Shown here: one piece after another, positions 1 to 35,970 of the stretch
How the letters are laid out: every line of letters begins with the position of its first letter
Numbering within the stretch: the first letter of the stretch is position 1
Notes under the pieces: generated by a model
What the model was told of the DNA's origin: nothing
Databases searched by the model: none
What the model saw: the letters and a program-made list of their open reading frames with translations, nothing else
Made by a program: the position numbers and the translations under genes
Origin: a virus
Lineage: Duplodnaviria > Caudoviricetes
IMG/VR virus record: IMGVR_UViG_3300027373_000203
Coordinates: 1-35,970 of that record
Direction: 5' to 3' (one strand)
Length of the DNA: 35,970 nucleotides

Positions 1-190
1 TATTATTCTCTTTACATGTAAGTTTAATTGAAGATCAAGATTTTATCAAAAAGTAGTTTAAATTTTGGTTGTTAAGGTTGATTAACAAACCGTTAAATGT
101 TGCTATTTTGGTAAAACGCCAAAAATAGCCTATTTTAGGGCATCTCTACCACAACAAGACCCCTAAATAATACCACTTAAAAGCCTTTTT

Positions 191-222
191 CGTGACACAC
201 TTTGGCACAATCTTGGCACACG
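191..222 (+). repeat. att-associated repeats (integrase arm-type sites and/or att core)
   Basis: GTGACACAC-TTTGGCACAATC-TTGGCACAC tandem motif; 202-215 is identical to 35956-35969 at the integrase 3' end. Confidence 0.65.
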
Positions 223-244
223 GTATAAATTAACAGGACTAACT

Positions 245-505
245 ATGCTCAAAAACCACAGAAAAGGTTTAGGGATTAAGGTTAGTGATCCTCTTCATAT
301 TAAGCTATTAAAAAAACTTGAAAATCTAAAAATCAAAGCTACTCATAAAAATAACACTATCTCATTTTTTAAAGATGGAATTAGATTCGTTTTAATGGTG
401 TGGCACTACGATGAAGATTTATCACGAAATGTAATATCCAACGGTGGAATAGCTTGTGAAGTTAAATCACTTCAATGTTTAGAGACTATCTTATGTTGTC
501 GTTAA
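245..505 (+). CDS. Hypothetical protein, weak VRR-NUC-like C-terminus
   Basis: 86-aa ORF with AGGA RBS; C-terminal GGIACEVKSL loosely resembles VRR-NUC ends, no catalytic motif evident. Confidence 0.5.
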   Translation: MLKNHRKGLGIKVSDPLHIKLLKKLENLKIKATHKNNTISFFKDGIRFVLMVWHYDEDLSRNVISNGGIACEVKSLQCLETILCCR

Positions 506-870
506 TATTTTATTGGAAAGATCATAACCCAGTTCCATATAAACGTACTACTCAAAGACAAAAATACGTTGATGAAGATTATAAAAAGTACCAACAATGG
601 AAAGCTATAGTGTACTTTTCATTCATCAAACAACTTGGTAAAGCTCCTCAAAATTTCTTTAAAAAAGATCAAAAATATTACGTTGACATAATGATTTATT
701 TTAAAGATAAAACTCATGGAGACTCCGACAACGTTATGAAAGGTGTACTTGATGCAATCTTTCAAAAACCTCTTACAGACAAATATATTGCAGGTTCATT
801 TGACTATCAATATGACAAACAAAATCCAAGAGTTGAGGTAAAAATAAGTGAGAACAGAATTAATATTTAG
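475..870 (+). CDS. rusA: RusA-family Holliday junction resolvase (start may be 493)
   Basis: PVPYKR N-terminal motif, DSDNVMKGVLDAI catalytic motif, C-terminal PRVEVKI. Confidence 0.8.
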   Translation: MFRDYLMLSLIFYWKDHNPVPYKRTTQRQKYVDEDYKKYQQWKAIVYFSFIKQLGKAPQNFFKKDQKYYVDIMIYFKDKTHGDSDNVMKGVLDAIFQKPLTDKYIAGSFDYQYDKQNPRVEVKISENRINI

Positions 871-1186
871 CAAAAAATACCAACTACAAAAGAACAAACC
901 AAAAAACGATAAGAAACTTCCATCAAAAGAGTTGCAGCAGTATCAATTTTGGCTCAAAGAAAACCACCCACAATGTCAAGCAAAACTAAACGGATGCGAA
1001 CATCAAACCATTGAAGCTCATCACGTTTTATTTGGAAGTTTTGGAGCGGATAAAGATGATACTAGATTAATTTCAGTATGCAGGGCGTGTCATTGTTGGT
1101 GTCACGCTCATAAAAAGCTTAGTCAGGAGTTGCTTTTACACGTAGCTGAATCAAACTGGTTACAATACATATCTAGTAAAAATTAA
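848..1186 (+). CDS. Small HNH-like zinc-binding nuclease
   Basis: CQ...C, EAHHVLFG, CRACH pattern. Confidence 0.65.
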   Translation: MRTELIFSKKYQLQKNKPKNDKKLPSKELQQYQFWLKENHPQCQAKLNGCEHQTIEAHHVLFGSFGADKDDTRLISVCRACHCWCHAHKKLSQELLLHVAESNWLQYISSKN

Positions 1187-1233
1187 ACAGTAAGTTATTT
1201 TTAGTCGATATAATTCACATAAAAGGGGATAAA

Positions 1234-1479
1234 ATGAATGCGGAACAATTAAAGGAAAAGTTTAAAGAGGTAGGCATTTCACAAAAAGAATTTGCCGACA
1301 TTACAGGGGTACATACAAACACAGTTAGCCAATGGGTAAGATCTATAAATGAAATACCATCTTGGGTACTTCCTTTTCTAGAAATGATACAAAAAGATAA
1401 GGATAAAGAGATACTTATTTCAAAGATAGATACAACAATAAAAACACTTAATGAGTTAAAAGAAAAGCTACAAAAATAA
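1234..1479 (+). CDS. XRE-family HTH regulator
   Basis: ISQKEFADITGVHTNTVSQW helix-turn-helix; AAGGGG RBS; TATAAT at about 1209-1214. Confidence 0.85.
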   Translation: MNAEQLKEKFKEVGISQKEFADITGVHTNTVSQWVRSINEIPSWVLPFLEMIQKDKDKEILISKIDTTIKTLNELKEKLQK

Positions 1480-1499
1480 CTTATTAAATTATTTTACTA

Positions 1500-1528
1500 T
1501 TGACATAAAACACTTAGCAAGTTATAAT
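1500..1528 (+). promoter_or_regulatory. Consensus sigma70 promoter
   Basis: TTGACA (1500-1505), 17-bp spacer, TATAAT (1523-1528); AGGAG RBS before the ATG at 1561. Confidence 0.8.
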
Positions 1529-1560
1529 TCACTCTATAAAACTAATTTTAGGAGTGAATT

Positions 1561-1755
1561 ATGCAAACAGATAGACCAATCCTACTCATATCATGCGAAC
1601 TAGATAGGCTTAATGCCATTCTATATTCAGTCAAAACAAATATGTTCAATGATGATTATATGAAAGAAGATGTTGAAAAAATACTCTTTTATGTTTACTC
1701 ACAAATTGAACGTATCACCAAAGAACTAGACAATGCACACTTCACAAAAAAATAA
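1561..1755 (+). CDS. Hypothetical protein
   Basis: 64-aa ORF with a strong promoter and RBS. Confidence 0.65.
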   Translation: MQTDRPILLISCELDRLNAILYSVKTNMFNDDYMKEDVEKILFYVYSQIERITKELDNAHFTKK

Positions 1756-1785
1756 TGTAAAAAGAATTATATGTAAAGGAATTCT

Positions 1786-2625
1786 ATGGAGTTCATACGA
1801 AATACTGAAATAAAATCTTGTGGTTCAGTAAACAGACAATTTGCTCTTTTCAAGTGCGAAAAATGTGGGTTACAAGTTGAAAAACAGAAAAGGCTAGGAC
1901 TAATTAATAAAACTTGTGGTTGTAACCATAATTATGTTGGATCTACAATAAATGGATTTAAAATAATTAGTCAAAAAGTAGTATCTCAAAGACATAAATG
2001 TATTGCAATATGCCCATATTGTAAATCAGAAAAAGAATACTTTGTTACATCGCTTAAAAATCAAAAATCATGTGGGTGTATGAATAAAGAATTTTATTTG
2101 CATGCTCATACAACTCACGGACTATCTTCGCATAGGCTCTATAATATACATAGAGGAATGTTACAAAGATGCTTTAATAAAAATGCAAAAAGCTATCAAA
2201 GATATGGTGCTCGTGGAATTACAATGTGCAATGAGTGGAAAAATGACTTTAAATCATTTTATGATTGGGCTATTTTAAATGGGTATGACGATGAGTTATC
2301 TATTGACAGAATAGACAATAATGGAAATTATGAGCCATCAAATTGTAGGTGGGCAGGAGATGAAATACAAAATAGAAATAAAGGGAAGAGAAAAAATAAT
2401 ACAACAGGTTTTATTGGTGTTTCATACATAAAGGAAAGAAAATTATATCTTGCATCAATAACTGTAAGTAAAGTTCAAATTAAACTTGGAGTTGCAAAAA
2501 CAGCAGAAGAAGCTTCTAAGATTTATGACAGTTATGTGTTTGATAATAATTTAGAACATTCCACAAATGTAGCTCGTGAAAATTGGAAGCAATACGGAGG
2601 AAGTGAGGATATTGATAATGGCTGA
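1786..2625 (+). CDS. HNH endonuclease with Cys-rich N-terminus and AP2-like C-terminal domain (homing-endonuclease type)
   Basis: YQRYGARGITMCNEW, SIDRIDNNGNYEPSNCRWA, NNTTGFIGVS motifs; CxxC and SCGC motifs. Confidence 0.85.
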   Translation: MEFIRNTEIKSCGSVNRQFALFKCEKCGLQVEKQKRLGLINKTCGCNHNYVGSTINGFKIISQKVVSQRHKCIAICPYCKSEKEYFVTSLKNQKSCGCMNKEFYLHAHTTHGLSSHRLYNIHRGMLQRCFNKNAKSYQRYGARGITMCNEWKNDFKSFYDWAILNGYDDELSIDRIDNNGNYEPSNCRWAGDEIQNRNKGKRKNNTTGFIGVSYIKERKLYLASITVSKVQIKLGVAKTAEEASKIYDSYVFDNNLEHSTNVARENWKQYGGSEDIDNG

Positions 2626-3376
2626 AAAACGTATGTTTTCAAATCAAATTATTGATAGCGATGCATTCCTAGATATGCCTGCAACTTCACAAAATCTTTA
2701 CTTTCATTTAGCTATGAGAGCAGATGATGAGGGATTTATTAATAGTCCTAAAAAGATAATGCGATCAATTGGTGCAAACGAGAACGATTTTGATGTTTTG
2801 GTGGCAAAAGGTTTTTTAATAGGTTTTGAGTCAAAAATTTATGTCATAAAACATTGGTGGGTACATAACTATATTCGTCAAGATAGGGTTAAAAGTACCA
2901 ATTACACATATGAAAGATCTCTTTTAAATTTAAAAGAAAATGGTGCTTACACGCTATGTCAGTCAAGTGACAGTCAAGTGGCTGACAAAAGTCAGGCTAG
3001 TATAGAAGAGAGTAGTATAGATAAGAATAGTTTAGATAAGAATAGTTTAGAAGAGGATAGTTTAGATAAAGAGAGTGTAGAGAAAAAACCTAAACGGTTT
3101 ATTCCTCCAACACTTGAAGAAATTGAAACTTTCATCAAAACTAACAACCTCAACGTAAATGCTAAATATTTTCTTGACTACTTCACAGATGGTAACTGGA
3201 TAGACAGCAAAGGAAATAAGGTTAAAAACTGGAAACAGAAACTAAGGACCTGGCATAACCATAACGATTCAAAACCAAAGTACAGAACACTAGCAGATAG
3301 TAACCGTGAGGCTATGGATGCATATGAAAAGCGCTTTAGCAATGATGTTATTGAGGGGGAATTATGCGAGCCTTAA
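2618..3376 (+). CDS. Phage replication initiator (replisome-organiser type)
   Basis: MAEKRMFS..IIDSDAFLDMP..Q.LYFHL.MRADDEGF N-terminus; F.PPTLEEI and NWKQKLRTW C-terminal motifs; internal repeats; ATG 2618 preferred over GTG 2576. Confidence 0.8.
   Translation: MAEKRMFSNQIIDSDAFLDMPATSQNLYFHLAMRADDEGFINSPKKIMRSIGANENDFDVLVAKGFLIGFESKIYVIKHWWVHNYIRQDRVKSTNYTYERSLLNLKENGAYTLCQSSDSQVADKSQASIEESSIDKNSLDKNSLEEDSLDKESVEKKPKRFIPPTLEEIETFIKTNNLNVNAKYFLDYFTDGNWIDSKGNKVKNWKQKLRTWHNHNDSKPKYRTLADSNREAMDAYEKRFSNDVIEGELCEP
2958..3087 (+). repeat. Probable phage origin iterons inside the initiator gene
   Basis: CAGTCAAGTG twice (2960-2969, 2971-2980), then five to six 15-bp units TAGTWTAGAWRAGRR (2998-3087). 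Confidence 0.65.
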
Positions 3377-3936
3377 TAGAACACATTGCAAATATGCTAA
3401 AGATTGATCTAAAAGACCCTTACGCTTTAGCTGACATTGCACAGGTGAAAGAGCTTGAAGGATTTAAGACTTTTATCGAAGATAACTTTAATGACATTCG
3501 TTTGAAGTTTGCTAATCCAATAGAGAAATTTCTACTTTTGCGGAAAATGTACTATGAAGAGCTTAATCGTGATCGATTAGAAAATGCTCATAAAGTTTCT
3601 TTTGCTATTGGTGAAAAGTTCAGAGAATTAAAACCTCAGCTTCGAGAGTTAGAAGATAAAGAGGTTTTAACTAGGTATTTGTCTCAAAACATTGATGGTG
3701 AAATGGTGAGGTGTTTTACTGATTTTGAAAACAACGCACTAGGAAAAATTGGAACTATCAAAAGGTTAATTTACCTAGATGATAATCACAAACTTGAAGA
3801 GGAACTAGACAAAGTATTTTCAAGTGTTGTTTATTATGGCAAAGAAACGCTCAGAATAGAGCAAAAAAAGCAAAATAACACTTTAGGCGATGAAAGACTC
3901 GATAAAACTTTTAACACAGCTTTAAACCGCATTTAA
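3364..3936 (+). CDS. Hypothetical protein in helicase-loader position
   Basis: 190-aa ORF overlapping the initiator stop; function inferred from position only. Confidence 0.6.
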   Translation: MRALIEHIANMLKIDLKDPYALADIAQVKELEGFKTFIEDNFNDIRLKFANPIEKFLLLRKMYYEELNRDRLENAHKVSFAIGEKFRELKPQLRELEDKEVLTRYLSQNIDGEMVRCFTDFENNALGKIGTIKRLIYLDDNHKLEEELDKVFSSVVYYGKETLRIEQKKQNNTLGDERLDKTFNTALNRI

Positions 3937-3945
3937 CTACTCAAC

Positions 3946-3964
3946 TGTTCGGAATTACCGAACA
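3946..3964. repeat. Intergenic inverted repeat
   Basis: TGTTCGG-AATTA-CCGAACA. Confidence 0.6.
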
Positions 3965-3988
3965 ACTCAAACAATCAAAGGTACATCT

Positions 3989-4792
3989 ATGAGCCTATTT
4001 GAATTACCAAAAAACAATATTGCTTCTGTAAATCTATTCGTAGATAAGAAAACAAGAGTTGAATTATTTAATGACAACTTCCAAAATTACAAGCGATACA
4101 ACATAAGAAAAGCACAGTTGGTTATCGCTGACATTCCTTATAACTTAGGGATTAATGCTTATGCTTCTAACCCTATGTGGTACGTTGATGGTGACAACAA
4201 AAACGGAGAAAGCAGCAAAGCAGGAAAAGATTTTTTTAACACGGATTTTAACTTCAATATTGCCGAGTATATGCACTTCTGCTCAAAGCTTCTTATTAAG
4301 GAGCCAAAAGAGACTGGGAAAGCTCCTGCGATGATTGTATTTTGTGCATTTCACCAAATGCAGATGATTATCGACTATGGCAAAAAGCACGGATTTAAAA
4401 ACAGTTACCCTTTATTTTTCGTAAAAGACTACTCAGCGCAGGTGTTAAAAGCCAATATGAAAATTGTCGGAGCCACAGAACATGCTGTAGTGCTTTATAG
4501 AGAGAAGCTACCAAAATTTAACAACAATGGGAAGATGGTTTTTAACTGGATTAAATGGGAACGTGATAGTAAAGACATTCCAAAAATTCACCCAACACAA
4601 AAGCCAGTTAATTTACTTGCAAAACTCATCAGAATTTTTACAGATGAAGGTGATGTGGTAATTGACCCTTGCGCTGGTAGTGCTTCAACATTGAGAGCGT
4701 GTGCAGAACTTAACCGACATTGCTATGGTTTTGAGGTATCAAAAGAGATCTATCAAAAAGCAAAAAAAGAAATGCTTTTACAAGGAGCTTAA
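3989..4792 (+). CDS. DNA N6-adenine/N4-cytosine methyltransferase (beta class)
   Basis: Variant motif IV DIPY, HPTQKP, motif I VIDPCAGSAS. Confidence 0.88.
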   Translation: MSLFELPKNNIASVNLFVDKKTRVELFNDNFQNYKRYNIRKAQLVIADIPYNLGINAYASNPMWYVDGDNKNGESSKAGKDFFNTDFNFNIAEYMHFCSKLLIKEPKETGKAPAMIVFCAFHQMQMIIDYGKKHGFKNSYPLFFVKDYSAQVLKANMKIVGATEHAVVLYREKLPKFNNNGKMVFNWIKWERDSKDIPKIHPTQKPVNLLAKLIRIFTDEGDVVIDPCAGSASTLRACAELNRHCYGFEVSKEIYQKAKKEMLLQGA

Positions 4793-4794
4793 TA

Positions 4795-4920
4795 ATGGAA
4801 TATTTATTACCACTAGCATTCTTCGCTTTCATTCTATGCCTCATTCCTTTTGTAGGTGGTAAGACAAAGAAGAAAGGATCTATTGACACCATTAAGAATG
4901 TGAGATGGTGGACGAGATAA
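4795..4920 (+). CDS. Small membrane peptide (41 aa, not in ORF track)
   Basis: MEYLLPLAFFAFILCLIPFVGGKTKKK...; AAGGAG RBS; stop overlaps the next ATG (TAATG). Confidence 0.55.
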   Translation: MEYLLPLAFFAFILCLIPFVGGKTKKKGSIDTIKNVRWWTR

Positions 4921-5858
4921 TGGAAGTTAACAAAATTTATAATATGGATGCAAGAAAAGCATTAAAACAATTACCAAACAACTCTATTGACTGCATTGTT
5001 ACAAGCCCACCATATTATCAACTTAGAGATTATGGTACTAATGGCCAGATTGGGCAAGAAAATACTCCTAGTGAGTATATTAAAAATCTTGTTTTAGTAT
5101 TTGAAGAATGCCATAGGGTATTAAAAGATAATGGAACATTATGGGTTAATATTGGTGATAGTTATGCAGGAAGCGGGAAAGGTCAATGGGGAAGTGGAGA
5201 AAATGATCCTAAAAAGAAAAAAACTTATGGCCAAAAACTAAACATTCAAAAACCACAAGATATTGGTCTTAAACCAAAAGATTTAATTGGCATTCCATGG
5301 CGCTTAGCTTTTGCATTACAAGATTTTGGATGGTATCTTATACAAGATATTATATGGCATAAACCAAACCCACTTCCTGAGAGCGTAACAGATCGATGTA
5401 CTAAATCACATGAGTATGTTTTTCTTCTTTCTAAAAATCAAAAATATTATTATGACCATGAAAGTATCAAAGAAGATACTGTTTATCCAATAGGGACTAG
5501 AACTGAAAAAAAACGTGGTGATTTTAAAGGAAAATACCACGCTCATGAAGATTTTAAACATATATCTGATTCTTTTAGAGCAATTAGAGATAAAAGAAAT
5601 AAAAGAGATGTTTGGACGGTTTCTACTAAAGCTTATAGAGGTGCTCATTTTGCAACATTTCCAGAAGAACTTATAGAGCCTTGTATTTTGTCAGGGTGTA
5701 GAAAAGGGGGAGTTGTACTAGATCCTTTTTTTGGGTCAGGAACAACTGGAGTCGTGGCCAAAAAGTATGGCCGTAATTTTATTGGCATAGAGCTAAATAG
5801 CGATTACGTAAATATTGCAAATAAACGCCTCGAAACCGTACAAGGTATTTTACTATGA
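4920..5858 (+). CDS. DNA N4-cytosine/N6-adenine methyltransferase (beta class)
   Basis: TSPPY motif IV, HFATFP, VLDPFFGSGTT motif I; start 4920 (TAATG coupling) or 4905. Confidence 0.92.
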   Translation: MEVNKIYNMDARKALKQLPNNSIDCIVTSPPYYQLRDYGTNGQIGQENTPSEYIKNLVLVFEECHRVLKDNGTLWVNIGDSYAGSGKGQWGSGENDPKKKKTYGQKLNIQKPQDIGLKPKDLIGIPWRLAFALQDFGWYLIQDIIWHKPNPLPESVTDRCTKSHEYVFLLSKNQKYYYDHESIKEDTVYPIGTRTEKKRGDFKGKYHAHEDFKHISDSFRAIRDKRNKRDVWTVSTKAYRGAHFATFPEELIEPCILSGCRKGGVVLDPFFGSGTTGVVAKKYGRNFIGIELNSDYVNIANKRLETVQGILL

Positions 5859-6019
5859 CCATACCACAAGAGCTTAGAAACATAAAAGAAAAGCTAATCT
5901 TAGCAGACATGGAAGCCGATACCATCACCGACCTGCTCAAAGACCCAACGCCTCAGAACATCGAAAAAGCACGTGTGAAAATGGAAGCATTGAAAGAAGA
6001 ATTGGAGGGGTGTTTATGA
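5855..6019 (+). CDS. Hypothetical protein (54 aa, not in ORF track)
   Basis: MTIPQELRNIKEKL...; ATGA overlaps at both ends. Confidence 0.55.
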   Translation: MTIPQELRNIKEKLILADMEADTITDLLKDPTPQNIEKARVKMEALKEELEGCL

Positions 6020-7131
6020 TCCGTGTAGCAACAGCATTTAGCGGTGGACTTGCTGCGCCTGAATTTGCACTAAAATATAGTGGCATAGAGCATGAGATAG
6101 TCTTTGCATGCGAATGGGATAAATACGCTCGAAAACAGTACCTACAATTTCACGGTAAGCCTACTGCGTTTTACGAAGATATTAAAAACCTTTGTGCAAA
6201 GTGCTATTACGCGCTCATTGATCTTTTTATCTTTGGTAGTCCATGCCAAAATTTATCATTAGCCGGTAACCAAAAAGGTTTAGAGGGTGAAAAGTCCAAA
6301 TACTTTTTTGAGGGTTATCGTGTCTTATCGGAGATGATGCCTAAAGTGTTCATCTTTGAAAATGTCAAAGGGCTTCTAAGTAGCAACAAAGGCAAAGACT
6401 TTGCACTGGTCATGAAGATGTTTCGAGAGCTTGGCTATCACTGCGCCCATACGGTACTCAATACAAAAGACTACGGAGTACCACAAAATCGTGAGCGTGT
6501 TTTTGTCGTTGGTTTCTTAGACGTTAACTCCTACCATGATTTTAACTTTCTGCCAGGCTTTCCGTTAAAAAAAAGGCTTATAGATGTTTTAGAGAGTGAT
6601 GTGGATGAGAAGTATTACCTTAGCGATAAACTCATCAAAACATTTTTAGAAAAGTCAAATGATCCTAAATCAAAAATGACAATACAGGCATTTCATAATA
6701 AAGATGATGCGTATTCTGCTTGTCTAACAGCGCAATATCAAAAATCAAGAATTACTGACCCTTACATAAAAGAGCCTATTATTAAAATTAAATCTGCAAC
6801 AAAAAATGGTTATGAAATAGCACATGCAGGAGATAGCATAAATTATAAAAATACCAATAGCAAAACAAGAAGAGGAAGGATTGGGAAACAAATATCCCAA
6901 ACTATAGAAACTAATTGTCAGATTGGTGTATTCGATGGTAATTTTATTAGGAAATTTACACCACGTGAATGTTTTAGGCTTTTTGGGGTAAGAGACAAAG
7001 ACATTAACATCGTAGTATCTGATGCGCAAGCTTATAAAATAGCCGGTAACGCTATAAGTGTTCCACCGCTAGAGATGATAATCACGCAAATTTTTAGACC
7101 GCAAAGAATAGCATCGCTATTTAGCGCTTAA
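6016..7131 (+). CDS. DNA C5-cytosine methyltransferase
   Basis: FSGG motif I variant, GSPCQ catalytic motif, ENV, PQNRERVF, TPRECFRL, YKIAGNAI. Confidence 0.92.
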   Translation: MIRVATAFSGGLAAPEFALKYSGIEHEIVFACEWDKYARKQYLQFHGKPTAFYEDIKNLCAKCYYALIDLFIFGSPCQNLSLAGNQKGLEGEKSKYFFEGYRVLSEMMPKVFIFENVKGLLSSNKGKDFALVMKMFRELGYHCAHTVLNTKDYGVPQNRERVFVVGFLDVNSYHDFNFLPGFPLKKRLIDVLESDVDEKYYLSDKLIKTFLEKSNDPKSKMTIQAFHNKDDAYSACLTAQYQKSRITDPYIKEPIIKIKSATKNGYEIAHAGDSINYKNTNSKTRRGRIGKQISQTIETNCQIGVFDGNFIRKFTPRECFRLFGVRDKDINIVVSDAQAYKIAGNAISVPPLEMIITQIFRPQRIASLFSA

Positions 7132-7198
7132 CGCATTGGGGTGGGGACACACTTTTTCAAGCACCACACAGATGAAAGTATAACATAAAGGATAGAAG

Positions 7199-7444
7199 AT
7201 GGGAAAAGCGTTGAAAGTTTTTAATTGGATTGAAGATTGTATTAAAAGTTATATGCAAATTACGCTTGATGATAGTGATAGACAAATCATTAAAGAAGCA
7301 AAAGCAGAGCTTGAAGAAGCTATGAAACCTAAAACGTGTGAAGGGTGTAAATATTATTCACCATATCGTCAACAAGAATGCTTACATGAAAAATATTGCC
7401 AAAGAGAGTTTACAGATTATTACGAGCCAAAGGATAACGCATGA
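7199..7444 (+). CDS. Hypothetical protein with C-terminal Cys cluster
   Basis: CEGCKY..C..C; AAGGA RBS. Confidence 0.6.
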   Translation: MGKALKVFNWIEDCIKSYMQITLDDSDRQIIKEAKAELEEAMKPKTCEGCKYYSPYRQQECLHEKYCQREFTDYYEPKDNA

Positions 7445-7794
7445 CAAGAAAGAAGGCTAAAAGTTGGACTGTTAAAGAGTTTTTCGATAACGGTTACAGC
7501 GTCAGAGAAGGCGTGAATATTTTGATTGACAAAATTTTTGATGAGCATGAAAGGTTTGTTGATTTTGTAGTTAATTCCAATAGAAATTTATCAGATGAAG
7601 AAAAAAATAATCTGAAATCTGAAATCTACAAAAAATACAAACAAGAGATATTCTTAACTAAATATAAATCATGCGAGAAATGCAAACACTTTTTAGTAAA
7701 GGTAAGGATGTGTGCTAAGAAAGTACAGCTTAACGATGGTAGCTTACCTAAAAATTTTTATTGCAAATACTATGACCTGAAGGCTACCACATGA
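7441..7794 (+). CDS. Hypothetical protein with C-terminal Cys cluster
   Basis: CEKCKHF..C..FYC; ATGA coupling. Confidence 0.6.
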   Translation: MTRKKAKSWTVKEFFDNGYSVREGVNILIDKIFDEHERFVDFVVNSNRNLSDEEKNNLKSEIYKKYKQEIFLTKYKSCEKCKHFLVKVRMCAKKVQLNDGSLPKNFYCKYYDLKATT

Positions 7795-7955
7795 GCGAAC
7801 TACAACTAGAGCTAATCCTATTCCTATCAGTCTTAGCAGGAATATCGTTTATAAAAATGTGTGAGGCGTTAGCCTTATTATTTAAAGAACTTGACCGTAT
7901 GAATAAAGTCGTGCGTATCAATGACAAAGTGTGCGAAAGGAAGGTAATAAGATGA
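7791..7955 (+). CDS. Small putative membrane protein (54 aa, not in ORF track)
   Basis: MSELQLELILFLSVLAGISFIK...; ATGA overlaps at both ends. Confidence 0.5.
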   Translation: MSELQLELILFLSVLAGISFIKMCEALALLFKELDRMNKVVRINDKVCERKVIR

Positions 7956-8395
7956 AAGAGATTAAGTTTAGAGCATGGGATAAAATGCTTTGTGAAATGT
8001 TTGAAGTTTACACATTATCTAAATATGAAGTTTATGCAATTCAACAAGAAACAGAAGATATGTATAAATTAAATTTAAGCGATTGTGAACTCATGCAGTT
8101 TACTGGCTTAAAAGATAAAAACGGTGTAGAAATTTATGAGGGCGATATTGTTAGGTGGGGATTAGGTTTTACTGGAAGTTGGGATAATGAAAGTTGGCAT
8201 AGATATGCAGTTGCAGAGTTATTTCCATCTCTTCAATTTAGAATTATTTACTATATTATTGGAGAAACTGGAGAGAAAAAAGAAACAGACAATCATGTTT
8301 TTGAGTTTGGGTCTTTTGCTTATAAAGAAACTCATAAATATCTTGAAGTCATAGGAAATATATACCAAAATCCTGAACTATTGGAGAGCAAATGA
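7952..8395 (+). CDS. YopX-family protein
   Basis: MKEIKFRAWDK, MQFTGLKDKNGVEIYEGDIV, EVIGNIYQNPELL. Confidence 0.88.
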   Translation: MKEIKFRAWDKMLCEMFEVYTLSKYEVYAIQQETEDMYKLNLSDCELMQFTGLKDKNGVEIYEGDIVRWGLGFTGSWDNESWHRYAVAELFPSLQFRIIYYIIGETGEKKETDNHVFEFGSFAYKETHKYLEVIGNIYQNPELLESK

Positions 8396-9051
8396 GCGCA
8401 GCAATGAAACCAATACTATTCAGCACTCCTATGGTGCAGGCTATTTTAGATGGTCGAAAGACTATGACTAGGAGAGTTATGAAAGATTGCACACAGTTTG
8501 ATATTGAAGAAGCTGAACTGCTTGAAAATAATGGGTACAACCTAACACATAATTACAAAATGAGCATTGAAAGTGTTGGAATTTTTTCAACAAAAGAAAA
8601 ACTTTTAAACTGGTTTGTTGCAAAGTATTCTAAGTACCAAGTCGGTGATGTTCTATGGGTAAGGGAAACTACTTGGGAAGTTGATTGCGATTGCCAACCG
8701 CCTTGGTGTTGCAGTAGAACTTTTGGATATAGAGCAGATGAATATGATTTTAATGGTGTTCGTTGTTCCGTTAAAACTATACCTTCAATCTTTATGCCAA
8801 AAGAACACGCTCGTATCTTCTTACGTGTAACGAATGTAAGAGTTGAAAGACTGCAAGATATTAGTGTGGAAGATATTAAAAAAGAAGGAGCACCATTGAT
8901 CACTATTACTGGAAATAATGAAGATTTTATAAACAGTAAATTAAAGGGATGGTGGTATGATCTTTGGAACTCCATCAACGGTAAAGGCGCATGGGAAGCT
9001 AACCCATTTGTCTTCGTATATGAATTTCAAAGGGTAGAGAAACCATGCTAA
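8392..9051 (+). CDS. ASCH/PUA-like phage protein
   Basis: PILFSTPMVQAILDGRKTMTRR, GDVLWVRET, PSIFMP, VRVERLQDIS, WEANPFVFVYEF. Confidence 0.75.
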   Translation: MSAAMKPILFSTPMVQAILDGRKTMTRRVMKDCTQFDIEEAELLENNGYNLTHNYKMSIESVGIFSTKEKLLNWFVAKYSKYQVGDVLWVRETTWEVDCDCQPPWCCSRTFGYRADEYDFNGVRCSVKTIPSIFMPKEHARIFLRVTNVRVERLQDISVEDIKKEGAPLITITGNNEDFINSKLKGWWYDLWNSINGKGAWEANPFVFVYEFQRVEKPC

Positions 9052-9197
9052 ACGAAGTACTACGCCTTACACAAGGCGACCTAACAAACGTCATCAAAGA
9101 AGATGACAAACCAATTTCCCAAGATGGGAAAGATGGTCAAACAGAACGCAACAACAAAGCGTTTTACGATGGGTATAAAGGGGAAGTACATGAGTAA
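9045..9197 (+). CDS. Hypothetical protein (50 aa, not in ORF track)
   Basis: MLNEVLRLTQGDL... overlapping the upstream stop. Confidence 0.4.
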   Translation: MLNEVLRLTQGDLTNVIKEDDKPISQDGKDGQTERNNKAFYDGYKGEVHE

Positions 9198-9230
9198 AAT
9201 TTTGGTAAAGTATTCAAAAAGGAAACTAAC

Positions 9231-9425
9231 ATGATGCAATTTATTAAAAGAATTTCATTTTTCAAATGGAACTGGTCGAACAAACAAAAGTTAACCATCG
9301 AAGCAGAAATGAAACGAGATGATTTTAAAAAGTTTCTTAGCGACAATAAGATCAAAACAGATGGTGATTTAAACGCTGTGCATAAGGCAGAGATAGTTAT
9401 TAAGATAAAAGGTCGTGATGAATGA
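9231..9425 (+). CDS. Hypothetical protein
   Basis: 64-aa ORF, AAGGA RBS. Confidence 0.5.
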   Translation: MMQFIKRISFFKWNWSNKQKLTIEAEMKRDDFKKFLSDNKIKTDGDLNAVHKAEIVIKIKGRDE

Positions 9426-9607
9426 GAGAGATACGCGACACGACAGTAACAATACACCCAACAGTCAAACTATCATTTGCTTATGCCTTAGATAGAATAG
9501 CTGAGAAAGAAAATCTAAATGTAGGAAAAGCACTCGAAAAATGTATGGAAGAATGTAAAGACTTTCAAGAATACATTAAAGAGTTTCATAACATAAAAAG
9601 GGATTAA
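9422..9607 (+). CDS. Small protein, possibly ribbon-helix-helix
   Basis: N-terminal beta-like TTVTIH then ALDRIAEKENLNVGKALEKCM. Confidence 0.5.
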   Translation: MREIRDTTVTIHPTVKLSFAYALDRIAEKENLNVGKALEKCMEECKDFQEYIKEFHNIKRD

Positions 9608-9620
9608 TTTTCCCTTTTTT
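9595..9620 (+). terminator. Intrinsic terminator-like hairpin
   Basis: AAAAAGGGA-TTAATTT-TCCCTTTTTT at the end of the early/middle gene run. Confidence 0.55.
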
Positions 9621-9697
9621 CTGCGTAAAAATCTTTAAGATACTTTCACTTCCAAAACTGCAAAAATACCGTATATAAAATCTTATAGGACGGTAGA

Positions 9698-10048
9698 ATG
9701 AAACCTGATGCAATAGATCATCTATCCTTCAAACTCGCAACAAAATTTAAACAATCAAACCTAGAAAAAGCCGTCATCGAATCATTACTACAAGTTCTTG
9801 AAGAAGAAGAGAATGAAACACGACTGCTATTTGCAGGCAATACACATATCAAGAACGATAGACACAATATAAAACAAGCATATTTACTTTGGCAACAGCA
9901 GAAAGTTACCAATAAATCAAAGAAAGAAATATGCAACTATATTGCTAACTGCATCAGTGACATAAGCCCACGAACAATAGAAAAATATATCCAAAAGTTC
10001 ACAAAAGGTTTTAATCCACTAAGGAGATATGATGCCTATATCTTATAA
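9698..10048 (+). CDS. Candidate late transcriptional activator (C-terminal HTH, Mor/C-like layout)
   Basis: SKKEICNYIA..ISPRTIEKYI HTH-like end; directly upstream of the packaging genes. Function is inference. Confidence 0.45.
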   Translation: MKPDAIDHLSFKLATKFKQSNLEKAVIESLLQVLEEEENETRLLFAGNTHIKNDRHNIKQAYLLWQQQKVTNKSKKEICNYIANCISDISPRTIEKYIQKFTKGFNPLRRYDAYIL

Positions 10049-10367
10049 GTCATGCAGATGTGGAGCAAAGATACCACGTAACCTAAAGTGCTGCGAGAAG
10101 TGTGAAGCATCACGACAAAAAACTTACGATAACTCAACACGCAACCAAGAGAGCAAAGCCTTTTACAACTCTAAAGCATGGTGGAGAGTTAGAACGATAG
10201 TACTAAGAGATAACCCTTTGTGTGTTAAGTGTGGACATCCTGCACAGGTAGTAGATCACATCAAAGAGTTAAGAGATGGCGGTGAGCCTTTGGCGTTGGA
10301 AAATCTCCAAGGATTATGCCATGCGTGCCACAATAAAAAGACTGCAGAAGAGAGAGAAAGAAGATGA
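10029..10367 (+). CDS. Packaging-associated HNH endonuclease (HK97 gp74-like)
   Basis: FYNSKAW, PLCVKC, VVDHI, NLQGLCHACHNKKT upstream of terminase. Confidence 0.9.
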   Translation: MMPISYKSCRCGAKIPRNLKCCEKCEASRQKTYDNSTRNQESKAFYNSKAWWRVRTIVLRDNPLCVKCGHPAQVVDHIKELRDGGEPLALENLQGLCHACHNKKTAEERERR

Positions 10368-10374
10368 GCATAAC

Positions 10375-10566
10375 ATGTATGTAGCATGTGATAAAGATGG
10401 AACATTGCACACTCATCAAACAAAACCGATTAGGGCACAGTATGGTAGAGGTGTTAAAGATACTTTTTGGGAAAGCGATACCAAGCAACAAGCAACACAA
10501 GAGCTAAGAAAAGAATACTGCTTTATGCGTTGGGAGCATGATCCAATAGAAGTAAATGACAAATAG
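10375..10566 (+). CDS. Hypothetical phage protein
   Basis: MYVACDKDGTL...KPIR; likely start 10375 within track ORF 10276-10566. Confidence 0.5.
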   Translation: MYVACDKDGTLHTHQTKPIRAQYGRGVKDTFWESDTKQQATQELRKEYCFMRWEHDPIEVNDK

Positions 10567-10569
10567 AGG

Positions 10570-10695
10570 ACATGGGGAAGGGGTATCAAATCTCTAGGAA
10601 TTTAGAGCCTAAAGACCGCCTGCTCCCTCATCTTTTCACAAAGTCAATTTTTGAGATTTTAAAATAGTGGACAGTTTAAAAAGGTGGACAATTTA
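10570..10695 (+). other. Probable cos packaging region
   Basis: GGGGAAGGGGTATCAAATCTCTA...GACCGCC..CTCATCTTTTCAC pattern between HNH and TerS, typical of HK97-like cos regions; GTGGACA-R-TTT repeats at 10667 and 10684. Confidence 0.55.
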
Positions 10696-10713
10696 ATAAT
10701 GCTAGGAGAAGAT

Positions 10714-11190
10714 ATGAGAGAAGTTAAGTTTAGAGCATTAGGCACAAAAGGTCACTCTTCAACAGAAGGAAAATGGGCATATGGGACAAATAAGATAGAA
10801 GACTGTTATGGAGATACAAAGAAATATGACCATCTTCCACTGCATATGTTCGAAAGATATTTACAAGGTAATTATTATGATAAAAAAACACGTGGAGAAT
10901 ACACAGGATTAAAAGATATTGATGGTGTAGAGATTTATGAGGGTGATATTGTTCAAATAGTTGAATATGAAGCACGGTATGATGGAAAATTTGATGAATT
11001 TAGAAGTGAAGTTATTTTCATTAACGGGTATTTTGGTTATTTACAATATGAGGAACATTTAGGGCGCAAAGTAGACTATTACTTATCAAGTGTATGCTCT
11101 GAAGATGGAATAGGGCATAGAGGAAGCCATTTTTGTAACTTTGTTGGAAACATATACGAAAATCATGAGTTGTTAGAAGCCAATGAGTAA
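10714..11190 (+). CDS. Second YopX-family protein
   Basis: MREVKFRA, EYTGLKDIDGVEIYEGDIV, VGNIYENHELL; AGGAG RBS. Confidence 0.85.
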   Translation: MREVKFRALGTKGHSSTEGKWAYGTNKIEDCYGDTKKYDHLPLHMFERYLQGNYYDKKTRGEYTGLKDIDGVEIYEGDIVQIVEYEARYDGKFDEFRSEVIFINGYFGYLQYEEHLGRKVDYYLSSVCSEDGIGHRGSHFCNFVGNIYENHELLEANE

Positions 11191-11803
11191 ACAAATCACA
11201 ACAGCACAAGCCCTAGAAATACTAGGTGTGAACGCTAAAACGTTACAACGAAAAAAGAAAGATGGACTAGTACAATCTTGGAAAGTTGGTCGTGATTGGT
11301 TTTTCTATGAAGATGAGATTTTAGCCTTACTGCCTGATGTCAAAAAAAAGCAGATCATCCACGCACCGTCAGCTATTGAAAAAAATGTCAAAAAGAAAAA
11401 AGAGGTTGAAGAGAAAGCCAAAGAAATTGAATTTAAACTAAAAGAGGCTGAAAGTAAACCAAGTGATGAACTACTTGAAGAAAGTGGAAAATTACACTTA
11501 GTGGCTCTTAGAGAACAGATGGAATCTTTGGGAATTTATGAGAAAATTGATGACATGCTTATTTTTTCCGCTGCACTTTCATTCCAAACATACCTAAAAT
11601 ATGAGGCACTGGCTTCTTCTGTTGATTATATGTCAGTTGATATGAAAGGTACAGAAAAAGAACACCCATACTCAGATGTAGCTAAAAAACATTTTGATCG
11701 TTATGTATCAGTATGTGAGAAGTTGGGCGTAACACCATTAGCGCGCAATAAATTAAAGCCTAGTAACGATAAACCTAAAAATGATTTTGAAGAATTTTTC
11801 TAA
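11183..11803 (+). CDS. terS: Terminase small subunit (P27-like) with N-terminal MerR/excisionase-like HTH
   Basis: C-terminal EHPY....LGVTPLARNKL; N-terminal TTAQALEILGVNAKTLQR; directly before TerL. Confidence 0.8.
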   Translation: MSKQITTAQALEILGVNAKTLQRKKKDGLVQSWKVGRDWFFYEDEILALLPDVKKKQIIHAPSAIEKNVKKKKEVEEKAKEIEFKLKEAESKPSDELLEESGKLHLVALREQMESLGIYEKIDDMLIFSAALSFQTYLKYEALASSVDYMSVDMKGTEKEHPYSDVAKKHFDRYVSVCEKLGVTPLARNKLKPSNDKPKNDFEEFF

Positions 11804-13506
11804 TGGTGTACTCAAAAGAGCTTTTACAAAAAGCAAAGGCGAGAATTAACGAAGATGGAATAGGTGAGCTTTTAAGGCTTGCACGTAAAAGACACTATAA
11901 CGACTTATTGCACGGTCATGAACGTGGGCTATGGTACGATGAGGAATCAGCCAATAAAGCCGTAAAGTTCATTGAAGCGCTCAAGCATACTAAAGGTGTA
12001 TGGGCAGGTAAAAATATTATCCTAGAAGAGTGGCAAAAAGAGGACATAATCAAGCCTATCTTTGGATGGATGAAAAGAAATGAAGATGAAAACACGAAAG
12101 AAAAATTCCCTTGGATAAGAAGATTTAAAACTACTTATGATGAGGTAGCGCGTAAAAATGGAAAATCTACTTTAGCATCAGGCATAGGGTTAAAGTTAGC
12201 ATTTGGAGATAAAGAGCATGGTGCAGAGGTTTATGCCGTAGCTACTAAAAAAGATCAGGCTAAAATCGTTTGGAATGATGCTGAGCGGATGAAGAATAAA
12301 TGCGGTTTAAAAGAATACGTTAAAACAGCGTATTCAACTATGACATGTGACTTATTGAATAGCATTTTTAGACCGCTAGGACGTGATAGCAACACAGAGG
12401 ACGGATTAAACGTCCACGGATCTATCGTTGATGAATACCATGCTCACCCTGATAGTGAAATGAGAGACGTTTTACGTTCAGGTATGGGTGCAAGGCTTCA
12501 AGCTTTGGAGATGATTATTACCACAGCAGGATTTAAACGTACTTCTCCATGCTATGAAGAAAGAGAATACGCGATAAAAATTCTAAAAGGAGTGCTAGAA
12601 AACGATAGTTATCATGTATTCATAGCATCACTAGACAAAGGAGATGACCCATTTGATCCTAAAAATTGGAAGAAAGCTAACCCTAATCTAGGAATATCTC
12701 TTAATTACGAAGATTTTAAGGCTATGGCGTTAGAGGCAAAGGGAAAATCATCAGCTTATAACAATTTTTTAGTAAAGCGTTTAAATGTGTGGACCAATTC
12801 AAAAGAGGCATGGATTAACTATGAGAAATGGGAAGCATCGGGCGGTATTTCCTGTAAATTGGAAGATTTGAAAGGTCGTGTAGTTTATGCAGGGCTTGAC
12901 TTATCAACTACTACTGATTTAACGGCATTGGTAGTTATTTCAAAGAGAGAAGATGGAATTTTTGACGTTTATTGTAGATTTTTTATGCCAAAAGATACAC
13001 TTGATGAAAGAAAATATCAAGATAAAGTGCCTTATTCTGATTGGGTACGCGAAGGTTTTATTACCGCCACACCTGGTAACGTAGTAGATTATGATTACGT
13101 GAAAGATGCGGTTATGGAAATAGCCAATATTTGTGATCTAAAAGTCCTAGCATACGATAGACATAACGCAACAGAAACAACGAATAACCTAACGAAAGAA
13201 GGTGTGGAAGCGGTAGCATTTAATCAAGGTACAGTAGCCATGAATGCACCTGTGAAATTACTTGAAAAACTAGTCCTTAGCAAAAAACTTAATCACGGTC
13301 ATAACAAGGTACTTAACTGGATGAGTTCAAATGCTGAATTGATATCTGATAGTGGCGGAAATGTGAAGTTTAGCAAGCCTGATCCACGATCAATTGAAAG
13401 AATCGATGGAATGGTTGCTTTATGTATGGCACTAGGAGCATATTTAAACGATAAAAAAGAAGAAGATGTATCACCATATGAAACAGTAGGATTTAGAACT
13501 ATTTAA
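11803..13506 (+). CDS. terL: Terminase large subunit
   Basis: Walker A VARKNGKST, Walker B IVDEYH, ITTAG, WKKANPNLG, GLDLS, RIDGMVAL. Confidence 0.97.
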   Translation: MVYSKELLQKAKARINEDGIGELLRLARKRHYNDLLHGHERGLWYDEESANKAVKFIEALKHTKGVWAGKNIILEEWQKEDIIKPIFGWMKRNEDENTKEKFPWIRRFKTTYDEVARKNGKSTLASGIGLKLAFGDKEHGAEVYAVATKKDQAKIVWNDAERMKNKCGLKEYVKTAYSTMTCDLLNSIFRPLGRDSNTEDGLNVHGSIVDEYHAHPDSEMRDVLRSGMGARLQALEMIITTAGFKRTSPCYEEREYAIKILKGVLENDSYHVFIASLDKGDDPFDPKNWKKANPNLGISLNYEDFKAMALEAKGKSSAYNNFLVKRLNVWTNSKEAWINYEKWEASGGISCKLEDLKGRVVYAGLDLSTTTDLTALVVISKREDGIFDVYCRFFMPKDTLDERKYQDKVPYSDWVREGFITATPGNVVDYDYVKDAVMEIANICDLKVLAYDRHNATETTNNLTKEGVEAVAFNQGTVAMNAPVKLLEKLVLSKKLNHGHNKVLNWMSSNAELISDSGGNVKFSKPDPRSIERIDGMVALCMALGAYLNDKKEEDVSPYETVGFRTI

Positions 13507-13542
13507 TTTCCCCTCCAAAATCACCTAAAAACTGCGTAACTC
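13504..13542 (+). promoter_or_regulatory. 39-bp repeat copy 1, probable late promoter/activator site before the portal
   Basis: TAATTTCCCCTCCAAAATCACCTAAAAACTGCGTAACTC identical to 18430-18468. Confidence 0.7.
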
Positions 13543-13578
13543 CATCGTTAAACTTTGGAAAAATAGTGGAGGGATGAC

Positions 13579-14787
13579 TTGGGGTATTTTAGCAATATTG
13601 CTCGTGCTTTAGTTGGTAGAAGTATTAACTATGATGAAATGTACGCTAAATTTCATATGCTAAACTCAGGCTCTTCTATTGGCAATGTAACTCCAAACAT
13701 ATCACTACAAATGACAGCAGTTTTTGCAGCAGTAAAACTTCTATCAGAATCTATAGCAATGCTTCCATTATCTCTCCATAAAAAAACAGGTGATAAAACA
13801 GAACAAGCTTTAGACCATATGCTATACAAACTTCTAAAATATCGCCCAAATAATGAAGTAAATATTTTTTCGTTTAAACAGTCTTTTGTTGCCTCGATGC
13901 TTTTGCAAGGATCAGCATACATTCATAAAGGGATGAATATATACGGTGATACTGTTGAACTTAATGTTCTTCTCCCACAATTCGTCTATAAAGAACGCAT
14001 AAATGGAAAAATTTACTACAACTACACCGACAAAAATGGGTCAAGAAAACTAACTTTTGAAGAAGTAATAAATATTCCTTACTTTACTCTCAATGGTATT
14101 GATGGACTTTCCCCAATCGGAGTATGCAGAAAGAGTGTTGCGCTTGGGTTAAAAGCAGAAAATCACGCAGAACTTTACTATGACAACGGCGGAAAACCAA
14201 ACGGATTTATAAAAGCTCCTCAAAAACTAACAGATGAAGCTTTTGAACGATTAAGAAAATCATTTAATGAAAATTATGGTGGTAATAACAGTTTCAAAAC
14301 TGGAATTTTAGAGGGTGGCGCTGATTATATTGGTATCCCACTAAATATGAAAGATGCACAGTTTATAGAGTCACGAAAATTTCAAGTTTCTGAAATAGCT
14401 CGTATCTTTGGTGTACCTCCTCATAAAATTGGGGACCTTGAAAAAGCTACGTTTTCAAATATTGAAGAGCAAAACATTGAATTTGCTACAACATCGATCA
14501 TCCCATTCGCCACAAAGATTGAAGAGGCTTTAAATTTCCATTTACTGACAACAAAAGAAAGAGAGTCAGGATACTTCTTCAAGTTTAATGCAAATGCACT
14601 TCTAAGAGGAAATATCCAAGCACGATATGAAGCTTATACCAAAGGTAGAAATTGGGGATGGCTAAGTGTTAATGAAATTAGAGAACTAGAGGACTTAAAC
14701 CCTATTGAAAATGGGGATGTTTATTTAGAGCCATTAAATATGGTCGAAGCAGGAAAACCAACACAAGGAGGCACACCGAATGCCTAA
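13579..14787 (+). CDS. Portal protein (HK97 family)
   Basis: AVFAAVKLLSESIAMLPL, GLSPI, DAQFIESRKFQVSEIARIFGVPPH, SNIEEQ, NEIRELEDL; TTG start after GGAGG. Confidence 0.96.
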   Translation: MGYFSNIARALVGRSINYDEMYAKFHMLNSGSSIGNVTPNISLQMTAVFAAVKLLSESIAMLPLSLHKKTGDKTEQALDHMLYKLLKYRPNNEVNIFSFKQSFVASMLLQGSAYIHKGMNIYGDTVELNVLLPQFVYKERINGKIYYNYTDKNGSRKLTFEEVINIPYFTLNGIDGLSPIGVCRKSVALGLKAENHAELYYDNGGKPNGFIKAPQKLTDEAFERLRKSFNENYGGNNSFKTGILEGGADYIGIPLNMKDAQFIESRKFQVSEIARIFGVPPHKIGDLEKATFSNIEEQNIEFATTSIIPFATKIEEALNFHLLTTKERESGYFFKFNANALLRGNIQARYEAYTKGRNWGWLSVNEIRELEDLNPIENGDVYLEPLNMVEAGKPTQGGTPNA

Positions 14788-15376
14788 AAATTTAATGGAT
14801 GTACTTCACAGTAGAAGTTTTGAGAAAAAAATTAGAGCAGATACGATCCTTATTAACCATGAAACTCGTACCGTTCCTTTTATTCTTGTATCAAAAGACA
14901 ACGCAGGAGAGCGTTATGACTGGTGGGAAGGTCGCATCTATATTGAAGAGTTAGACCCAAAAGGAGCGATCCTTACAGAGCTAAGAACTTTCTTTAAAGA
15001 TCACTCACCAAGCGTTGATAATGCTATTGGCAGAGTTGAAAATTTACGACTAGAGGGCGGAGAAGTTAAGTGTGATGTAGTCTTTGGAAGTGATGAAGAT
15101 AGCCTTAAAGTCTTTCAAAAATACGCTGAGGGAATTTTAACGGATGTATCTATCGGATACACCATTGATGAAGTGATCGAGACAGAGAAAAAAGGAGAGC
15201 CTACCCATGTGCTTGTAACGAAGTTTACTATCCTAGAGCTTTCTGCAGTATGGAAAGGATTTGATAGTGGCGCAATAGTAGGACGTAAAGCGGTGGAAGA
15301 TCAGAGAACACCTGATATTTCAAAATTACAAATTGCGAAACGCAATTTAGAAATTTATACAAGGAAAGTTAAATGA
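14780..15376 (+). CDS. Prohead protease (HK97 family)
   Basis: DH..AIGRV, DVSIGY, ELSAV; between portal and capsid. Confidence 0.85.
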   Translation: MPKNLMDVLHSRSFEKKIRADTILINHETRTVPFILVSKDNAGERYDWWEGRIYIEELDPKGAILTELRTFFKDHSPSVDNAIGRVENLRLEGGEVKCDVVFGSDEDSLKVFQKYAEGILTDVSIGYTIDEVIETEKKGEPTHVLVTKFTILELSAVWKGFDSGAIVGRKAVEDQRTPDISKLQIAKRNLEIYTRKVK

Positions 15377-16620
15377 ACGAAAGATTAAAAAAGCTATTGG
15401 AGCGAATGAAAGCTTTAACAGACAAAGCAACTGCTGAAAAACGTGATCTTACTGATGAAGAATCAGCGGAATTTGATGGATACAAAAAAGAGTTTGACAG
15501 TTTAGAGCGCACATTGAATGCGAATGATGTCACACAAAGAGTTCAAGGAGTTATCGCTAAACTTGAAAAACCAGTTAATTCACCAATTCGTGCAGAACTT
15601 GGATTAACAGAAAAAGAATTAAAGCGTTATTCATTAAGTCGCGCTCTTCTTTCAACAATGCCAGGTTCAGGAATTGATGCAGGGTATGAGCGTGAATTAA
15701 GTCAAGAAGTTGAAAAACAGTATGGAAGATCAGCAAATGGTATCTATATTCCTCATGACATCTTGACGGCAAAACGTGATATGAATGTTTCAACTCCAAC
15801 AGCAGGCGGTAATCTTGTTGCTACAAATTACATGCCAGGTAGTTTTATTGAGTTACTTCGTGCTCGTGCACTTATGATGCAATTAGGCGTACAAACACTT
15901 GACGGACTTGTTGGTAATGTTGCTATCTCAAAACAAACAGGCGCTTCTACTGCTTATTGGGTTGCGGAAGGTGGAGATACTACTCAATCAGATGTGACCA
16001 TTGGCATGATCAATATGAGTCCTAAAACAATTACTGGTAAAACTGCTACAACTCGTCAGCTTTTGATGCAGTCTAACCCTTCCGTTGATGCTCTTTTGAT
16101 GAATGATTTATCAAAAGTTCTAGGGCTTGGCATTGATAAGGCGATCATTAGTGGTACAGGTGCAAGCAATCAGCCAAGAGGTATTTTAAACACATCAGGA
16201 ATTGGCTCAGTTAGTTGTGCAACAGCAGCAGGTGGTTTTAACTTTGCTAATGCGGTCAAATTTGAGACAGCTCTTGAAACAGCTAATTATGATGCTTCAA
16301 CATGTAGTTATGTTATGACCCCATCAATCAAAGGAACAGCAAAATCAACACAAAAAGTAACTGGTGCTGCGGCAATGGTATTTGAAAATAATGAAGTAAA
16401 CGGTTATAGCGCATATTCAACAATGCAAATGAACGCAAATACTGTTTTATTTGGAGACTTTTCAGAGGTTATTCTTGGTCTTTGGGGTGGTCTTGATCTT
16501 ATGCTTGACCCATATGCAAAGGCTGACAGTGCAGGTCTTGTTGTACGTGCGTTCCAATCTGTTGATATTGCCATCAGACATGCTGCGGCTTTTGCTGCTT
16601 CAACTGACGTAGGATTGTAA
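15373..16620 (+). CDS. Major capsid protein (HK97 fold) with N-terminal delta domain
   Basis: Coiled N-terminus, AGGNLVAT, AYWVAEG, GTGASNQPRGI, FGDFS, DIAIRHAAAF. Confidence 0.95.
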   Translation: MNERLKKLLERMKALTDKATAEKRDLTDEESAEFDGYKKEFDSLERTLNANDVTQRVQGVIAKLEKPVNSPIRAELGLTEKELKRYSLSRALLSTMPGSGIDAGYERELSQEVEKQYGRSANGIYIPHDILTAKRDMNVSTPTAGGNLVATNYMPGSFIELLRARALMMQLGVQTLDGLVGNVAISKQTGASTAYWVAEGGDTTQSDVTIGMINMSPKTITGKTATTRQLLMQSNPSVDALLMNDLSKVLGLGIDKAIISGTGASNQPRGILNTSGIGSVSCATAAGGFNFANAVKFETALETANYDASTCSYVMTPSIKGTAKSTQKVTGAAAMVFENNEVNGYSAYSTMQMNANTVLFGDFSEVILGLWGGLDLMLDPYAKADSAGLVVRAFQSVDIAIRHAAAFAASTDVGL

Positions 16621-16621
16621 T

Positions 16622-16873
16622 ATGAAAGTAAAAATCACACGCTCCGTCTTTATTGACGGAGTTACTAAAAAAGTTGGCGATGTTGTTGATGTAGAAAAAC
16701 ATTTTGGTAATGAGCTAATTGCTACAAATGCGGCAGAACTCATTGAAGAGGCAGAGAATGGTGATGAGCTTACAGAGCTTAAAGCCAAAGCCGATGAATT
16801 AGGTATCAAGTACACTAAAAAATCAACGGTTGAAGATCTTACTAAACTCATTGAAGAGGCAGAGAATAAATGA
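16622..16873 (+). CDS. Small head-associated protein with HeH/Rho-N-like C-terminal module
   Basis: ELKAKADELGIKY.KKST..DL..LI; 23-bp exact internal repeat. Confidence 0.65.
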   Translation: MKVKITRSVFIDGVTKKVGDVVDVEKHFGNELIATNAAELIEEAENGDELTELKAKADELGIKYTKKSTVEDLTKLIEEAENK

Positions 16874-17379
16874 AATTAACGTGCACAACACCGCCAATCA
16901 CACAGACAGTAACAATCGAAGAGGCTAAAAGCTTTTGTCGTATTTTGACAAACGATGATGATGCGATTATTTCTCTCTTGATTGATGCGGCAACTGATTA
17001 CGCTCAAAACGTAACAGGAAGGCAGTTATGCACGGCAACTTATGAGATCGTAGTTGGTGGTGAACAATCACCGCTACGACTCCCTAAAGCTCCATTAAAA
17101 GCAATCACGAGTGTTATGTGTAACGGTATTGCGCTTGACTACTCATTACGCTATGACTATGACGTTGCTTTTATCGAGTTTTCGGCTACTGATGATGTGA
17201 CCATAACCTATGAATGTGGTTACGATGTTATCCCTGCAAGTTTAAAAGCATGGTGTCTTAACAAAGTATCAACTCTTTATGAAAATAGAGAGGGGATTGT
17301 AGTTGGATTAAGCGTTGCAGAAGTGCCAAGTGGGGTGATAGATTGTATTTTAGATCAATACAAAGTTAGATACCTATGA
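16870..17379 (+). CDS. Head-tail connector (gp6-like)
   Basis: VTIEEAKSFCRI..DDAII..LIDAA, LYENRE. Confidence 0.88.
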   Translation: MKLTCTTPPITQTVTIEEAKSFCRILTNDDDAIISLLIDAATDYAQNVTGRQLCTATYEIVVGGEQSPLRLPKAPLKAITSVMCNGIALDYSLRYDYDVAFIEFSATDDVTITYECGYDVIPASLKAWCLNKVSTLYENREGIVVGLSVAEVPSGVIDCILDQYKVRYL

Positions 17380-17693
17380 GAGCAGGAACACTCCGCAATA
17401 AAATAGAGTTTCTTACTATCTCCGATGGTCAGGATGAGATGGGAGGAACAGCAGAAGTGGAAACTCACTTTTGTTACTCGATGGCTGAAATAAAGCCCGT
17501 CAGCGGTAATGAAAAGTTTGTTGCTAATCAAGTTTTCACAGAGGCTACATGTCAAATAAGATGCCGATATGTTGCAGGAATTACCACGAAGCATAAGATA
17601 AAGTTTGGAGATCGTAAGTTTAACATTCTAAATTCTCAGAACAAAGATGAGCGAGGGATTGAGCTTTATATTATTGCTAAGGAAATATTTTGA
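17376..17693 (+). CDS. Head closure protein (SPP1 gp16/HK97 gp7-like)
   Basis: MRAGTLRNKI, AEIKPVSGNE, IRCRY motifs. Confidence 0.88.
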   Translation: MRAGTLRNKIEFLTISDGQDEMGGTAEVETHFCYSMAEIKPVSGNEKFVANQVFTEATCQIRCRYVAGITTKHKIKFGDRKFNILNSQNKDERGIELYIIAKEIF

Positions 17694-18088
17694 GTAACGA
17701 AATAAAAGGGCTAGAAGATCTTATCAAAAATCTTAATGCTCTTCCTGCAAAACTTGAAAAAAAAGTGATACGCGCTGCCGTTAGAAAAGGAGCGAATATT
17801 GTTAGAGATAAAGCTAGGCAAAATGTACCAAAAGATACAGGAAACCTTCAAAAATCTATCATTACATCAGGTGCTAAAGTCTCAGGAAAAATCGCTTTTA
17901 GAGTTAGCCTAAAGCAAAGAAAAACAAAGAACTCTAAAGAACCATATTATGGTCGTTTTATTGAGTTCGGAACTTCAAAAATGCCTGCAAAACCATTTAT
18001 GCGCCCTGCGCTTGATGAATCAGAATGGGAGGTATTTGATACCGTAGTTAGCGATATTAAATCAAACCTTGATAAGGTGAATAAATGA
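17690..18088 (+). CDS. HK97 gp10-family protein
   Basis: PKDTGNLQKSI, YYGRFIEFGTSKMPAKPFMRPA. Confidence 0.9.
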   Translation: MSNEIKGLEDLIKNLNALPAKLEKKVIRAAVRKGANIVRDKARQNVPKDTGNLQKSIITSGAKVSGKIAFRVSLKQRKTKNSKEPYYGRFIEFGTSKMPAKPFMRPALDESEWEVFDTVVSDIKSNLDKVNK

Positions 18089-18432
18089 TTCAAACAGGCT
18101 TATTTAACCTCTTAAAAACCATTCCATCAATAGGCAATAGAGTTTACCCTTTAGTAGCTCCTCAAAATACTCCAACTCCTTACATTACTTATCAGCGTAT
18201 AAGTCCTTTTGATACTTCGACAACAGAAGGAACTGAAAGCTTAGATTTGGCTCGTTTTCAAATCAAAGTTTTCTCAAAAACATATTCAGATGCAGTAAAT
18301 AACGCGAATTTAGTCAAAGAAAAACTAAGCGGAAAAGGATTAAAGCTTATGCATGGGGAAGATATTGAGCCTGATACTTTATTATTCTTTCAAATCCTAG
18401 ATTACCAACTTTCAGACGACATACTTCAATAA
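18085..18432 (+). CDS. Tail terminator/completion protein (DUF3168-like)
   Basis: RVYPLVAPQ..PYITYQRIS, RFQIKVFS; position. Confidence 0.8.
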   Translation: MIQTGLFNLLKTIPSIGNRVYPLVAPQNTPTPYITYQRISPFDTSTTEGTESLDLARFQIKVFSKTYSDAVNNANLVKEKLSGKGLKLMHGEDIEPDTLLFFQILDYQLSDDILQ

Positions 18433-18468
18433 TTTCCCCTCCAAAATCACCTAAAAACTGCGTAACTC
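18430..18468 (+). promoter_or_regulatory. 39-bp repeat copy 2, probable late promoter/activator site before the tail tube gene
   Basis: Identical to 13504-13542. Confidence 0.7.
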
Positions 18469-18509
18469 TCTTCGTAAGATACTGAAAATATCTTATTAAG
18501 GAGTCTTGC

Positions 18510-18962
18510 ATGTCAAAGGCTAAAAACTCGTTGGGAGCTTCAATTTTTATTGAAACTGCTACTCCTGGAACATTCATCAAAGTTGGGGAGCTTTTAGACA
18601 TCCCTGGTATGCTTGGAGATAAAACAGGTCGTGTTGATGTCACCAACATGGATACAGTAGGCTATAAAGAATACATTTCAGATGGTTTGAAAGATGCCAC
18701 TGAATTTTCACTAGAGTGTAACTATATTGCTGATGATCCTGGTCAAGTTCGCGTATTTGAACTTGGTACTTCAAACGCAAACACAAAAATCAAACTCGAA
18801 TTAAATGACCAAATCACTCCAACAACAGGCTCAAAAACTATTGTAATTCGTGACGGTTATATTCCTGGTATTCCAAACATCGTACCTGCAAAAGGTGCTC
18901 AAACAAAACTCCAATTTTCTTTCCAACCATCAGGTGAGCCTGATATTACATTTGCGAGTTAA
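18510..18962 (+). CDS. Major tail tube protein
   Basis: VDVTNMD...KEYI.GLKD...F.LECNY..DDPGQ; AAGGAG RBS. Confidence 0.85.
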   Translation: MSKAKNSLGASIFIETATPGTFIKVGELLDIPGMLGDKTGRVDVTNMDTVGYKEYISDGLKDATEFSLECNYIADDPGQVRVFELGTSNANTKIKLELNDQITPTTGSKTIVIRDGYIPGIPNIVPAKGAQTKLQFSFQPSGEPDITFAS

Positions 18963-18964
18963 TC

Positions 18965-19366
18965 ATGCTTAATAGACAGTCAATTATTGAAGCAAATGAT
19001 ATTGGTACAGGAAAGATTAGTGTTCCTGAATGGGGTGGGGATGTTTATGTTAAATCCCCTAGCGTAAGGGAAAGAGACATTTTAGCTTTATATTCAAGAA
19101 AGTATTTAGAGGTAGTCACTGATAAAAAAGGTGAACCTATACTTGATGAAAATAAAAATCAAAAACTGAGATTTATTCAAGGTGAAGAAGCTGAAAAAGC
19201 ATTCTCTGATTTTAGACTTTATAAAGTCGGTTTTTCTCTTTGTGATGAAAATGGGGCACGCCTTTTTTCTGATGAAGATATTGAAACAATCTTAGCTAAA
19301 AAATCACCTGCATCTATTGATCGAGTGTTTGGTGAGATTGAAAAGGCTTTAGAAAAAAAGAGCTAA
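18965..19366 (+). CDS. Tail assembly chaperone (gpG-like)
   Basis: VPEWGGDVYVK, LCDENGARLF; ends at slippery A-AAA-AAG. Confidence 0.85.
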   Translation: MLNRQSIIEANDIGTGKISVPEWGGDVYVKSPSVRERDILALYSRKYLEVVTDKKGEPILDENKNQKLRFIQGEEAEKAFSDFRLYKVGFSLCDENGARLFSDEDIETILAKKSPASIDRVFGEIEKALEKKS

Positions 19367-19689
19367 CCGAGTCTAGAAAATTTCGTTTTCGTCTAGCGTT
19401 AAAGCTCGGTATGACGGTAGACCGCCTTGAACGTGAAATGTCAAGTGCAGAGCTAGATGAGTGGGTTGAGTTCTATAAATTAGAACCATTTGGGAATGAA
19501 GAGAAGATGAATGACTTTAGACAGGCTTCTCTTTGCTCAATTATAAAAAACATGATTGGCGCACAAACAAAGCCCGAAGATTTCATCATGTACAGATCAA
19601 AAGAAGAGAAATTAGACGTGGAAGATATGACAGAAGAGCAAATAAAAGAAGCTCAAAAAGCCATCTTCCAAATTTTTACAATAAGGTAG
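19354..19689 (+). CDS. gpT-like extension reached by -1 programmed frameshift
   Basis: A AAA AAG at 19354-19360; the -1 frame is open (ELTESRKFRFRLALKLG) and continues into the 19411 ORF (MTVDRLEREMSSAELDEW). Confidence 0.8.
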   Translation, partial: KKELTESRKFRFRLALKLGMTVDRLEREMSSAELDEWVEFYKLEPFGNEEKMNDFRQASLCSIIKNMIGAQTKPEDFIMYRSKEEKLDVEDMTEEQIKEAQKAIFQIFTIR

Positions 19690-19692
19690 ATA

Positions 19693-22600
19693 ATGGCACT
19701 TGGCAAACTCGACATAATTATTGCTGCTGATACTGCTCAAATCCGTAAGGATATGAACACAGCGGTTGGTATTATGCAGTCAGGTACAAAGGTTATGGAA
19801 AATGTTGCCAAGACTGCCGCAGCCACATTGGGCGGTTATTTCGCTTTTGATATGTTCAAAGCGCAAATACAGCAAACATTAGACTTCGCAGACAATCTTT
19901 CAAAACTATCACAAAAAACAGGCATTAGTACAGATGCATTATATTCTCTCAATGCAGCAGCTAAACTTTCAGATGTAGAGTTTGAGTCTTTATCAGGCTC
20001 TCTTTCAAAATTCAATAAGAACATTGGCGCTGCTTCTGAGGGAAGCGGAGATGCTAAAAAAGCTTTTGATAGCCTAGGTATTTCTGTAAAAAATCAAGAT
20101 GGAACGTTAAAAAATAGCTTTGAAATACTTGGAGAGCTTGCAGATCAATTTAAAGATATGCCTGATGGAGCTACAAAAGCAAGTACAGCTATGGCACTAT
20201 TTGGAAAATCAGGTGCAGAACTAATCCCTCTTTTAAATAGTGGTAGAGATTCTTTGAGAGAATATCTAGGCGTAATTGATAATGAAACAGGAAAGGCAGC
20301 AGAAGCTTTTAATGATTCTTTTACAAAAATGCATTTGGCTTCAAGCGCTCTTTATATGCAGTTTGTTAAAGAATTTGCACCTACGCTTTCTATATTATCA
20401 GAGGATTTTGATAATTTAACAAAAAGTAGTGATGGACTTAGTGGATCAATTTCGGGAAGTTTATCGTCTGCTATGAAAGGCATTGTTACGTGGGGATATG
20501 GCATTACTGCAGTATTTAAGACTGCAGGAGATGCATTAGGTAATTTTGGCGCATCTGCATCGTTACTAATGGAAGGTGATTTCAAAGCAGCAGGATACGC
20601 ATGGAATAGAATTTCATTAGATTTTACAAAAGATATTGATACGTTTGCTAAAAAATTAAATGATCTTGATAATGCAAAAGAATTATATGATCAAAAATAT
20701 AAAGATCAAGGAAGCGCAAAAGGTACAGGTTTATCCTATAAAACAAGTGCGATAAAAATATTCAACTCTACATTATCAGCTCAAATACAAGGTCTTGAAA
20801 AACAATTTGATATTAAAAAGCAAATTGAGGCTCTTAATATTGAATCTGCATTAAGAAATGAAGCTATATCAAAGCCAGAAGCGGAGAGGCTAAAAGAGAT
20901 CAATGATATTACTTCTCAGATAGCTAAAAATCAAGAAACAATCAATCTTCTAAAAACTAAAAAGTATGAAAGTGGTAGTACCGATCAATCAGCCGATCTT
21001 CAAAAAATGAGTGATCTTCAAAAAGAAGAAGAATTACTCATACTTAAAAAAGTGGCAGCAGAAGAGCGCTATAAAGCTACCGTAAAATCTGTCAATGAAG
21101 AGCTAATGATCTCTATTGGTGCTATCAATATGTCAGATGTTGATAAAAAGTATCAGGATTTATCAAAAAGCGTTCAAGACTTAATTAACAAAGGTGCAGA
21201 TTTAAAACTCGTTGGAGAGTACGCTACAAAACTAGCAGATCAAATTGAACGTGATGGCGCATACACTCATTTGCAAACAGAGCTAGACATTAGAAGTCAA
21301 ATAGCAGAAGTTAGCCTATATGGTGCACAAAAAGAAACAGCTTTAGAGCAGATTCGACATGATGGAGTAATGGCAAATTTAAGCCGTGAACTTGAAACAA
21401 AAAAGCTAAATGCAGATGAATATTTGAATCTATTAGCAATCGAAAACCAACGCCACGCTCAAAATAGTGACTCATTCTATAAATTCATGCTTGATGCGTT
21501 TAATAACATTGAAAAAGCGATGGATGAAAACTTCTTTAATGCGATGACAGGCAAGTTTAAATCCTTTGGAGAATGGTTAAAAGACCTTTTCAAAAATATT
21601 GGTACGTCTATCGCACAAGGACTTAGCAGAACAATTGCAGGTAATATCACTCAGACTTTAGAGGGTGGCATCGTTAATATGTACCGCTCATATAGTGGTA
21701 TTGGAACTTCTGCTTCATTGGTAGGATCAACACTAAGTGCTAGTGATATGAGTTCACTCCTTAGTTCAGGTGCAACTGTAAGTGATGGAGTTATTAAAAC
21801 AGCAGGCGGTACTGTAATCGATCAAGCAAGCGGAACAGTTACAAGCCAAGGAAGCGATACATTATCTCTGTTAAATACAGCCTCATCTTTAAAAACAGTT
21901 TATAACACATTGACAGGTGGAATAAGCTCAACAATTATGAGTGGATTTAATAGTGTTGCTGACATTCTTGCAGGTCAAGGTTATTGGAGCGCTGCAAGTG
22001 GTGTATCTAATTTTGGATATGGAGTAGCAAACCCATTTAGTTATGGAGCAGGTAGTGGAGCATTTGGATCAACAACGGCAGGTGCAGCACTAAGCGGTAC
22101 ACTAATGGGTGGATTGGCAGGGTATGGAATTGGCTCTTTAGGAGATAAAATCTTCGGAGCTTCTACCTATGCAGGAACGACTGGTGCAATCGGTGGCGCA
22201 TTAGGTGGTCTTGGTGGTGCGCTTGGTTTATGGGGTGGTCCAATAGGAATTATCGCAGGATCAATTATTGGATCAGTACTTGGCGGTATTTTTGGTAAAA
22301 CAAAACAAACAGGCGCAGGTATTGACATCTTAGGCAATGCAACAGCGCAAGATGCATCAGGTCAATATTGGCAAAGCTATAGTAAAAAATCATGGTTTAG
22401 TTCTAAGTCTTGGACGAATTACACTCCATTTAGCGATGAAGAAATCAAAGCTATTAAGAGCACTATTGGCGTTTATGATTATCTTTTAGAACAGTTAGGA
22501 AACTATAACGATCTTGTTGTTTCAGGTGGTCGTTTTTCAAATTTACAAAGCTTTCTAGACACTAATGTTGTACAAGCATTCTTAGTCTCCATTAACCCAA

Positions 22601-23169
22601 ATAACTTAAGCACAATCTATCAAAGCTGGGTAGATTATGCGGCAGAAATTGATAAAACGATTACCGAAGCTATATCAACTGCTGTAAGTGGATATACAAC
22701 GTATAAACGAGGCTATACAGAGTGGTTTTTAGGTAGCGGAACTGTTGAACAATTAGCGTTTACATCAAACTATTTACAAAAAGACTTCGAGGCGTTGGCT
22801 TCAAGTCTAGGTGCAAGCTCTGTAACCGTTGATAACTTCTTATCAATGTATGATGAAGCAATTAAAAATAACTTCACACAAGATACTATCGAGGCATGGG
22901 CTAGTCTTGGCGATGCACTCATGAAGTCAACTGATGCAACAAAGAAGTACAAAGATGCACTTGATAGTCTAAACGGTAGCACAACGTATTCATTGCCAGT
23001 TGATACGATGCTCACAAAGGTAAACAATACCTCACAGCAGATTGATCTTAAGCAATTAGTTACCACGCAAACAGGACAGAATGACACCGTAATCAATCTT
23101 TTAGTTCAAAGTGTAAAAACATTGCAATCTATTCTAAAAGAGGCGCAATTTGGAAAGGCTATCGTATGA
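19693..23169 (+). CDS. Tape measure protein
   Basis: 1158 aa, helical, Gly-rich hydrophobic segment, follows the chaperones. Confidence 0.92.
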   Translation: MALGKLDIIIAADTAQIRKDMNTAVGIMQSGTKVMENVAKTAAATLGGYFAFDMFKAQIQQTLDFADNLSKLSQKTGISTDALYSLNAAAKLSDVEFESLSGSLSKFNKNIGAASEGSGDAKKAFDSLGISVKNQDGTLKNSFEILGELADQFKDMPDGATKASTAMALFGKSGAELIPLLNSGRDSLREYLGVIDNETGKAAEAFNDSFTKMHLASSALYMQFVKEFAPTLSILSEDFDNLTKSSDGLSGSISGSLSSAMKGIVTWGYGITAVFKTAGDALGNFGASASLLMEGDFKAAGYAWNRISLDFTKDIDTFAKKLNDLDNAKELYDQKYKDQGSAKGTGLSYKTSAIKIFNSTLSAQIQGLEKQFDIKKQIEALNIESALRNEAISKPEAERLKEINDITSQIAKNQETINLLKTKKYESGSTDQSADLQKMSDLQKEEELLILKKVAAEERYKATVKSVNEELMISIGAINMSDVDKKYQDLSKSVQDLINKGADLKLVGEYATKLADQIERDGAYTHLQTELDIRSQIAEVSLYGAQKETALEQIRHDGVMANLSRELETKKLNADEYLNLLAIENQRHAQNSDSFYKFMLDAFNNIEKAMDENFFNAMTGKFKSFGEWLKDLFKNIGTSIAQGLSRTIAGNITQTLEGGIVNMYRSYSGIGTSASLVGSTLSASDMSSLLSSGATVSDGVIKTAGGTVIDQASGTVTSQGSDTLSLLNTASSLKTVYNTLTGGISSTIMSGFNSVADILAGQGYWSAASGVSNFGYGVANPFSYGAGSGAFGSTTAGAALSGTLMGGLAGYGIGSLGDKIFGASTYAGTTGAIGGALGGLGGALGLWGGPIGIIAGSIIGSVLGGIFGKTKQTGAGIDILGNATAQDASGQYWQSYSKKSWFSSKSWTNYTPFSDEEIKAIKSTIGVYDYLLEQLGNYNDLVVSGGRFSNLQSFLDTNVVQAFLVSINPNNLSTIYQSWVDYAAEIDKTITEAISTAVSGYTTYKRGYTEWFLGSGTVEQLAFTSNYLQKDFEALASSLGASSVTVDNFLSMYDEAIKNNFTQDTIEAWASLGDALMKSTDATKKYKDALDSLNGSTTYSLPVDTMLTKVNNTSQQIDLKQLVTTQTGQNDTVINLLVQSVKTLQSILKEAQFGKAIV

Positions 23170-24071
23170 AAATACTATTCCCACAAGCATTTACGCTCAA
23201 TTCTTCAAACATTGGAGATTCTTCATATGCTAATTGGAATATAAGTACTGCTTACGCTGTTGGCGCTTTTGTATATATCCCTGACAATTATGGAGAGTAT
23301 AAATGTTTAGTTGCCAATACGGGTGTCGATCCTAGAACTTCTATTTATGATGCCACAAAAAATCCAAATGGAAAATGGTTATTTTTAGGCACAACAAACA
23401 AGTACAAAATGTTTGATAAATACCTCACGTCCCAAAGCGTTAGAAATGGAAACATAACTGTGGAAATGTTGGCGTATGAGTCACAAGCTATTTATCTTGG
23501 AAACTTAGATGCCCAAAGCGTAACTATCCAGGTTATCGACAACAACACACATCAAGTCATTGAAACTTTTACAAAAAATTTGATTAGAGATGTTTCCGAT
23601 GCTTTTGATTATGGATATGGTGATTGGATTGAAAACAGAAAAACACAGTTTGTCTATGAGCGCACCACAGCGACACGTGACATCTCACTTATAATTGAGA
23701 TCAATAACGGATCAAGCGATGCAAAGTGCGGTATTTTTTGTTGCGGAAAAGTCAAAGAAGTAGGCATTACAAAATTGGGAGTTAGTGTAGGAGCGTTGGA
23801 TTATTCAACAGTAGCAACAGACACTTCAACTGGTGACACTTCTTTAGTAGAAGGAAACTATGCACCAACACTCGATTTGGATTTATTCACTCCAACAAAA
23901 AATGCTATGGCTCTTAATAAGATACTTAACTATGCAAGAGGGAAGGGTGTTGTATTCATGGCAGGGTATTCTGATGATTTACTCGTCTATGGGTACAAAC
24001 AAAAACACTCTACACTCATGAGTGGACCAGTAGAAACTATTATCACGGTAAACATAATTGGATTAACTTAG
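23166..24071 (+). CDS. Tail-tip protein with N-terminal carbohydrate-binding-like motif
   Basis: W...TAYAVG..V.....Y.C CBM5/12-like pattern; position after tape measure. Confidence 0.65.
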   Translation: MKILFPQAFTLNSSNIGDSSYANWNISTAYAVGAFVYIPDNYGEYKCLVANTGVDPRTSIYDATKNPNGKWLFLGTTNKYKMFDKYLTSQSVRNGNITVEMLAYESQAIYLGNLDAQSVTIQVIDNNTHQVIETFTKNLIRDVSDAFDYGYGDWIENRKTQFVYERTTATRDISLIIEINNGSSDAKCGIFCCGKVKEVGITKLGVSVGALDYSTVATDTSTGDTSLVEGNYAPTLDLDLFTPTKNAMALNKILNYARGKGVVFMAGYSDDLLVYGYKQKHSTLMSGPVETIITVNIIGLT

Positions 24072-24079
24072 GAGAAAAT

Positions 24080-25021
24080 ATGATAGATCAAACATTAACC
24101 ACACCACCTACCGCACCAAGCAGTAACGATATACCAACTTTTAGAACACGATTTGATGCGTTTATTGCATGGATTGTTACTTTTGTTACGCAATTAACAA
24201 CCGTAATTTCTCAAATGAACAGTACTGCTTCAACAATTAATGATAAAGAAGCAAGTGCTGTAAATGCATCTATTATTTCTGTTGCTGCAGCAAATTTTAA
24301 AGGAACATATACCAATCAAACGACACAAATAGGGGAGTCTTACCTATGGAATAGTGTTATTTATTTAGTTCTAGTTGCAGGCAATACTTCCCCTACTACT
24401 TCTCCATCAAATTGGAAAGCAATAGGACAAATATCAGATCAAATTCATGCTTCTACTTCAAAAACACCTCCAGTAGATGCCGATGAGTTTGGAATATGGG
24501 ATAGTGTAAGTTCATCATTAAAAAAACTTACATGGGCTAATTTAAAAGCGACAATTATTGCTTCTTTTGGTGTTATGGTAAATACACTAACTTCTAAAAC
24601 AACACTTGCAGATGGAGATATTATACCAATTGGTGATAGTGCTTCTAGTTTTGCAAGCAAATATTTAACATGGGCTAATTTAAAATCAAATTTAGTAGCG
24701 TATCTTACGACTACAACTGGGTTTTCTATTTCACTTTCAACAAATGGATATATAAAATTTCCTTCATGGCTAGGAAGCTTAATCATTCAATGGGGAATTT
24801 CAGGAAATATATCGGTTGATACATCCTCAACAGTTACGTTGCCTATAGCTTTCCCTAGTGCTTTAGTTGCTTTAACATGTAACCCATCAAGTTGGACTAG
24901 TGCATCATCTTATAGTACAGGGTCTTGGTCAGCTTCAAAAGTTAGTCTTTCGCAAATTTCTATCAATAACAGAACAAATATCAATAGTGGAACATTCTAT
25001 TGGATAGCAATAGGTTACTAG
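24080..25021 (+). CDS. Tail fibre/receptor-binding protein
   Basis: C-terminal GYIKFP...LIIQWG..LPIAFP..YWIAIGY fibre-tip motif; duplicated LTWANLK module. Confidence 0.8.
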   Translation: MIDQTLTTPPTAPSSNDIPTFRTRFDAFIAWIVTFVTQLTTVISQMNSTASTINDKEASAVNASIISVAAANFKGTYTNQTTQIGESYLWNSVIYLVLVAGNTSPTTSPSNWKAIGQISDQIHASTSKTPPVDADEFGIWDSVSSSLKKLTWANLKATIIASFGVMVNTLTSKTTLADGDIIPIGDSASSFASKYLTWANLKSNLVAYLTTTTGFSISLSTNGYIKFPSWLGSLIIQWGISGNISVDTSSTVTLPIAFPSALVALTCNPSSWTSASSYSTGSWSASKVSLSQISINNRTNINSGTFYWIAIGY

Positions 25022-25030
25022 GGGAAAAGA

Positions 25031-25510
25031 ATGGAAATCAAATATTATGCTCATGTCGATGGGAGAGGACAATTAAAAGGTTGGTACAACACAGGCATTT
25101 ATTTAGTAAAAGATATTCCTACACCAAATATAGAAATATCAAAAGAGGTATGGAAATTAGCAGTAGCCAATAATCATAATAAAATTAATGATGATGGCAC
25201 AACGGAATCTTTTGATTTTAGAACAGCAGAAGAAAAAGCACAGCAAGAAATATTTTTTAAAAAAGCTGAAATAAATAGGCAATTATCAACTCTTACGGTT
25301 ACCACATCAAGTGGAAATACTTTTGATGCGTATATCCAAGCTCGTCAAGATATGGCAGATGCAATTCTTGCCAGTTCAACGCTTGGAGTAACTGAAACAG
25401 CATGGAGAATGGCTGATAATTCAGAGGTACTAATTACCCTCGATGAACTCAAAGAAGCTCATGCACTAGCTATTCAAGAATACGCAAGAATTAAAGGTAT
25501 TGTGGTTTAA
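25031..25510 (+). CDS. Tail fibre assembly protein (DUF4376-like)
   Basis: WRMADNSEV.ITLDELKEA; follows the fibre gene. Confidence 0.65.
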   Translation: MEIKYYAHVDGRGQLKGWYNTGIYLVKDIPTPNIEISKEVWKLAVANNHNKINDDGTTESFDFRTAEEKAQQEIFFKKAEINRQLSTLTVTTSSGNTFDAYIQARQDMADAILASSTLGVTETAWRMADNSEVLITLDELKEAHALAIQEYARIKGIVV

Positions 25511-25945
25511 ATGGAAAAGCAATCAACAGCACTCAATTTATTTATGTTACCGCTTGCATCCCTGGTGCAATTCTTGGAGATTGATGCGAAGAAGCTATCA
25601 ATCTTAGTCATTCTAATGTGCATCGATATGTTAACTGGAACATTCAAGGCATATCGCACTAAAGAGAATATCACATCACGTAGATGGATAGCAGGGTTTT
25701 TGAGTAAATTGGTTGTGTTGCTTGTACCGTTTACGATTGCGCTCATGGCTAAGGGTGTGGACTTTGATGTGAAGTGGTTTATTGGTTTTTCTCTCTCCAT
25801 TATGGTCATTGCAGAGGCGTATAGTATTTTAGGAAACATTTACACGTTTAAAACTGGTGAAGCGGTAGCAGAGATCGATGCTGTATCAGCGATTATTAAA
25901 GTGCTTAGAAATTTCCTTGAAAATATGATTGAAAGGGGTAGATAA
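25511..25945 (+). CDS. Holin
   Basis: IDMLTG..KA...ITS....GFLSK, EAYSILGN, hydrophobic segments (phage holin 4-1 type). Confidence 0.8.
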   Translation: MEKQSTALNLFMLPLASLVQFLEIDAKKLSILVILMCIDMLTGTFKAYRTKENITSRRWIAGFLSKLVVLLVPFTIALMAKGVDFDVKWFIGFSLSIMVIAEAYSILGNIYTFKTGEAVAEIDAVSAIIKVLRNFLENMIERGR

Positions 25946-26277
25946 TGTTTAGAGTATTTCAATTTATTATGGTTTGGAGTATGGAATTAGTATTTCCTTT
26001 TGTTGTATCTATTATTTATTTTCTAATATATAAAGATATTCAATTAAGCGCTATTACGCTCTTATCAATGTTTATAGTATTCAAAATAGGATCATTAAAA
26101 AAGTATGAGTCTGTTTTAATGCTTATTAGTCCTTTTGTAATTTTGGCTATATCAATATTTCTTTCATGCCATTATTTAACAGGTACTTTGTTTTGGATTA
26201 TGTTTTTTGTTTTAGTATTGGCAACTATTGTTCATGGCGCTTTTATAGTCATGTTTAAATCTCTCAATATTCAGTAG
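25945..26277 (+). CDS. Multi-pass membrane protein of unknown function
   Basis: About four hydrophobic segments in 110 aa; TAATG coupling to the holin. Confidence 0.65.
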   Translation: MFRVFQFIMVWSMELVFPFVVSIIYFLIYKDIQLSAITLLSMFIVFKIGSLKKYESVLMLISPFVILAISIFLSCHYLTGTLFWIMFFVLVLATIVHGAFIVMFKSLNIQ

Positions 26278-26284
26278 GTGCTAT

Positions 26285-26683
26285 ATGTTTCCCATAGCTC
26301 TTACAGCCATTAAAACATTTCTTGGCAATCAACTCAACGCACTTTCATACATCCTAATTGCTGCGCTTATTTCCTCTTTAGGTTGGAGCGCTTCATTGAA
26401 GATGAACGTATGGAGTTTAGAGAGTGACTTAAAAACATGCAAAGATGAAAAAAAGAAAGTGGAAGATGAAAACGGATACTTACTCACCGATAAAGCACGA
26501 TATGAAAATGCTATTGCCATCGGTAAAGAACAGCAAGAAGAGAAGATCGTTTACGTTGATAAAGAAGTAGAAAAGATCAAATGGAAAACAGAAATTAAAA
26601 TAAAAACGATAAAGGAGTACGTAAAAGATGAAAACCTCACTGATTGTCAAAATGCTATGGCTTTTGCTCGCAGTTTTTTTTAG
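26285..26683 (+). CDS. Inner-membrane spanin (Rz-like)
   Basis: N-terminal TM, coiled coil, overlaps a lipoprotein gene. Confidence 0.65.
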   Translation: MFPIALTAIKTFLGNQLNALSYILIAALISSLGWSASLKMNVWSLESDLKTCKDEKKKVEDENGYLLTDKARYENAIAIGKEQQEEKIVYVDKEVEKIKWKTEIKIKTIKEYVKDENLTDCQNAMAFARSFF

Positions 26684-26873
26684 TGGATGTGCTCAAAAAG
26701 AAGTGGTGTATGTGCCTCAAAAATGCTTAGTTGAAAAGCCAAAGCAATTCGTTATTTTAGATTGTAGAAACATTGAGAGTGATCTTGGATTTATGCAGTG
26801 CGTAGCAGAAAACTATGAAAATGGACAAGCAAATTATGAAATGCTAGAGAAAGCATTTGAGGGGTGTAAATGA
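26628..26873 (+). CDS. Outer-membrane spanin lipoprotein (Rz1-like)
   Basis: Lipobox LLAVFFSG-C; overlaps the 3' end of the Rz-like gene. Confidence 0.7.
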   Translation: MKTSLIVKMLWLLLAVFFSGCAQKEVVYVPQKCLVEKPKQFVILDCRNIESDLGFMQCVAENYENGQANYEMLEKAFEGCK

Positions 26874-27343
26874 ATTTAGAAATGAGTATTGCTCTAGAAT
26901 TAGTCAAAGAAGCAGAAGGATTTTATCCAAACACATATCGTTGTTCTGCCGGTAAACTTACACAAGGTTATGGACGTAACCTTGAAGTACATCCTCTCAC
27001 AGAAGAAGAAAAATTAGAGTTAAATGAAGATGGAACAGTCAGCGAGTTTATTGCTTCAAAATGGGCGCTTAAAGAGCTACAAGAATGCAAAGAAAAACTT
27101 ATGTCAAATATCATATATCAAAAGCAAACAGAAGTTAGAAAAGCGGTACTTTTGGATATGTGCTTCAATATCGGTTATTCAGGGTTGATGAAATTTAAAA
27201 AAATGTGGTTTGCATTGGGAGATAGAGACTATACAACGGCAAGTCGTGAGATGAAAGATAGCTCATGGTATGTTCAAGTTGGAACTAGGGGAAAGCGTAA
27301 CGTAACTATTATGGCTTCAAATATAATAGTGAAGAAAGATTAA
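26870..27343 (+). CDS. Endolysin (GH24/T4-lysozyme-like)
   Basis: EGF...YRCSAGKLTQGYG, LDMCFNIG, EMKDSSWYVQVGTR. Confidence 0.88.
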   Translation: MNLEMSIALELVKEAEGFYPNTYRCSAGKLTQGYGRNLEVHPLTEEEKLELNEDGTVSEFIASKWALKELQECKEKLMSNIIYQKQTEVRKAVLLDMCFNIGYSGLMKFKKMWFALGDRDYTTASREMKDSSWYVQVGTRGKRNVTIMASNIIVKKD

Positions 27344-27365
27344 ATTTTTAGAGATACTATTTGTT

Positions 27366-27557
27366 TTATAAAAATAAATGGCTATTATCAAGCATTTCAG
27401 ATCTTAATTTTTCAACACTTTTATGTTCAAAATAGCGTGCAATTATATTATCAATAATATTGTATTCTTTTGAAAAGAAGTCATATTCATTTCTTTTATT
27501 AATACATAGTGAAAGCAATAGAACATAATTTTGTATAGCTATATTATCTATTTGCAC
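27366..27557 (-). CDS. Hypothetical protein
   Basis: 63-aa ORF overlapping the nuclease stop; start uncertain. Confidence 0.4.
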   Translation of the reverse strand: MQIDNIAIQNYVLLLSLCINKRNEYDFFSKEYNIIDNIIARYFEHKSVEKLRSEMLDNSHLFL

Positions 27558-28045
27558 AATTTACTCATTACTTCAAAATCAATGCTCCACAGCCCTTTTT
27601 TTGAATCTTTAGCTTCTTGGAGTACATTATCAAGCTCTTTAGGGTATTTCGCCTTTTTATAGATGCAGGAGTAACCATCTTTGATGATCTGCGTTGAATA
27701 GTCAATACCGTTTTTGCTGACCGTTCCAAGCATACGTCCATATTGATCTTTTTTATCAGATGTTACGTTTACTTTATCGCCTGTTTGGAAGAACTTCGCA
27801 GCGTAACCACTTGATAGTTTTCCTGGCTCTTGTTCTTTGTCGGCTGATATTCCTGCTTTCTTTGCATCTTTCTCTAGTTTAGCGCCACCATACTTTTCAG
27901 GAGTATCGATATATAGAATACGGATTTTTTCTTCTTTACCGTTCATCTTAACATGTAGTGTATCACCATCTGTTACGTGTGTAACGATTGCTTCTGTGGC
28001 GAAAGATAGCGTGAAAAGTAGTGAGAGTAATAGTAATTTATGCAT
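27548..28045 (-). CDS. Exported thermonuclease (SNase family)
   Basis: Signal peptide MHKLLLLSLLFTLSFA; VTDGDT, IRILYIDTPE, DQYGRMLG, AK..KKGLW. Confidence 0.92.
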   Translation of the reverse strand: MHKLLLLSLLFTLSFATEAIVTHVTDGDTLHVKMNGKEEKIRILYIDTPEKYGGAKLEKDAKKAGISADKEQEPGKLSSGYAAKFFQTGDKVNVTSDKKDQYGRMLGTVSKNGIDYSTQIIKDGYSCIYKKAKYPKELDNVLQEAKDSKKGLWSIDFEVMSKLCK

Positions 28046-28566
28046 TAAATATCTTTTTTTGAATCAGCGTATTTTTTATTTTGTTCTTCAACTTTATTAG
28101 CACTTCTTATTGTAATATGTGATCTATCAATATTTGCAGCACCTAACCTTTGCATGTATAAAATTGATGATTTGCTATCTTCCATGAAACATTCTTTTTG
28201 ATTGAACGAAGCTCCAAGTTTGTTTCTAACAATACTATCTTCGCATTTAATATATTGATATTTATCCTTTATGATACTAAACACATCTCCAAAATAAATA
28301 GAATCGAAAGAGAAGCTTATATAATCTAATTTATCACCTCTAAATTCTAATGAAACAAATGCATCTTTGCCTGCGATAGTTATTTTTTTATTTCCTGTTT
28401 TGTTATCAGGATAATATGTATTTTTGTTAGTGCCTCTTCCTGTCCCTATATCATAAATCTTTGAAACTTCTTTTTTAGTCATACCTATTTTTAGGCTTTT
28501 TATTTCTAGTTCATCAGAGGCAAAACCAAATATCATTAATACCAAAATCAAAAACAATGATTTCAT
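28045..28566 (-). CDS. Exported protein of unknown function
   Basis: Signal peptide MKSLFLILVLMIFGFA; LKIGMTKKEV motif. Confidence 0.7.
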   Translation of the reverse strand: MKSLFLILVLMIFGFASDELEIKSLKIGMTKKEVSKIYDIGTGRGTNKNTYYPDNKTGNKKITIAGKDAFVSLEFRGDKLDYISFSFDSIYFGDVFSIIKDKYQYIKCEDSIVRNKLGASFNQKECFMEDSKSSILYMQRLGAANIDRSHITIRSANKVEEQNKKYADSKKDI

Positions 28567-28574
28567 AAATACTC

Positions 28575-29204
28575 CTATAAAAATTTAGCCCAATGGCTTT
28601 CACAAACTATTGATATTCCAGTATCTTTTATATCACGATATTCTACTGCTTTCTCAATCTTTCGTCCATAGCTTGAATGTGACCAATCTTTGCTTCCAAT
28701 ATCTCCAATCACAAGATAATCAGTATCTTTTTTGATAGTATCGTGAATAATCCCTCCAAGATCTTTTACGAGCTCTTCAAGGACTTTTCTAGCACCAGTT
28801 GTAAATACTCCAGTAAATACAAATGATGATCCTTCAAATACTATCTTAGGGGCAGGAACACATAAAGGTAAAGTACTACTCATACTTTCAGTATCTTCAC
28901 CTATCACCTCACCACCCGTAAGCTTTTGCATCAAATCAAATAAATCATCTTTTTCGTCTTCACTCAAATAACCATCTGACAACATTTCAGATATTCTTGT
29001 ATAAACAATGTTAAAAGGGTATGAAGAAACTAGATCACAATTTAAGTTAATCCAATTGATTATAAATTCCGCTTCTTTTTGGTTTATTTCACCATCTGCT
29101 ATAATCCCGCGGCAAATTCCTATAAGCTCATCTGCTTTTCTATCGCATACATCTTTAGCCCTGATAGCTCTGGTAATAAGTTGATTTTGTTCATCTGTTT
29201 TCAT
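28575..29204 (-). CDS. TerB-like N-terminal plus BRCT-domain protein
   Basis: GIIADGEINQKEA (TerB-like); FVFTGVF...R..L...V..LGG....I.K.TDYLVIG, YGRKIEKA, E..W (BRCT). Confidence 0.82.
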   Translation of the reverse strand: MKTDEQNQLITRAIRAKDVCDRKADELIGICRGIIADGEINQKEAEFIINWINLNCDLVSSYPFNIVYTRISEMLSDGYLSEDEKDDLFDLMQKLTGGEVIGEDTESMSSTLPLCVPAPKIVFEGSSFVFTGVFTTGARKVLEELVKDLGGIIHDTIKKDTDYLVIGDIGSKDWSHSSYGRKIEKAVEYRDIKDTGISIVCESHWAKFL

Positions 29205-29599
29205 GCTTCATTCTTATATTTTTTTTGGTCAAAAGTGAATATAGTTGTCATGCCAGTTGCACTACATGTAATCATTTTTCCTTCATCACGTAATTCATCG
29301 ATATCCAAATCTTCACCTCTTAGACCTTGAAGCTCTGCAAGATAAACCATTGGACCATGTTTAGGTTTTTTGCTTTTTAGTTCGCGTTCATATCCTCCCT
29401 TAAACCCAAGAGGAGGAAGTTCTCCATTTAAAGCTTTATTTGCTAATTCAGGATTACTAATTGCGAGCTCTCTCCCAAGCTCCCATGCAGTAATAAGCCC
29501 TTTATCTTCTTTATTCCATCTTTCATCAAAATTAGGCTTATTTCTGATATGTTCATTTATTGATCGATATACATAAATTTTTTGAGAAAATAGATTCAT
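29201..29599 (-). CDS. Hypothetical protein coupled to cI
   Basis: 132 aa; start overlaps the cI stop, stop overlaps the BRCT start. Confidence 0.75.
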   Translation of the reverse strand: MNLFSQKIYVYRSINEHIRNKPNFDERWNKEDKGLITAWELGRELAISNPELANKALNGELPPLGFKGGYERELKSKKPKHGPMVYLAELQGLRGEDLDIDELRDEGKMITCSATGMTTIFTFDQKKYKNEA

Positions 29600-30288
29600 T
29601 AAATTATTGTCCTTAGTACCTTTCCAAAAATTCTAAAAACACTTTGATCGTCAGGCTCAACGGTATAACTCTCATAGTCTTTATTTGCAGATACTATTCT
29701 AAGCATCCCATCGCTGTTAACTTGTAGTAATTTTACCATAAGAACATTACGCCAGTTGATGACATACATACCATCACCTTTAAAACATGTACTATCATCA
29801 AACACCACCCAACTATCTGGAAAAACCATTGGTATCATTGAGTATCCATCCACTTGCATAGCGAAAAGCTTGCTTGGTGGTGGTGTTTTAAAGGTGCAAA
29901 TATCAAGAACGAACTCGCCCATCTTTTCAACACTATCTATGCTCTCTATGTTTGAGCCATTTCCTGCGGATACATGTGGGGATAATTTTGTAGCGGTAAT
30001 TAGATTGTTTTGTGGTGAATATGATGGTTTGTCATGCGAAATTGCATTTATGTAAGGTATTGGTTCGTCATCTTTATAATTAAATGGGTTTGTCAGCCAT
30101 TCACTATTTACATTATATTGACTTGCGATATGTGATGCTTTTTGAAAGTTTGGAGAAGTCTCTCCAGCCTCGTAAGATGCGAGTGTTCTTTTGGATATTG
30201 ATAGTCTCTCAATGAACTCATCTTGTGACATTTTCATATCTTCTCTTAACAATTTTATTCTATTTGCAACGAGCATTTTAGAGTCCAT
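29599..30288 (-). CDS. cI: CI-like repressor (XRE HTH plus S24 peptidase)
   Basis: N-terminal HTH; SAG cleavage site, VDGYSM serine motif, VKLL lysine; AAGGA RBS. Confidence 0.93.
   Translation of the reverse strand: MDSKMLVANRIKLLREDMKMSQDEFIERLSISKRTLASYEAGETSPNFQKASHIASQYNVNSEWLTNPFNYKDDEPIPYINAISHDKPSYSPQNNLITATKLSPHVSAGNGSNIESIDSVEKMGEFVLDICTFKTPPPSKLFAMQVDGYSMIPMVFPDSWVVFDDSTCFKGDGMYVINWRNVLMVKLLQVNSDGMLRIVSANKDYESYTVEPDDQSVFRIFGKVLRTII
30034..30047. promoter_or_regulatory. Operator copy inside the cI coding region
   Basis: ATGCGAAATTGCAT, identical to 30302-30315. Confidence 0.6.
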
Positions 30289-30301
30289 GTTTTATCCTTT
30301 T

Positions 30302-30353
30302 ATGCGAAATTGCATTAAAACTCTTGACAAATGATGCGAAATTGCACTATAAT
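30302..30353 (+). promoter_or_regulatory. Lysis/lysogeny switch: two operators and the rightward promoter
   Basis: ATGCGAAATTGCAT (30302-30315) and ATGCGAAATTGCAC (30334-30347); TTGACA 30324-30329, 18-bp spacer, TATAAT 30348-30353. Confidence 0.85.
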
Positions 30354-30422
30354 TCTTTCATGCAAACAAAATCGACAAACAATCGAAAAAAGTTTAATAC
30401 CATACACCAAAAAGGGTTAAAA

Positions 30423-30623
30423 ATGATTGAATTAAATCTTTCAAAAATTCGTGAGGATTATGGATCTCTCGCAGAATTCGCAAGAAAAGAAGATATTCGC
30501 CTTCCTTTAATAGTTGCAATCACGAAAAAGAAAAGCGACCATTTCAAAAGTGGGAGCGATGCCTTCAAAGCCTTCAAAATTATCAAAAGACTTGGATACA
30601 TAAAAGAAAAGGAGATCGCATGA
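30423..30623 (+). CDS. cro: Cro-like protein
   Basis: Divergent from cI; YGSLAEFARKE HTH-like; ATG 30423 preferred because the 30324 track start is the -35 box. Confidence 0.65.
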   Translation: MIELNLSKIREDYGSLAEFARKEDIRLPLIVAITKKKSDHFKSGSDAFKAFKIIKRLGYIKEKEIA

Positions 30624-31282
30624 GCGCATTAGTTATCAACAATATACCAGTTAATTTGGTAGCGAAAGATGGAAAGGTGTTTGCAACGAGTTTAGATGTT
30701 GCTAAGGTTTTTGAAAAAGAACACAGAAGGGTTTTACAAGACATTAGAGAAATGAGTGAAAGAGCACAGCACAATTTCGTGCAGTCCTCATACATAAATT
30801 CTCAAAACAGAGAAATGCCTATGTATGAAATGAATAGAGATGGTTTCACATTTCTTGTAATGGGTTTTACAGGTGAAAAAGCTGAAAACTTCAAGCTTGA
30901 TTTTATTGATGGGTTTAACAAAATGGAAAATGCATTAAGAGAACAACAAAAATCATCACCTCTTCAAATTCTTGAACAAATGTTTCAAGTTGCAAAAGAG
31001 CATGACAACAGATTAGAAGCACTTGAGAAAACTAAACGTCTTGAAGGTTGGCAAGAAAAACGCCTAAAAGATGCAGTCAATCAAAAAGTATTTTCATTAA
31101 GCAATGGTGAAAAAGATTTATCTCCTCTCTATCGTGCTGTTTGGAGATTAGTAAAAAGTAGATTCACGGTACCAAGATACAGCGAGATACCATCTATAGA
31201 ATTTGATCAAGCGATTGACTTCGTAAACAGAATCAGAGTTATTGATCTTATTCAATCATTCGATTATTCAAAATCAGCTTAA
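30620..31282 (+). CDS. Rha-family regulator/antirepressor with ORF6C-like C-terminus
   Basis: TSLDVAKVFEKEHRRVLQDIR, MYEMNRDGFTFLVMGFTGEKA; C-terminal F.VPRYSEIP..EFDQA. Confidence 0.88.
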   Translation: MSALVINNIPVNLVAKDGKVFATSLDVAKVFEKEHRRVLQDIREMSERAQHNFVQSSYINSQNREMPMYEMNRDGFTFLVMGFTGEKAENFKLDFIDGFNKMENALREQQKSSPLQILEQMFQVAKEHDNRLEALEKTKRLEGWQEKRLKDAVNQKVFSLSNGEKDLSPLYRAVWRLVKSRFTVPRYSEIPSIEFDQAIDFVNRIRVIDLIQSFDYSKSA

Positions 31283-31856
31283 CACCTGAACAGAGTCACA
31301 ATGGTGGCTCTAGTTGAGTTGTTAAAACTCATTTTTATAAGTGTCTATGGAAACAAAACCATACAAAAAAAGGCTTTGAGACGTTTAGCGAAGCGTCCTA
31401 CGCGGTGGAACATGAGTTGTTCGGTAAAAAGCCACCTTGAACATAAGAGATTTATAAAGCCTATTTAGTCAGACCGTAGGTTTTATAAAACACACTATGA
31501 ATACAGCGCTGACACTGATCATCGGTCACTAGGCATAACGGGGTGACGGTAGTGTGTTTTAACCTCCCACTGAGAACATGACACATTCAACAACAATATA
31601 TTAAGTAGTGTTTATTTGATGAAAACAATGGTTTTGTGCGTGTTCTGATCGAGGGTTTATTTGATGGCATTAAGCATTCAACAATAGCACATGTTAATTC
31701 GAGAAAAAAAGGTTTTGCACGTGCCATCAAGTTTTTAAATGGTGAGTAGTCAAGTGGTCTGTTCAAGTATGGTACTTTTGAACATTGCTTATAGCAATAA
31801 AAATAAAACCTAAGACGAGAACGTAATGCGTCAGTAATGGGCTACTCACTTTTTAA
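31279..31856 (+). ncRNA. Candidate multi-domain structured RNA (array of about seven abutting stem-closed domains)
   Basis: No ORF of 60 aa or more over ~600 nt; consecutive long-range stems whose G-U pairs fit the + strand (detailed in findings). Confidence 0.55.
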
Positions 31857-31879
31857 GAACTTACACAAAGGAGAAAACA

Positions 31880-32002
31880 ATGCCTAAAGTATTTTGGCTA
31901 AACGCTTATGTAAAAGGCGATGAATGCGAAAAAACTGTTATTTTGAGACATTTGGATAGTCAATATCCAGCCTCAAAGTTAAAAATTGAAAGGAAGATAT
32001 GA
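31880..32002 (+). CDS. Small hypothetical protein (40 aa, not in ORF track)
   Basis: AAGGAG RBS; MPKVFWLNAYVKG...; ATGA overlap with the next gene. Confidence 0.6.
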   Translation: MPKVFWLNAYVKGDECEKTVILRHLDSQYPASKLKIERKI

Positions 32003-32244
32003 TGCCTGATGTTGAGTTGAGCGAAGATCAGTTTTTAGCTGACATTTTCAAAGATGGTTTCGAGGTTGTGATCGATGCTAATGATTTTAAGAAGGTGTTA
32101 CGCCAAAACGTAGAGCTTCACAGAATCGTCAAAGATCAACAGAAAACTATCGAAAATCAAAAAAATGCTAATGAGTTTCTGAGAGATCAGTTAAAAGAAT
32201 TACGAGAGCCTAGGGTTATCGTAAGATTGAATGCGAGGGCGTGA
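31999..32244 (+). CDS. Hypothetical coiled-coil protein
   Basis: 81-aa ORF. Confidence 0.6.
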   Translation: MMPDVELSEDQFLADIFKDGFEVVIDANDFKKVLRQNVELHRIVKDQQKTIENQKNANEFLRDQLKELREPRVIVRLNARA

Positions 32245-32281
32245 GTTTTATTAAATGTTTGCAGACGGATTAATAAAACTC
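32243..32281 (+). other. Intergenic hairpin (processing or regulatory site)
   Basis: GAGTTTTATTAA / TTAATAAAACTC perfect 12-bp stem, no U-tract. Confidence 0.55.
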
Positions 32282-32308
32282 TTCGCCATTATAGCCTAAA
32301 GGTTTAAA

Positions 32309-32503
32309 ATGAGCAAAGAAGATGAATATGATGAGTGTTTAATGATCGTATCTGAAATGTGCGAGCCTATCAAAGAGAAGATTAACGAAATATTCCAGTT
32401 AAGCAAAAAATACAGTATCAATGAAACTACCATATACAAAGAGATGTTCGAGCCTGAGCTATATGGCATGTTTTGCAAGAAACTATATGAGGAAAATAAA
32501 TGA
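32309..32503 (+). CDS. Hypothetical protein
   Basis: 64-aa acidic ORF, AAGG RBS, ATGA coupling. Confidence 0.55.
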   Translation: MSKEDEYDECLMIVSEMCEPIKEKINEIFQLSKKYSINETTIYKEMFEPELYGMFCKKLYEENK

Positions 32504-33285
32504 CAAATGAAGAATATCATTCACGAAGTGAGATCAGTTGCAGCCAAATAAAAACGATACTAAAAAATCCTTATGAATTTTTAGCAAAAGTTAAAAAAGA
32601 GCCTACAAAGAATATGGATTTTGGAAGTTGCGTGCATAAGTTGCTCCTAGAGCCTGACGAGTTTGAAAAAGAGTTTGCGATCATGCCAGAGATTGATAAG
32701 AGAACGAAAGAGGGAAAAGAACTTTATTCACAGTTTATGATACAACACGGAAGCAAAACGCTTTTAAATAGTGAAGATTTTGAAAAAGCAAAATGGTGCG
32801 CTCAAATAGCCAAAGAGATAGCCGGTGCATTTTTCAAAAATGGTGAGGCAGAACAAAGCTATTTTAGTGAACTTTACGGTGTACCTGTGCGATGCAGACC
32901 TGATTATTATATCGAAGATAAAGGCATTATCGTTGATGTAAAAACAACAGCCGATGCATCAAGAGATGGTTTCATAAAATCTATCGCCAATTTTGGGTAT
33001 CACATTCAAACAGCTTTTTACATGGACACGCTTAGAAGCCTTGGAATGAAGGCGGATAAATTCATGTTCGTGGCTATTGAAACAAAAGAGCCTTTTATGA
33101 TTGGACTTTATGAGCTTGACGATGTTTCAATCGAACATGGACGTACACAATACAAAAAAGCTTTAGAGCTTATCAGTAGTGGCAAGATTAACGAGTTCAC
33201 GGCACCGCTTTACAAAGACCAAAACGATTTTACAGTCGTTCAAACACTTACTTTACCAAATTACGTTTATTACCAAGGAGCATAA
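32500..33285 (+). CDS. RecE/exonuclease VIII-like PD-(D/E)XK nuclease (DUF3799 type)
   Basis: MTNEEYH, FGSCVHKLLLEP, RCRPD, DVKTT, YHIQTAFY. Confidence 0.88.
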   Translation: MTNEEYHSRSEISCSQIKTILKNPYEFLAKVKKEPTKNMDFGSCVHKLLLEPDEFEKEFAIMPEIDKRTKEGKELYSQFMIQHGSKTLLNSEDFEKAKWCAQIAKEIAGAFFKNGEAEQSYFSELYGVPVRCRPDYYIEDKGIIVDVKTTADASRDGFIKSIANFGYHIQTAFYMDTLRSLGMKADKFMFVAIETKEPFMIGLYELDDVSIEHGRTQYKKALELISSGKINEFTAPLYKDQNDFTVVQTLTLPNYVYYQGA

Positions 33286-33286
33286 A

Positions 33287-34087
33287 TTGAGCGCTATTAT
33301 TGAAAGAAAAAATCAAATCACCGGAATTATGAATAGCAAAGAGATCACAGATCGTTTAAATTCACTATTCTCAAAAAACGAAGATAAGGCGAGCAAATTC
33401 AAAGCAACACTTCTTAATATTGCACTTGATAATAGTTTGAATACGTGTACTCCTGCATCAATCGTAAAATCAGCATTAATGATCGCTGAACTTGGATTGC
33501 CACTTGCAAAAGGATTAGGGCAGGCATACATCGTGAAGTATAAACAAGATGCAGAAGCACAGATCGGTTATAAAGGGTGGTTGGCACTTGCAGAACGTAA
33601 CGGAAAATCAGTCAAAGCAAAGCCTATTTTTAAATGCGATGAATTTGAATTGATTGATAATGGATTTGATGAGACTGTTGTTTTTAAACCAAACCATGAT
33701 GAGCGTAAAGAGTATCAGCCGCAATGGGTGAAAGATAATCTAAAAGGTGTTTTGGTAGCTGTTAAAGACATCAATACAGGTGTAATTAGTAATGCTTTTG
33801 TAAGTATCGGAAAATTAAACCAAATTGCAGGTGTATCACCATCGGTTAAAAAAGGAGGATATAGCCCTTATACAGATTGGGGATTAGAGATGTTCCAGGG
33901 CAAAGCGATTAAGTATATTTTGTCAAAAACAGCGATGAATGAAGATTTTGGGAGAGCGGTAGAAATTGATAACCAAATGGACATTAAAGCAATTGAAGAT
34001 CATCGAGATAAAAAAGATGACATTGATTTGAACGCCATGTTTGAAGAAGCTGAAATCGTAGAGGTATCTGAAAATGACACAAAATAG
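33287..34087 (+). CDS. recT: RecT-family single-strand annealing protein
   Basis: LGLP...LGQAYIVKY...AEAQIGYKGWLALAER; TTG start after AAGGAG. Confidence 0.88.
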   Translation: MSAIIERKNQITGIMNSKEITDRLNSLFSKNEDKASKFKATLLNIALDNSLNTCTPASIVKSALMIAELGLPLAKGLGQAYIVKYKQDAEAQIGYKGWLALAERNGKSVKAKPIFKCDEFELIDNGFDETVVFKPNHDERKEYQPQWVKDNLKGVLVAVKDINTGVISNAFVSIGKLNQIAGVSPSVKKGGYSPYTDWGLEMFQGKAIKYILSKTAMNEDFGRAVEIDNQMDIKAIEDHRDKKDDIDLNAMFEEAEIVEVSENDTK

Positions 34088-34244
34088 ACCAACAATCAGA
34101 GATTTATAAGACAATGATCTTCTAAAAATTGCCAAAGAAGTTTTTGAAGCATGGGAAGGAGATTTTGAAACTTCTGATATTAGTGAAGATGATATTTTTA
34201 ATGCAATTAAAGACATAAGGAATAGTGATGCTACCAAGGGTTAA
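34074..34244 (+). pseudogene. Short ORF interrupted by an in-frame TAA
   Basis: GAGG RBS; MTQNRPTIRDL*DNDLLKIAKEVFEAWEG...; stop at 34107-34109. Confidence 0.45.
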
Positions 34245-34656
34245 TTTAATAGGCAGACTTACAAGAGGTCCTGAAATAAAATATCTTCCAAGTGGAACAT
34301 GTGTATCTAGCTTTGGGGTAGCTTCAAGCGAGAAACAAAAAGACAAAGAAATTGTTTGTTTTATAGATTGCGTTGTCTTTGGTGGGTTAGCAGAAAAAGT
34401 CGTACAACCATATCTTAAAAAAGGTAGTCAAATCTATGTTGAAGGTCGTTTAAAACTCGATCAATGGACTGACCAGCAAGGTGTAAAGCGCTCAAAGCAC
34501 TCTATCACCGTTGAAACATTACAGATGATGGATAGCAGACAAGACAGCGCAAATGAACAGCAACAGTCAAGACCAAACGTATCAGTTCGTACACCTGATG
34601 GAAAAATCCATGATATACCTGATATTGACATTAATGACGATGAAATACCATTTTGA
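34228..34656 (+). CDS. ssb: Single-stranded DNA-binding protein
   Basis: VNLIGRLTR.PEIKY, YLKKGSQIYVEGRL, acidic DDEIPF tail. Confidence 0.95.
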   Translation: MLPRVNLIGRLTRGPEIKYLPSGTCVSSFGVASSEKQKDKEIVCFIDCVVFGGLAEKVVQPYLKKGSQIYVEGRLKLDQWTDQQGVKRSKHSITVETLQMMDSRQDSANEQQQSRPNVSVRTPDGKIHDIPDIDINDDEIPF

Positions 34657-34664
34657 GGTGAAAG

Positions 34665-34958
34665 ATGAGCGAAAACGAGATACAAGAACAAGCGAAACAA
34701 ACCGCTAAGTATCTCGTTGCTTTCATGGGTGTTGAATTAAAGAGAATTATGTACCCTACAGAAGTTAAAGGAGATGCCTTAGCAGGTCAAATTCTTGGAG
34801 TTTCAGCAGACACAATGAAGCAGCGTAGGAACAGAGGTTTTTATCGTGACAAATATCACTATTACAAAAAATCTGATAAAATTGTGATGTGGTATAGAGA
34901 TGCCTTGTTAGAAGAATGGAGCTACCAAAATGGAAGTAAAGCTTTACTCTCGTCCTAA
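34665..34958 (+). CDS. Putative excisionase/HTH DNA-binding protein
   Basis: AGQILGVSADTMKQRR HTH; overlaps the integrase start. Confidence 0.6.
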   Translation: MSENEIQEQAKQTAKYLVAFMGVELKRIMYPTEVKGDALAGQILGVSADTMKQRRNRGFYRDKYHYYKKSDKIVMWYRDALLEEWSYQNGSKALLSS

Positions 34959-35970
34959 CAAGGATGGTAAAAAAGTTCTTTATGTGGATTACACAGAAGA
35001 AAGTGGAAGGAGGGTGAGAAGGTCACTCAACCTCCAAGAATCTAAGGCAAATATCGCTTATGTAAAGAGAAATATTATACCTGAAATTGAGCGTAAAATA
35101 AAGTATGGTGTAGAATTTCGAGAGTACAAAATGAGCGAATTTACAGACATTGTTCTGAAAAAAGCTAAGGAAAACAAAAAAATCAATACGTTTGTTACCT
35201 ATGAAAAAGCAGTAAATAAATTCTACTCTATTATGGGTGATGTAAATATTGAGAAGATTTTTGTAAAGAATATTGAAAATTACGTAAATTCTTTAAAGAG
35301 AGAAGGTCTTTCTAGCGCTACGATTAATTTATATCTAGTTCCTATAAAGATGGCTTTTAAAGAAGCTATGAGATTAGAAATAATTGACAAAAATCCAGTT
35401 CCTTTGGCTGATAAGCCGATAGTTAAAAACAAAGAAAAGAAAGTTTTTAACCTCATACAAATGCATCAAATTTTAGAAAAAGCAGAAGGTGAGTTAAAGA
35501 CGTTTTTGTACTTTGCGTTCTTTACTGGTGCAAGACCTGGAGAAATTGTTGCTTTAAGATGGAGTGATATTTCAAACAATATGATTTTCATTAATCGTAC
35601 TTCTATACAGAACGGAAAAATGGAAAATCTACCAAAAGGCGGTAAAAAAAGAAGTTTTGATTTGCTAAAACCTCTTGGAGATTATCTTTTAACTATTGAT
35701 AAAAAAAGAGATAAGATATTTTCATATAAATATGAGGCTTATGCAAGGAGCTTTTCACGCTTTTTGGTTAATAAAGGGTTTGAAAGAAACACATTACATT
35801 CAACAAGGCATACATTCACAAGCCTTCTAATGAAGTCAAGAGAAGATCCAACATTGATACAGTATTTTTTAGGTCATTCTTCGCTGAATATGATTAATAA
35901 AGTTTATGCACATTATATTCATGATGAGAATGATGCTAAGAGATTAGGAAATATGTTGGCACAATCTTGA
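34930..35970 (+). CDS. int: Tyrosine integrase
   Basis: TGARPGE (R), K, HSTRH, LGH, VYAHY; N-terminal arm-binding-like and SAM-like domains. Confidence 0.96.
   Translation: MEVKLYSRPNKDGKKVLYVDYTEESGRRVRRSLNLQESKANIAYVKRNIIPEIERKIKYGVEFREYKMSEFTDIVLKKAKENKKINTFVTYEKAVNKFYSIMGDVNIEKIFVKNIENYVNSLKREGLSSATINLYLVPIKMAFKEAMRLEIIDKNPVPLADKPIVKNKEKKVFNLIQMHQILEKAEGELKTFLYFAFFTGARPGEIVALRWSDISNNMIFINRTSIQNGKMENLPKGGKKRSFDLLKPLGDYLLTIDKKRDKIFSYKYEAYARSFSRFLVNKGFERNTLHSTRHTFTSLLMKSREDPTLIQYFLGHSSLNMINKVYAHYIHDENDAKRLGNMLAQS

Follow-up and report, generated by a model that had tools for sequence, protein, structure and literature searches.

A modular array of covarying RNA motifs in the early operon of a provirus

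The window analysed here is the whole 35,970-nt stretch of an IMG/VR provirus record, of which 94% is coding. Between the rha/antirepressor gene and the recombination genes of its early operon lies a series of predicted RNA domains, H1 to H7, and the features of this region are the following.

29599..30288, minus strand: CI-like repressor gene, divergent from the early promoter (PHROG 4, E 5e-33)
30324..30353, plus strand: consensus sigma-70 promoter, 12/12 (promoter scan)
30426..30623, plus strand: 65-aa ORF in the position of cro (ORF call)
30620..31282, plus strand: Rha/antirepressor gene (PHROG 373, E 4e-46; PHROG 518, E 1e-34)
31277..31327, plus strand: H1, long interrupted hairpin at the gene end (z −4.6)
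31372..31436, plus strand: H2, hairpin with a conserved CUACG...CGGUAAA core closed by a 5-bp stem (homologues)
31451..31489, plus strand: H3, 13-bp hairpin (z −4.7)
31487..31560, plus strand: H4, three-way-junction motif of ~75 nt (18-sequence alignment; model R1)
31570..31650, plus strand: H5, first copy of the H5/6 motif (alignment; model R2, 79 bits, a training sequence)
31661..31730, plus strand: H6, second copy of the H5/6 motif (alignment; model R2)
31729..31862, plus strand: H7, ~20-bp closing frame around an exchangeable interior of ~90 nt (homologues)
31866..32002, plus strand: ribosome-binding site and conserved 40-aa ORF at the array's close (sequence)
31999..32244, plus strand: 81-aa early ORF (relatives 79-94% identical)
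32500..34656, plus strand: exonuclease VIII, RecT-like annealing protein and SSB (PHROGs 412, 148 and 44)
34930..35970, plus strand: integrase, the end of the early operon (PHROG 1, E 3e-56)

Judged from the promoter sequence, the early transcript through the array likely starts at 30324..30353. Two 24-nt direct repeats that are 88% alike (30302-30357) overlap the divergent promoters and are likely the CI operators. The 65-aa ORF had no match in the PHROG search, and its position suggests that it is cro. The stop codon of rha sits within H1, and the gene order after the array is three small ORFs, exonuclease VIII, RecT, SSB, a 97-aa ORF and integrase; the 40-aa ORF recurs in the homologous loci L005, L012 and L176. 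A Campylobacterota host is suggested, because the best match of Rha among genome contigs is a Sulfuricurvum MAG (49%) and the best matches of the exonuclease among annotated phages are Campylobacter phages (40%). Behind cI lie four accessory genes on the minus strand (27548-29599), which are possibly lysogenic defence cargo; one codes for a nuclease (PHROG 452) and another for a PHROG 3989 protein whose C-terminus has a match of DNA-ligase type; in L005 a different gene, exonuclease-like by sequence, is found directly behind cI.

All 20 helix arms that an earlier note on this DNA had named were located where it placed them, and its proposal that the region folds better than shuffled sequence was upheld, as the segment 31270-31860 has a folding energy of −156.3 kcal/mol, its shuffles averaging −132.1 (z −3.77, with 0 of 100 shuffles as good). 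The minus strand of the same segment gave z −2.64, and the z values of the single modules were −4.6 (H1), −0.35 (H2), −4.7 (H3), −3.6 (H4), −1.9 (H5), −2.3 (H6) and −4.9 (H7), all predicted helices of the region being local. When 15 other 591-nt segments of the genome were folded as controls with 15 shuffles each, 13 were weaker than z −2 and one beat the array (−6.0 vs −5.4). This stronger-folding control is integrase coding sequence (35001-35591; z −6.0 from 15 shuffles). Since the folding z alone is not unique to the array, covariation is the real evidence for the modules. Of 15 arrays, only 8 folded better on the sense strand, so that folding energy does not tell the strand; the reading of the G-U pairs as a sign of selection on RNA was borne out by the homologue alignments of H4 and H5/6, in which 16 G-U cells stand against 2 A-C cells. 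The segment 31283-31998 is the genome's largest gap without ORFs of at least 60 aa, and the description of the region as ORF-free holds at that length; taken strictly it fails, as a 55-aa ORF on the plus strand (31301-31468) and ORFs of 41 and 59 aa on the minus strand exist. The 55-aa ORF is shortened to 29 aa in L005 and interrupted by an in-frame stop in L176, and by this comparison it shows no conservation. The array of folded domains between rha and the recombination genes is thus confirmed as real.

H4 combines a variable closing stem with conserved GAAUAC and AUCGG junction strands and a loop bearing ACGGG. Its copies were collected by pattern scans, which yielded 11 true copies among 43 viral matches plus 11 metagenome matches; loose pattern scans gave mostly noise, which was dropped (32/43, 67/71, 8/14 and 11/16). 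The resulting set held 20 distinct sequences, of which 18 were aligned and two near-copies of the window were left out. In this alignment, 97.7% of cells were paired and 12 of 17 pairs varied on both sides, compared with 33-47% in slid controls, the counts for H4 and for H5/6 being inflated by related sequences and the invariant core letters of both motifs having been fixed by the search patterns. The closing stem of H4 lies outside the search pattern, and there 9 of 9 pairs covary. Model R1 built on H4 was run on overlapping sets of genomes, matching 3 of 61, 2 of 151 and 2 of 151, and it added three copies from outside its training set (63, 59 and 33 bits). By its covariation across these sequences, H4 is a conserved RNA motif. 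In L046, a diverged H4-like unit with the same junction letters and changed helices, unreported by R1, directly follows H4.

The surroundings of H4 were compared across 22 loci. It starts 14-18 nt behind a −10 hexamer, that is, at the predicted transcript start, in six of them, and it precedes a ribosome-binding site and an ORF of at least 30 aa in seven, with two more loci carrying ORFs of 24 and 29 aa. Among the 56 of 103 listed neighbouring ORFs that were scanned, those with a match were for the most part early, recombination or replication genes of phages. The H4 copy of L030 instead sits among head genes in antisense orientation, and no long ORF on its own strand follows it directly; before this copy the promoter scan found no −35/−10 pair, only a TG-extended −10 hexamer being visible. 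Because promoter, downstream ORF and neighbours all vary, H4 has no fixed position or partner gene.

H5 and H6, which had been taken for separate domains, proved to be two copies of one motif, although their positions were right. The H5/6 motif consists of a closing stem, the strands CAUUCAACA ... GGUUUUG and a variable middle. In an alignment of eight sequences, two of them nearly identical, 96.7% of cells were paired and 9 of 15 pairs varied on both sides, compared with 30-53% in slid controls; the innermost three pairs are invariant across the alignment and are therefore without covariation. By this evidence H5/6 is a conserved RNA motif, its innermost three pairs being unproven. Among the 61 genomes, strong copies reported by model R2 occur in the same three genomes as those of R1. 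Weak R2 matches in G328, in G402 and at a second site in G061 were put down to chance. Within the motif, two conserved strings, UUCAA and (A/U)GGU, resemble the consensus letters of the tRNA T-loop and D-loop.

Hairpins related to H1 with a changed inner stem are found in four other loci (L008, L176, L179 and L202), and their pairs were left uncounted because the MAFFT alignment was out of register. H2 can form two alternative closing stems: the outer stem proposed earlier is present, but measures 6, 3 and 5 bp in three homologues, whereas a different 5-bp stem (31404-31408 with 31432-31436) is kept in 3 of 3, including the homologues L052 and L202, a weak comparison at n = 3. H3 was seen only in near-identical copies (L047/L136, L176 and L190), so that it was given no covariation test. 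The stem of a small hairpin between H1 and H2 (31345-31364) also turns up in the L005 replacement block, which is otherwise unrelated.

Whether the region is one large non-coding RNA or a polycistronic cassette of several small RNAs had been left as alternatives, and comparison of loci rejects the former and favours the latter. In L005, whose Rha is 95% identical, H1 and H5-H7 are kept and the slot of H2-H4 holds an unrelated hairpin block of 160 nt; genes lie inside the array in L176 (a short gene between H4 and H5) and in L136 (two genes between H3 and H4); and in L012, H6 and then H4 stand ahead of the same 40-aa ORF as in the window. Across 17 arrays mapped by motif, the module order differs, with examples such as H2>H7>H4, H4>tRNA-like>H5/6 and H4 without any other module of the window, and in one contig H4 is joined straight to H7. 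Together with covariation and the negative Rfam scans, this shuffling supports the cassette of small RNAs: the region is an array of independent modules that are predicted to fold as separate RNAs. In L192, the array is present twice within ~1 kb with a small gene between, the second copy carrying a different unit in the H4 slot.

The closing stem of H7, previously counted as 11 bp, is actually ~20 bp long (31729-31749 with 31842-31862), and the frame that it forms encloses at least five kinds of interior, some of them tRNA-derived: the type of the window, of which L136 and L129 have variants; a short type in L176; in L052, an interior resembling tRNA-Leu, of which runs X2 and X11 hold loose ends; in L137, an interior that bears a canonical T-arm; and interiors of 32-33 nt in three variants (runs X1, X5, X7, X11 and X13), the range given for such short interiors in relatives being 32-36 nt. 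In L129 the frame itself is altered with compensation, and 8 of 30 predicted pairs vary on both sides across four rows. The exchange between phages likely proceeds by homologous recombination across the shared frames of ~20 nt, with the neighbouring annealing proteins as candidate agents.

Furthermore, sister arrays contain tRNAs oriented in the modules' direction, namely a tRNA-Met in L137, a tRNA-Trp in L186 and, in L129 (1730-1788, minus strand), a tRNA without an anticodon arm that scores 40.4 bits with the Rfam tRNA model. In this last unit the acceptor, D and T arms are intact and ~3 nt replace the anticodon arm; it is the first unit of its array, and the H7 homologue is the last. Canonical T-arms number eight on the array sense strand (8,996 nt), none antisense and three in 262,000 nt outside, the eight coming from 4 of 25 arrays and none from that of the window. 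ARAGORN likewise found no tRNA gene in the window, and its array has no canonical T-arm. The arrays of L137 and L189 share a module in which a single closing stem encloses two T-arms and two D-loop-like stretches, and they also contain a unit that resembles tRNA-Leu but has an altered T-loop.

We propose, at a probability of roughly 0.45, that host RNases cut up the early polycistron and that the resulting small, stable RNAs bind proteins in trans as decoys. This proposal builds on what is established, namely the structures of H4 and H5/6, the independence of the modules, the exchange of H7 interiors and the tRNA units in sister arrays. The array would be transcribed from the early promoter as one early transcript, each unit would fold locally within the long message, and RNase III would release the units at long closing stems and A/U-rich linkers, with other host RNases trimming the ends. 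The released units would then be stable RNAs of 50-135 nt acting in trans, and their conserved loops may bind host proteins as decoys, the most plausible targets being nucleases or sensors directed at tRNA. Defences that cleave tRNA are countered by phage tRNAs, and it is by analogy with this anti-defence role, and from the tRNA company of the sister arrays, that the decoy role is suggested.

The closing stems bear on the release step. They extend past shuffled flanks in 16 of 33 instances, with a median of 19 bp, several of the 33 rows being related and the six H7 rows not independent because all share one frame. An A/U-rich outer helix of the AAGCUUUU/UUUUAAGAGCUU type recurs around unrelated interiors. 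Extension was found in none of the six H4 copies that start at a −10 box, compared with 7 of 14 internal copies. Within the window, H7 has the closing helix of ~20 bp expected of an RNase III-processed polycistron; the stems of H4, H5 and H6 measure only 12-15 bp and show no significant extension (p 0.11, 0.67 and 0.76). RNase III was present in 5 of 5 host genomes tested. All eight public runs compared for expression consist of contigs, and the two recorded metatranscriptomes among them gave patchy, low cover. In run X2, contigs over H5-H7 and the 40-aa ORF had depths of 1,800-5,700 and those over rha-H4 had depths of 14-37; this was rejected as evidence of transcription, because the run was flagged as probably DNA and the contigs belong to a variant with other flanks.

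A more specific version of the decoy proposal assigns a part to each motif and, taken jointly, is unlikely to be right in full. H5/6 could be a minimal mimic of the tRNA elbow in an RNA-only counter-defence arsenal, its UUCAA acting as the T-loop-like and its AUGGU as the D-loop-like element on one helix without anticodon or CCA, and might in this way soak up tRNA-directed defence nucleases or sensors; H4 could be a second, unrelated decoy fold; and the ~20-bp frame could serve both as a recombination arm and as an RNase III release signal for interchangeable RNA cargo.

The main rival to decoys acting in trans, and one with a sizeable though clearly smaller chance of being correct, is that the modules are punctuation acting in cis, which would process, stabilise or insulate the message and thereby protect or tune the downstream genes. 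The T7 early transcript, with its RNase III sites, is an analogue. The placement of H4 at predicted transcript starts or directly ahead of a ribosome-binding site and ORF in part of the 22 loci agrees with such a role, as do the H1-like hairpins that come after gene ends and the position of H7 before the 40-aa ORF. However, seven modules in a row would here serve one downstream gene, the loop letters of H4 are invariant at every position, the L030 copy has no long same-strand gene directly after it, and tRNAs fill equivalent slots in sister arrays, all of which speaks against punctuation.

Less probable again is that the modules are base-pairing small RNAs. P4 CI and P1 C4 are immunity RNAs, and the location of the array in an early operon beside an antirepressor gene would suit a similar function. 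Pairing with host or phage mRNAs has a parallel in lambda LPR1/PreS, LPR1 being an 88-nt RNA of the early left operon (10.1101/2024.10.31.621285). Against this, a perfect-complement scan of the window with six conserved motifs of 8-9 nt disclosed no local target for the antisense immunity that had been proposed: five of the six had no perfect complement on the plus strand, and the sixth had three (0.44 expected), all outside the early operon. Rfam gave no match either.

An antiterminator leader acting in cis, as in HK022 put, would modify RNA polymerase for transcription of the long early operon. Many arrays lie directly behind a strong early promoter, and a scan found no terminator-like site inside the array; yet the array of the window begins ~920 nt from the promoter, the order and content of arrays vary, and the L030 copy has nothing to antiterminate, so that we regard this explanation as improbable. 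Self-cleaving ribozymes, in which one or more modules such as H2 and H4 would punctuate the transcript, are more improbable still: the invariant junction nucleotides in a small multihelix fold are reminiscent of them, but no Rfam 15 ribozyme family matched down to E 10, and by inspection the H4 alignment has no covarying pseudoknot. A single large ornate RNA of the ROOL or GOLLD kind, suggested by a length near 580 nt and by the phage location of that kind (10.1101/2024.12.08.627333), is largely refuted and very improbable, since blocks are replaced, reordered or split by genes, helices are local and Rfam gave no match. Chance folding, decayed genes or small proteins, for which one coding segment that folds equally strongly and the existence of the 55-aa ORF could be cited, are refuted for H4, H5/6 and H7 by covariation and by the lack of conservation of that ORF; they may still account for H3, but have next to no likelihood overall.

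Collectively, the array is real, covarying and modular, with two well-supported uncatalogued motifs and a frame for exchangeable cargo, from which a function as released decoys is inferred. Two RNA motifs, and probably a third, can thus be added to the catalogue for phages of Campylobacterota-like hosts. H4 and H5/6 are small, alignable and strongly covarying and H7 provides a natural swap series, so that excision, binding and anti-defence activity become questions testable module by module. If the modules are decoys, phage early regions would carry, in addition to the anti-defence proteins already known, an arsenal of shuffled RNAs.

The view that the array matches no known family held up, as Rfam 15 had no match in the window (best E 0.58 in the region) and only tRNAs in the homologous loci. 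Twister, hammerhead, RNase P and CRISPR repeats had been considered for their likeness to the modules and were set aside, as no Rfam family matched. When the region was compared with annotated phages and plasmids by BLAST, short chance matches were all that appeared, and BLAST of the L182 and L137 arrays gave short chance matches or, among the matches listed, tRNA only. R1 and R2 had no match in the 25 kb searched of Campylobacter phage DA10 and a Helicobacter prophage. In DA10, two long-stem hairpins that match neither R1 nor R2 precede the antirepressor gene (L237:2560-2810); the 523-nt gap there folds at z −6.7, and the first hairpin ends in the same type of linker.

Bacterial Y RNAs (YrlA) have a long closing stem with tRNA-like D/T elements, a likeness shared by some H7 interiors; they differ from the array in that Rfam found no match and in that the Ro60/TROVE gene was present in 0 of 5 host genomes tested, genomes that are possibly incomplete. 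Candidate structured viral RNAs from IMG/VR, including tRNA-like and cis-regulatory ones, have been described by Fremin et al. (PMC10690425); our six motif strings had no match in three supplement files of that article, of which other files may list one. The literature searched, mostly non-subscription, yielded no account of these motifs, nor of arrays like this in phages of Campylobacterota. GOLLD and ROOL are non-coding RNAs of phages and prophages, have no known function and frequently lie close to tRNA islands (10.1101/2024.12.08.627333), a proximity seen in some sister arrays only. Each of them forms one fold with long-range pairing, the lengths being 659 nt and over 800 nt, whereas the array lacks one long fold with a fixed domain order and its units are local, independent and shuffled. 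LPR1/PreS shares with the array only its location in the early operon of a temperate phage (10.1101/2024.10.31.621285); the 3′-end of LPR1 is of the terminator type and the RNA works through base pairing on Hfq, whereas the array has many structured units and no terminator-like site.

The closest comparison is with phages T4 and T5. To call the array an undescribed system was too strong, because the tRNA clusters of these phages hold stable RNAs of unknown function, although the motifs themselves look new. GenBank annotates RNAI, RNAIII, RNAIV, RNA1, RNA2, RNA2H, RNA3 and RNAX of T5 as "stable RNA with unknown functions" and rnaC and rnaD of T4 as "small, stable RNA". T4 rnaD (L227) has, close to its 5′-end, a 13-nt hairpin that recurs identically in a further sister-array module (L017:185-197 and L181:1619-1631), with a variant in L180; the match could be either chance or a shared T-loop-like element. 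The T4 and T5 RNAs are not homologous to the array, R1 giving a best E of 0.41 and R2 nothing at E ≤ 1, and they belong to virulent coliphages with many tRNAs, whereas the present phage is small and temperate, its array holds no tRNA and its modules exchange visibly. Like the array, however, they are abutting non-coding units of 70-170 nt in phage operons, some of them tRNA-like, and the folds of RNAIII and RNAIV of T5 resemble that of H7 in having a multibranch loop enclosed by a long closing stem. By this analogy, the array likely works in the manner of the non-tRNA stable RNAs in the tRNA clusters of T4 and T5.
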